Source of the DNA: Ministeria vibrans ATCC 50519
Taxonomy: Eukaryota > Protista > Filasterea
Direction: 5' to 3'
Assembly (NCBI GenBank): GCA_943704425.1
Contig: CALSCP010001345.1
Span: 78,370-142,369 of the forward strand
DNA length: 64,000 nt
The position numbers and the translations under genes are program-made. The notes under the pieces are model-generated. The model made no database searches, was not told the DNA's origin, and was given only the letters and a program-made list of their open reading frames with translations. Of the stretch, positions 1 through 64,000 are shown in pieces (the first letter of the stretch is position 1; every line of letters begins with the position of its first letter).

Positions 1-54
1 GTGAACTTTTCGTGAACTTCTCTTGTGTGATAAGTCTAGTTCTTCTTTTCTGTT

Positions 55-539
55 ATGGACTCTTCTTTGCAGACCATGTGTGTCCTTGCTCTCTGTGTCA
101 TGATCGCTGTTGCGAACGCCGCCTTCAACCGCCTGCAGGTCGAGATTTACTGCTCGAACGCCGTGAATGGAATCAATTGGGAAAATGGTGACGAGGGTGC
201 CGCAGATGAGTATCAGCGTCGCTCCTGCACACAGCTCGCGACCAACATGTTCTACTGCAAAACCGACCTGTTCACGTCGAGCACCAGCACCGACTCGTCG
301 TCGTACCTTGTTCACGGCTCTCCGGGAATCATCAACGTGAGTCACACTCCAGTCACACAAACATTACACAACTTATAATTCTCTCTCTATTTTTTCAGCC
401 TAAAATTGAAGACATCGACACGGACACGTTTTCGGTTCGCAATGTGCCAGACTCTGGTGAGCTGGGCGTGGGTGGAACCGTTTCTCTCAATGGCGCAACG
501 TGCACAGTGCTCACCGCCCGAGCCACAATCATCAACTAA
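55..539 (+). CDS. Small secreted hypothetical protein (~140 aa, 2 exons: 55-336, 399-539)
   Basis: Hydrophobic N-terminus (MCVLALCVMIAVANA). A GTGAGT...TTTCAG intron at 337-398 joins in frame to PKIEDIDTDTFSV...IIN*. Several Cys residues. Confidence 0.75.
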
Positions 540-1008
540 ACGGCTGTATACACTTCGTATACCCACGACTATTAAGATGAATTAAAAAGAAGAGAACGCA
601 TTTCCTAACTTGTTATGACTCAACTTCATTCATTCTCTCTTTTCACGCACCCACCCACACACACATACACACACACACATAATCTCAAAAGACATCATTA
701 TCGCTCCAGTGCCGCCACGAAACCACCACCGTTCATTTAAAATAAAATTTAGCAACAGCCCAGGGACAACGCTGAACGTTATCGAATAACGGCCGCCAAC
801 AGCTCTCATGCAAGACTTGCATACTTCTCAAACTTGTTTGCTGTCATCAACTGACAAGCCTCGTCAAGTTGTTCCTCCTTCCACTTCTATAGCCAACTTG
901 ATATTTCTTCTTCCTTCTTCCACTGCTGTTAATTCGGAGTTATTTGTCTCAACTGATTCCGTACGCATCTAATTAGTATCGCGCAGAAACCATTGCTACC
1001 ATTGACTC

Positions 1009-2863
1009 ATGGCTAAACCCCGCCGGCCCACCGCTGGGCGCCTAGGCCATCTTGTGCTTGACCATGCACGCGTACGTTTCAAGTTGATTTTGCTGGATTG
1101 AATAATAATTATTAGTAATAATTCAAACGAAAAACTATCATCAAAATTAATATTAATAATTTTTTTATAATATTTAATCAATGTCAGTGCCTCCTTCATC
1201 AAATCTTGGCTACATTGGCGAGCCTATCTTTGACACGAGTCCTCACGTTCTCACGTCCAGTATTGCCCAAGATGTCGTCCACAATCCCAATCACCATGGT
1301 AACCATTTTTGATGCACGCATTTCAATACAGAAACTGCGGGTGGTCCAGGCGAGCGGGCCAAAGGAAAGCAAATGGTAGCATTAGGCAGCGGCCCACCCA
1401 AAGGACAACTGCCAAGGTGAGCATCTCACGATGGAGACAAAACCAAAAATCCAATTCATTAAGTGCCTATTCGTAGCGCCACCGCTCTTGACCGCACCTT
1501 CGTGAGAGTATTCGAGGGTGAGGCCTACCAAAATCCCCAAGACGAAGAGAGAAAGTCGCGGCGAAAGGCCAAGGTTCGAAATGAGACACACACAATCGCA
1601 AGACGTACTATATGTAATGACAAACACATGTTTGAATTCTCAGAAAAAGAATCTCGCGGGGCCCTTCCGACCAGCCGGAGGAGCACCCAAGTCGAGTGGC
1701 AAGGGCTCAGACTATGGCACAATTGGTAGCGACAAGCGCAAATACTTTTCGCCCGAGTTTGCGGGACAGGCACGCCGCAGTCGTAAACCACGACAAATGC
1801 TCGGTGGTCGGGGAGGCGGAACCCTCTCCGAATATCCCTCGCACGGCACTGACGGTTATGAGCTTGACCGTGTCGTTGCAAAGGTTAACATACATATCAT
1901 TAGTTTGTGTGTGATCGCACGTTCAGTGCACGTAGAGCTTAATTATAATTAGTGTGTTTACTGTGTATATACATGTGTATGGTGTGTCTAGTACAATATG
2001 TCTGTATGTGTCTATGTGTTTAGTACATATAATGCGGACGTCACTCATGTGTTGACTTTCACAGGCTGAACGGCGACGCAAAAAGAGTCGCAATGTGAGT
2101 GACAAACCATTCACTAAAGACCACGCACGGGATGTGTTCGACACAAATCCTTTTAAAGAGCCTCCGGGTCCCACCTACCGTCGTCCCTCCGCCAAACCAA
2201 AGGTATATAGCAAAGAAAGTATCAAAAAACTTTTGATGACATTGTGTGGCTTTTTTCTTTTAGACTGGCACATTCCAACCGACAAACCCATCGCGCACGG
2301 GCACAATTGGCCCGTACCCATCGCACTCAGCAGACGCATACAACGACAAGCCCATGAAGCTGCGCTCCACTACATCTACCACCGATCGCGACACAGGGGT
2401 GTTCCGCCCCACCTGCCCTGCTAAAGAGACGCCAACGCCCTCTGTGCTCCGCCGCAACGTCGACAAAGACGCAAAGACCCGCAAAGGTTGTCGATCCACA
2501 ACAACTACAACAGCAACAACAACAGCAGGCGCGACTGAGAAAAGCTCAGTCAGCGAAAGGCCCTCGGCTGTACCCAACACGACAAAGACAACAACCGCCA
2601 GTTATGATAAAAGTCGCACCACAGCCAAAGTGGTCTCGTCCCACCACACCGTCACCGCCACAACTGCACATCCCATCCCATTTGCCACAGCCTCCCACTC
2701 CCTCCGCACTCGTACACTCCCTCCTTCTCTTTCCGCAACCCACAGTCGCTCCTACGCTTCTGTTACCATGACAACGCACTCGGTCGTCCCGTCTTTACCT
2801 GCACTTCCACCGCCTATCACGCACCGCCATATCTCAACGACCATCAGCAACCTCACTCATTAA
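1009..2863 (+). CDS. CFAP96: Cilia/flagella-associated protein CFAP96 (C4orf47/UPF0602)-like, multi-exon, with Thr/Ser-rich tail
   Basis: Spliced exons give KGKQMV, DRTFVRVFEGEAYQNP, KKNLAGPFRP, GKGSDYGTIG, DVFDTNPF and GVFRPTCPAK. These match recalled C4orf47 motifs (FVRIFEGEGY, KKNLGKAFLP, GSYYGTIGG, DYFDANPY). Confidence 0.75.
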
Positions 2864-2954
2864 TAATAATAAAAAATTAGTATTATATTATTACTATTAT
2901 TATTAATTGTTCTGGTTATAAAAGGTATATTTAGTACACGCAGTTGAATTGAGT

Positions 2955-4655
2955 TTAGTCGTGCCAGTCAGTGCCATTGAGTGACTGAGAGGAGTCCTCG
3001 CGATGGATTTGGGCGCGACGGGAGTCGAGAGCAGATGAGAGACGCTCGGCCATCGTACTGTTGTTGCTGTTACTGTTGTTGCTGTCGTTGGGAAATGGAG
3101 GCGGGGGAGGGGCCTCGCTAAGAGGACGGAGGGCGGTGGCGCCAGAGCGAATGGAGTCGAGGAGAGCCCGACCGAGGGTGGCGGAAGGGGATGATGGGGA
3201 CGAGGGGGAGTCGATGGGAGGAGGTGGGAGGGGCGGGGCGGGAGACTGTGACTCTTGCTGTTGGGCGACTTGTTGGCGGAGGCGTTGGATTTCGTCGAGT
3301 GCTTGTTGGAGCTCCAGCGCGTTGGTGTCGCCTGGTGGTGGTACCGTTGACGGGGGCGGAGGTGGGGGGAGGGGAAGGGTCGATAAAAGAGAGGGTGTAA
3401 GAGGGGGCGGAGGCAGTGAGGCGGGAAAGAAAAGGTCGGGAGGGGGAAGGGGGAGATCTGTTAGGGGAGGGGGAGGAGACGAAGGAGAGCACAGACTGAA
3501 GGCTGACTCATCACCGACGTCAAACAGGGCGTCGTGAGAGTAGTTGGTGGGTGTAACGAGAAGTTCGGAGGAAGCGTCGTGCAAGTTGCTGTGCTCAATG
3601 ACTTCTTCGAGGTCGTCTATGGCGTCGATAGAGGGTGGACGGTCGGTGGTGGCTTGTTGGAGGCGCGCAAGAAGAATGGTGCGAGGAAGGGATGCTGAGG
3701 AGGAGGGCGAGAATGAAGAGGAGGAAGAGGAAGTCGCGCCGGTGGTGGACGAGGCACAGGTTGAATTGGACGTCAGACTTGCAGTGCTTGTCGAGTTGTG
3801 TGCAGAGAATTGCAATGGTAATGAGGGAGGTAGAGGTGGAACCGCAGCGGCAACAACAGCCACGTTTTCTACTCCTCGTTCGCCCTCTTCCTGCGTCTCT
3901 TGCTCCTCCTCCTCCTCCTCGTCGTCGTCGTCGTCGTCGCTCATGGCGTCAATTGGAGGGAGCGACGAGGGACGATTGGACGAGGCATGAACGAGTCTGT
4001 CGATACTTGCTGGCCGCGGACGACGGGTGCCAGGGTCTTCGTTGATGGCCATGGCGGAGGTGCGGTCGAGGGGCGGGGGCATGTCAACGTCGTCGAATGA
4101 GATGGCAAAGGCAGATGTGGAGTCGCGCGAGAGCGCTGGTGGAGCACTGTCGTCGATATGCCCATCGTATGAGATGGCAAAGGCAGACGTGGAGTCGCGC
4201 GAGAGCGCTGGTGGAGCACTGTCGTCGATATGCCCATCGTATGAGATGGCAAAGGCAGATGTGGAGTCGCGCGAGAGCGCTGGCGGCCCGTCTCGGGTGG
4301 CGTCGCTGCCGCCATTCGTTAGAACGGTGCATTGTGTAGGGCTGCGAGCCACGGCAGGGTCCATCGCGAGGTCGGATGGGCGGTAATCGGCAGAAGACGA
4401 ACATGCCGTTGATGAGCTTTTTTTGGCGTCGGCTTGTGCGGGCACCACCGAGGCTGCAGGGGCCGCGGGGACGCCGGCAGGCGGTGGAGGCAGGGCCAGG
4501 GCGGGCGGGGGACGGCGGTGGACGACGGTCGTGCCGCGGTGCCCTTGGCGGATCGACGGCGAGTCGGCCGGACGACTGCGCTTCACCACGGCGTGCGCAC
4601 GCTGCGACACCGCATCAAACACCACCTTGGTCTCACTAATGACCTTTTCAATCAT
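2955..4655 (-). CDS. Proline-rich protein with C-terminal WH2-Central-Acidic (VCA) module; WASP-family-like nucleation-promoting factor
   Basis: Polyproline runs, WH2 GRALLDSIRSGATALRPL, central helix MAERLSSALDSRRAQIH, terminal DWHD with the conserved Trp. Probable ATG at 4655. Confidence 0.75.
   Translation of the reverse strand: MIEKVISETKVVFDAVSQRAHAVVKRSRPADSPSIRQGHRGTTVVHRRPPPALALPPPPAGVPAAPAASVVPAQADAKKSSSTACSSSADYRPSDLAMDPAVARSPTQCTVLTNGGSDATRDGPPALSRDSTSAFAISYDGHIDDSAPPALSRDSTSAFAISYDGHIDDSAPPALSRDSTSAFAISFDDVDMPPPLDRTSAMAINEDPGTRRPRPASIDRLVHASSNRPSSLPPIDAMSDDDDDDEEEEEEQETQEEGERGVENVAVVAAAVPPLPPSLPLQFSAHNSTSTASLTSNSTCASSTTGATSSSSSSFSPSSSASLPRTILLARLQQATTDRPPSIDAIDDLEEVIEHSNLHDASSELLVTPTNYSHDALFDVGDESAFSLCSPSSPPPPLTDLPLPPPDLFFPASLPPPPLTPSLLSTLPLPPPPPPSTVPPPGDTNALELQQALDEIQRLRQQVAQQQESQSPAPPLPPPPIDSPSSPSSPSATLGRALLDSIRSGATALRPLSEAPPPPPFPNDSNNSNSNNSTMAERLSSALDSRRAQIHREDSSQSLNGTDWHD
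4099..4285. repeat. 72-bp coding tandem repeat (~2.6 copies; PPALSRDSTSAFAISYDGHIDDSA)
   Basis: Near-identical DNA units seen directly within the VCA gene. Confidence 0.9.
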
Positions 4656-4790
4656 CAGAAGAATAAAAATAAAAATCAATGAGATGATTGAGAATTTGAG
4701 ATCGGACTTTGAGTAAAAAATAAATTGCGACAGTCGAAGTTTCTATTCATTCACTTTTTCTTTTTTGATCTTCCTCGCATTTGCCATCGG

Positions 4791-7346
4791 ATGACGAGCC
4801 TTCCCTGCTCGCGTGCGTGGTGGTTCAGTCGACCGTCGGATGCGCCGGCGAAGACGCCGTGGGTGCCGTTCAGCCAGGAGGACACGGCGCGGCTGGAGCA
4901 GGCGTACGGGCGGGGGGCGACGGGGACAGTGGCGGTGCGAAGTTCACTGGGCGACGTCGACCTGGCGACGCGCACGTGCACTCCCGCGTACAGCTTTGCC
5001 GGGTACCCTCTCCACGCCGTTCTGCCCGCATGTCCTGACCGTTAGCCTGTGTGTGTGTGTGTTTTTTTTTGTCTTTTGTTAGTACGTCGGAAGTCGTCCA
5101 GCGCAGCTTCTGGTTTCAGGGCGCACTGCGTCCCGGCGACCACGCCAACGTCGACAAGGCGTCCAAGCTCGTGCCCGTCGACGAGATCCTTGGCGACATC
5201 CTCGAGCAGGTCTTCTATCAGCAGCTGTGGCTTCAAGCGCCTCCCAAGCCCACTTCGTCGTCTGCGTCCGTTTCCCTCGACAAGGACCCGCGCGTTGTGC
5301 GTCTCCCCGAAATCCCGGGTCACAAAAAGCGCTACCTGATCGTCTTCTATGCCATCGATGACATTCTCCTTGTGCCCGACGATCTTCTCACGCAGACAAG
5401 TTCCAATCTGGTCGGACTGCGTGTGCGCGGCGAGCCGCTCACTCGCTCAAGCGAGTACGCCCCTCTCATCTGTGCAGCGCCCGTTGGCAATGCTGAAGCA
5501 CCCATGCGTCACCTGGTACTCTTTGTGCACGGTATTGGCCAGCGCTACTTTGCCAATCTCGAGACGGAGGTCACCACCATGCGCACCATCATGGAAGAGA
5601 TGTACGCCGAGCACTTTGGGCCAATCTGGTCGAAGCAGCGCTTGCAACTTCTCCCAGTCGAATGGCGCTCGGACCTTGCACTCTCTTCCATCAAAACAAC
5701 TCTTCCAGAGGGGGTCAATGAAGGTCCAAAACATAAGACCCCCCCCCAAAAAAAAAAATACACTCAATGTTGTCCGTGTTTTTTTATTTTATTTTTACAG
5801 GTAACAGTGCGACTATTGAAGACCTTACACTCCCAGCCTCGGGATCACTCCGCCGCGCTGCCAATGATATTCTTTTGGACATTCTCTACTACACTTCGTC
5901 ACGTCACTGTCAGCTCATTGTGGATCATCTAACAGATACTCTCAATCGCACTGTCGAAACGTTTCTCTCGCGTCACCCAAACTTCACAAAGGTACAAACG
6001 CAAACAAAAAAGAAAGCGACAGAGTGAGAGAGTGGGTGGTACATTGTATGTGGATGTGTTTGTGTGTGTTTGTGTGATTCTCCTATCCCTTTTTGGGTAG
6101 TACAATTTGTACTGTGTGTTTTTCGTCACTAGTCTTTTCTAATCACGAACTATTTTCTTTTCAGGACGGCGGAAAAATATCAATTGTCGGCCACTCGCTA
6201 GGTTCGGTGCTGAGCTTTGACATTGTGAGTCATCAAAAGTACCTTTCGGCGGATGGCACAGAGTCCTATGCGCGCGACGAATCCGACGACATTCGTGCAC
6301 TGCGCCTGAAGATTGACGAGCTTCAACGTCTGCTGGCAGAGAAGGAACGCGCTCAACAGCAGCAAGCGGAGGCAGCGCCCGTCTGTCCAGAGACGTCACT
6401 GCCCGAATCACTGCGCGACCAACTCAAGGCCATTCATCGAGACAAACCCATTCACTACCGTCCACTCACCTTCCACACGCACAACCTGTACCTCGTTGGC
6501 TCCCCCGTTGGACTCTTCCTCGCCCTTCGCGGCGCCACCGTCGGGCCCAGTGGCACCTACGCGCCCCTTTGCGACAACTTCTTTAACATCTTTCATCCAT
6601 ACGATCCCATTGCGTACCGTATTGAGCCCATTGTTTCCCAATCACTGGCCGCAACGAAACCCTTTTGTGTTCCGCATCACAAAGTACCTCCTTTGAAAGA
6701 GAGAAGAGAGAGAGGAGGGTGATAGAAACAACATGATAGAGAGGGACCGAGAGGAGAAACAAAGTGATAGAGAAAACAAATAGAGAGAGGAGGGTGAAAG
6801 AAACAACATGATAGAGAGGGACCGAGAGGAGAAACAAAGTGATAGAGAAAACAAATAGAGAGAGGAGGGTGAAAGAAACAAAGTAGTGGAGGGAAAAACA
6901 AACAAACGACACTGATATATCCCATTCAATTTTCTTTTTTTTTGTTTTAGAGTCGGAGTGGCAAGCGAGTGCACTATGCCGTTGACGATGCCATCCAGAA
7001 GGGCAAGAAGCTCTTTAGCAACGTGTCTGCCTTCTGCCGCCAGGCCTCGCGTTCCGTCGTTGCTTCTGCCTCGGAGTCCTCGACAGAAAAAGACGCAGAA
7101 CATGATGTTGAACAACAGAAAAAAGCGCTGTCTCGCGCCACAGACGAACAACTCGCTCCATTCAACTCCTTTCATCGACTGGACTTTGCGCTGCAAGAAC
7201 CCATGGGAGCAAATGCGTACGTGGGCGCACTTGGCGCGCATGTCTCGTACAATTCGTCAAAGGACACCTGTCTGTTCATTCTCGCTCAGCTGTTCCCGCA
7301 AGTGTCAGCTTCCAAACCAGAAAGTGAGACCGCTGACGAACAATAA
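4791..7346 (+). CDS. DDHD-domain intracellular phospholipase A1 (SEC23IP/DDHD2-like) with N-terminal WWE-like region, about 5 exons
   Basis: WVPFSQEDTARLEQAY (WWE-like), HLVLFVHGIG, LLPVEWR, DILLDILYYTS, lipase motif GHSLG, FFNIFHPYDPIAYRIEP, RLDFALQE, HVSY. Introns are GT-AG. Confidence 0.9.
6700..6895. repeat. 75-bp GA-rich tandem repeat (~2.4 copies) inside the DDHD intron, carrying the dispersed ATCACTTTGTTTCT motif in antisense
   Basis: Unit starts recur at 6712, 6787 and 6862. Confidence 0.85.
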
Positions 7347-7386
7347 AAGCAACCAGAAAAAAAAATCTTTTGCTTTACTTTCTTGT

Positions 7387-8588
7387 TCACTTGCGATTGA
7401 GCTCTGCAATAGAAAAGGAGCGAAATGCCAGCGCCATGTCGACCACATTGGCGCGCATTTCTTCCACTCGCACACACGTCAGCTGTCCATCCTCCCCATA
7501 GTTTCCTATATCAAATTTCTTGAGTTTATTTCGTTTTCGCCATCGCGTACCAATCAACCGGTATGCACTTCCCATACGCAACTGACACGAAGAATATCCA
7601 TTCGACCAAAGAACGCATCTAGGAATATAATAATCATGAAAATTGTCAATTAATTACAAGCAACAAAAAAAAAGCACTCCTCTTCTCGACAGGAATGTCT
7701 CGAGAAGAGATCTAGACCGGTTCTTCGACCGAATATGAAAACTATTAATAATCCAATAATTATAAGACGCACTTGAGTTGCGCTGGAGGCGCTGCAGTAC
7801 TTGAAGCACTATGCAGAGCTTGCTCACTCGCTCGATGATACGCAATCATGCTGCTGCTGCGACTACCACCACCACCTCCTCCTCCTCCTCCTCCACGCAG
7901 GCTCTTCGCAGGAAGTGCGTCGGTCACGTCAAATTCGAGTCGTTTGAAGGCGTACGCACTCGACGGCGTTTTCGGCTGCTTCACCAACACACCGTACACT
8001 TCGACAAGACCCTGTCGACGCACAATGTGAGTTGCTCCATATTCTTCAAGGTCGCCCACAGAGAGCGTCAGAAAAGAGGGTGAAGCTGGCACACTGGCGG
8101 ATTTCTTGCGCGTCGTCGCAAACTTGTTTGAAGCCTGAAATGAAGCATTACTTTGTTGCAGTTTCATTGCGTTGCATTGGGCTTACGTTTGGGCTGACAG
8201 AGGAGGCTGTAGTTGAAGTATGATAGACTGAGGTGGCCAGACGTGGCGTTCCACTGGTTGCCCGTTTGTTTCCAGGCGAAGAAGGCACACTGCAAGAAAA
8301 ATGAGAATTTATGCGGGAACGCAGACAGACATAAAAATAAAACATGAAGAAAAAAAAACGGTTTCCCTCTCGAAAATTGCTTGGTAGAGCAACGATTCTG
8401 TGTCAGATTGTATCTGATACGACACCACATGTAGCAGCGCCGTGCACGTACGTGGTGGCGGTGGCAGAGCGAGATTCACTTTGGACCGGAATGGCCTCGC
8501 GAAAAGCAGCTGAAGCACCAACTGCACGACGTTTGGAGGCCGGCTGAGGATATCCAAGAGGGCGAATGTGAGAGTGGGAGCTCTGCAT
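7387..8588 (-). CDS. SPATA22-like OB-fold ssDNA-binding protein (multi-exon)
   Basis: Spliced C-terminus LVEVYGVL...QLKCVLWSNGYSSCQLRMGSAYRLIGNYGEDGQLTCVRVEE resembles the recalled SPATA22 OB fold (LFEVLAVL...LPCVFYEIDRELPRLIRGRVHRCVGNYD...FQCVSVR). The N-terminus is low-complexity. Confidence 0.5.
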
Positions 8589-8780
8589 CAGAATGTTGAA
8601 AAGAAATGAATCATAATATTTTTTATTTTATTTGATCACAAACAATACGCGAACAGAAACCACTCAGAACCACACTTCAAATCAACAGAAACATCTAGAT
8701 GAAGCGGAGACAAGTTGAGCCATGGCCAGACGAGCGAAAATAAAATGTATATTATATCATTATATTTATATAAAAGAAGT

Positions 8781-11769
8781 TTATTTGAGGAAGAGGAGCG
8801 ATACAAACCCGGATTGGTCGGGTGGAGACACACCCACGATGACGTCGACGTGACTGTCGTCGTTAACAAAGCCGGCAAAGGCAATGCTGGTGCCAAAGGC
8901 GAGTTCGGCGTCTGGAGAGGGGGGTGATGCGCCAGGACCCGATTCAGTGAGCGATTGGATGGCGCGTATGGAGCCATCAAAGTTGAGAAAGCAGAGGTGT
9001 GCATGGCCCACACTCGACGAGTCTGACACATTCGATGTGGCCAGCAGCAAGTCTGGGATACCGTCCTGGTCAACATCACGACCACCTCCTAGTGCATACT
9101 GCGACATTGTGTCCGAGACAATCTCGGTTTCGCCCAAAGCGAATCCATCAGCATCGAGGAACACCACAAAGACGCCTGTGTCAGTGGCTACCGCAATGTC
9201 GCTCGTGGTGTCCCCATTCACATCGCCGAGGGACGTCAAGGCGCTGCCAAAATGCCCTCCGTCGACTAGCAGGCCACGGAAGCCGCCCTCCACCGACGAG
9301 AGCCAGCCTGTGAGCGTAAACGCATTGGTGTCGGTCAGTTTCATCAGGGCAAGCGCGCCTCGATCTGCACCGCCCGCGTCACGTCCCGGCGCACCCACCA
9401 CAAAGAGTCGATCGCTGCCTAGGGAAGCAACGGACGCACCAAAGTGGTCGTCGACTTGCAACACACTCGAGAGGGTGTGGGAACGCGCAACAACTGTAAC
9501 GGTGGTACCATGCCAGCCTCGCTCCAGCTCCACCAGGTACACCTGGCCATACTCAAAGGCACGCGGTGCGCCCACGATCAGTCGTACACGCTCAGAAGTG
9601 GTCTCTAGTACGGTCAAAGCCGCTCCAAACCACGCTGATAACGATGGAACTCCAAGCACGGCCTGCGACGGCACGACGGAGATGTCGCGCTTGACTCGAC
9701 CGTCATGACGCAGATAGAGCACATAGAGACCCCCCGTGCCAGACGTCTGGCCCTTCTCGCCAACCACAACATCATCAATCCCGTCCCCATCCAGGTCACC
9801 CACGCTCACCACAGCAGAGCCCGTGAGGTCGGCGGCGAGCAGCGGGCGGGAGAATCCACCGGACGCGAGACTTTGCCGTCGCTCCTCCTCCATCGACACA
9901 TTCGCATGTGTGGCATCCCACTTCAACTGCACAACAATAATAGCGCCTGCATTGTCTCCAACCTGCGACCATCCGGGCGTGCCCACAGCCACACGCGCGT
10001 TCACTCCCGACTGCCAATCAATTCCCATCAGACCCTGTCCAAAGCGACGCGATCCAGTCACATCCGAAACCAGTCCACTGCTCAGTGTCCCCTCGATGAG
10101 ATGCCCACTCTTGACCATTCCACTCTGGAACAGCAGCAAAATGTAGATGGAGCCTCGCTCGCTCGCAGCGCCGGGAACACCAACAACCAAGTCGACCACG
10201 CCATCTCCTACAGCGAATAATAAAAAAAAACCCCCCCCCGCATGAGTACAAACAAAAATACACTCGTATAGACATGTACTCACCGTTGAGGTCACCAATG
10301 GTCGCAATGGAGGCACCAAATTCGTCTGATGCTGAGATTGACTGAGGGAGAATGGTGTTGGAGCGAACGACGGTGCCATCGCGGTTAAATGTGCGATGGT
10401 AAACTACATTGTCACCCGGTGAGCCCATGTAGACGTCGGTGAAGAGACCTAGGTTCTGCAGGTCGCCTGCGATACACACGCTCGAGCCAAAACGACTCGC
10501 GCTAGACTGACCGAGAGCGAGTGTGACCGAGTTGCGACTGCGGTCCACCGTCCCGTTTGCGTGCATATACACCAGATGGATCTTACCCGAGCCAATGTTG
10601 GGCTCGCCAATGAACAGATCAACCACACCGTCGCCGTCGATGTCGCCGACAGCAAGAGCACTGCCGAATTCCGTGTCAACCGAGATGAAGAGCTGTTCGT
10701 AGTCGATGAACGTTGAGGTGTACAGTTGTCCATCATGAGAGAGAGTGGACGTGTAGACAAATCCAATGGAGTGGCTGGTGCCCGACTCGGGTGACGGCAC
10801 ACCAACCATGAGGTCGGGGATACCGTCTTCATTGATGTCGCCCAGAAGAGCCAGGGCATAGCCATACTGTGAGTCGACGCGTGTGCGCACACTTTTGATC
10901 AAACTCGTCTCACGGACAGAGCCATCGTCGCGCATGAATAGGATCATAATGGCACCCATGCTGCTGGACACGTCGTTGTGGAATGGACAGCCGACAGCCC
11001 ACTCATCAATGCCGTCGCCGTCAACGTCGCCTGCCTTGATAATGGACCAGCCTAGTTTGCGCTGGGCAACTTCGTTGAAGTCGCGCGTCTCCTCGCCAAT
11101 CCAGACTCCTCCGACCACCGTTCCATTTCCCCCGACAATAGTCCGTGTACAATTACTGCCGTCGCCGGAGAAGCCAAGCTCGCAGGCGCACGAGTACTGG
11201 CCGGGGCCTTGGTAGAGACACAGCGAATGCGCACTCGCACTACAATTGTGTGTGCCGTCGACACACTTGTTGATGGCCGTACACGTAAAGCCACTACCGC
11301 GGTATCCACTGTCGCATGAACATACAGCCGCACCCGAAGCGAGCGTTGAGCAGATAGCGTTGGGGGAGCAACGTGAGCATGTGCCTTAAAAAAAAATTAC
11401 ATTGCGGTTTTGTGGTTCAGTTTCACAGTATATATATATATATAAAAACTGACCGACGTTGGATGGAGGGGTGGAAGTGGATGAAGATGAGAGGGCTTGC
11501 TCGAGCGCAACGACGCGAGAGTGGACGTCGATGCTGGAGTTGGCGAGAAAGAGCGGCGACGCGACGCGAACGTGTCCGCCGGCCGCGGGGTCAATGCGAA
11601 GCTCGCCATTGTCCATGCTGGCACTAAGAGGGGCGGGGGTGGAGGGGGGTGGCGGTAGAAGGGATTAAGGGGGGGGAGAGGGGCGGTAGAAGGGGTGGAA
11701 AGGGTACATGGAGGCATCTTGCGATGACACGGTGCCAATGCACAAAACGAGGCAGAGAAGAAGACTCAT
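8781..11769 (-). CDS. Secreted protein: signal peptide, cubilin-N-like leader, 2 EGF domains, FG-GAP beta-propeller repeats; no TM or GFFKR motif
   Basis: MSLLLCLVLCIGTVSS. EGF motifs CSCDSGYRGSGFTC and CACELGFSGDGSNC. Many GDxDGDGxxDL and FG...GAP motifs across ORFs 10018-11118 and 8781-10379, joined by an intron near 10211-10282. Confidence 0.85.
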
Positions 11770-12004
11770 TGCGACACGAGTAGGGTGATGCAGGCGCCCG
11801 CCTTGTATTGATGCCTGTTGGCGCTTGTATCAGAAGGAAACAAGTTAAAAGTAAAATTATTGGAAATTTCAGTCAAAACTCAAAAGTGAAAGGAAGTGGT
11901 ATAAAACGCAGGGGTAATAATTATGCTATGTTTGCACCAATAACGCCATAGACTTATTAGACTGATTCCAAAAAGATGTTTGCTTATTATTATCATTGCT
12001 ATTA

Positions 12005-12813
12005 TTATGAAGTTGAAGTTACAGGGCTCTTGGACTTGTTGGAAGGGAGCACACCGTGTTCTTCGAGATGGGCAATGGCGTCATAGGAGCGCTGGACGCG
12101 GGCAAGAGCAAGTTGGGCGCGAACTCGTAAGGGATCGCATTGGGCATACGAGCGAATGAGGTCGGGCAAAGAGGTGTCTTGGGCGCGCTGGAGACGCGAC
12201 TCGTGTTCATGACTGAGCATCTGCTGGGTGAACCGATCGCCTTCGGTGGGGACGGTGAGATGAGGGATGAGAGAGAGATCGGGTGCGGGAANNNNNNNNN
12301 GTCGGGGTGGAGACGACGAGGGGTGGGGGTGGGGGTGGTTGCGAGGAGGAGGACGGAGGCGCATGATGGGGTTTGTGCTGTTGCGACGTCTGCTGCTGTG
12401 GCGAAGGGTAGTGCTGAGGAGGGAACGACGGAGGGGTGTGGTAGCCGGGTGGCGCACTGTGTGGCGGGGGGGTGGACGGAGGAGGCGGCGCAGGAGCGGC
12501 AGGAGGAGGGCCGTTAGAAAGACGCCGTTCGTCCCAGCGCGATTGCGGCTGCTGCTGATGATGCGGGGGATGCGAGCGGTGCTGATGGTGTCGAGGAGGC
12601 GGGGTACTGTGTGAAGAGTGTCGCTCATCGCGCGACGACGCGTATGTGCTGTATGAGTCTGAGTTGTGTCGTCTACACACAAATCACACAAAATCACACA
12701 ACTGAAAATGTTTCTTTTCTTTTTTTTTACGGCGGAGGTGATCTAGATCTTCTGCGCGATTGGTGGTACTGTTGAGACTGGTGGCCATGTGGGGAAGGTG
12801 AGTATCGTCGCAT
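12005..12813 (-). CDS. Hypothetical Pro/His/Gln-rich protein with short helical C-terminal domain (2 exons, spans an N-gap)
   Basis: ATG at 12813 (MRRYSPSPHGHQ...RSRSPP) splices into the 12207-12680 frame. The C-terminal part lies in the 12005 frame after the gap. Confidence 0.55.
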
Positions 12814-13003
12814 CGTGATGAGAGGGATATTCCAATAATAATATTAATTATTATTATTATTATTTTTATTATTTTGATTTTTGTCTTTTGAATAGTAATC
12901 AGTTATCAGTCAGCACTTAACTATCTATCTTTGATCACGACTGACCTCGTTCCTTCTGTGTTTCCCGAGTAACCGGGCTCCCCCTCTCCCCCCGCCCCCT
13001 CTC

Positions 13004-14675
13004 ATGTCGGTCGCGGCCGCCAAGGTGCGCATTGTGCAAAGATCACAGAGAGAGATTGTCATTGTGTGTCTAATTATGTGTCTGTCTCTCTCTCTCTCTC
13101 ATTCTCTCACATTCTCTCTCTCTCCCTCTCTCTCTCTCCTCTTCCTCCCTCAGACGGAACTCAGCCTCAAGTGTTCCTATGGAAAGGAGAACCGGTACGT
13201 CTTTCTCTTTGTTCTTTCTGTCGTTTTGTGTATCTCTTTGTGACGATTCTTTTTTTTTTTTTTTTAACTAACAATCTCTCAATTTCGCACAGGAGATTCC
13301 ACTTTCCCCGCGCTGCATTGACGCATCGGCTGCTCCTGGAGAAGCTGTCGGACCAGTATGGGTTCAATGTGTCTATTAGTTACGTAAACGATGAGGTCAG
13401 TGCAAAAACATATATAAAAAACGAAATATTTCGCTGTCGCTTTTTGTTGTTTTCGCTTTGCTCTCTCGCGTCTTGCGTCCTTTTGCGCGTCTGTTGCTTC
13501 CCACGTGTGCCTTGTCGGTGCACGCTCCCTTCCCGCGGGGTCGCTGTGGTCTCATGGGCCTGTGTCGTGTAGGGCGCGCGAGTGGAGCTGCAGTCGCAGT
13601 ACGAAATGGACATGGCTCTCATCACATACGACCGGACGGCGACGGAGGCCGCCGAGAAGGCCGACAGGAGCGAGCCGCCGCCCCTACGCATTCGTGTGGA
13701 GAAGAGCACGGCCCAGGCGGCGCTGCTTCCGGTCAGCGTTGCGACCGACGTCAAACGCGTCTCGTCGTTTGTGGCCGAAGAGAAGACCCCTCCGCCCAGT
13801 CCCGTGCGCCAGACACACCACGCACGTGCCTTCAGCGACGGCGGTCTTGGCTTTGTATCCAATACGAGTTCGCTCGACTCGAGCATGGGGCACTACACCG
13901 ATGTGCTCTCCATGGGCTCGACGACAGGTCCGTCGCTCATCGGCTCACGCAGTCAGGGGGGCGTCGCCATGCCTGTCACTGACGGCTTCCATGCCGACTC
14001 GGACGACGATGGTAACGCTTCGTCGCCCGAACCAGGGTGCCTGCCGGCTTCTCGTCGGCCCCTCTCGACGGGCGCTCTCTCCTCGTCCACCGAAAGTCCT
14101 TCAACGCCTCTGAGCCCCTCCTTAAACACCCCCAATGGATCAAGGCAACAACAGCTACAGACGACAAACGCATCGCAGCATTACAGTCGCATCCTCTCAC
14201 CTGTCTCCCTCTCGCCCGTTCGCTCACACTTTGTCGCCGAGCACAGTCTCCCATACCAACGCGACTTCCCTAACATGTACCATCGGCACCCGCCCGCCCC
14301 TACCAGCCCCCAACATTATCAACACCAACAACAGACCACAACCACCTACGCCGACTACGCCGTTCCCAACGGCGCTGTGCCCATCATTAAGAAGCCTGTG
14401 CTCTCCTTCCGTCACTCCACCCCCGCCGACGACGACCGCCGTCGCGGCTTTGTCGTCCGCCCTGCACACCACCAGAATGCTGGCCCTCCTCAACAGAGCT
14501 CGACAGCGACAGCCACTGCAAATACACCTGGCGTGGGTGGTGGGGTGTTCTCAGGTGCTCCTCATCCCGAACTCGTCACCTCACCCGTCTTCCTCGCCTC
14601 CTCCGTCAGCTCCACCTCCGCCTCCACTCCCACCACCGCCTTCCCTTCCCCACCCCCCACCCAACAACCACAACC

Positions 14676-14706
<31 letters not shown>

Positions 14707-16132
14707 CCTCAGTCGATTGCAGCGTCATCACCACCAAAAGACCCTACACCTCCCACTCGAGCAAAAACCATCTCTACCGCTCCCTCTTCTCCATTCCCCT
14801 CCAACGCTCCGTCCGTCACGACATCCCCTCCCTCCACTCAGCGCTCCTCCTTTAACAGCAACACCAGTAGCTTTGTGTCGGCGGCCGTTGCCTCAGGCAC
14901 TGCCGTCCCTCTTGGCGAATTTAGAAAACGCTCGCGAACCTGTCCCGACTCGGTGCTCAGCAAAGTACAAAAACGCCCGACACGCGACGAACTGGATCGA
15001 GTGGGTCAGCCCAAACGGTGGAAGTTGGGTGCGCTGTTGGGTCAGGGAGGTTTTGGCAAAGTGTACGTGTGCTATGATCTCGATCGCGGGACTCAGTTGG
15101 CCGTCAAGCAAGTAAGATTATCTGACTGCATGCATGTGTGTGTTTATCTACTTTGTTTCTCTCTTGATTTTTTTCTTTTTTATCACTCTTGTTTCTCTCT
15201 ATCTCTCTCTCTCTCTCTCTGTCACACACACACTTTGCTTTTTTCATCTCCCTCGTCTCTTTCTCTCTCTTTTCCTACGTCTCGTTTTTGAACAAAATTC
15301 ATCTTATTGCTCTTTTTCCAGGTTGATTTGCAAAACATCAATGGATCTCACAGTGCCAAACACGACCGAGAAATGCAGAATCTCGAGGAAGAAATTGAGG
15401 TAATGAAGGCTCTCAAACACGAACATATAGTGCACTATTACGGCACTGAGCGCACCGAGTCGGCTTTGTCCATCTTTATGGAATTTGTGTCGGGAAACTC
15501 AATTGCGTATCGACTCAAAGCGGTAAGTGTGGATTATTTTTTAACAATAATTATATTATTATATTAATTGATGAATCATTCATAATAATTGTTGTTGGTA
15601 ATAATTGTAGTGCGGAGCATTCAGTGAGTCTGTGACGCGCAACTACACTCGACAGTTGATTGAAGCACTGATCTATCTGCATGAGAATCGGGTGGTGCAT
15701 CGGGATATCAAGGGAGCGAACATTCTGGTGGAGAAGACGGGACTGGTCAAACTGGCGGACTTTGGAGCGTCCAAGCGACTTCTGTCGATCATCCAGGACA
15801 GTAATTTTCTCAAGTCGCATGTGGGAACGCCATACTGGATGGCACCTGAGGTGGTCAATGGCGAAGGGCACGGGCGCAAAAGCGATGTGTGGTCTCTGGC
15901 TGCGACCGTTCTTGAAATGCTCACGGGCCGTCCGCCCTTTGGCCACCTGGAACCTATGGCCGCCATCTTTCGCATTGGCTCCACGACCACTCCACCCCCT
16001 ATTCCCTCCGATATTTCCCCCACCGCTCGCTCCTTTATGCTCTCGTGCTTTGTGCGTGCTCCGACCGAACGTCCCGGCCCTGAGCTGCTCATTCAGCACG
16101 CCTTTGTGCCCGATTTTTGTCCCTTCCATTGA
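13004..16132 (+). CDS. MAP kinase kinase kinase, MEKK2/3-like (N-terminal PB1, C-terminal STE11-family kinase)
   Basis: PB1-like exons (LSLKCSYGKENRRFHFPR...ISYVNDE). Kinase motifs WKLGALLGQGGFGKVY, LAVKQV, HRDIKGANILV, DFG, GTPYWMAPEV, KSDVWS. Confidence 0.9.
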
Positions 16133-16424
16133 TTCCCCTGCGACTCTGTCTGTCTCTTTTTTTTCTTATTTGCGAGCTTCTCTCTTTGAGGTCTGTCGTA
16201 TTATTTTTTTTTGTCTTGTACTTGTGCGTTTGTATGAGAAGATAATAATATAGAGTATCATAATAATTTCATTGCTTGAATTGCCAGGAATTCAACATTA
16301 CTCTCCCACCGTGATAGCGGCGACTTTGTAAGCCTCTGCCAGTCACTGACAGCATGACACTTCCCGCTTGACCCTTGTTTCTTTTCCCTTTTCATTTACT
16401 CACAACTGTGCCCAAGGCAGTTCC

Positions 16425-16790
16425 ATTAGCAGAGTACCCGTTCCGGCTCGCTCGAGTTCGTAGTGAGTCAGTCAGTCCGAGAAAGACCCCTTTCAGTGCG
16501 CGAATCTATGCACTGGGGAACGTAGGCAACTGGTCGTTGCCAAGAATAGCGCGCATCGAGGGCGGCCGTCTGAGCCAAATGTGGAATTGGAGTTGTAACT
16601 CCCAAGGGTGAACCCAGGTCAGAAGTAAAGTGAGTGCGCACTATATATAGACACGTCCCGCTCACTGTGCGACTGCAGATTGCACCACTCCGTGTTGTTC
16701 GTGAGGCACATTCGTTGACTCGCGCTGCCCCTGCGAACGCCAGTTGAGCATTGTGACTCGGCACGAAGGGGGTCTCAGAGCCTGCAGTAA
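16425..16790 (+). ncRNA. Candidate structured ncRNA, RNase MRP/P-like
   Basis: GAAAGACCCC (16481-16490) can pair with GGGGTCT within ACGAAGGGGGTCTCA (16763-16777), resembling MRP CR-I/CR-V. Several internal hairpins, and no credible ORF. Confidence 0.4.
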
Positions 16791-16965
16791 AAACCAATGG
16801 TACAGCGTAACTACAGGTTCGATGTTGGCGGTAGCCATCTTGTCAATTGACACTTGAGTAGTTGTTAAAGAGTTGTTTTTCCTACATTTTACAGGCACAT
16901 TCACACACACGCACACATCTCTCTCGTTCTCTGAGTCACAAAAAATGAACACACACAGCATCAGC

Positions 16966-17645
16966 CTATTGAGGTGCTGCCGACTTGCTCATGGTGTCCG
17001 TGGCGATCTGACGCATTGTGACAGACACCTCCTTGGCCATGTCCTCGAGCCCGTGTCCCGCAAAGATATCCATAGAGATCATGGCGGCGGGGTCAACGAA
17101 CGACACCACGACTTGGTCGTCTTCGCTGTACACCGACACGCGACAGGGCAACAGTGAACTGACCGTCATGGTTTGGGAGAGCACAGCGCTCGCCTAAGGA
17201 AGACACAAACGCATTAAGACACACACACACACACACATATATAAATATATTACATATATATTCACACACACACTCCCTCACTCACTCACACAGTGCGCGA
17301 GTATATATATCTACGCACCTTCTTGGGGTTACAGACCTGGTAGACGATAAGGTCCTTCTCGAAAGGCTCGCCCTGTGAGAGAGAGTTGAGTGGTCAGAAC
17401 TCGCACTTATCACAAGTTGTACAACAGAAAACCGAACGTTTCGTCTTTCTCACCTTAGAAATCAATGTCGACTTGATATCGACCTTGCCAACGACACCAA
17501 ACTTGTTCTCGACAATGGCCTGCTCCAGGTTGGCGCAGACAGTCGCAAAGTCAGCGGCGCTGTAACGACAGAGTGAATATGAATAACATGTCAAGCGACT
17601 GAAGCGCAGTCCGTACCAGCGCATTTCAACGAGTCCGGAAGCCAT
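16966..17645 (-). CDS. DUF302-family protein (~138 aa, 4 exons)
   Basis: Spliced product MASGLVEMRCAADFATVCANLEQAIVENKFGVVGKVDIKSTL...VYQVCNPKKASAVL...SSLLPCRVSVYSEDDQVVVSFVDP carries the CNP and LLPCR hallmarks. Confidence 0.85.
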
Positions 17646-18122
17646 GCTTGGTATGGTGTATGATCGGGTGGGTGGGTTCGAATGAATTAAACTAAGTGAT
17701 AGAACCAAGTCGGATTTCAGAATTTGTCTTTCAATTGGAAAATGTCGGCAAACGAATAACCGCCGATCTGTGTCTATTCATGCAGCACACGCTGTAAGTT
17801 ATAATAAGCAATAATTATGCATGAAGCATCAAAGCATGAATAGTCATGATGACTGATCACTGATATGTCAAAGGAGAATGTACATTATTATGAAAATCAC
17901 ATGAAAATGATATGTAAAGAAACTCCACACACTCTTTTGAGGGGCTTCTGAGGCGAGTCTATTCATTATACACTCAATAGTCAATATAGTATGTGGCGGA
18001 AGCATTCAGCAATCCACAATCAGCAATAATTCAGCATTGACTGTATTATTTGTACTACTCTTACTGATCGATGAGCAAACTAACTAAACTTTTATAGAAA
18101 TATTATATTATTTGTATTGCTC

Positions 18123-19681
18123 ATGCTTCGATTTTTGCTGCTAGTGGCCACCTTGGTTGTTACAATCCAAGGAGTGGACGAGGCAGAGATGTACGCCCTC
18201 TGATTGTATTTTTTTATTGTTTTTATTGNNNNNNNNNNNNNNATTAATAATAATAATAATAGATCCTCACAAGATGGAAATCTGGTGATCTCGCCGAGCA
18301 GCAGTGGCGCTGTGCATGTCATGGGGGATGCTCTGTACGTCAATGGCTCTCGCGCTGTGACCAATGCGTCGTGGACTGAGCGCACTGCATCGCTTTTTGA
18401 CCGCATTGCGCGACTGGAGTGCTCTGCAAGCACCAGTGGCTGCTCTGCCTCGCCCGCAACAGCCACGGCCGTCTCGACTGCCACGGCAACCCCGACGCCC
18501 ACACCCGCCCCCTCGGCAGACCCCGACCCGCAACCGCGCTCAACGCCCTTCATCGCCACGTTCGACACGACTCGGTCAAGCAACCGCGCCACCAACGAGA
18601 CGCAGCTCAACCTGCCCCTGCAGTCGTCGGGAACGTACTCTTTCGTCGTCGATTGGGGCGACTCCTCCCAATCAGACACAATCACGTCCTATGACGATCC
18701 GGCCGCGACGCACAACTACGCCCAGCCCGGTACAGAACATACACGAGTGGACACCACCACCAGGCCTCGCCCCACACCGACTTCACTGATCTCTACTCTA
18801 CTGTACTAGGGACGTATACCGTCACAATTCAGGGCCAACTCGACGGCTGGCGCTACAACAACCAAGTGGACTGTGTCAAACTCATCTCGGTCCTCCAGTG
18901 GGGCTCCCTGCGTCCCATGAGCTCAAACGGTAACTATTTCTCGGGCGCAGTGAACATGGACGTGCTCGCAACGGACACACTCGATCTGTCGCTCACTACG
19001 ACGCTCGCTGGTGCGTTCACTCGAACCAAAATTAGCTCCACAGGCAACTTCAATGCGTGGGACGTCGCACATATTGTCGACTTCTCTTTCTGCTTCAGCT
19101 TCTGCACCTCGTTCAACCAGCCCCTCGACCAGTGGGACACGTCGAGTGCCATCAACATGCGCAACATGTTCTACACCGCGTCCATCTTCAACCAGCCCGT
19201 CGAAACGTGGGACGTCTCGCAGGTCACCGACATGTCGGCCATGTTTCAACTGGCGCGTCGCTTTAACCAGTCACTCGTGCAATGGGACACGGGCAAGGTC
19301 GAAATCATTGATGTCATGTTCCGGCAGTGCACTGACTTCAACGGCAACGTGAGCACGTGGGATACGTCTAGCATGCGTCAAATGGCATTTGCCTTCAACG
19401 AGTGCCCTTCCTTCAACCGCGACCTGTCCGCCTGGATCACCACTAGTGTCACCTCCATGTCATACATGTTTAAAGATGCCACATCCTTCAACCAGGACAT
19501 TAGCGCCTGGGACACGTCGTCCACCACGCAAATGACCAACATGTTCAACAATGCCCGTGCATTCAACCAAGATTTGTCAAGCTGGTGCGTGGCCCACATT
19601 GCGTCACAGCCCGCCTCGTTTGACGCGAGTGCGTCGGCTTGGTCCCTCAGCAGACCGCTTTGGGGTGTGCCGTGTGTCTAA
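18123..19681 (+). CDS. Secreted DUF285/BspA-type (bacterial surface 25-26-residue repeat) protein with cubilin-N-like leader and PKD-like domain, 3 exons
   Basis: Signal peptide MLRFLLLVATLVVTIQG. PKD-like VDWGD...THNYAQPGTYTVTI. Repeats FNQPLDQWDTSSAINMRNMF. C-terminal WCV...P..F...W...P.WG..C. Confidence 0.88.
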
Positions 19682-19882
19682 CAAAGAATCTCCCACGCAT
19701 TCGCATGGCACACTTGGATATTTTATATTAATAATAATAATAATAATGATTAAAATAATAATAATTATTCATATTTTTTTTGACATGACTGTACTGATTT
19801 AAGAAGTCGTGGCGAATTGAGATGTGAGTTTGGCAGTGTCTTTTGTGTGAGAAAGAGTGTGTGTGTGTGCATGTGTGTGGAC

Positions 19883-22334
19883 TTAAGTGGTAGGATCGTG
19901 TTTGGCGAGAACCTCGGGAGGGAAGGCATAGCCGCCGTTGCCATGCCACAGGCTGATAGGCTCGGGGCAGGACCAGTAAGCTTCCTTACGCGACTCATAG
20001 CCATGCTCATACCACCATGTGCACAGCTGATAGTCACAAATGTACAGCACAGGAAAAGAAAATAATAGGGTGGGTGAGAGAGTGTCAGTGAGTGTACAGA
20101 TATATAAAAAGTGAAAGAAGTGACATAAGCAAAAATCGACAGTTGACAAAGAGTAAACTGCGTCAGTTGCATGAGTTTGATTAAACAACATCTCAGACAG
20201 GGAGAGATACACAATTGAAAGTGAGATTGAAAAAACTCAAACTAATAAAACCAATCGAAAACGCACACCCTACTCAAAACAAACTCTCCAAAAAAAAAGG
20301 TAATACAAAAGATAAATAGTTCTTAATGTTATTCTTACCTGTCTGTTCCACTGACACGGAAGAACATAAAACAAATGTTCCTAACACACACAAACAAAAG
20401 AATATCAGAATTGTTTTGAAACGACTCGTTTCATTGATCTATTACGTGTTCAAATGACATTAGAGTGTATAAATCCTGATCGCCCAAATGTCCCTTGAAT
20501 GAGTATTTCTCAGCCAACTAAAAGAAAATGAAAAGATTAATCAATATCACCATTGTGTTTCAAAGATGAAAAAGAGTGATTGACAGTGAGTGAAACTGCT
20601 TGATTGAAAATGACACTTTACCTGACCCAAATAGGGTCCGTCAATGACCGATTTGTAGAGCTCTGTTGTGCGCATTCTGTCCAACCGCATAAGCATCACT
20701 CCACTATTGAATCCTGCACAATAGATAATAGTTTTACAAGAGCTCAATTTAACTCTCTCGCGACTCAAGTCAGTGTGACCAAAGTGAGTGTCTGTCTGTG
20801 TCGTACCAGTCAGTCCGTCTGGAGGAGCTGCACCCACTCGCGTCACTTTGTTCTCACTGCGCCACTTCCACGTGTTATGGTAGTACACTAACATAATAAT
20901 AATAAGAATAATTAGAAAAATAATGAGGGAAAATAATAAAAATAATAAAAAGATGAGAAAAGTATAATCGGTGTAACCTTAATCACAAACAAGTACATCC
21001 CCAAAACAACTTACACACTACACACTAAACCTCACAACGCGACATGAGCCACCCGCCTATATTAACCCTAACCCTCACCTGGCTGCTGATCGTGCGCAAT
21101 AGCCATCAGCGCACTCTCTCCCATCTTCCCATAGTACTCCACCAAATGCCGCATATCATCGGCAACCACAATATCACTATCCATTGCAACCAAATGCGTC
21201 AACTCTGGAAAAATCTTATGCGCAACCTAAATGACACCAAAACATTCAATCACATGACAATATTACTCTCCCCCATTTGACGTACGGGAGCCAAAAAGAA
21301 AATGGCCTGAGCATAATAAGCACCGCTTCCCGACGAGAAGTGACCGCGCATTCCCTCAATGTGGGGCATCACTTTGTCGGCCATTTCGTTGTCCATATAG
21401 GTTGAAAGCTAAACACACACACGCAGAGAAGAAGAAAAATAGTGAAAGTAAGTCTGTTGTGTGCATTGCGATGGATTTTTACCTGGATTGATTTTGAAGG
21501 GTATGATTTGGGGTTGATTGCAGCTTGAACAAGAAATTCGCTGTTCTTGTCGGTGACGACGTGGAAGTGGATGGGAATGGTTGTGTAGCGCAGGATGGTG
21601 CGGATGCAACGGGCAAATTGCTCTTTGCGCTTGAAGTTGTTGTGCGCCTTGGTGAGAATCATCAGCAGGTCCATTTGCGATGGGATTGCCGATGGTCCAC
21701 TCTCCTGTGTGTGGGAAAAAAAAAATTGTGTGATGAGGTTTTTTTGTGGGTGCACAAACAACAATGGCTTACTTTAGTGGACAGTTGGACGTGAGGAATC
21801 GCAATCTGAGCTGCTTTTGGTGCTTGCGGTGGTGGTGGGGGCGGTGGGGGCGCAACCTTGACGGGNNNNNNNNNNGGGGGCGGTGGGGGCGGCGGTGGAG
21901 GGGCCGGCGGTGCGCGCACGGGGTCGTGAGGGCGCGTACCGGGCGAATGGCGCTGGCGCTCAAGCCTGCAAACACAGATAGTGCGTGTGTGAGAGTGTGA
22001 GGGCAATTTTAAGGCACTCGGAGAGCCCCCCAGGCCCCGCCCGCAGGCACGCCGATGGTGCAATGAGCAGTGCTAGCCACACAGGGAGAAGGACGCACAG
22101 AAGCGATGTGCCGCAATGGCCAAACGACCAATCGATTTCAAAACGAAGAACAGAAAAAAAAAAAAAAAAAAAAAAAAAGAGCGCTTACTCTTGTTTGACG
22201 ACATGAGGAGAAACTGGGGGTGCAGGCATCGGGGGTGGGCCGTCGCCTTGATTCTCTGCCCACTGGCCGTACGCCAGAAAGCAAAAGATGAGAAAGAGAG
22301 CGACTTCACTGACGCGACGAAGAGTCACTCGCAT
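19883..22334 (-). CDS. XXYLT1: Glycosyltransferase family 8, xyloside xylosyltransferase XXYLT1-like, type II membrane protein, many exons
   Basis: N-terminal TM (VALFLIFCFLAY), HFSSGSGAYYAQAIFFL, DxD in AMDSD, GFNSGVMLMRLDRMR, HLGDQD, QLCTWW...HGN. Confidence 0.8.
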
Positions 22335-22499
22335 GACGCACTCTCAGACACCCACAGAAGTCACACACACACAGCCGACGCAGACGATCCACGCACTCAG
22401 ACAAAATGAGTAAATTAATAATATTTTGTTATATGAAATATGATATGAAATATGATTTGATTTCTAAATCTAAAATGAATTTATTTTTTTGCTTGAAAG

Positions 22500-23707
22500 A
22501 TGTTCACTTTAGCGAAGAAGAACATCATTGTGACGGGAGGCACCAAGGGGATTGGGCGTGCAGTCGCAGAGGAGTGCGTGGCGGCGGGTGCAAGTGTGCT
22601 GATCACCGCACGCACTGAAAGTGATCTTGTCGCCTTCACTCAGCTACTCAGCGCCCGAGCCGTCCACGGCCAGCGTGTGTTTGGGCTTGCAGTTGATTCC
22701 GCCGACAAGGACTCCGCCGCAACCATTGTGGCGGCCGCAAGAACACATTTTGATTCTGTTGGTAATTCAACTCATCCTTAGCACAAACTAAGCACTAATC
22801 GCACTCACACTCACATACGTACGCACACACATACGTACACACACTTACACGTACACACACACACACACATACTCACTCACTCACTCACTCACACACACTC
22901 ACTCTCACTCGCTCACTCACACACTCACTCACTCACTCACTCACTCACTCACTCTCTTATATCACACACACATACATACATTTCATCAAACAGAACAAGC
23001 TACACGACACCTTTAAACTAAACACTTCTCATCACTCGTTCGCTTGCGTAGTTCATGGACTCGTCAACAATGTCGGAACCAACATCCGCAAACCCGCCAT
23101 TGAATACTCCGCCGAAGAGACCGCCTCTCTCATGTCAACGAATCTGCTCAACTCAGCCTTCCAGCTGTCCACCGCGCTCCACCCGCTTCTCTGTGCCGCC
23201 AATGGTGCCTCGGTGGTCAACATCAGCTCAGTCGCAAGTCTCTACCCAATGACAACCGGCATTGTCTATGCCATGTCCAAAGCCGCACTCAATCAAGTCA
23301 GAACACCTTCATTGTTCATCCACTCTTAATCGACTCTAACACAATCAGATGACACGAAACCTCTCACTGGAATGGGCGCGCGACCAAATTCGCGTCAATT
23401 GCATTGCTCCCTGGTACATCAAAACTCCTCTTGTCGAACCAGTCCTTTCCAACGAAGACTACCTCAAAAAAGGTATTGCTTCCTCTCTCCCTCAAAACGA
23501 AATACCCCACAAGACAACGTCCAGAACGGTTCTGATTGGTCCGCTGGTATAGTGTTGCGTCGAACGCCAATGGGCCGAGTTGGAGAGACGCGCGAAGTGG
23601 CTGGGCCAGTGTGCTTTCTGCTCATGCCCGCGGCGCAGTACACGACGGGCCAGGTCATTGCAGTCGACGGCGGTTTCACCTGTTGCGGCTTTGACCACAA
23701 CTCATAA
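22500..23707 (+). CDS. Tropinone reductase-like short-chain dehydrogenase/reductase, 4 exons
   Basis: [62 protein letters not shown]. Confidence 0.92.
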
Positions 23708-23869
23708 AAGTCACTTTGTTTTTTTTATTGTGACTTCTTCTTTCGTAATAGTTATTATGGTGTTGTGCAAGTCGGTTGTGATCGTGAAGACAAAATCGTT
23801 TATTGGTGTTCTCTTAAATTAATTGCCATTGTTTCATCATCAGTAAGATAGTGTTTCGTCACTGTTTTC

Positions 23870-24170
<301 letters not shown>

Positions 24171-24393
24171 TGGTTTGTTTTTGTCAAAGTGAGAGAGTAA
24201 ATGAGATTGCGATCGCCCCACTTTGCAATTTCTGAAACCGAGAATCAAAAAGCGCGAAATGTCAAATCGCAAGTCAACTTTGAGAAACCTGAAACCGTCG
24301 AGATGAAAACATATGCAAATGCCCTTGAGTGACTTTCTTTCGGGATCATCCCATTATTATTGAAACAGAATACACTAACCATTATTAATTTAT

Positions 24394-27300
24394 TCAAAGA
24401 TCCACGTCATCCAAATCGGGTGGACCGTCCTCTTCCATCTCAGCCAAGTCGGGCGGGCCACTCTCTTCTGAGTCTTTTTCGTCTGCCTTGCACCCTCCTG
24501 CTTCTTCCAATGGCACCCCTCCAAGTACATCAGCGTCCACACTCGCAACCGAACTCCAAGACGACACACTCGCACTGCGCATAAACTGTCGCGCATCCGC
24601 ACTCACATCTGACGCATCTTCGAACTCAATATTGTTCATAAACGATCGACGCGATCCAATGCTGCTGGACGCAGACGGACGCCGAGGCCGACGCACAGCC
24701 TCAGCGAGAGAGGCGGGCATGCGAGGGGCCGTCTTGCAGACAGGCGGACTGGCACTGGCGACTGCAGATGGTGGGGGCGTGGACAGTGAGCCGGGTGTCC
24801 TTGAGGCAGACGCCGCAGGTGATGGAGGCAGGAGGGGCGGTGTGTTGGGTGGGAGTGAAGGGACTGTCAAAGGTGGTGGGGGCAGAGAGGCAGGTGGAGC
24901 GGAAAGGGATGGGGGTAAGGCAGGCGGAACACTCGTCACAGGCGCAAATAGTGGCACAGTCAATCGCACAGGCGGTACACTTGATGGCACAGGCGGTACA
25001 CTTGATGGCACAGGTGGCACACTATCTGGAACAGGTGGCAGACTGACTGGCCGCACAGAGGACACACGTAATGGCGCACTCACTGGCACTGGAACCGGTA
25101 CTGGCAATACTCGTTGACACGCCTCCAGTTGAATTTTCCACTCCGACGCCTCTTCGAGTGCCAACCCGTCCAAATCAACACCACTCCTCATCTCGCTGCT
25201 CTTCCGCCTCAAACTCAACTCCTCGTTACCAAACGAGATCGATTGCGTTCTCCTGCACAGTCTCTCCTCCTCCTTTACCTTCCACTCCTCCAGCGCCCCA
25301 CTCAGTCGCTTCTTTCCCTTCAACTCACTCCCCGACATCACCAAGGTCTCCCCTTCGTCTCCGCCAGACCTCCACTTCACCAACACTTTCTCACACTCCT
25401 TCCAATCACCCCTCCCGCTGCTTTCCCCGCCAATCCTCTTTCCTTCTTTCATCCCGCGTTGCTCACTCAACCGCATCGCCGCCTCAGCCCGTCGCGACGT
25501 CGCCTCCACCAGCTCCCTTTGCACTCGCCTTTCATCATCTTTTCCTTCCTCCATCCCTCTTGTCCCGTCGCTCTCCATTCGTGACAACTCCCGTCGCAAC
25601 CCAATCCCACTCCACGCTTCTTCTGTTTTCTCCGCCTCCTCTCCCTCTCCCTCATCCTTATCTCTCTCCTCCTCCATCTTCCTCCGAAGCACAGCACTTC
25701 GTTCATTCAACTCCCCAATCACTCGCAGAGTCGCCTCCTCCATTCCTTCCCTCCCATCACTCACACTCAAGACAACGCTCACCGTCCCCTCCTCCTCCTC
25801 TTCCTCCTCCTTTTCATCATCAACTTCTAATAATCCTCCATCCTCACTCTTCAATTCCAACTCCAACTCGACGTCACTATCACTAGTGCTGGTCGCCACG
25901 TCAAACGTACCCCCGCCCGAATCACACCCAAAAGCACGGCGCGTAAACTTTTCATAGTCCAATCGTCCGTCAACATCACAGTCCATCCGTTCCACACAAT
26001 ACCGCACAGCCTCCTCATCCCCTTCAAGCATCGCCAACAGTCGCTTCCGCGTCAACATTCGCATCTTCTCCCCGCGTAGCAGCTCCCGAAACCCATCCAA
26101 AACCACCCCCATCGAATCCACCCGCTCCATCTCCCGTCGCACCACGCACTGCATGTACTCACCGCGTCCCAACGTGCCTCGTCGTGCCCCTGCCAACTCA
26201 AACATCGACTCACACTCCCCCTGCTCATCATCAAATCGATAGCCCAGCGACTGCAGTGCCCCGCGAAACTCTCGCAGTGTCAGTCGTCCCAGCTGCGCAC
26301 GATCAAAGTAGCTGAATGCCCGTGATATCTCCTCCAGTCGCTCGTCGCTCACCCCGTGCTTCCCTCGTGCTTCCTCTTGCTCACGCACTACCAACTCCAT
26401 TTGAACCAGCAGTGCCTCGGCCGCACGCCACGCCCGATGCAGCGACTCTACCGTCTGCGTCGTGTACACCCCACCGCCACTCTCGTGCTCCCGCATCGCA
26501 CTCTCCAACGCACACACTCCTTCCAGTGCCGCTCGTTCTCCCTCTAGCTCTCCTTTCAGCTCTTCCACCACCATCAACTGCTCGTCGAGTTTTCGTACCG
26601 CCACACTTGCCCGCCCCACTCGCTGACTAAACGCCGACAGCCACGCCGCAAGACGATCCGCCGCCGCCGCATACTCCCGACTCGCCAGCTCACTCTCCTC
26701 CAAGTCGTCCAGACGAAACTCCAGCCGTACTACCGCACTCTTCAACAGCGTCTCAAGCTCATCAAACCGCCCCACTACCACGTCCCACTCGGCAGTGTAC
26801 GTCGCCCGTCGTCCACCCACCTCCCCACGCAGAGCCTCCAGCCGCGCTATCCGCTCTTCCACCTCCCCAATTGTACTTATCGCCTCACGCTCGCACAACG
26901 CCTCCATCTCATCCTCCATACCATCAAGCCATCCCAACAGTGCACTGCGCTCCCCCTCATTCTCCCGCGCTGTCTTTTCCTGCGCCACACGCAGTGCCCT
27001 CTCCGTTCCAATGTGTTCCAGCTCCGCTGTAAGCTCAGTTAAATACTCATGTATGCTTGCACAATGTCGCTCCGGCAACGCCTCCTCCTCCTCCTCCTCT
27101 TGCTCCTTCCCCAAACGCAACAGTTGCGTTCCTTCCTCCACAAGCGCCACACACTCTGCCTCGCAATCATCTGCGTCGCGCTGGCTAACTTCCGCCTCTT
27201 CAACACTCCATCCTAAAAGTTCTTCCGCCTGCAACTGCCATTCGTCTGCCACTTCAATACGCTCTCGCACACGATCTTCCCGCTGACGCTCGGCCACACG

Positions 27301-30300
27301 CTGCTCTGCCTGTGACAGCAACTGCTCCAGCAACGCATGCGCCTCCGTCACACGTTCCACCACCACTTCTCGTAGCGCCCACTGCGCCATGCGCACCGCC
27401 AGCTGTTCACGCACCGTCTTAAGCGTCTCCGCATCGTCCATTGGCTGACCCATCGTCTCGCGCGCCCACTTTGCTTCTGCGTCGCACTCGCGCCGCAACT
27501 GTCGCTCCCGCTCGCTCTCTGCTCGCTCTCGTTCAACCCGCTCTCGCAAAACCCGAATTGACGCACACAGCGATTGCACGCGTGCTCCTTCCGCCTGCAC
27601 TGCCTCTGAACAGCCTTCGGCCACAATCGCGTCACGCTCGGCCATCTCTGCGCGCTCCACCAGCACACGCAGACACTCTTCGCCCCGCTCGTCAATCATT
27701 CCGTTTGCCACCTGATCGTGCAACTCGTAGTAGTATCGCGTGAGAGTGTTCTCGTGTGCCCGCACGCGTGCCGACACTTCTCCTTCATGCTCGCGCGCAC
27801 TCAGCTGTTCTCGATGAATTGCAATTTCGTGTCGCAGCGCAGCTACAGCCGCCTCTGCCTCGTTTCCTTGCACTCCATACTCCAACTCACCCAGTCGCGT
27901 CTCGAGCTCACTCGTCACCCGATCCAACTGCACCACTGCCCCTCCATTGCCCAGTTCCGCGTGCGGCGCCACAAGCAACTCCGCACGCGCATCCGAAAGC
28001 CACAATTGAAACTCCTGTGCCTCCGCGTCCATCACCTCCTCGGTCCGTCGCTCGTCAATACGATCCAGCTCTTCGTCGCACAATTTCTCCAGGTGCGTCC
28101 ACGCATCCAACACGCGTCCCACAAGTTCATCGGCCGCCGCACTACCCACATGCGTTGCATCTGCTGGCTCCATCTTCTCCGTGTACGCTGCAACATACCG
28201 TCGAATAGTTGCCAATGACGTGCCCTTGTGCGACAGAACGTACTCTACATGCTCAGCACGCGCCTGTAAGTCCCCATGCCCCGCCATCAGTGCCCCCTCC
28301 TGACTTTGCGTCCACTTCAGAACCCCTTCACACTCGTCACGCAGTCGCTCCCATCGCTGTCGCCCTTCCAGCCGTACCTCTATATCTCCCATTCTTCTCT
28401 TGACCGCCTCCAGTCGCGCACGCACCCGTCGCACGCGTGCGTCGTCCACCGCATCACGCTCCAGCTCGTCGCACGCAATCTCCGCCGCACGCATTTCGGT
28501 TGCGTACTCCTCACGATGCGCTCGCAATCGCAACTCGGTCGACTCCGTTGACGGGTCCGTCTCGTCCTCTTGCACATACCGCTCCAATCGTGCACTCATC
28601 GACAGTTCCAATTGCTCGAAACGACCATTGACAATCACACGTCGCTGGCATACACGCAATCGCTCCACAGCACTCTCCCACGCCTTTCGTGTGCACACAC
28701 GTTGCGCGCGTAGTTGTTCCATCAAAGCCACACTCGTCCCGCCTGATCCGCCCTCTTCTCCTTCAACCACTTGCACTGTATTCGCCTGGAACAGCTCCGT
28801 GGCCTGTCTCTCAAGCGACCCAATGACACGCGCGTGCGCCTCAAGGTCACGTGCCATCTCGACGACACTCTCCTCGTCGTTGACAGCACGCTCGCTGTCG
28901 CGTTCCATTGTCTCCCGCAGCTCCAAAAACGCATCCAGTACAGTTTCCACTTGCTTGTGCAGTGCCAGTCGCTCTCGTTCACACATAATGTCCGTCGCAA
29001 ACTGAGCTAAACGACCACGCACCGCCCGATCGCGTCCCAACAGTTGCACATGCAGTGGCTCAGGCAGTGCCTGCAGTGCGACATCTACTTGTCGCTCCAG
29101 CTCACGATGCACACGCTCAATGCTCGCCAGTGGCTCGGTACCCGCTCCTTGCACCGCAGCGTGTGTCAACACGTGTGGCACACTTGCATCGACCGTCATG
29201 AGCTGCTCAAGACACTGACTAACCACGTGTCGCTGCCGACGCAGCTCTCGACGATCTCGGTTCTGCTCCCGCACCTGCGCAAGTCCCGTCTCAACCAGCG
29301 CCAGACGGGCACTTAGCACCTCTACATCCACCGCTGACGTACCCTCATTTGTACACAATGCACTCAACTGCTCGCGTGTCATCGCCGCATCCACTAGGCT
29401 ATTCTCAACCTCTGCCTCTTCTTCTTCTTCCTCCTCCTCCTCCTCCTCCTCTTCGTCTTGCCCATTTTCACCTTCGAGTTCGGATATAAGTGCCCCATTA
29501 GTGTGCACCAGACGATTCAGAGTCTCTTCAAGCAGACCCACTCGCTCTGCAAGCGACTCCAGTACTTCCATAGCTTCCACATGCGCCACGACCCGCTCCA
29601 CTTCTTTCTTGACACACTCCAGCGATTCCGTCACGCGCACTCGTTCGGCGCGCACAAACGCATCGTCACTCAACGTCTCGATTGACGACAGCTTGCTCTC
29701 CACCTCCACTGCGACTGTGCGCGCCCGAGCAACCCCATCGCGATCCACTTCCTGCAGACAAGCTCGCATGCGCGCCACTCCATGACTCGCCTCCTCCAGT
29801 ACTTGTTTCTGCCGTCGCACCACCTGAGCTCGCTCCATCTGTGCCTGAGTTTCCAACAGTGTTGCTTCCAACTGTACCACACTCTGCTCGAGATCTTCGT
29901 ACGCATAGCTCACTTGCTGAAGTGGAGTGTCCCGCCACGCAGAGGGCACATACATCATGGCGGCCGCTTCCATCGCCTCCAGATCACTGCGACGCCCGTG
30001 CACGGTGCTCACCAACATGGTCACTCGGTCCACCACGGCGAGACCTTCCTCCTCCGACGTGTCCACCACTATCCCCAACTGCACGACGCAGGACGCCACG
30101 GTGACTCGCTGTGCCTCACACCACTCGCGCAGCCTCTCTAGCTCACACAGCCACTCCACGTGTGACCGCACTTGCGCGACAGCACTCACTGCCGCCCGTA
30201 TCACTCTTTCCAGCAACTGCCATGCCTCGTGTAGCCGCACCATCCGCTCCATTGTAACCGTGACATCCCTGGTGGTCGCAGGGGCATCATTCGCTAAAAT

Positions 30301-33300
30301 GTGCGCCGCACGCTTGCGCAGTCCCTCCAAACGTTGGCTCTTACAGTGGCCCAGCGTTTGTTGGAGCAACGCAAGAGTCTGTTGTTGCTCGCGTACATTT
30401 GCAAGTTCCTCTTCCATGTCGACAAGAGTGCGCATGGCCGCCACAGCCGAGTGTGTTGCCACCACCGGCACGCTTTCCAGGTGGCGCCGCAGCCACGACT
30501 GCAGTGCCGCCACATCTACTGCAAGCTGCTGTGCCTCACTGCGCCATGCCAACATGTGTTGCACCTCCGTCACGCGCACACTCAGTGGATGCGCGTCACC
30601 CAACACCAATGGTCGAATCTCATGGTCCATCAGCAACGCCAGCTCCCGCTGCAACTGCTGCACACCATCCACACTCTCGAGAGACTCGGCCACAGTCTGA
30701 ATGCTGGAAACACGCGCTATCAAATGATTGGCAGTCGTCTCGGTGCGCCACTGCTGTTCACGCTCCCTCAGCCTGCCAATGTACACACGCAGCGAACTTT
30801 TCAGAGAGTCGCGCGCGGTGACTGTCATGTCACGCAGCTGTGTCCACTCTTCGTGTGCGCGCGCGACAGCACGCTCGTCAGCAAACAATCCCATTTGAAG
30901 TCGTCGTTGCCTGTCAAAACACTCCTCGAGCTGCACGGCCTCGACGCGCCTTAATCGTTCCTGAGCACCCTCTAAAGTGTCATTGCATGCCTCCTCGCGC
31001 GACACCTGCTCCTCAGCCAAACGCGCCAGAGTGTGTCCCGCCTGCTCAAGCACACGTCGCTGCACTGCCGCCTCGTGCAGAAACACAGCAACCGCATGCT
31101 CGTGCGCTGCACAATCTGCCTGACGACGAGCACAATCGCACACACGCGTCCACAGCTCTTCCAGTTCGGTCATAACACGCGACGCCAAAGCATTGCCACT
31201 GGTCACAAGGGTGCGTGATACGCGTCGCAGCTCCTTCATGCGCTCCTGCTCCTCCACCATCACATTGCGCTCGTGAAATTCGCGAAAGCGACGTTCGTTC
31301 ACACTCGCTTGGTGCACCGACGCAGCACTTAGCTCCATACTCGCTAGCGTCTCGAGGTCGGCGAGACGCAATCGAGCGCGTCGAGCGTCGCGCTGAAACG
31401 TGTGCCACGCCACTGTGCTCTCGAGGCGCACGAGCGCCTCGTCCAGCTGATCGCGGGTCTCCGCAACGCGCTGTCGCTCCCCATCCACACACTCAAGCTG
31501 TCGTGCGAGTCGTGTGAGTTCCTGGCCTGCCTGACGCACATCTGTCGCCGCATTGCGCAACACAATCAGATTCTGAGTCTCGTCCGCATTGTGAAGCAGT
31601 TGTGTTGCACGCTCCAGACGCTCTGTGGCACACGCGAGCCACCACGAGAGTTGTGCGTGGGTGGCAGCGCCACTGTCCAACCCCAAAGCAGCTTCACGAT
31701 ACGACGCGCGTCTTGTGTGAGCGTCCAGTCGTCGCACCACCTTGCCCATGTACGCCTGCGTGGCGCGTCCACTCTCAATCAATGCCCAGGGGTCCTCGCC
31801 CAGTGCTTCGCCCACTGCACACAACTGCTCTTGCAACTGGTGCAGTTTGTCGTGCAGCAGCGCACGGTCCTCTTCCAGCGGATCCACTCCAGTCGTATTT
31901 GCGCCGGCCGTCGCACTTGACAGCGTCAGTTGAAGTCGCTCGGAACAGGTGCGCACACGAAACAGTGCCACAATGCCGGTGAGATGCTGTAAACGCACGT
32001 ACGCCTTGGTCTTGAGCTCACCAAACTCACGCACCATTTCGTCGTGTCGCGAGCGCAACTGATCACCGTGAGAGCGCACAAAGAAGACGGAAAACCCCGT
32101 GAGCATTGCGGACGCCCGTGCGCCCAACTCATTGACCGAGTCCATCTTGAGCATGACACTTGCCTCTAGTCCCCGATGGTGCTCCAGCAGATCCTCGTTG
32201 GCCACTTGGTCCGCACCGTACGCCGTCGACTGCAGCAGCGAGTCCATCTCGTGGATCCATGCCATGAGTGCGTCAGCGTCCTGGAGCCACCCGACCAACT
32301 TTGACATCTGCTTCAGCACATTGCTCTTGCCACGTGCCGCAATCTGATTGTGCTCCAGGTAGCGCTTGACCTTGATCAAGAGCTCGGCAGTGCTGCTGCG
32401 CTCAGCTTCTTTGTGACTGCTGGCAGGCAACGCCAGCAACTCGCGCCAACGTGTCTCGTGTGCGGCGAGGGCCGCGCACAGGGCCGCGTGACCCTGCTCC
32501 GTAACGGAGAGTGTCTCAAGCGCGTTGCGATACGAGTTGTCGCCAAGTTCGCCCGACATGGAAACCAGCTCATCGAGGAGCGCCCACAGGTCCTCTTCAA
32601 AAAGCCACACGTCCTGAAGTCGCGTGAGTGCCTCTGTTTGTTGCTCAAGCAGATTTGCAAGTTCGTCGAGTGCACTCAGTGTGGGCTGCATGTAAGCGTG
32701 TACTGCAACGGGCGCCTGCAGCAGCTTGTGCAATGTCGCGCGTCGTGTGTTCACCTGATCCTCGAACGTGGTGAGCTCCGTCAAACGCACGCGTGTTTCT
32801 TCCACACTCTCACAGCCGTGCGGCCCGATGGCACGCACACTCTCCAGTGACATGCGAAGCCAAGCAAGGTGCGAGTCACAGTCGTGTGTCCACTGCTCGC
32901 GTTCGTGTCGTGTGTGCAAGTGTGCTTGCACCTCCGCCGCAGTCGTCTTGATTGTCGCCAGCGCAGTGCGCAGTCGCGGGTCTTCTTCAGTTGTATCCGC
33001 ACGCGCAAGAGCATCGCTCTCAATCTCCTTGACAATCGCTCCAAGATCGTCTCCCTCCGCGGTGCACAAAGCCTCGAGCCGGTCCGTCAGACCTTGCAGG
33101 TGGCGCAAGTCATTGACAATGCGCTGCTCACGCAACGTCGCCTCGCGCGCCACCTGCTCACTGCGCAACGCCTCAATGGCACACGTGTGGCACTCGTTGT
33201 AGTACGCCGAGAGAGCCACATTGTCCAGGTGACGCACAATCTTCGATAGGTCCTCGAGACGTTGCACACGCGACGACAATGTAGACACTGTCGTTTGGTC

Positions 33301-36300
33301 TGTTGTGGGGTAATCCGCCTGCACGATGCGCTCAATCTCGCTGTGCAGTCGTGCCACACGCTCCTGCTCCTCCCACTCGCGACAGGCACGCTCGGCTGCC
33401 GACGCACGCTCCATCAGTTGTTCTTTGAGAACAAGTGCGCGCTCTTCAAGTGCCACTGTGACCGCACGCGACGTACGACCACCGTCAAACTCAGCTTCGA
33501 GGGACGCCACAAGAGCCCGATGGGCGCGCCACTCGGCCAATTCAAAGGGATCGTACGCCTCAAGTGCCGCAAGAGACTCTTCAAGGTGCACAAGCCAGGC
33601 GGTGCCCGTCTCCACCAGTGTCTCGGCGGCACGCGATCGTTCTCGTTCCGCCAGCACACGTCGGGCATTGTCGAGCGCACACTGTGTCTCTTTCGAGGGC
33701 AATGCATTGTGTGCTGCTGTGGCACGTCGAAGCACCGCGTCTATCTCACCCGGCGGCAATGAAGAACCTAGTGCATCTGACAGAGCATCAAAGGCGGTCG
33801 CGACTACGTTGCGCAGTCGCTGTTCACGTCGCATGGCCCCCAGTTGTTCTCGCGCCGCTGTCCGTTCCCTAATACGTGAGCGTGCGTCGTTCATACGCTT
33901 CACAATGCCATCACACTGTTCGTCGAGTGCCGACTGCCAAGCGACCGGAATGGTACCAACAAGGTCAAGAGTGTCGCAACTCAAATGAATCTCGTCGAAG
34001 CGACTCTGAGCCACATTCACCAAAGACTGGCTGAGTTGCTTCTGAGCCCCAAACCACTCTGCAAGCTCGCGTGTCTTGCTCAACATCTGCAAGAATATGT
34101 CAGCGTTGTGGCAAAAGCGCTCGCTGGCATCGCGAGCGGCACACACACTTGACTCGTCGCTGAGATTGTCGTTGGCCATGCGACGCACCAATTTGGCATG
34201 GCGCTCGAGGTGCTCACGGGCAGACGTGGGAGGCACACTGGCACTTGCTGTGGTGTTTTGTTCAAAGCCCTCTTGGAGCTGAGCTGCAAGACGGAGACGT
34301 TGTTCGCGCAGAGCGTCTTGACGTGCGTGTTCTCGTTGCACAATACTCTCCGCAATAGCTGTGCTCACCGTCTTGCGAGCCGTCTCACTGGCTTGGGTGA
34401 GCTTGACATGGGTGTCGAGGCAAAGGCGACGAGCCTCGGCAACGAGACTCGGTAAACGTTCCGCGATACAGACATCGAGGTCACGCTGGACACGGCGCAG
34501 GTGTGTCAGGGGCGAGTGGGTGCCCAATGTGGAGGTAATGGACTGAAACCAGTCGAGTACGGGAGCAGCACGGGTGCGCCAAGCATCACGGTCGAGTGCC
34601 AAAGCGACGGCACTCTTGCACTCCACGAGACGACGCACAAGCTCGGACCAGTGCATGTCGAGCACCGACAGCACAACTAAGGTGGGCATGGCAGTGGTGA
34701 AGGCCAGACACTTTTCAACTGCGTCTTCGAGCAGCAGTGTGTCTTGTTCGACAAGCGCAAGAGCACGCTGAGCCTGTTGAAGCACAGGCAGCGAGGAGGA
34801 CGCTGAGGCAACACGCTCGGACTGCACTAAAACGGTCTCGGAGGCACGCTGAACGCCCGCGAGGAGTCGCTGGGCACGTTCTTCAAGGATGAGAGCACGG
34901 TGGCGCTCGACGATGGCAACACACGCGACGCGGTACTGCTTGGTAAGAGCGACAATGTCGTCTACGAGCGGGCGCTCGCGAGTCGCTGCCAGCTCGGGCG
35001 GCACCTGAGCGTGCAACTGACGCACTTGGTTGACAAGCAGCGCCAAGTCTGAGTCGGCAAATCGGTCGAGGCGGGTACGTAGCATGTCGAGGGCGTCACG
35101 GTCGGGAGGACGACGGCGCGCGAGAAACGAGTCGACGAGAGACGTAAGCCACACGCGTTTTTGTTCGACGGCAGCACGCCACTGCGACAGCCGGTTGATC
35201 AGTGCCTGATGGGGATCCGTTTCTTCACTTGCACGCAACATGGCCGCCTCAAGGTGGTCGTGAGCAGCGGCAAGGCACTCCTTGAGGACACGATGACGCA
35301 GAGTGAGTGAGGCTGCAGTAGTGGTATTAGAGGGAAGTGAGCGAGCGCGCTCTTGGACGCGTTCTAGCTCACGACGCTCCTCGTCCAACTGTTGCTGAGT
35401 GCCGGCGCTCTCATGGATGCGGTTTGATGCAAGACGGGCACGTAGGATGAGACGGTTCAATGCCGCGACCGATTCGTGGTCGGGAAGGGCGGCTGTAAGA
35501 CGACGGAGGCGCTGGTGAAGCGACGCGTCGACGGACTCGAGAGCACGCACAAGCGCAGTGAGACGTGGACGGACCAGGCGCTGGCGGTCCTCGCCAATGA
35601 GATTGGGCTGAGCGTACTCGTGCTGGAGCTCCTCGATGCGCTGACGGTGGGAGGAAAGGTCGCGCTGGAGTGCCTCGACCGAGTCAATGAGCTCACGGCA
35701 AGTGTCTGCGTTTGTGCCTGTTGACGTGGTGTGTGCGTGGCGCCAGATTGTCACACACCAGTCTTCGTGTAACTGAAGACGCACGCACAGGTCGTCAAAG
35801 TGTCGCTGACGTTCGCGGTCGGTGCGCGCTTGTTCCACACACACACTTAAGCGCCCCAATGCGTCGTGAAGCTGCGTGGAGAGCGAGAACAGCGGTGATT
35901 CATGAGTACGATTGAGCGCAGGGTGGGCTTTGGAGCGTTCTAGGAACGACTCAGCAGCGACAATGGCACCAGCAGAGACAGTCTGAAGGGCAGGACGGCG
36001 GTCGGAACGCAGACGGTATTCGTGGCGTGTGGCGTCGTTGAGGAGACGCGACAGGACATGAGCCGTCTCGCGCAGCGCCTGAGCTTCGCAGGTGAGTTTG
36101 CGACGCGAATGGAGCACCGAGAGAAGTTCACACCAATAGGGTTCAAGCTGGGGAGCAGACGCTATGGCACGTTCACGTTGAGACGCCACGTGGGCTGTGA
36201 GAGCGTCAATGTGACGCAATGAGCCCGATGGGTCGACAGCGTGTGAGTCAATGTGGCTGACTGCATCGTTGAGCTGTGCGAGTGAAGTCGCCACGGAGTG

Positions 36301-37585
36301 AAGGAGACGCGCCTGTTGTTTGCGAGCGGCGTTCCGCGCGATAAGTTGCGCGGAACGTGCACGGAGTTGCTGCAGGAGACGCGTTTCGCAGTCGGTGAGA
36401 AACCCCCAGGCAGAGTCGAAGGCGGCACTGCTCAAGGAGGAAGGCGGGGAGTACGCAACGCGCCCCATACTCTGACGGAGAGTCTGTAGCGAGTGCATGA
36501 GGGCGACGAGTGCATGGTGCTCACGAACTCGCTCGGAGACGTGTGTGGTGCGCCAGTGAGCAATGCGGCGGACGAGACGATGGGCTTTGTCGAGGGTGTT
36601 GCAGGTGTCGATGAGACGGGCGGCTTGCTCACTGAGCAGTCGTGTGGCGGCGCGAAGCCAGCAGGCGAGGTGTGTAGCGCGACGTACATACTCGGTCGTG
36701 AGCGACTCGACGTGACGCAGAGCACTGATAAAGCTGCGGAGACGTCGTGAGGCGGCGGCGCGCTGGTGGGCATTGGCAAAGTGATGGTAGTAGGAAGAGA
36801 CGTAGGCGAGAAGAGCGCGCTCGTCGATGGGGAGCGCAACGGAGCCTACAAGGTCGTCGACGTCGAGCAACGATGGAATGGCAAGGTGCTGCTCGGCGAC
36901 GGAAAAGGCCGTCTCGAGAGCGGCACGCGGATTGCGACGTGCCAAGAGACGATGGTAGTCGACGAGGTCCGGTCGGTTGTGATGGAGGATGGCGAGGAAG
37001 GGCAGGCCCGACGCCCACGTTTGCCGGCCCGAGAAGTCGGTGATGCCTGTGATGCCTGGATAGCCATGGGTCTGGCGCTGGCACCAGAGCAGGAGCGCCT
37101 GCTTGGCCGTGCAATCTTCAAACGTGATGGTGTGTATTTGGTAGCGAAGCAGAATGGTCCATAGCAACCCCAGCGTGAGTTTTGCGTTGCCATCGACAAT
37201 GTCCTCGGCTCCAATGTTCTCTAGCTTGACCCCTCGATCGCGCGCAAGGTGATCCAGGACGCTTTGAACGGCGCCAATGTGATGGATTTTGGAGTGACGA
37301 GACGCCGACAGAGTCGCTGACGTGACAACGCCTGGCAGGCTCAGGCCGCTGATGCGCTCAATGAGGGTCCGCAGAAGCTCCCCGTCGCGGCAGTCGTGTC
37401 CAACGTCATTCAGGCGGACCGCTGTTGACGTGAGCTGAAGGAAGGCAAAACACCAAGAACAGTTTGTTGACATTGATGAACACCGCTAAAAAAATCGGAT
37501 CCCAATGTCCTTTTTTTATCGCCATCACACACGCGCGTACCTGTGAGTTGGCCCACTTGACCAAGGCGCGCTGTTGCAGAGACAT
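24394..37585 (-). CDS. Giant spectrin/alpha-actinin superfamily protein (~4,360 aa): CH1-CH2, ~30 degenerate spectrin repeats, EF-hands, acidic/Pro-rich tail; exons 37585-37541 and 37434-24394
   Basis: Exon 1 MSLQQRALVKWANSQ completes CH1. GVKLENIGAEDIVDGNAKLTLGLLWTILLRYQI and ALLLWCQRQT follow. Spectrin repeats include WLQDADALMAWIHEMDSLLQSTAYGAD. EF region GVSDERLEEISRAFSYFD...LDYEKFTRRAF. Confidence 0.9.
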
Positions 37586-37671
37586 CCGAGAGTGAATAAA
37601 TGATTAATAATTACATTATTTTTTTATTCTTTCACAGAGAGTGTCTCAAAATCGATCGTTTCTGTTTTCGC

Positions 37672-39164
37672 ATGAGCGAACCGTGGGAGCGTGTCGCTGT
37701 GGCAGCGGGCCGCGCATACGCCTCCAACATGGAACTGATGATGTCGGAGACGGGCGAACGATGTCGGACGGATCCGCCGAGTGACGTTGGTGCGTTTTTT
37801 TCGTTGGGCGAAAACGGAAAAGTTTTGTGTCGCTTCACTAGAGCCGATGGGGAGCCGTGTCGGTCCAGGGTGTTTGGGGGCGAGGATGTAAAGCGCCATT
37901 TTACCTACTTCCACCCCACGAGCAAGCACCGCCTTGTCTGTGTCGTCTGCAATTCGTATGTTAGTTGTGGCAACCTCAAGAGACACGTCGCTTCTCAGCA
38001 CAGCAACACATTCACAGCGACTGTCATGGAACGCGGTCCGCTGGAGGACGGAGGATGGAAGACGATCTACCTGCGAGAGGTGCGTGCGGCCCTGGAGCGC
38101 GACGGAGAAGAGGAGGACGTTGAGGGAGAAGTGGCCAAGGTGTTTGGTCGTGGCGAGTGGGAACAAGTCCCAATGGGATTTGAGACTTGGTTGGCGATGG
38201 CACGGGGCGAGAAGGAGGATGAGGAGGACACGATTGTGTTTGAGATGCTGGGGGATGGCAAGGTGCGGTGTCGGTGTCGACTGGTGGACGGACGAGTGTG
38301 TACGAGACAGGGATTTGCGCCTGAGTGGGTTGGGCATCATTTCTCAAAGTGGCATCCTCGGAGTGTGTACCGCGTCAATTGTGTGGTGTGCAAGGAGGAT
38401 TTGGCGCCACACAGAACAACTTTCAATCTACACATGCTGCAATCGCACGGTGATGTATTCAGTCGTGGCTGTGACTTGCTGAGGGTGTACTCTTCTCTTG
38501 TGCGCAGTGCGCTTGAGGAGCGCAATGCGCCTGAGTCTGTCATTGTGCGTGAGCTGCAGTTGTTGCGTGAGAGTGAGCGAGTGCCGTCGTCGTTCTCGGA
38601 GTGGCTGGCGTGTGCGCAGAAGGAAGAGGGGAGTGGTTGTGGTGCGGTGGACCTCGACGCGTCGTTTGAGCGACTGTCCAACGGTCTATTCAAATGTCGA
38701 ATGGTGCGACCGGCAACGGGACAAGTGTGTGACTACGCGCCATTCACAAAGGGGCGTGTCGGTAATCATTTTAGTGACTATCATGTGCTGAGTGTGTATC
38801 GCACTCGATGTGCCATCTGCTCGCACTCAGTGTCAACGGCCGGCAGTCTGCGGAAACACTTACGCCGATGTCACTCTTCTGAGTTCACTGACACTGTGTT
38901 GGCATCGACCTGGAAGAGTGTGTACAGTGAGTGTGTACGGAGTGAAATGTTGAGAGAGGGAAAGAGTGAGAGTGCGATTGAGAGAGAATTGGGTATTTNN
39001 NNNNNACTGACACTGTGTTGGCATCGACCTGGAAGAGTGTGTACAGTGAGTGTGTACGGAGTGAAATGTTGAGAGAGGGAAAGAGTGAGAGTGCGATTGA
39101 GAGAGAATTGGGTATTTTGTATGAGTTTGAGAAAGTGCCCGCTGGCTTTCACCAGTGGACTTGA
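37672..39164 (+). CDS. Protein with three tandem ~140-aa repeats, each holding two zinc-finger-like motifs (C-x9/10-C..H-x4-H and CxxC..H-x4-H) plus a helical segment
   Basis: Repeated C(R)xxxxxxGxxC, HFxxxH, RxxCxxC, VPxxFxxW. The true end ELGILYEFEKVPAGFHQWT* lies after a duplicated gap overlap. Confidence 0.75.
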
Positions 39165-39603
39165 CTGTCAGTACAGTGAACCAAAAATCCGAGTTTGAAA
39201 AAATGTTGCCTGGAGGAGTTGGTATTGAAATTTGAGGGGAGTACAACGACGAAACCTCTCTCCGATATCCTCCAATTTTTTGTACGTTTACTGCAAGATC
39301 GTATCTGTGGGTCTAAGATTTATTGGGGCTACCCTCTGGCGGAAGCACTGTATTGCTCTACACTGTAGTATTTTATTATTAAGATAATAGATATTATTTT
39401 ATTTATGTATTAGCTAAGTGAACGTTTTCCGACGCAGCGCAGCGTAGTTATCTCAACATAATATTTTCATTTTTTTGTGAGTCAGCAATAACTTTTTCCC
39501 GATCACAGATTATTCACAGTCCACAGATCAATTCAATATTTCAATCATTTTTTCTTCATCTACTTCTTGTCCCTCCTCACTTGCACACACAGCGCCTTTC
39601 AAG

Positions 39604-40393
39604 ATGATGATCAAAGTCAAGGTGTGTCTCCAGTAGGCGCGTCCTTGCCTCCTCTCATTCTCTCTCTCTCTCATTCTCTCTCTCTCTCTCTCATTCTCTC
39701 TCTTTAGACTCTCACTGGCAAAGAGGTATTCGATTCTTTTCTACAACAGAGCACAGGATCTCGTCATCAGCTCTGTCTCTACCCTTTCATGATGTGCCTA
39801 ACTTTTATATCTTTTTTTCTTCTTCTTTTTGAGTTGACGTTTTTTTTTTTTTTTTTTTTTTTTTTTTGTTCACGATTAATCACTGTTGCTCTTGTTTGAT
39901 TGCGATGGCGACCCATGGCATTTGTATTTTGCTACTGCATGCTTCTATTGGGCTCTTATTGCGTCTCCGCGTTGCCTTTGTGGCTCAGTGACGAATGATT
40001 TTCGTTTTGGTCGATTGAGACTGTTTTCTCATAATAATTATGATATACTGACGCGGCGGTGGGTCGCGATTGTTGGAGAAGGGTGTTTAGCGTGGTGTCG
40101 AAGTATGTGCACAGAGAAATTCGCTCGTTGTATCTATATTTTTGCCGTTTTTGCGCTTTTTTCACTATCGTCTTTTTTGTGTTTTTCACATTTAGATTGA
40201 GATTGATATTGAGCCAACAGACAAGGTGGAGCGCATCAAGGAGCGTGTTGAGGAGAAGGAAGGGATTCCTCCGCCGCAACAGCGTCTGATTTTTGGAGGA
40301 AAGCAAATGAACGACCAAATGACGGCAGCAGAGTGCAAGGTGGTGGGGGGCAGCGTGCTCCACCTGGTGCTGGCACTGCGTGGTGGCTGCTGA
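39604..40393 (+). CDS. NEDD8: NEDD8/Rub1 ubiquitin-like protein; exons 39604-39621, 39708-39725, 40196-40393
   Basis: MMIKVK|TLTGKE|[40 protein letters not shown]...[14 protein letters not shown]. Missed by the ORF track because of two 18-nt microexons. Confidence 0.95.
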
Positions 40394-40852
40394 ACATCAG
40401 AGCGATCTCTGTGTGTGTGAGAGAGAGAGACAGCAAGAGAGAGAGAGAGAGACGGAGAGTGTGTCTGTGTTTGTGAGACAGTGTGAGTGTGTGTGTGTTG
40501 TAGCTCAAGGGTGTCTACCGTGTATAAACTATATTAAGATTTGAGTGTGTCAGTACATCGAAGAGCTTGCCGATAATCTGGCTTTCTTTTGGACGGTGGA
40601 GGAATATACTACTTTCTACAGGAGTGATCCAATTATAAAAACACATTGTGAATGCCTAATTGATTTGACCCCGAGATTGAAATTGGATACTCCGTCATTC
40701 GGATATTCAAAATCCAAGGTGTTTGCAAGCTGTTTGCGTGACAATTATTATAGATAAGTATAAATTGATTGTAATAGAAAATATATCTCTCGCTATATAG
40801 GGGGAAAGTTGGGTGCGAAGGCGAGAATACTGAAGATGCATGTCCGTCCTTC

Positions 40853-40981
40853 ACGCGCTCACGGCGGTGGGTCTGCGGTGTTGTGACCGAGTGCGTCCAC
40901 TACATACTCGTGAAGAACATAAAGATCAAGAGGCAGCTGAGCAGGAAAGCCCTCCGGCACGATACCATCGTAGCAGATGTC
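40853..40981. repeat. Direct repeat copy 1 (partner at ~50499-50637)
   Basis: cgcgctcacggcggtgggtctgcggtgttgtgacc...gccctcc(g/a)gcacga is nearly identical in both places. Confidence 0.9.
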
Positions 40982-41262
40982 ACTTGTCGGAATCGGAATC
41001 ACTTTCACACCGCGACGCACCTGAGCCCACGCAGTGCCCACATCCCCATGCAAGATGCACGTTGCGCCTGCCGCTGTGCGTTGCAGCACCTGAACAATGA
41101 CAGGGTGGTTGCCACGCAACACTTCAATGTCATGTGCGGCGCAGCTGGACTTTTCCCCTCCTTTCTCTCTCTCTACACTTTGTTTCTTTTCCCCTCCTTT
41201 CTCTCTCCCTCTCCCTCTCCCTCTCCCTCTCCCTCTCTTCTCTCTCTCACACACAAAAAATT

Positions 41263-44200
41263 TCAGACGCGAGCCTTTTTCTTCTTGCACGTGTTCTCAC
41301 CACACTCCTCCTCCCCCTCCTTCTCTTCCGTCCATGCCCGTCGCTTCAACGAGCCACTGTCACGCATCTCATGGTCCGTGGTCGTAATTGTTGTCGTCGT
41401 GGTTGAGACCCACGGGAGCAACGCACTCAGGACAATCTGCGCTGGTGGGACCAGCGCCCAGCGACCATTGCTCATGTCAAAACCAACGCGGTACGCACGA
41501 GCAGGGCGTTTCCGCCTGCTCTCCACTCCACTCGCGTTCGGTGCTGCAATGCGCACAGTGGGCCAATCAGCTACAGGGCCCTCCAGACACACCTCAAAGG
41601 GTTCGCCAAACGCGTCGACCATCACACAGAGCAGCAGCCACCCCAGCACATAGCTTGTCCGCACACTCTGCGCTGCGTTTCCACAGCAATGCGCCAGAAT
41701 GGCAAGCGGCAGCGTCTGGTTGCGCGCGTCCGCCACCAGATCCTTGTCCCCAAGGAAAGACGCAAGCTCACACACAAACAGTCCGTAACGCTGCGGCCGA
41801 GCTACCACCATGGTCGCCAGGCGGATTGCGACAAGCTCTGCGCATCGACGCCGCAGTGTCAAATGCTCTCCGTGCACCTGTGTGTCATGATGGGTACTGG
41901 CCAGGCTCGTGGAGCCTGTTTCTTGCCACAGCGCCTGTAGCTCAGGCGCAAATCCGGTTAGCTGTTCACACAGCTCCACAAGTGGTCGCTTGTCGACGTC
42001 CAGCGTGCGCCTCCGTCCAGCAGAGCACGCCCGCTCGCTAACGACACCCGTCAGAGTGGATGGACCAGACGACTCTTTCTCATCTTTAGCTGCCTCCAAC
42101 CGCAGATCCTTCGCCTTTTCACACAGTTGTTCGACCAATGCCGCCGTGCAGCAGGCATGCGACTCAACCTGCAACATAGCAGTTGACGAAGGAACAGGAG
42201 GAAGAGGAATGGATCGCGCGAGAACCGACTCGAGCGTGGTTGTAGTGAACGTGTGGGAATGATCTGCCTCGCACACCTCCTCCACCTTCGCAGCCCATGA
42301 GTGGCGCAGACGCGCCCGCAGCACCATACTGCGCACCATTCCCTTCACACTCTTCGCAAACCATCCGTCGTTCCTCTTCTCCTTCGTCTCGTCCAGTTGC
42401 TCCACCTTCTTCTTTGCTTCCCTCACGAGGTTCATCATCATCTGACACCTTGCCCTCATTTTCTTCAGAGTATCCTCCGGTAGCTTCTCTGGGTGAGTGT
42501 TGGCCATCGCATCAATCAGTCGGTTGCGCTCAGTGCGAAGATTGCGCGCCAGCCTCCTTCCCTTCCGCAGGTCAAATCCTTGTTGGAGATCGCGTGCACA
42601 AGCGAACTTCTCGATGTCGCCCTTGTGCTTGCGATACGTTGCGACAAGATGCTCCGAAAACATCACTGGCAGACACTCGCCAATGGCAGTGCCGATCACC
42701 TCAAGAGCAAGAGAGCACAGCGTGCTCTTTACCGCAGCGGGATTCTGGCCTTCAGCCTCGCGCAGCCGCGCCACAGCGACAACGCGACACTGGTTCACGG
42801 CGCGCGTCATTGACTCGACCAGCGTGATCTTGTTGCTTCGCGCCCCAAAGAAATGGACTTGGAAGTTTTGCAGCACACACGCCATCGCGTTGAGAGCTTG
42901 TCGACGCCCATAGTCACATGCCCCCTGTGTCTGCAGAAAAACCATCTTCTCCGTGACGGACCGCAACTCTTCCTCGGACACCTCGGCGAACCCCACCTTC
43001 ACAATCTGAGCAACCAGCACCTTGTCAACGGCGCTCGCGACCATCTTGCCCAGCACCTTCCGCTCAAACTTCTCCGAGCGCCCCTTGATCATGTCAAAAA
43101 CATCCACCGCCAGTGACCCCTGTCCACGAGGTCCCGCTAGATCACCGTCAAGGGCCATCAGAAGTGAGTGCAGCGTCCCCAGACCAGGAGCGCAGTCGAG
43201 GTCACCCGTGAAGAACAGCTTCTCGACTGATGCGGCCGCTTTGGCTCGAGACAGTGCCGCTATTGCGCGGGAATGCGAGCGGTCAGTCTGCAGATGTGAG
43301 GTCCACGCAGTGCATGCGTTACGAAAAGGGACGAACAGCTCGGTTTTGCTGTGTTCGGCAAGCACTCGCGTGACGTGACCGTCAATCTGCCTATCTTGTA
43401 CCAGCCAGGTCGTGAGCACCTCCTCTGCCTCTGCGTACATCGCTGCACTGCCCTGCGACGCCGCTAGCAGACGGCTTTTCCTCTTCTTGGCTGTGCGTGC
43501 AGAGGAGTCATGGAGCAATTTTTGCACCTCACAAGCGAGCGGCAGACGCTCCTTGCCAACCGTCGCCGCCAGGGTACAGTTGGTTCCCATTGCCGCCTCC
43601 ACACCAGCAACCATCTGACAGGATTTCTCGAGAATGGCAAGGAACGAGCGTGACGTGGTATGCTCGCACAACGTTGGATCCTGCCGCGCTTGCTTATGGA
43701 TGTGAAAAAGAATCGCGGGCACGCCCGTGTTATGCATGTTTTTCAGGTGCTGATTGTCAATGGCGTCAATGATGCCGTGGTTGGTGGCAACAAGTGAGGA
43801 GAAAAGGAGCGGGAAGGCATACGCAAACTTCAGCTTTCTTTCCAGAGACGCGATGATGCGTTTCTCGCACTCTTCCTGGCTCAACTCGGCAGTGCCGCAA
43901 GCGACCTTCTTCGCAGCGTTCTTCAAGTCCTCCCAGCATTGATTCCTCCACTGCTTCCACTCGCCAGGCACTTCGCACTTGCCCTCATTCAGCTGCCTCT
44001 GATCGTGCCTTTCAGGGTGCCACACAAGTAACAGGTGCGGTAGGTGAGTGCCCGCAATGTCATTTTCAAAGTTGGGTGCGATAAGGTGCTCTCGGATGAC
44101 CGAAGCAAGCGACTTGCACGACGACAGACGTTGCGGACAGACCACGATGACGTGGTCGCTGTCGCCCAGCACCTCGACAAGTGTCGACACCTTCTGGGCA

Positions 44201-45984
44201 TCCGAGTCGTTGCAGCCGGGCGCATCGACAAGCTCCGTGTTCCACTCGCGCAGCATCGCCGACGGCACAAACACGGTGATGCGCTTGAAGAAGAGTGCGT
44301 CGTCGTCGTCAAGAAGCGTCTTAAGTGTCTCGCGCAGATACAGTCGGTCGTGCAGAAGGTTCTTGCCGTGCGTGCGCAGCAGACGGTGTTTGCCAAGGAG
44401 GCTGAGACGAGCGCGGTGCACCACAGCTTGTGGGTCGCGCGTAAACTTGTCGATCAGCGCACGGTCGATGGGCTTGGGAGCGGGTGTGAGGTCGAGGTCA
44501 CAGTTGAAATCCACGTCGTCGTTGTCGGAGTCGTTGTCGTCATCGATGGTGTCGTGCCGATTGAGAGCACTCTTGGATGCAGTACCGTCTGCGGTCACAG
44601 GAGAGCCCATCATTGTGGCCTCACTCGACTCTGAGTGGACATCGACGTCACTCCCATCAATGTCGGTCAAACCAGCGGGGTAGGAGCAACGACTGGGCGC
44701 CTTCTCGGCGCGTCTGACCATGTCGACGATGCGCTTGCCACTGGAAAACACGCTCGTTTCCTCCACCTCGCCTCCCTCCACCCTGTCCCAGTCGGTCTGC
44801 TTGCAGTTGCGGACCATGTCACTAATCGAGTACTGCTCGATGACAGCCTCAAAGCGACGGCCAGGACGCACGGCGATGGGACAGCGTGTTGTGGAGGCGG
44901 TGCCTCTCTGGCTGGGCAGCAGATACGCGCCGGATCCGTCTGAGTTCCCGACGATATCTCTCGCGTTGGTTCCCGTGGCATGCTCACGCGTCGCCGCCTC
45001 AATGGCCTCCTCCTTTTGTAGCATGCAAGCGTAGTGTTTGTTGTCCGGAGAAGCTACAAAGAGCCCAGTGTTCTCGTCCATGACCGCCTCAGGTGGGTAC
45101 TCGATGGCGTCGCGAACTTGTCCGGCTGCATCGTCTGCGTCCGATCCGTCGCGTCCTTCCAGCAGCTTCTGCTTCAACATGACGGCGCCCTCAAAGTCCA
45201 GTGGATCGGTGTCGCGACCGTTGAGTCGCTCGTACTCGTAGGGTGTCACGGACGATGTGCACAGAAGGGCATTGAGCAGAAACGACTTGCCAGCGCCGTT
45301 CTCGCCCAGCAGCGCCGTCCTAGTCATGTACGAGGCGGAGCGCTCCTGGGACGTCGCTGTGCGCTGCGGATGAAGTACGCCCTCTTCAATGTCTTTGATG
45401 ATGCTCTTTGCCACATCACCAAGGGTATCATTGCTGTTGTAAACAATGTGATTCTTGAGCCTGTCGAGGAAGTCGACTGCCTCGTCGTGAACACTTGCCG
45501 ACACGTCCGACATGCGAGTTTCGGCGATAAATGCCTCTAGGGTGGCGGTGGCGGCGGTGGTGGTGGTGGTTGTGGTGGTGGGCGTGGTGGTTGTGGTGGT
45601 GGGCGTGGTGGGAGTCGCGGGAACCTCTTCGCTTGCGTTGCTCATCAAGTCGAAGTCGTGGTCTTCGCCGTTGTCGAAGTCGTGGTCGTCGTCACTCATC
45701 TCTGTGTCGTCGTCAAGCGCGTCTTCCTCGCTCGACGCATCACCACGTGCTGCTGGGGCAAGTGGGAGCGTGTTGAACTGGGAGTAGTCAAAGGGCTTGA
45801 CGGAGGAGTCGTCATAACCGAAATCTTTTCGAAAGGTCTTGAAGAGGCGGCTGTGACCAATGTCGCTCACCTCACAACTGAGTGTCTTTTGACTGGTATG
45901 CGGCCCGCGAGCAAAGGGCCACTTTGCTTTGGATTTCAAGAGCTCTTCTTTCGTAAGACGTGTCCGAAAGGCGAGGTAGAGCTG

Positions 45985-46015
<31 letters not shown>

Positions 46016-46065
46016 GGAGAAAGAAACAAAGTGATAGAGAGAGAGAGAAAAAAAAACAAAGCGAT

Positions 46066-46101
<36 letters not shown>

Positions 46102-46411
46102 GGAGAGAGAGGGAGAGAGAGATGTGTGTAAATAGAAGTGGGTCATCATTCATCCAAATGTGGAAGAAGTTAAGTTATGGTCAACTCACCTTGTACAAGT
46201 CGTATTTGATGGCGGTATTCATGCGATAACCTTGTGTGGAGGTTCTCGCGTACTTTTTGTTGTAGGCGGCTGCTGGCATTTTGCGCTCCTCAATCCAGTA
46301 CTTTTTGTGGAGGGCGAGAAATTCGTTTTTCAAGGTTCTTTCAGACCGGCGGGGCTTGAATCTCGAGTGCTCCATTATTTCCATAGAGCCGTTTGATTGG
46401 TTGTCATTCAT
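41263..46411 (-). CDS. Large dynamin-superfamily (Dynamin_N / SLIP-GC/NUGGC-like) P-loop GTPase, ~1,650 aa; exons ~46411-46190 and ~45982-41263
   Basis: G1 LLGENGAGKSFLLNALL, G2 STTRCPI, G3 LVDAPGCND, then a long helical region. The GTGAGT donor and (CT)n-CAG acceptor join in frame. Confidence 0.75.
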
Positions 46412-46798
46412 TGTACGATCTCAACGGAAATCAAAATCGACCTGAGAAACAGTTTTTTGGTTGAGCCAACGAAAAGTTAGACCACTTTGCAAAAACAGAC
46501 GATTCACAGAAGTGATGCCTGTGATGGAGTCGAATGAGTGTTCGATTGTCTATTTGACTTTGACACGTGACTTTGTCACTTGTGGGATAACGCAGTGAAG
46601 CAATGCGAGGTGGTGGGAGTGATGGGAGTGTGAAGTTTGCGTAAAAATGGAAGATGGATATGTAGAGTGTATTGTGTAATAAACTAATAGACACTATCAG
46701 CGGATGAATGACTTACAAGAGAGTGAAGAGAGTGGATGAAGAGAGAAGAAGAATAAAAGTGGTGAATTTAAAATTCAATTGTCGACTTTTATAGTTTT

Positions 46799-46922
46799 TC
46801 ACATTGTCACATCGTCACATCATCACATCGTCACATCGTCACATCGTCACATCGTCACATCGTCACATCGTCACATCGTCACAGCGTCACATCGTCACAT
46901 CGTCACATCGTCACATCGTCAC
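46799..46922. repeat. 8-bp minisatellite (GTCACATC) x ~15
   Basis: Seen directly, ~400 bp upstream of the GTPase ATG. Confidence 0.95.
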
Positions 46923-47606
46923 CAATCCTGTGTCATCTTTTGATGGGAGTACATGTTATTGATTTTTGAGTGGTACATGGTGAAAGGAAAGGAAATGAGG
47001 TGCTCGTTGAGCGAGACCCCAAGTTTCTTTTCTGAATCGTTTCTTACATTTTCTTTCGTTTCAGTAATGTGAAGGGAGATGACGGTCGAGTCGCAACGTG
47101 TGAAGGACTTCAGGTGGATTGACGGAGCGTCAATGGGGAGTGTTGGATCGAAGCTGGGACGACGCGACGCGCAATGGCAGGCAAAATTTTGCGTTTGTGT
47201 TCCGTATGTGTCAGCGTGTTCTTACCTTAGCTATCTACGGGTTGTACACAAATTCACTTTCACAGCTAGGAAATGCTTGGTGGAAAGTTGTAGCTGACAG
47301 GCTTGGAGGGATCTTAATTCTTGCGGGAATGTATCGTGCGTCTCGCGTAAGAAAAGAAGAGCCAGCTTCGAGCCAGCCTCAACAGTCCAATTTCTGCAGT
47401 TTGAATGCGCTTCAACAGCCGCACGCAGTCGCTACGTCTTGCTGATAGTTTCAGGGTGCACACCAATGTGCAGGAGCAGCGGGGCTTTTGATTTTGTGGT
47501 AATTGTTTATATATAAGGGCTGCAGCGAACTTGACTTGTGGTTTGGGTCCCAGTTCGCGATTGTGTTTGTATTCGCACGTATCAAAAACGAAAAAATTTC
47601 AATAGA

Positions 47607-48936
47607 TTATTTTTGACTCAGAGCACTGTTGAACAAACTCTCACTCGTGGTCTGTTGCTGGTAACCGGCTAATCGCAACATGGCGGGCAGAGTTTCGTCG
47701 AGTTTCTTTACGAAACCGTAGGGTTTGTAGTTTTGCTCTGTGACATCGCTTTCCTGTAGCGGTTCGGTGTCGAGCGTTGTCGACGGCGTCTCGGAAGTGG
47801 AGGGATTCTGCTGCGCGGAGCAGTTGCGAATATTATTCCTCATGCTGCTCATCCGGCGCTCGTCCATGTCGTCGAAGATGTCGACCGTATTCTCGTCAGC
47901 CAAAACGGCTTCCCATATGGTTCCCCTTTTGTAGCTCTCGTACAAATCGTTCTTAAGGAGTTCGTCTTGCGTTTCGCTGGTGAGCGTGTCGCTTGACCCA
48001 GCATGCACACGTGGTGTGGTTGCAGTAGTTGTGTTGGTGGTGGTGGTTGAGGATGCGGGGGAGGGTGACGGGTCATAGGTAGAAGTGCTCTCCAAGTCGA
48101 CGCGCACCCGCACCGCACGTGTGTACTCTTCGCATTCCGAGTCGTCATCATCGTCCTGTGCACAGAATGAATAAACAAAAGAATGATTCGGTGTTTTTTC
48201 ACTTTTTTGCTTTAAATATACTCATAGCAGGGTCTTATATAAGTCTTATATTTGGTTTTTGCTCTATATTCTGTAACTTTGTACCTCGCGAGCTCGTTTG
48301 CAATTGACTGAGCGGTTCTGTGGGTCGATTCCATCGCTGCGATTGGGCTTGCCAATGGGACTAGTCAATGACGCTGCCTCGGATGGAGCACCTGTGAATG
48401 AAGCGCCCAAATATAAAAATAAATAAAAGAGTGGAAATTATCATAGATAAAAACAAGATGAAAATACGTGGTGATAATTACTCCATACCTTGGACTGACA
48501 TGTATGGTGGTGATGTTGAAGCGGGAGCAAACTTCGTCGTCGGCGTGTTATCTCCAGGGAAGATAACAATCGACGTCTCTCGGGTGTTGAGGAGCTTGAA
48601 GGAGAATTTGTAAAGCGCCCCTGCAGCTGTCTTCTGCATCACTTTCAAAACTTTCTCGTTTGCTTCAACCAAGATTGCACTCTTGCTCTTGTTTTCACCG
48701 AGAAGTTTTTCGATGCCCTCCGCCGGCTCGTGACCGTAACGGGAAAGGTGTTCTCGGTTCAGACGATGATTACCAGGCGACAGGCGGTCCAACACGGCGT
48801 TTTTAGGGAGACGTTGGCGAGTTTCTTTCAGCTCGCTAATTATCCCTTCGAGAAATGCGATGGTGGTGCACTCGATCAAAGGACTCCCACGCTTCATTTG
48901 GACAAAGACTGTTTTGATCTCTTTAGTCTCTGGCAT
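47607..48936 (-). CDS. Orphan hypothetical protein, at least 3 exons (~48936-48489, ~48391-48285, ~48161-47607)
   Basis: GT-AG junctions join in phase (MSVQG|APSEAAS...RARE|DDDDDSECEE). No recognisable motif, and the 5' end is uncertain. Confidence 0.55.
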
Positions 48937-49059
48937 TGTGGTGTTCTACACAGACGCGGAACAATTAAGTGTAAGTTAAAAAAAACTGAAGAAGAAGAAT
49001 ACAATTAAAAAAAACTGAAGGAAAAAACTGAATAAACTTTAAAAAAAACTGAATAAACT

Positions 49060-49091
<32 letters not shown>

Positions 49092-50498
49092 CCTGTCGGG
49101 TACATCGACACTTCATCGACACCAAGGGGTGTTGTTCAATTATATAAATGTTCCCACTCAAACTGCGACTTTGAAAAAAATTGGGATTTTTTTTGTGAGA
49201 GGGGTGACAAAGAGTTCTGTCGAGATGCTCGGGGTGCGTCGCAGCTTGCGACAAGACTTATTTCTTGCGAGGTCCGTTTTTTTAATCTCTTCTTTCGAAG
49301 GTAGAAGAAGAATTAGCAACTGTGAGACGGATTCTTTCGATCACAGAGTGGGAACATAATTCTTGGAATCCACGGCGGCGAGCGGCGGGCAGCAACATTG
49401 GCGGAAGAGGCGCGTTGTAACCCAGTGTATGATTTTTTTCGTTTTTGGCGCCAAACGGAGAAACGCATTTTCTCTCGGCAGAAGTGCTCTCAAACGCTTA
49501 CATGAGGGGAAATGCTCCGACGAAGCGTTTGACAAAGTATTTCTTTTGCAAGAGCAGAAAAAACTGAAGAAGAATAAGAAAATACTGATCACATTCACCT
49601 TTTCAATTGTGTTACTTATGACTCCACCCTAACGAGCGAATTTATATAATAAAAAAATCCCTGCCCCACCCTGCGCTATTGCAAACCTTGAAGTTCGAGA
49701 CAAAATCGAGGAACCCTGCCATTAAGAGTTAAGACAGCAAGTCGACACTGGACTGGAGGGAGAGGAGTCAGAGGAGACCCTCTCGCTGTGTTCCTAGGTA
49801 GCGAAAAATGATTCTCGACGCGCTTCAAACGCGCTGGTGCAAAGTCAACATTTCTCGTCCAATCGCCATACAAGCAACCTGTCTGTGAAGGTATAATGCT
49901 ACAAATTGTTGTGGCGACGTTTGAAAGGCATTTCGGAGAAGGTGTGCGAGGAGAGAGGGGTGAAACGCAAACGAGACGTTTTCGTTCAATCCACTCGCTC
50001 CTGTGCAAATCTGCAAAGTACAGACGTTCCCTTCTCCCGTCAAAATAGGGGCTAGCTGCACCGGGTACTGGGTATCTGATAGTAGGTCAAAGTAAGGTCA
50101 ATGAGGGCGTTCTTTTCGACACTGAAAAACGACACTCACTGCTCGACCCGTTCAGAGATTCTCCTTTCCCAATTCCCACAGGGCATGTATCAATACGAAT
50201 TTGATCGCTGTAGGACCGAGCAAAGAGCGATGAAGGGGCGAAAGTGAGTCGGGAAGTCGGCGGTGATGCAGCTGTCACTGGTATTGTCCTGTGGTTGTTT
50301 TCGATCGTTTCAAGCAACTCTTTGTCGAACAGTTTTCAAAAATCCACTTTTCGTCAATTTCGTCTGTGATATTGTATTAATTCGATGTTTATATTTCATT
50401 CATTTATTTTCTTTTCTGATTGGTTTCAATAAGAAATAAACCCATGATTGTGCTGTACACAATGCCAAAACTGAAACACGGCGATTTATTAACACCTT

Positions 50499-51200
50499 CG
50501 CGCTCACGGCGGTGGGTCTGCGGTGTTGTGACCGAGTGCGTCCACTACATACTGGTGAAGAACATAAAGATCAAGAGGCAGCTGAGCAGGAAAGCCCTCC
50601 AGCACGACACGAACACGACACCACCGTAGCAGATGTTCTTGTGCCTGATCGAGTGGAGGTTGTCGTATAGCGCGACGGGTGCGCCAACAACCAGCGCAAT
50701 GTCGCCTTGATGTGTATGTCGCGGTTCGCGTTACGCGCTCGACCTCGTCCTGCACCTCGCCAAGGGCCGCCAGACGCCATCCTGTTTGCTGTGGTGTGGT
50801 GTCCGGTTGGCGAAGCACAACAGCGTACGGCGAAATGGTCAGATTGCCTTCCTCAACGTTGTTGATGGCGCGTCGGACCAAATCGAGACGCGTTTTATCT
50901 GCGTCGCGACACGAACAAAAGAACGACGAATCAGGGCACTGCTAATACCTACTGTCCGTGTGCGTACCAGTGGCACGCTAGGGTGCTTCGCTGCCAGCCG
51001 CAGCCGACGCCATTGTGACTGGAGTGTTTTGTGTGTCGGAACAAAGATAAAACAAACAAAGTAAGACACAATAATTATATAATCAAAAGCACAACTGACC
51101 TCGAGAGAGCGCAGTGTGTCCTTCTGATTGGTACGCCGGATTGAACACGATCGTCATGTAATACTTGGCGTCGGCCCATGGCTCCTCTTCGTCAGCAGTG
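50499..51200 (-). pseudogene. Decayed paralog of the 40859-41135 fragment (contains direct repeat copy 2)
   Basis: Shares ICY-G-V...EGFPAQLPLDLYVLH-YVVDALGHNTADPPP* but has an 8-nt frameshifting insertion near 50610. Upstream spliceable segments contain in-frame TAG/TAA. Confidence 0.5.
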
Positions 51201-51779
51201 TGTGTTGCGACTGTCTCATATCAAAGACGGAAAAAAACGAGACAAATGCAAAGTGTTCAGTGAGGAGAAAAGACATTTGACAAACATTACTGTCGTCGCA
51301 CGGATATGGTGGCTGAACAGTACAAATGGGCACTGTGTAGCCTGGCGACAGGCGTCGTTCGTCCAACGAGCTGCTATCGACGGATTCCTAGAGAGTGTTT
51401 TGTGTCGAGCTTCAATTTCTTCTGTTCTTGTGAGAAGAACGCCGTTGAGTTTGCTTTCGAGGTGGAGACGGCACGGGAGAGACACTCCGGCTGAGACGCG
51501 TGGTCGTCCGTTGGCAACGACATGACTGGAGCAATGAAAATTCGCTGAAATTCACTGTTCACTGTGATGTAACTTTATCAATGATCACTCTGGGGAAGAG
51601 GTCTCATGAACTTTACTCGATGGGATATATGTATGTCTGTATGTCTGTGTGTTTGTGTGTCTTAGTGTCTGTCTCTCTCGGCTATTTACTCGTTGGTTTA
51701 GACTTTCTGCTTAGAGAGATCGTACTCAAAGACTCAATTCAGTCAATGTTTTGTTTTTCCTTTTTGGCTTTATATCACC

Positions 51780-56566
<4,787 letters not shown>

Positions 56567-56707
56567 TTATCAGTATGCTTTGTTTTCGATTCATTTTGCT
56601 TTCAACAATGAATACTGTTTTATCGTCCTGTTGCTTTTTGTTCCCTTTTCTCATTTAATAAAATTATTATTATTAAGTATTATTATTATTCAACCTTTCA
56701 TCTTTAT

Positions 56708-58160
<1,453 letters not shown>

Positions 58161-58523
58161 TAGTGATTAGTATTTAGTCAAGTCTGAACTCAGCAAAATT
58201 TTAATGATTATTTTCATGAGACTAGACTGCAACAGATTAATAATGCTTACCCGAGAGTCAAATTGTACATTAAGTCATAAGAAGGGTTAAATCAAAGAGA
58301 GTGAGAGAGAGAGGTAAATGACACAAAGACACATTATGTGAGTGTAAAAGTGTGCGTGAGTCATCATTCAATGAGTAGTGAGTCAACGAACGACCAATGA
58401 GGCGATGGCCACTCCAGCTCAAAACAAACGAAAAAAAATTCCAATAATAAATTAATATTATTAATAATTTTATTATTTAATTTTTATTAATGATACAAAA
58501 AACATACAGATCTCGAGTGTCGT

Positions 58524-59130
58524 TTACTTTTTGCGCTTTTGAGGGACACACAAGTGATCGATGGCAATGGCAATGAGCACAAAGAGAAGCGAGTCGTTGC
58601 CCTGGCCCACCTGCACGCCATACTCTTCGTCCTGCTCAACCTGCCAGTGCCTTCGCGACACCACCCCGACCAGCTCGCCAGAGCGGTTGCAGATGTGGTA
58701 TTCCCGCTCGCTCAGCTGTCCGCTCATGGTGAATTCTTGTTTGCCGTTGGTCAGTCGTGCGACCGCAGATACACTCGTGCCTACACTTGGGTGCAAGGTG
58801 AGCCATGTTGGAACGTGAGGGGAAAGGGGTGCACTATTCCCATGCACTTGCTCGGTTACCGTGTCCCTTCACCAGCCCAAAGATGGAGTGCGGCTCTTTC
58901 TTGCCCGCCTCAAATATCTTCTCCCACTTGACCATAGAGCACAGCTCGTTGCCGCGCGCATCCTCCAGAGCGACCCTCTCCAGTTTGCTGAGCAGACCCT
59001 TTCTGCGCAATACAATGCGAATTTCAAGACTGTCGTGCTCATTCGTCAGCACCAGCGGGGCAGTGCCATGCACCAGAAGCCCCTGTCGAAGGGGAAGGCG
59101 CCAGACGGTGTGCCGGTGGGCAATGTAGCT

Positions 59131-59165
<35 letters not shown>

Positions 59166-59427
59166 TCAAAACAGGCGGAATTTGACGTGTGCCTTCGTAC
59201 GGCGTATTTGGGTCGGGAACGAGCGAAAACCGTGTGTTGTGTTGGGCCACAGGTAGCGTGGTGGGTGCTGCGTCGGACTCCATGAGACGCAGAGCCCCAG
59301 CGGCGTCGAGAGCTCCGCGTTTCCGATGTTCCGTCGCCATGGTTGCCATCGACGGCGCCTCGTCGTAGTCGCCCTCGTCATCGACGCCCGTCCCCTGCCC
59401 TGTCAAGTCTAAATGGTCTGCATCCAT
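58524..59427 (-). CDS. LURP-one-related / Tubby-C scramblase-fold protein, about 3 exons
   Basis: LEDARGNELCSM, FTMSGQLSEREYHI, GELVGVVSRRHW...YGVQVGQGNDSLLFVLIAIAID. Confidence 0.75.
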
Positions 59428-59763
59428 TTTGAGGGTGATGGATATGTAAAAAATTAAAAAAAATGTGGAAAAATTCAATGGCAAAGAGAGAATATCAAAA
59501 AAAAAAGATTATTGTGTCAGGTAGGTGAGTCATCTTGTCTGATGATTCGTATGTCAGACATTTAGTGAGAGATATGGAATTGAGGATCACTGTTGTATCG
59601 GACATGTTAAGGTCATGAGACACAATAGGAATAATAGTACGTCTTTACTTTATGTTTGATGATTTCATGGGAATTTTATTGCGTGTCTGGTTCTGAAAGT
59701 TTCGTTTTACTCTTATAACTTATTGTCCTCTCGCATAATAATCTTGGTATAGGACTGATATTA

Positions 59764-61248
59764 TTATGATAATACAACGGACAAATCAGCAGTCACATTT
59801 GGAGGAAACTCAGCGGAGGATAATGATTGGTTGGAATCATCAGATAGTGTGGGAAACACCGTGAGCGACGCAATGCGAGTGAGATGAGCGGGCAATGCAA
59901 CTGACTCCACAAATGCACCGTTCATCTTTTTCCCCTTTTTTCGTCGCTTTGATTTTTCCGATTCTTCCGCTGAGTCTTTTGAGTGGAGCGGATGAATAGT
60001 CAGAGTGTGTGTGCGATAAAGTGTGATGGGAATTCCATCGCTCAGTGCAATGTGAAGCGGACGAGCTGCACTGAATGGGACAGAAAGCAGTGCGTTGAAC
60101 GGAACACAGAATGTTTGTGTGTCACTCTGCTCCGTCTTTGACGCACTGTTCTTCTTCTTTGAGATCTTTTTTGGCTTAAGCAGCGCAGGAGGACCTTCGG
60201 GAGTGACAAGATGTACTTGAGGGGTTGGCACAGCGAGTGCGCCGTTGTAGAGAAAGAGATCGAGTGCGTATGAGACAGTGATTGACGTGCGGTATTTGCT
60301 CCAGCCCATGGCAAGTGCGCGGCCCTTTACGAGAGATTGCAGACGCGCTGTGTGGAGGTCGGGATTACCGTCTGTGGTAGAGGTGCAGAGCGAGAGAGGG
60401 GTTGGAATGGAGGAGGAGTCGGGCTCGGTGATGGTGAGTTTGGAGAGGGAGACGGTGAGTGTCGCGTGTGGAGGGGAATGTTCTGTGTCAATATGGGACA
60501 CGTTTTCTTCTGTTGTGATGCGGCAGTCGTCGAGAACTTGAAGGGAGAGTGGCGTGAGACGCAAAATGGTGCGTGAGCGGTAGCAGGGCCAGACCGAGAG
60601 AGGATTGCCGGCGAGTGAGAGGATCTTCAAGTTGGGAAGACAACCGAGGGCTTTGAGGGTCTCGTCGAGATTGTCGAGCTGGCACGACGAGGCGTCGAGC
60701 GAGACGAGCGTGTGCCAGCAGGGAGCACTGGGGGGCTCAAACTGCGTGGCGAGTGAGGTGATGGGACAAAAGGGCACTCCCAAGTGTTTGAGGTTGGCGG
60801 TGGCGAGAGTGCGCAGGGCTGACAGGGGGTTCGCGCCGAGATGCAGACTCTCAAGCCGGGGCGGAAGGTCGTCGGCCTGCACGCTTGCAAGCTGGTTGCC
60901 GGCGAGCGACAGGTCTGTGGTGTTTTCAAGGGGAGCCAAGGAGTGGGTCGCGGCGAGAGAGCCAATGTTGCGATTGTGCAGTCTCAATTCTGCAAACGCT
61001 GCGAATAGCTCGTCGTGCGAAAAGGACTCGCCTTCATGCCATCGTCTGAGAAGATCGGGAAGAATGGGGCTCCAGGTGAGATCGAGCTCGTCGACGGGGA
61101 GTGCGTCTGAGTGTTCCTGTGAGAGAAACCACAAAAAAAAAAAAGGGGGGTTGCTAAGCAACCAGAATTGCTCATTCAAAATGCGTACTACTGTGTTGTT
61201 TGGCGTGATTCCCGTTGTGCGGTGGAGGAGCGATAGAAGGGTGTCCAT
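59764..61248 (-). CDS. Leucine-rich repeat protein, LRRC43-like
   Basis: LSLAGNQL, DLPPRLESLHLGANPL, LVSLDASSCQL, LKILSLAGNPLSVWPCYR...LQVLDDCRIT (LRRcap), followed by a Lys-rich C-terminal region. Confidence 0.7.
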   Translation of the reverse strand: MDTLLSLLHRTTGITPNNTVVRILNEQFWLLSNPPFFFLWFLSQEHSDALPVDELDLTWSPILPDLLRRWHEGESFSHDELFAAFAELRLHNRNIGSLAATHSLAPLENTTDLSLAGNQLASVQADDLPPRLESLHLGANPLSALRTLATANLKHLGVPFCPITSLATQFEPPSAPCWHTLVSLDASSCQLDNLDETLKALGCLPNLKILSLAGNPLSVWPCYRSRTILRLTPLSLQVLDDCRITTEENVSHIDTEHSPPHATLTVSLSKLTITEPDSSSIPTPLSLCTSTTDGNPDLHTARLQSLVKGRALAMGWSKYRTSITVSYALDLFLYNGALAVPTPQVHLVTPEGPPALLKPKKISKKKNSASKTEQSDTQTFCVPFNALLSVPFSAARPLHIALSDGIPITLYRTHTLTIHPLHSKDSAEESEKSKRRKKGKKMNGAFVESVALPAHLTRIASLTVFPTLSDDSNQSLSSAEFPPNVTADLSVVLS

Positions 61249-61489
61249 GAGGAATAAAAGATTGATTTCTAATAAATTTTGTAATGAGATGGTAGAAACT
61301 TCATTTGACTGCACTAATAGTATTGCCGTTTCCCCCTCTTTCTCTTTGGGCTCTCTTTCCGGCAAAATAGTACACTACAAATCCGAGACAGACAATCACA
61401 AGTGAAGGGAGTTTCTCAATAAATCCTTCGCCTACAAAACAATAGAGAGAAAGTGAGTTGAGTAAAAAGTTGGACTCTATCAAAGGATT

Positions 61490-63390
61490 ATTTTCTCGTT
61501 TTAGAAAGAGACTGAATAAACCCAATCAATAAAACTACCCAATAGACAGCCTGAACCAAAATATGAATAAAAATACGAATAAAAATATGAATAAAAATAA
61601 TCGTAAATATAATAATAACAATCATAATAAATTCTCACGAATGCGAAATGTTCACAGGAAAACAATATACGACACACATTAGGCTCTCTCTCTCGTCTCA
61701 GTCATCCGTACCAAACAACAGTGCAACGCTCACAATGGTCACCACTCGAAATGCCAGTTGGAGCATTCCCACAAAAAAAGCACTTTGCTCAATCACTAAA
61801 AGTGTTTTCACCTAACACACAAAATACAAAAAAACCAATGTTTTCCGTCCGTTTCAGTCGGTTCTGTCGATTATTATGGCTTGTTTCTCTTACGACCAAA
61901 CCGGAAGTTTTACAAAATATGACTCCAAAATACAAAAGGTACAAGTTTCGAACATTCACTCTAAAAGAAAAACAGCGAAAAAAAAATCAACAATCAATAA
62001 AAACAATTAATGTGTGTGTCTTACTCAGTCGGAATATCAAAGGGCTCTACAAGAAAAGTAAAAAAAAAAATTGTCAATAATCATACAATAAACATTGAAT
62101 TTCTGACCTTGAGAGAGAAAGATGAATAAACAAATGACACCAAAAGCACAAAAGGTATTTATAAATTCAGCTGAAATCGCATTCCAAAGAGGAGAGGCTT
62201 GACGGGAATTCTAAGTACACATAACACAAAAACACAAAAACATTACAATAATATTATTATAATAATTATAATAATAATAATAATAATTATTATTATTATG
62301 ATAATTGTTGATACCTCCGTTTTTGTCGCTCTGAGTTTCTGCGAAAGAACCGACTGAAGTGCATTTGCAAGACCGCTCAAGAGAGAAAAGATAAAAGGAC
62401 GAAGAGTGTGCCATTGGGTGGTCGGTGTGCTGATATCGTCTGTCGAGGGGATCGGTGCGAGACCGCTAAGGGTCGAGAAAATGCTTCCAGCGAGCACAAG
62501 ACACATTGCCTGTCAATGAATGTGATGCAATAATATTATGAGTGTGTTCAAAGTCCTTCTGATGATCGCGCTCCTTACGATGATGTGAAGTCTGTTAAAT
62601 ACTTGATTGAGTAGAATGCGGGAAAGGAGCGCGTTGAAGAGAATGGATAGTGACCCAATGAGATGGTAAACACTCCCTTGTGCATACTGCAGACCTTTCC
62701 GTCACAATTACATAAATGAAGAAGAAGAAGGTCATAATAATTATTATAAATATTAGAAGAAGAAGAAGACATTTCCAATTTATAATAATATTATTATAAG
62801 GAGACAAGTCACTTATAAGGAGAGACAACACAATCATAATGAGAAGTGAGATGAAAACACTAAACACACTTGTTTTTGTTATTGGTGTTTTTTCTGCGTT
62901 ACCCAGCGCCATAAACACTGTATAGGCTGTGGCAGCGGCCACTAGAAGTGCGTAGAGAGCGGGGCGGGCGCGTACGGCCGCAACAAGCGCCTGTGCGACT
63001 CGCACGGGCGCATGCCGCCCCTCCTCCCTCCCCAGCGCAGCCAGGCCCGCAAAGAGCAGCGGAAACCCGCTGTTCAGCACCAGTGCCATCAGCCATGGCT
63101 CGCGCACGCCTAGTTTCACTGTCACAAGCTGAGAATATAAAAACCAACGTTGAAAAGTCAAAAGATCAAAAGTTCAACAGCGAAAAGAAACACACTTTTT
63201 CACCCCCACCCCCGACAAAGAACAAGGTGATCAGCTGTAACAAAGGGGTGGGCGCTCCGTGAAAGCCAGATTGTTCGTGGTTTGATTTGAAGAAGAGATT
63301 CGATTTGAGTAACTTTACCTTTTGAAATATAGTCACGAGTCCAAATACCCCAATGTACACGAGTGAGCCAGCCACTACAAGCGTAGACAT
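61490..63390 (-). CDS. Multi-pass membrane protein, drug/metabolite transporter (EamA/purine-permease-like); 3' end approximate
   Basis: Hydrophobic exons, including WLMALVLNSGFPLL and GSVYHLIGSLSILFNALLSRILLNQVFNRLHI, the latter typical of DMT helices. Confidence 0.55.
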
Positions 63391-63684
63391 GGCTAAAGCA
63401 CTCTAAGAAGGGGTGAACCGTGAAACAAACAAATAATAAGAAAATTATTCAAAAATCCAATTTCCAATGATCAATGATCAATGAATTATGAAACACGATG
63501 AACTTGTTCAGCAGTGAAAACTAGTCTGAGTAAACTCGCTAAAGACTATCTAGAATCCTGAATCTTCAATCTAGATAAATTGTGGTAGAGTCAAGAGTCA
63601 TCGGATCTCAAAACTCAGAATAGGTTGAATCAAAATTATTTGTACATTTTCCAAACCCAATCATCCAATCTCTCTGTGTCTCTC

Positions 63685-63720
<36 letters not shown>

Positions 63721-63770
63721 CTTTGCGATCTGCCTCCTCCTCCCTCTCGCGGCACCGCCCCCCCCCCAGC

Positions 63771-63929
63771 ATGCTTCGCCATGCCCTTCTGCGCGCCCCC
63801 CTGCGCCTCCTGCGTCTCCAGCGGCCCTTCCACGGCGCAACATTTGAAACGCGCCTCAGAGAAGCACGCGATCCCCTCCTCGACATCTCTCTGCCCCAAT
63901 ACGTCGCCCTCGTGCGCAACCTTGACTTG
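63771..63929 (+). CDS. First exon of a gene running off the window; Arg/Leu-rich N-terminus suggests a mitochondrial presequence
   Basis: MLRHALLRAPLRLLRLQRPFHG... followed by a GTATGA donor and a (CT)n intron. Confidence 0.5.
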
Positions 63930-63953
63930 GTATGACCCGCGTGCCGCACTCTC

Positions 63954-63998
<45 letters not shown>

Positions 63999-64000
63999 CT

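What the first reader, a model, noticed from the sequence alone, without database searches (positions are those of the whole stretch)
24394..37585. Single-chain 'beta+alpha' spectrin: actin-binding head and alpha-spectrin-type EF-hand tail joined by ~30 repeats
Seen: one ORF (13 kb in a single exon, in an otherwise intron-rich genome) has CH1-CH2 at the N-terminus, ~3,450 aa of degenerate spectrin repeats, and then an EF region GVSDERLEEISRAFSYFD..LQSLGY..REMERVDS..YCVERM..DYEKFTRRAF. Known: that tail follows alpha-spectrin (GVTEEALKEF..LRSLGY..RETENVKS..YCVSHM..DYVEFTRSLF). The CH pair is beta/betaH-spectrin- or actinin-like. Animals keep these on separate chains, alpha-actinin has only 4 repeats, and spectrins are proposed to derive from a split elongated actinin. 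Inference: this is either a surviving unsplit ancestor or a secondary fusion. It would form very long antiparallel homodimer actin cross-linkers without a tetramerisation site. I saw no SH3 or PH domain.
Basis: partly seen in the sequence, partly recalled or inferred. Interest (0 to 1): 0.8.

Follow-up and report, generated by a model that had tools for sequence, protein, structure and literature searches.

The report
Divergent single-chain spectrin-like giant gene
This gene encodes a ~4,361-residue protein with a spectrin/actinin-type actin-binding head and an alpha-spectrin-like EF-hand domain on one chain. It is the most eroded copy of a family of such "unsplit" spectrin-like genes in a probable close unicellular relative of animals, so it bears on how animal alpha and beta spectrins arose.

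Summary
The ORF is real. It lies on the minus strand, with a 45-nt exon 1 (37585-37541), a 106-nt GT-AG intron, and a 13,041-nt exon 2 (37434-24394), giving about 4,361 aa.

**Confirmed:**
- a tandem CH head (Pfam E 6e-28);
- a calmodulin-like domain plus last repeat that matches choanoflagellate alpha-spectrin (E 2e-24) and ACTN2 (E 1.5e-13);
- no SH3, PH, GAS2, WW or ZZ domain.

- a 496-aa disordered tail after the EF hands;
- degenerate EF loops.

**The rod is only partly verified.** Pfam finds one clean spectrin repeat and a family-specific HMM finds five. Weak hits far exceed shuffles, but there is no 106-aa periodicity.

**Family context.** The same genome (probably Ministeria vibrans, per earlier scan notes) holds several better-preserved genes of this kind. 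One has a C-terminal 2,400 aa collinear with the whole of alpha-spectrin.

**Trees.**
- ML trees put both termini of this gene on the spectrin side, not the actinin side.
- Its branches are long, and AU tests do not reject an actinin-side placement (p about 0.2).
- Giant "alpha-actinins" of Anaeramoeba and Vermistella are separate elongations on the actinin side.

The scan had already found this family on other DNA (s1-763920, s1-770234). Verdict: a real, fast-evolving member of a single-chain spectrin family. The unsplit-ancestor reading is plausible for the family but is not shown by this copy.

The parts
37541..37585 (-). Exon 1 (15 codons, MSLQQRALVKWANSQ): start of CH1
   Evidence: Sequence read: ATG at 37585, GT donor at 37540. 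The motif matches the canonical start of CH1 in actinin and spectrin. Inferred from sequence; no RNA evidence.
37435..37540 (-). Intron 1 (106 nt, GT...cttcag, phase 0)
   Evidence: The paralogue on C596 has an intron at the same position, with its exon beginning L-GKTSTSF against L-TSTAVRL here.
24394..37434 (-). Exon 2: 4,346 codons plus stop, uninterrupted
   Evidence: no N in the gene.
37138..37434 (-). CH1 (the part in exon 2)
   Evidence: Six-frame Pfam CH hit, 50.1 bits (C1345:115507-115827 converted to window coordinates and trimmed at the acceptor site).
36775..37107 (-). CH2
   Evidence: Pfam CH, 61.4 bits in the six-frame scan; best stretch.
26365..36729 (-). Rod, about 3,455 aa: all-alpha, degenerate spectrin-type repeats without strict periodicity; contains a poly-Glu run
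   Evidence: HMM hits against shuffles; language-model neighbours are Spectrin clusters; AF2: helices of 20-60 aa; three-helix bundle; no 106-aa period.
31981..32289 (-). The only repeat that Pfam Spectrin recognises cleanly (exon-2 aa 1716-1818)
   Evidence: 40.6 bits; 40.9 bits, E 3.2e-10.
35497..35766 (-). Repeat recognised by the genome-specific repeat HMM (aa 557-646)
   Evidence: E 1e-6.
31150..31398 (-). Repeat recognised by the genome-specific HMM (aa 2013-2095)
   Evidence: E 3.7e-4.
30208..30420 (-). Partial repeat recognised by the genome-specific HMM (aa 2339-2409)
   Evidence: E 1.8e-3.
26407..26673 (-). Last repeat before the EF domain (aa 3588-3676), homologous to actinin repeat 4 and the last alpha-spectrin repeat
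   Evidence: (E 3e-3).
25927..26355 (-). Calmodulin-like domain (EF1-4; aa 3694-3836); EF1 loop degenerate (DRAQLGRLTLRE)
   Evidence: (EFhand_Ca_insen, 21.4 bits).
24397..25884 (-). C-terminal 496-aa low-complexity tail (E 13.5%, S 13%, P 10.5%), no Pfam match
   Evidence: The paralogues and P0005 also carry long tails after the EF domain.

Best explanation
This is an intact two-exon gene for a ~4,361-aa protein. It is a fast-evolving paralogue in a family of single-chain spectrin-like proteins of this genome, which is probably the filasterean Ministeria vibrans.

Shown:
- a tandem-CH actin-binding domain at the N-terminus;
- an alpha-spectrin/alpha-actinin-type calmodulin-like domain, preceded by a recognisable last repeat, near the C-terminus;
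- an all-alpha rod of about 3,450 aa between them, in which only about five spectrin repeats are still recognisable;
- a 496-aa low-complexity tail, probably disordered.

Inferred: as in alpha-actinin and at the alpha/beta-spectrin nucleation site, two chains pair antiparallel. The first repeats and neck of one chain lie against the last repeats and EF3/4 of the other. This would give a very long rod, of the order of 150 nm if about 32 repeats of about 5 nm hold, with an actin-binding head at each end and no head-to-head tetramerisation site. The degenerate EF loops suggest regulation without calcium. The tail could be a docking or regulatory region.

Evolution: the family, not this copy, carries the signal. 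The family has a beta-side head and a C-terminal part collinear with alpha-spectrin on one chain, and it branches just outside choanoflagellate plus animal alpha-spectrins. This is most simply read as retention of the pre-split form.
For: - Gene model.
- Domains.
- Paralogy, tail end: last repeat + EF is 27-31% identical to C572, C1674 and C738 (E 1e-21 to 2e-24).
- Paralogy, head end: the ABD is 50% identical to C596, with a shared intron position.
- ML trees: ABD with three paralogues (91/90) on the spectrin/plakin side of a 100/100 split. EF region on the alpha-spectrin side of a 100/100 split.
- Tail profile scores: 136 (paralogues + P0005) > 121 (alpha-spectrins) > 105 (actinins) bits.
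- Family collinearity: C572 aa 398-2836 against whole Salpingoeca alpha-spectrin 14-2423, 864 bits. P0005 aligns with beta-spectrin at its N-terminus and with alpha-spectrin at its C-terminus.
- Rod: 32 HMM hits against 9.5 +/- 2.3, and 83.5 against 1.05 +/- 1.9 summed positive bits, real versus shuffled. Spectrin clusters are the nearest language-model neighbours. AF2 gives helices of 20-60 aa and a three-helix bundle with Z 10-11 to spectrin repeats.
- No beta-spectrin-type PH_9 or GAS2 hit lies on any spectrin-repeat contig.
Against: - End branches are very long: 1.2 (ABD) and 2.2-3.4 (EF).
- AU tests do not reject an actinin-side placement (p 0.187 and 0.20).
- In the careful EF tree this copy no longer groups with its paralogues.
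- ABD pairwise and profile scores are highest for alpha-actinin: 165-180 against 143-148 bits, and 208 against 199/191 bits.
- The rod has no 106-aa periodicity, whereas paralogue C1674 shows Trp autocorrelation of 0.29 at lag 106.
- Pfam finds one repeat only.
- AF2 confidence is low (pLDDT 55 and 65). Foldseek matches are not significant, and VIA Z values are in the range common to any three-helix bundle.
- There is no RNA evidence for this gene and no orthologue in the searches.
- Dimerisation and actin binding are untested.
Confidence: 0.68

Rival explanations
1. Lineage-specific elongated alpha-actinin. An ordinary actinin grew by repeat duplication, as happened in other protists, and has no special relation to spectrins.
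For: - Single-chain ABD...EF proteins of 1,000-2,700 aa exist in Anaeramoeba (2,447 aa, named 'alpha-actinin'), Vermistella (2,711 aa) and others. They fall on the actinin side in both trees.
- This gene's ABD scores best against actinins.
- AU tests do not reject an actinin-side placement.
Against: - ML trees place both termini on the spectrin side.
- The tail profile favours alpha-spectrin and the paralogues by 15-30 bits. BLASTP gives 103 bits to alpha-spectrin against 72 to actinin.
- Its paralogues are clearly collinear with alpha-spectrin.
- It shares an intron position and 50% ABD identity with paralogue C596.
Confidence: 0.12
2. Secondary fusion. Separate alpha and beta spectrin genes already existed in the filozoan ancestor and were fused head-to-tail in the filasterean line. 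This gene is then a diverged copy of the fusion.
For: - The tree topologies fit equally well if the split predated Filozoa.
- One paralogue (C738) has no CH domain within 8 kb upstream and aligns with alpha-spectrin 383-2422. It could be a relic alpha chain.
Against: - No PH_9 hit lies on any spectrin-repeat contig, so no canonical beta-spectrin was found. No SH3 was found in the paralogues scanned.
- C738 groups with the single-chain paralogues, not with alpha-spectrins proper.
- P0005, from another organism and about 30% identical, has the same single-chain layout.
Confidence: 0.12
3. Eroding relic. The gene is a redundant paralogue drifting away from the spectrin function. It keeps an actin-binding head, but the rod is now an irregular helical or disordered spacer rather than a spectrin-repeat rod.
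For: - No 106-aa periodicity and no heptad signal.
- Pfam sees one repeat only.
- Degenerate EF loops.
- Odd amino-acid composition and the longest branches in both trees.
- Low AF2 confidence.
Against: - A 13,041-nt exon without a single stop is hard to keep without selection.
- The ABD is still 44-50% identical to relatives.
- Weak repeat hits are spread along the whole rod, far above shuffles.
Confidence: 0.06
4. Gene-model or assembly artefact joining two neighbouring genes.
For: Nothing positive. Only the lack of RNA evidence here, and an N-gap with duplicated flanks 1.4 kb upstream.
Against: - One continuous frame, with no Ns inside the gene.
- The same head-to-EF layout recurs in paralogues and in a separately assembled contig of another organism.
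Confidence: 0.02

Closest known systems
Alpha-spectrin (animals, choanoflagellates)
   Same: The last repeat plus EF1-4 domain is homologous (27% over 370 aa to Salpingoeca infusionum alpha-spectrin, E 1.7e-24). It lies on the alpha-spectrin side of the 100/100 split in the EF trees.
   Different: This protein has an N-terminal CH-CH head, no SH3 and no N-terminal partial repeat. It has a 496-aa tail after the EF hands. Its rod is not alignable to alpha-spectrin repeats.
Beta / beta-heavy spectrin
   Same: Tandem-CH head followed by a recognisable first repeat (35-36% identity over about 350 aa). Overall size is like beta-H (about 4,000 aa). The ML tree puts the head on the beta-spectrin/plakin side.
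   Different: No PH domain, no C-terminal partial repeat, and no detectable ankyrin-binding repeats. It carries an EF-hand domain.
Alpha-actinin
   Same: Same order of parts on one chain (CH-CH, repeats, EF1-4). Best pairwise scores for the head (44% identity). The presumed antiparallel homodimer mechanism is the same.
   Different: The rod is about 3,450 aa instead of 4 repeats. ML trees separate both termini from the actinin clade, though not significantly for this copy. It has a post-EF tail.
Single-chain spectrin-like paralogues of the same genome (C572, C1674, C942; C596 and C738 incomplete or CH-less) and P0005 (Logan SRR19044621)
   Same: Same architecture, including a long tail after the EF hands. 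EF region 27-31% identical. ABD 50% identical to C596, with the same intron position.
   Different: Those have 14 to 50 crisp 106-aa repeats, canonical EF1 loops, and long collinearity with alpha-spectrin. This copy has lost the periodicity and the canonical loops.
Giant 'alpha-actinins' of Anaeramoeba flamelloides/ignava and Vermistella antarctica
   Same: Single chain with CH-CH head, a long rod (up to about 2,200 aa) and a C-terminal EF domain.
   Different: They group with alpha-actinins in both trees, so they are independent elongations. Their EF domain is at the very C-terminus.
Spectraplakins (MACF1, dystonin, Shot) and dystrophin
   Same: CH-CH head, many spectrin repeats and EF hands on one chain.
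   Different: No plakin domain, GAS2/GAR, WW or ZZ domain here. The ABD is more distant (130-134 and 103-108 bits, against 165-180 for actinin).

Membership tests
Spectrin superfamily (actinin/spectrin/dystrophin/plakin) | Tandem CH1-CH2 actin-binding domain | tested here: met
   Pfam CH 97.7 bits, two stretches. PDB phmmer E 1e-52 to 1e-28 across the superfamily.
Spectrin superfamily (actinin/spectrin/dystrophin/plakin) | Spectrin repeats (three-helix, about 106 aa) | tested here: met
   At least one repeat is above the Pfam cut-off (40.9 bits against 29.9). Five repeats are found by the family HMM. The rest of the rod is only statistically enriched.
   Trp and hydrophobic autocorrelation at lag 106 is at most 0.03, against 0.29 and 0.19 in paralogue C1674.
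Alpha-actinin / alpha-spectrin calmodulin-like domain | EF1-4 following the last repeat, with an EFhand_Ca_insen-type EF3/4 | tested here: met
   ACTN2 repeat 4 + EF1-4, E 1.5e-13. Alpha-spectrin, E 1.7e-24. Pfam EFhand_Ca_insen reaches only 14-21 bits, below its cut-off.
Alpha-actinin proper | Both termini inside the actinin clade; short rod (1-6 repeats) | tested here: inconclusive
   ML trees exclude it from the actinin clade (100/100 split), but AU p is 0.19-0.20. The rod is about 3,450 aa, so the rod length is not met.
Canonical alpha-spectrin | No ABD; SH3 inserted in a mid-chain repeat; N-terminal partial repeat for tetramerisation | tested here: not met
   The ABD is present and Pfam finds no SH3.
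Canonical beta / beta-H spectrin | C-terminal PH domain and partial repeat; no EF domain | tested here: not met
   No PH. An EF domain is present. The genome's PH_9 hits are not on spectrin contigs.
Spectraplakin | Plakin domain and GAS2/GAR microtubule-binding domain | tested here: not met
   Neither is found in the Pfam scans. The genome's GAS2 hits are on other contigs.
Dystrophin/utrophin | WW, EF and ZZ cysteine-rich region | tested here: not met
   Pfam finds no WW or ZZ. The ABD is most distant from dystrophin and utrophin among the superfamily members compared.
Single-chain spectrin-like family of this genome | ABD and EF domain on one chain, homologous at both ends to the paralogues, with a post-EF tail | tested here: met
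Functional antiparallel actin cross-linker | Dimerisation through terminal repeats; F-actin binding | not testable with these tools
   Inference from alpha-actinin and from spectrin nucleation-site biology. No multimer prediction was available.

The most novel reading that the evidence does not exclude
This gene and its better-preserved paralogues descend directly from the never-split 'proto-spectrin' predicted by the model in which an actinin elongated and then split. On this reading the alpha/beta split, with SH3, PH and the tetramerisation site, happened only on the stem of choanoflagellates plus animals. Filastereans would still build their spectrin-like skeleton from antiparallel homodimers, and this copy would be a neofunctionalised offshoot with a new disordered tail.
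Probability: 0.35. Interest if true: 0.8.

Novelty: new variant of a known kind. Interest (0 to 1): 0.55.

Why it matters
Reviews place the origin of spectrin in the immediate ancestors of animals, because alpha and beta chains are present in choanoflagellates (PMC4550062, PMC9145010). The proposed intermediate, an elongated actinin carrying head and EF tail on one chain, has not been described in the papers I could search.

A 2026 paper lists 'spectrin' homologues among genes of Ministeria vibrans up-regulated during aggregation. It does not discuss their architecture (PMC13366479).

A family of single-chain spectrin-like genes in a filasterean would make the split model testable, by repeat-by-repeat orthology and by examining the state of the tetramerisation repeat. 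It would also offer a natural homodimeric 'mini-system' for spectrin mechanics.

This particular copy adds less. It shows that the family has diversified and that one member is evolving fast, but it is too eroded to carry the phylogenetic argument.

Tried and rejected
- **Spectraplakin or dystrophin identity:** rejected. No plakin, GAS2, WW or ZZ domain.
- **Orthologue searches:** word searches with the head gave only 36-44% identical spectrins, plakins and actinins, and no self or orthologue hit. A third word search, with the EF region of paralogue C1674, returned nothing at E <= 1e-15. I count that blank as uninformative.
- **AF2 on 762 aa of rod:** pLDDT 54.7, and its Foldseek search gave only noise.
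- **AF2 on 321 aa of rod:** pLDDT 64.7. The best Foldseek rows were three-repeat spectrin fragments at E 0.6, not significant. VIA Z values of 10-12 are shared with unrelated three-helix bundles.
- **Extending the repeat HMM with this gene's own hits:** recruited no further repeats.
- **Diagnostic-column counting between the actinin and spectrin sides:** only two usable columns per domain, so uninformative.
- **Organism of the nearest fragments:** cluster look-ups gave no names.
- **SxIP-type EB1 motifs in the tail:** none found.
- **Steps deliberately left out:** the spliced exon 1 + exon 2 model was not joined or searched, and exons were handled by reference separately. For paralogue heads, raw read-through translations were aligned, with intron-encoded residues falling in dropped columns.
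Full report
**1. What is there**

The minus strand carries an uninterrupted ORF of 4,359 codons, 24394..37473. Reading upstream shows that the ORF's first ATG is not the start. A 45-nt exon at 37585..37541 encodes MSLQQRALVKWANSQ, the canonical beginning of a CH1 domain. It ends at a GT donor. After 106 nt, a pyrimidine-rich tract and an AG acceptor (37435) lead in phase 0 into LTSTAVRLNDVGHDCRDGELL...

The gene model is therefore:
- exon 1, 37585..37541;
- intron, 37540..37435;
- exon 2, 37434..24394;
- a product of about 4,361 aa.

There are no Ns inside the gene. Exon 2 was used by reference throughout.

**2. Domains**

Pfam on the ORF gives:

| Family | Bits | Note |
|---|---|---|
| CH | 97.7 (E 5.8e-28) | two stretches |
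| Spectrin | 32.0 | cut-off 29.9 |
| EF-hand_7 | 23.3 | below cut-off |
| EFhand_Ca_insen | 14.1 | below cut-off |

Pfam finds nothing else: no SH3, PH, GAS2, plakin, WW or ZZ. Scanning the rod in four pieces and the tail separately leaves a single clean Spectrin repeat (exon-2 aa 1716-1818, 40.9 bits) and no family at all in the last 496 aa.

Against solved structures:
- The head matches alpha-actinin ABDs best (165-180 bits). Beta-spectrin follows (143-148), then MACF1/plectin (130-134), then utrophin/dystrophin (103-108).
- The last repeat plus EF region matches ACTN2 repeat 4 + EF1-4 (E 1.5e-13). Alpha-spectrin follows (E 3.7e-9), then calmodulins.

The EF1 loop reads DRAQLGRLTLRE. It lacks the usual acidic or polar ligands at loop positions 3 and 5, whereas the paralogues have canonical loops such as DKNGDGTLDATE.

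After the EF domain comes a 496-aa tail rich in Glu, Ser and Pro.

**3. The rod**

I built a repeat HMM from 129 repeats of this genome's better-preserved paralogues. The evidence from it and from other methods is as follows.

- *Individual repeats.* The HMM finds five individually significant repeats in this gene: aa 557-646, 1716-1818, 2013-2095, 2339-2409 and 3588-3676.
- *Hits overall.* It gives 32 hits along the rod, against 9.5 +/- 2.3 in locally shuffled rods.
- *Summed signal.* Summed positive bits are 83.5, against 1.05 +/- 1.9 in shuffles.
- *Language-model neighbours.* For aa 2402-3690, 22 of 30 nearest named clusters are Spectrin-repeat clusters (score 0.91; a lead only).
- *AF2 without an alignment.* The prediction is all-alpha, with helices of 20-60 residues separated by short breaks, but confidence is low (pLDDT 54.7 and 64.7).
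- *Fold comparison.* The first 100 residues of the second model form a three-helix bundle that superposes on spectrin repeats (1cun Z 10.9, rmsd 2.5 A over 98 residues). It superposes about as well on unrelated three-helix bundles.
- *Foldseek.* Matches are not significant.
- *Periodicity.* The rod lacks the 106-residue periodicity that is obvious in paralogue C1674. Trp autocorrelation at lag 106 is 0.29 in C1674 and at most 0.03 here. There is no heptad signal either.
- *Helix breakers.* A proline occurs about every 64 residues. This argues against a long two-stranded coiled coil.

My reading is that the rod is a strongly eroded spectrin-repeat rod. The count of '~30 repeats' is an extrapolation from length, not a measurement.

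**4. The genome context changes the picture**

Six-frame scans of the whole assembly (29.7 Mb) show that this gene is one of a family.

| Contig | CH head | Repeats | EF domain | Note |
|---|---|---|---|---|
| C572 | yes | about 50 | strong EFhand_Ca_insen (73 bits) | |
| C1674 | yes | about 28 | 66 bits | |
| C942 | weak | yes | EF region present | |
| C596 | best in genome | at least 15 | unknown | runs off the contig end |
| C738 | none within 8 kb upstream | 17 | 74 bits | |

All members with a scanned EF domain also have several hundred residues after it.

This gene's last repeat + EF is 27-31% identical to C572, C1674 and C738 (E 1e-21 to 2e-24). Its head is 50% identical to that of C596. 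The intron that separates exon 1 from exon 2 lies at the same codon in C596, whose exon begins L-GKTSTSF against L-TSTAVRL here.

No PH_9 or GAS2 hit lies on any spectrin-repeat contig. No canonical beta-spectrin or spectraplakin of this kind was therefore seen.

Earlier notes of this scan had already flagged the family on other contigs (s1-770234, s1-763920, s1-765432, s1-764001). One follow-up (s1-763920) reached the same family-level reading. Several earlier follow-ups identify the genome as Ministeria vibrans. I did not verify that identification myself.

**5. Relatives elsewhere**

Word searches with the head found no orthologue. They found beta-H/beta spectrins (36-38% identity), spectraplakins (35%) and alpha-actinins (43-44%).

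One hit, P0005, has the same single-chain layout: CH, Spectrin, EF, EFhand_Ca_insen and a charged tail. It is 2,616 aa, N-terminally truncated, and comes from Logan SRR19044621. It is about 30% identical to C1674, C572 and C738 over 1,750-1,940 aa.

A full HMMER search with a profile of the last repeat + EF (alignment A1) against 1.84 billion representatives gave 286 hits below 1e-30. Classifying them revealed many single-chain head-to-EF proteins of 1,000-2,700 aa. Named examples are:
- Anaeramoeba flamelloides 'alpha-actinin', 2,447 and 1,396 aa;
- A. ignava, 1,537 and 2,374 aa;
- Vermistella antarctica, 2,711 aa.

So a long head-rod-EF chain is not unique in itself.

**6. Phylogeny**

*EF tree.* Two versions were built: 97 rows with the quick method, and 43 rows with the careful method and the other long branch, C942, removed. 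A 100/100 branch separates two sides.
- Actinin side: 4-repeat actinins plus all the Anaeramoeba- and Vermistella-type long proteins.
- Spectrin side: animal and choanoflagellate alpha-spectrins (Salpingoeca infusionum, Monosiga brevicollis), the paralogues of this genome, P0005, two metagenomic fragments, and this gene.

*ABD tree.* This has 46 rows and used the careful method. A 100/100 branch separates actinins and the long actinin-like proteins from beta/beta-H spectrins, spectraplakins, P0005, and a group of C596, C1674, C572 and this gene (91/90).

*Caveats for this copy.*
- Its end branches are the longest in both trees (1.2, and 2.2-3.4), and its amino-acid composition is deviant.
- In the careful EF tree it no longer sits with its paralogues.
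- AU tests do not reject trees that place it with the actinin side (p 0.20 for EF; p 0.187 for ABD).

*Profile scores*.
- Tail: paralogues/P0005 136 bits, alpha-spectrins 121, actinins 105.
- Head: equivocal, at 208 actinin, 204 long actinin-like, 199 beta/beta-H and 191 for the partial paralogue heads.

**7. Collinearity (family level)**

From:
- C572 aa 398-2836 align with the entire Salpingoeca alpha-spectrin (14-2423; 28% identity, 864 bits).
- C1674 and C738 align with its C-terminal 1,370-2,040 residues.
- P0005 aligns at its N-terminus with beta-spectrin (1-1729 against 185-1902, 693 bits; 37.5% identity to beta-H over the first 717 aa). At its C-terminus it aligns with alpha-spectrin (803 bits).

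In this gene only the ends align:
- aa 1-350 to actinin and beta-spectrin;
- aa 3497-3835 to alpha-spectrin 2060-2422 (103 bits, against 72 for actinin).

**8. Interpretation**

- *Both termini nest within actinin or spectraplakin clades:* not what the ML trees show, but not statistically excluded for this copy.
- *The rod is mostly non-spectrin coiled coil:* not supported, since there is no heptad signal, helix breaks are frequent and weak spectrin hits are enriched. The rod is, however, far from a regular spectrin rod.
- *There are two transcripts or a misassembly:* could not be tested. There is no sign of either in the sequence.

The best-supported statement is that this is a fast-evolving member of a single-chain spectrin-like family. 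That family, through its conserved members, looks like either the unsplit precursor of alpha/beta spectrin or an old fusion.

The mechanism is inferred from alpha-actinin and from the alpha/beta-spectrin nucleation site. It is an antiparallel homodimer with an actin-binding head at each end, no tetramerisation site, calcium-insensitive EF hands, and a disordered tail as a possible docking region. None of this was tested here.

**9. Literature**

- Reviews date spectrin to the immediate ancestors of animals, on the basis of choanoflagellate alpha and beta chains (PMC4550062; PMC9145010 found both chains in Monosiga and Salpingoeca rosetta).
- PMC13366479 lists spectrin homologues among M. vibrans aggregation genes and dates them to the filozoan ancestor, without describing their architecture.
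- I found no paper in the searchable library that describes single-chain spectrins. Much of the older spectrin-evolution literature is not in that library.

**10. Verdict**

The feature is real. The novelty lies in the family, which this scan had already noted on other contigs. This copy is its most eroded member and is weak evidence on its own.

Noticed in passing
G000:C572:21860-41639 (loci L003-L005): Giant paralogue with about 50 spectrin repeats. Three repeats 3.8-3.9 kb apart give identical Pfam scores (27709, 31522, 35457), and two long ORFs overlap in different frames at 31923-32022. This points to a recent internal tandem duplication or an assembly collapse or frameshift. A short alpha-actinin-like gene lies just upstream (CH hits at 17327-18227).
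   Followed up: partly
G000:C738:82625-90265 (L006-L007): Paralogue with 17 repeats, a strong EF domain and a 370-aa tail, but no CH domain within 8 kb upstream and no SH3. It aligns with alpha-spectrin 383-2422, so it could be a head-less (alpha-like) member or an incomplete gene model.
   Followed up: partly
G000:C596:1-7480 (L008): Closest head to this gene (50% identity, same intron position) and the best CH score in the genome, followed by at least 15 repeats that run off the contig end. Its C-terminus is unknown.
   Followed up: partly
P0005 = L011:151-8001 (Logan SRR19044621): A protein from an unidentified organism with the same single-chain layout. Its N-terminal 1,730 aa are collinear with beta-spectrin and its C-terminal 1,750 aa with alpha-spectrin, followed by a 520-aa Lys/Glu/Arg-rich tail.
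   Followed up: partly
P0241, P0283, P0266, P0295, P0381 (public proteins): Anaeramoeba and Vermistella encode 'alpha-actinins' of 1,400-2,700 aa that stay on the actinin side in both trees. These are independent elongations of actinin in distant protists.
   Followed up: partly
window 38890-39130: A run of 7 Ns flanked on both sides by the same ~110-nt sequence. This is probably an assembly gap artefact, 1.4 kb upstream of the gene.
   Followed up: no
G000:C12:64355-71895: A CH hit and a GAS2 hit lie on the same strand about 7 kb apart, within long open frames. This is a possible CH...GAS2 (GAS2-like or spectraplakin-like) gene.
   Followed up: no
window ~29650-29700 (exon-2 aa ~2570-2585): A run of about 14 consecutive Glu codons in the middle of the rod.
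   Followed up: no
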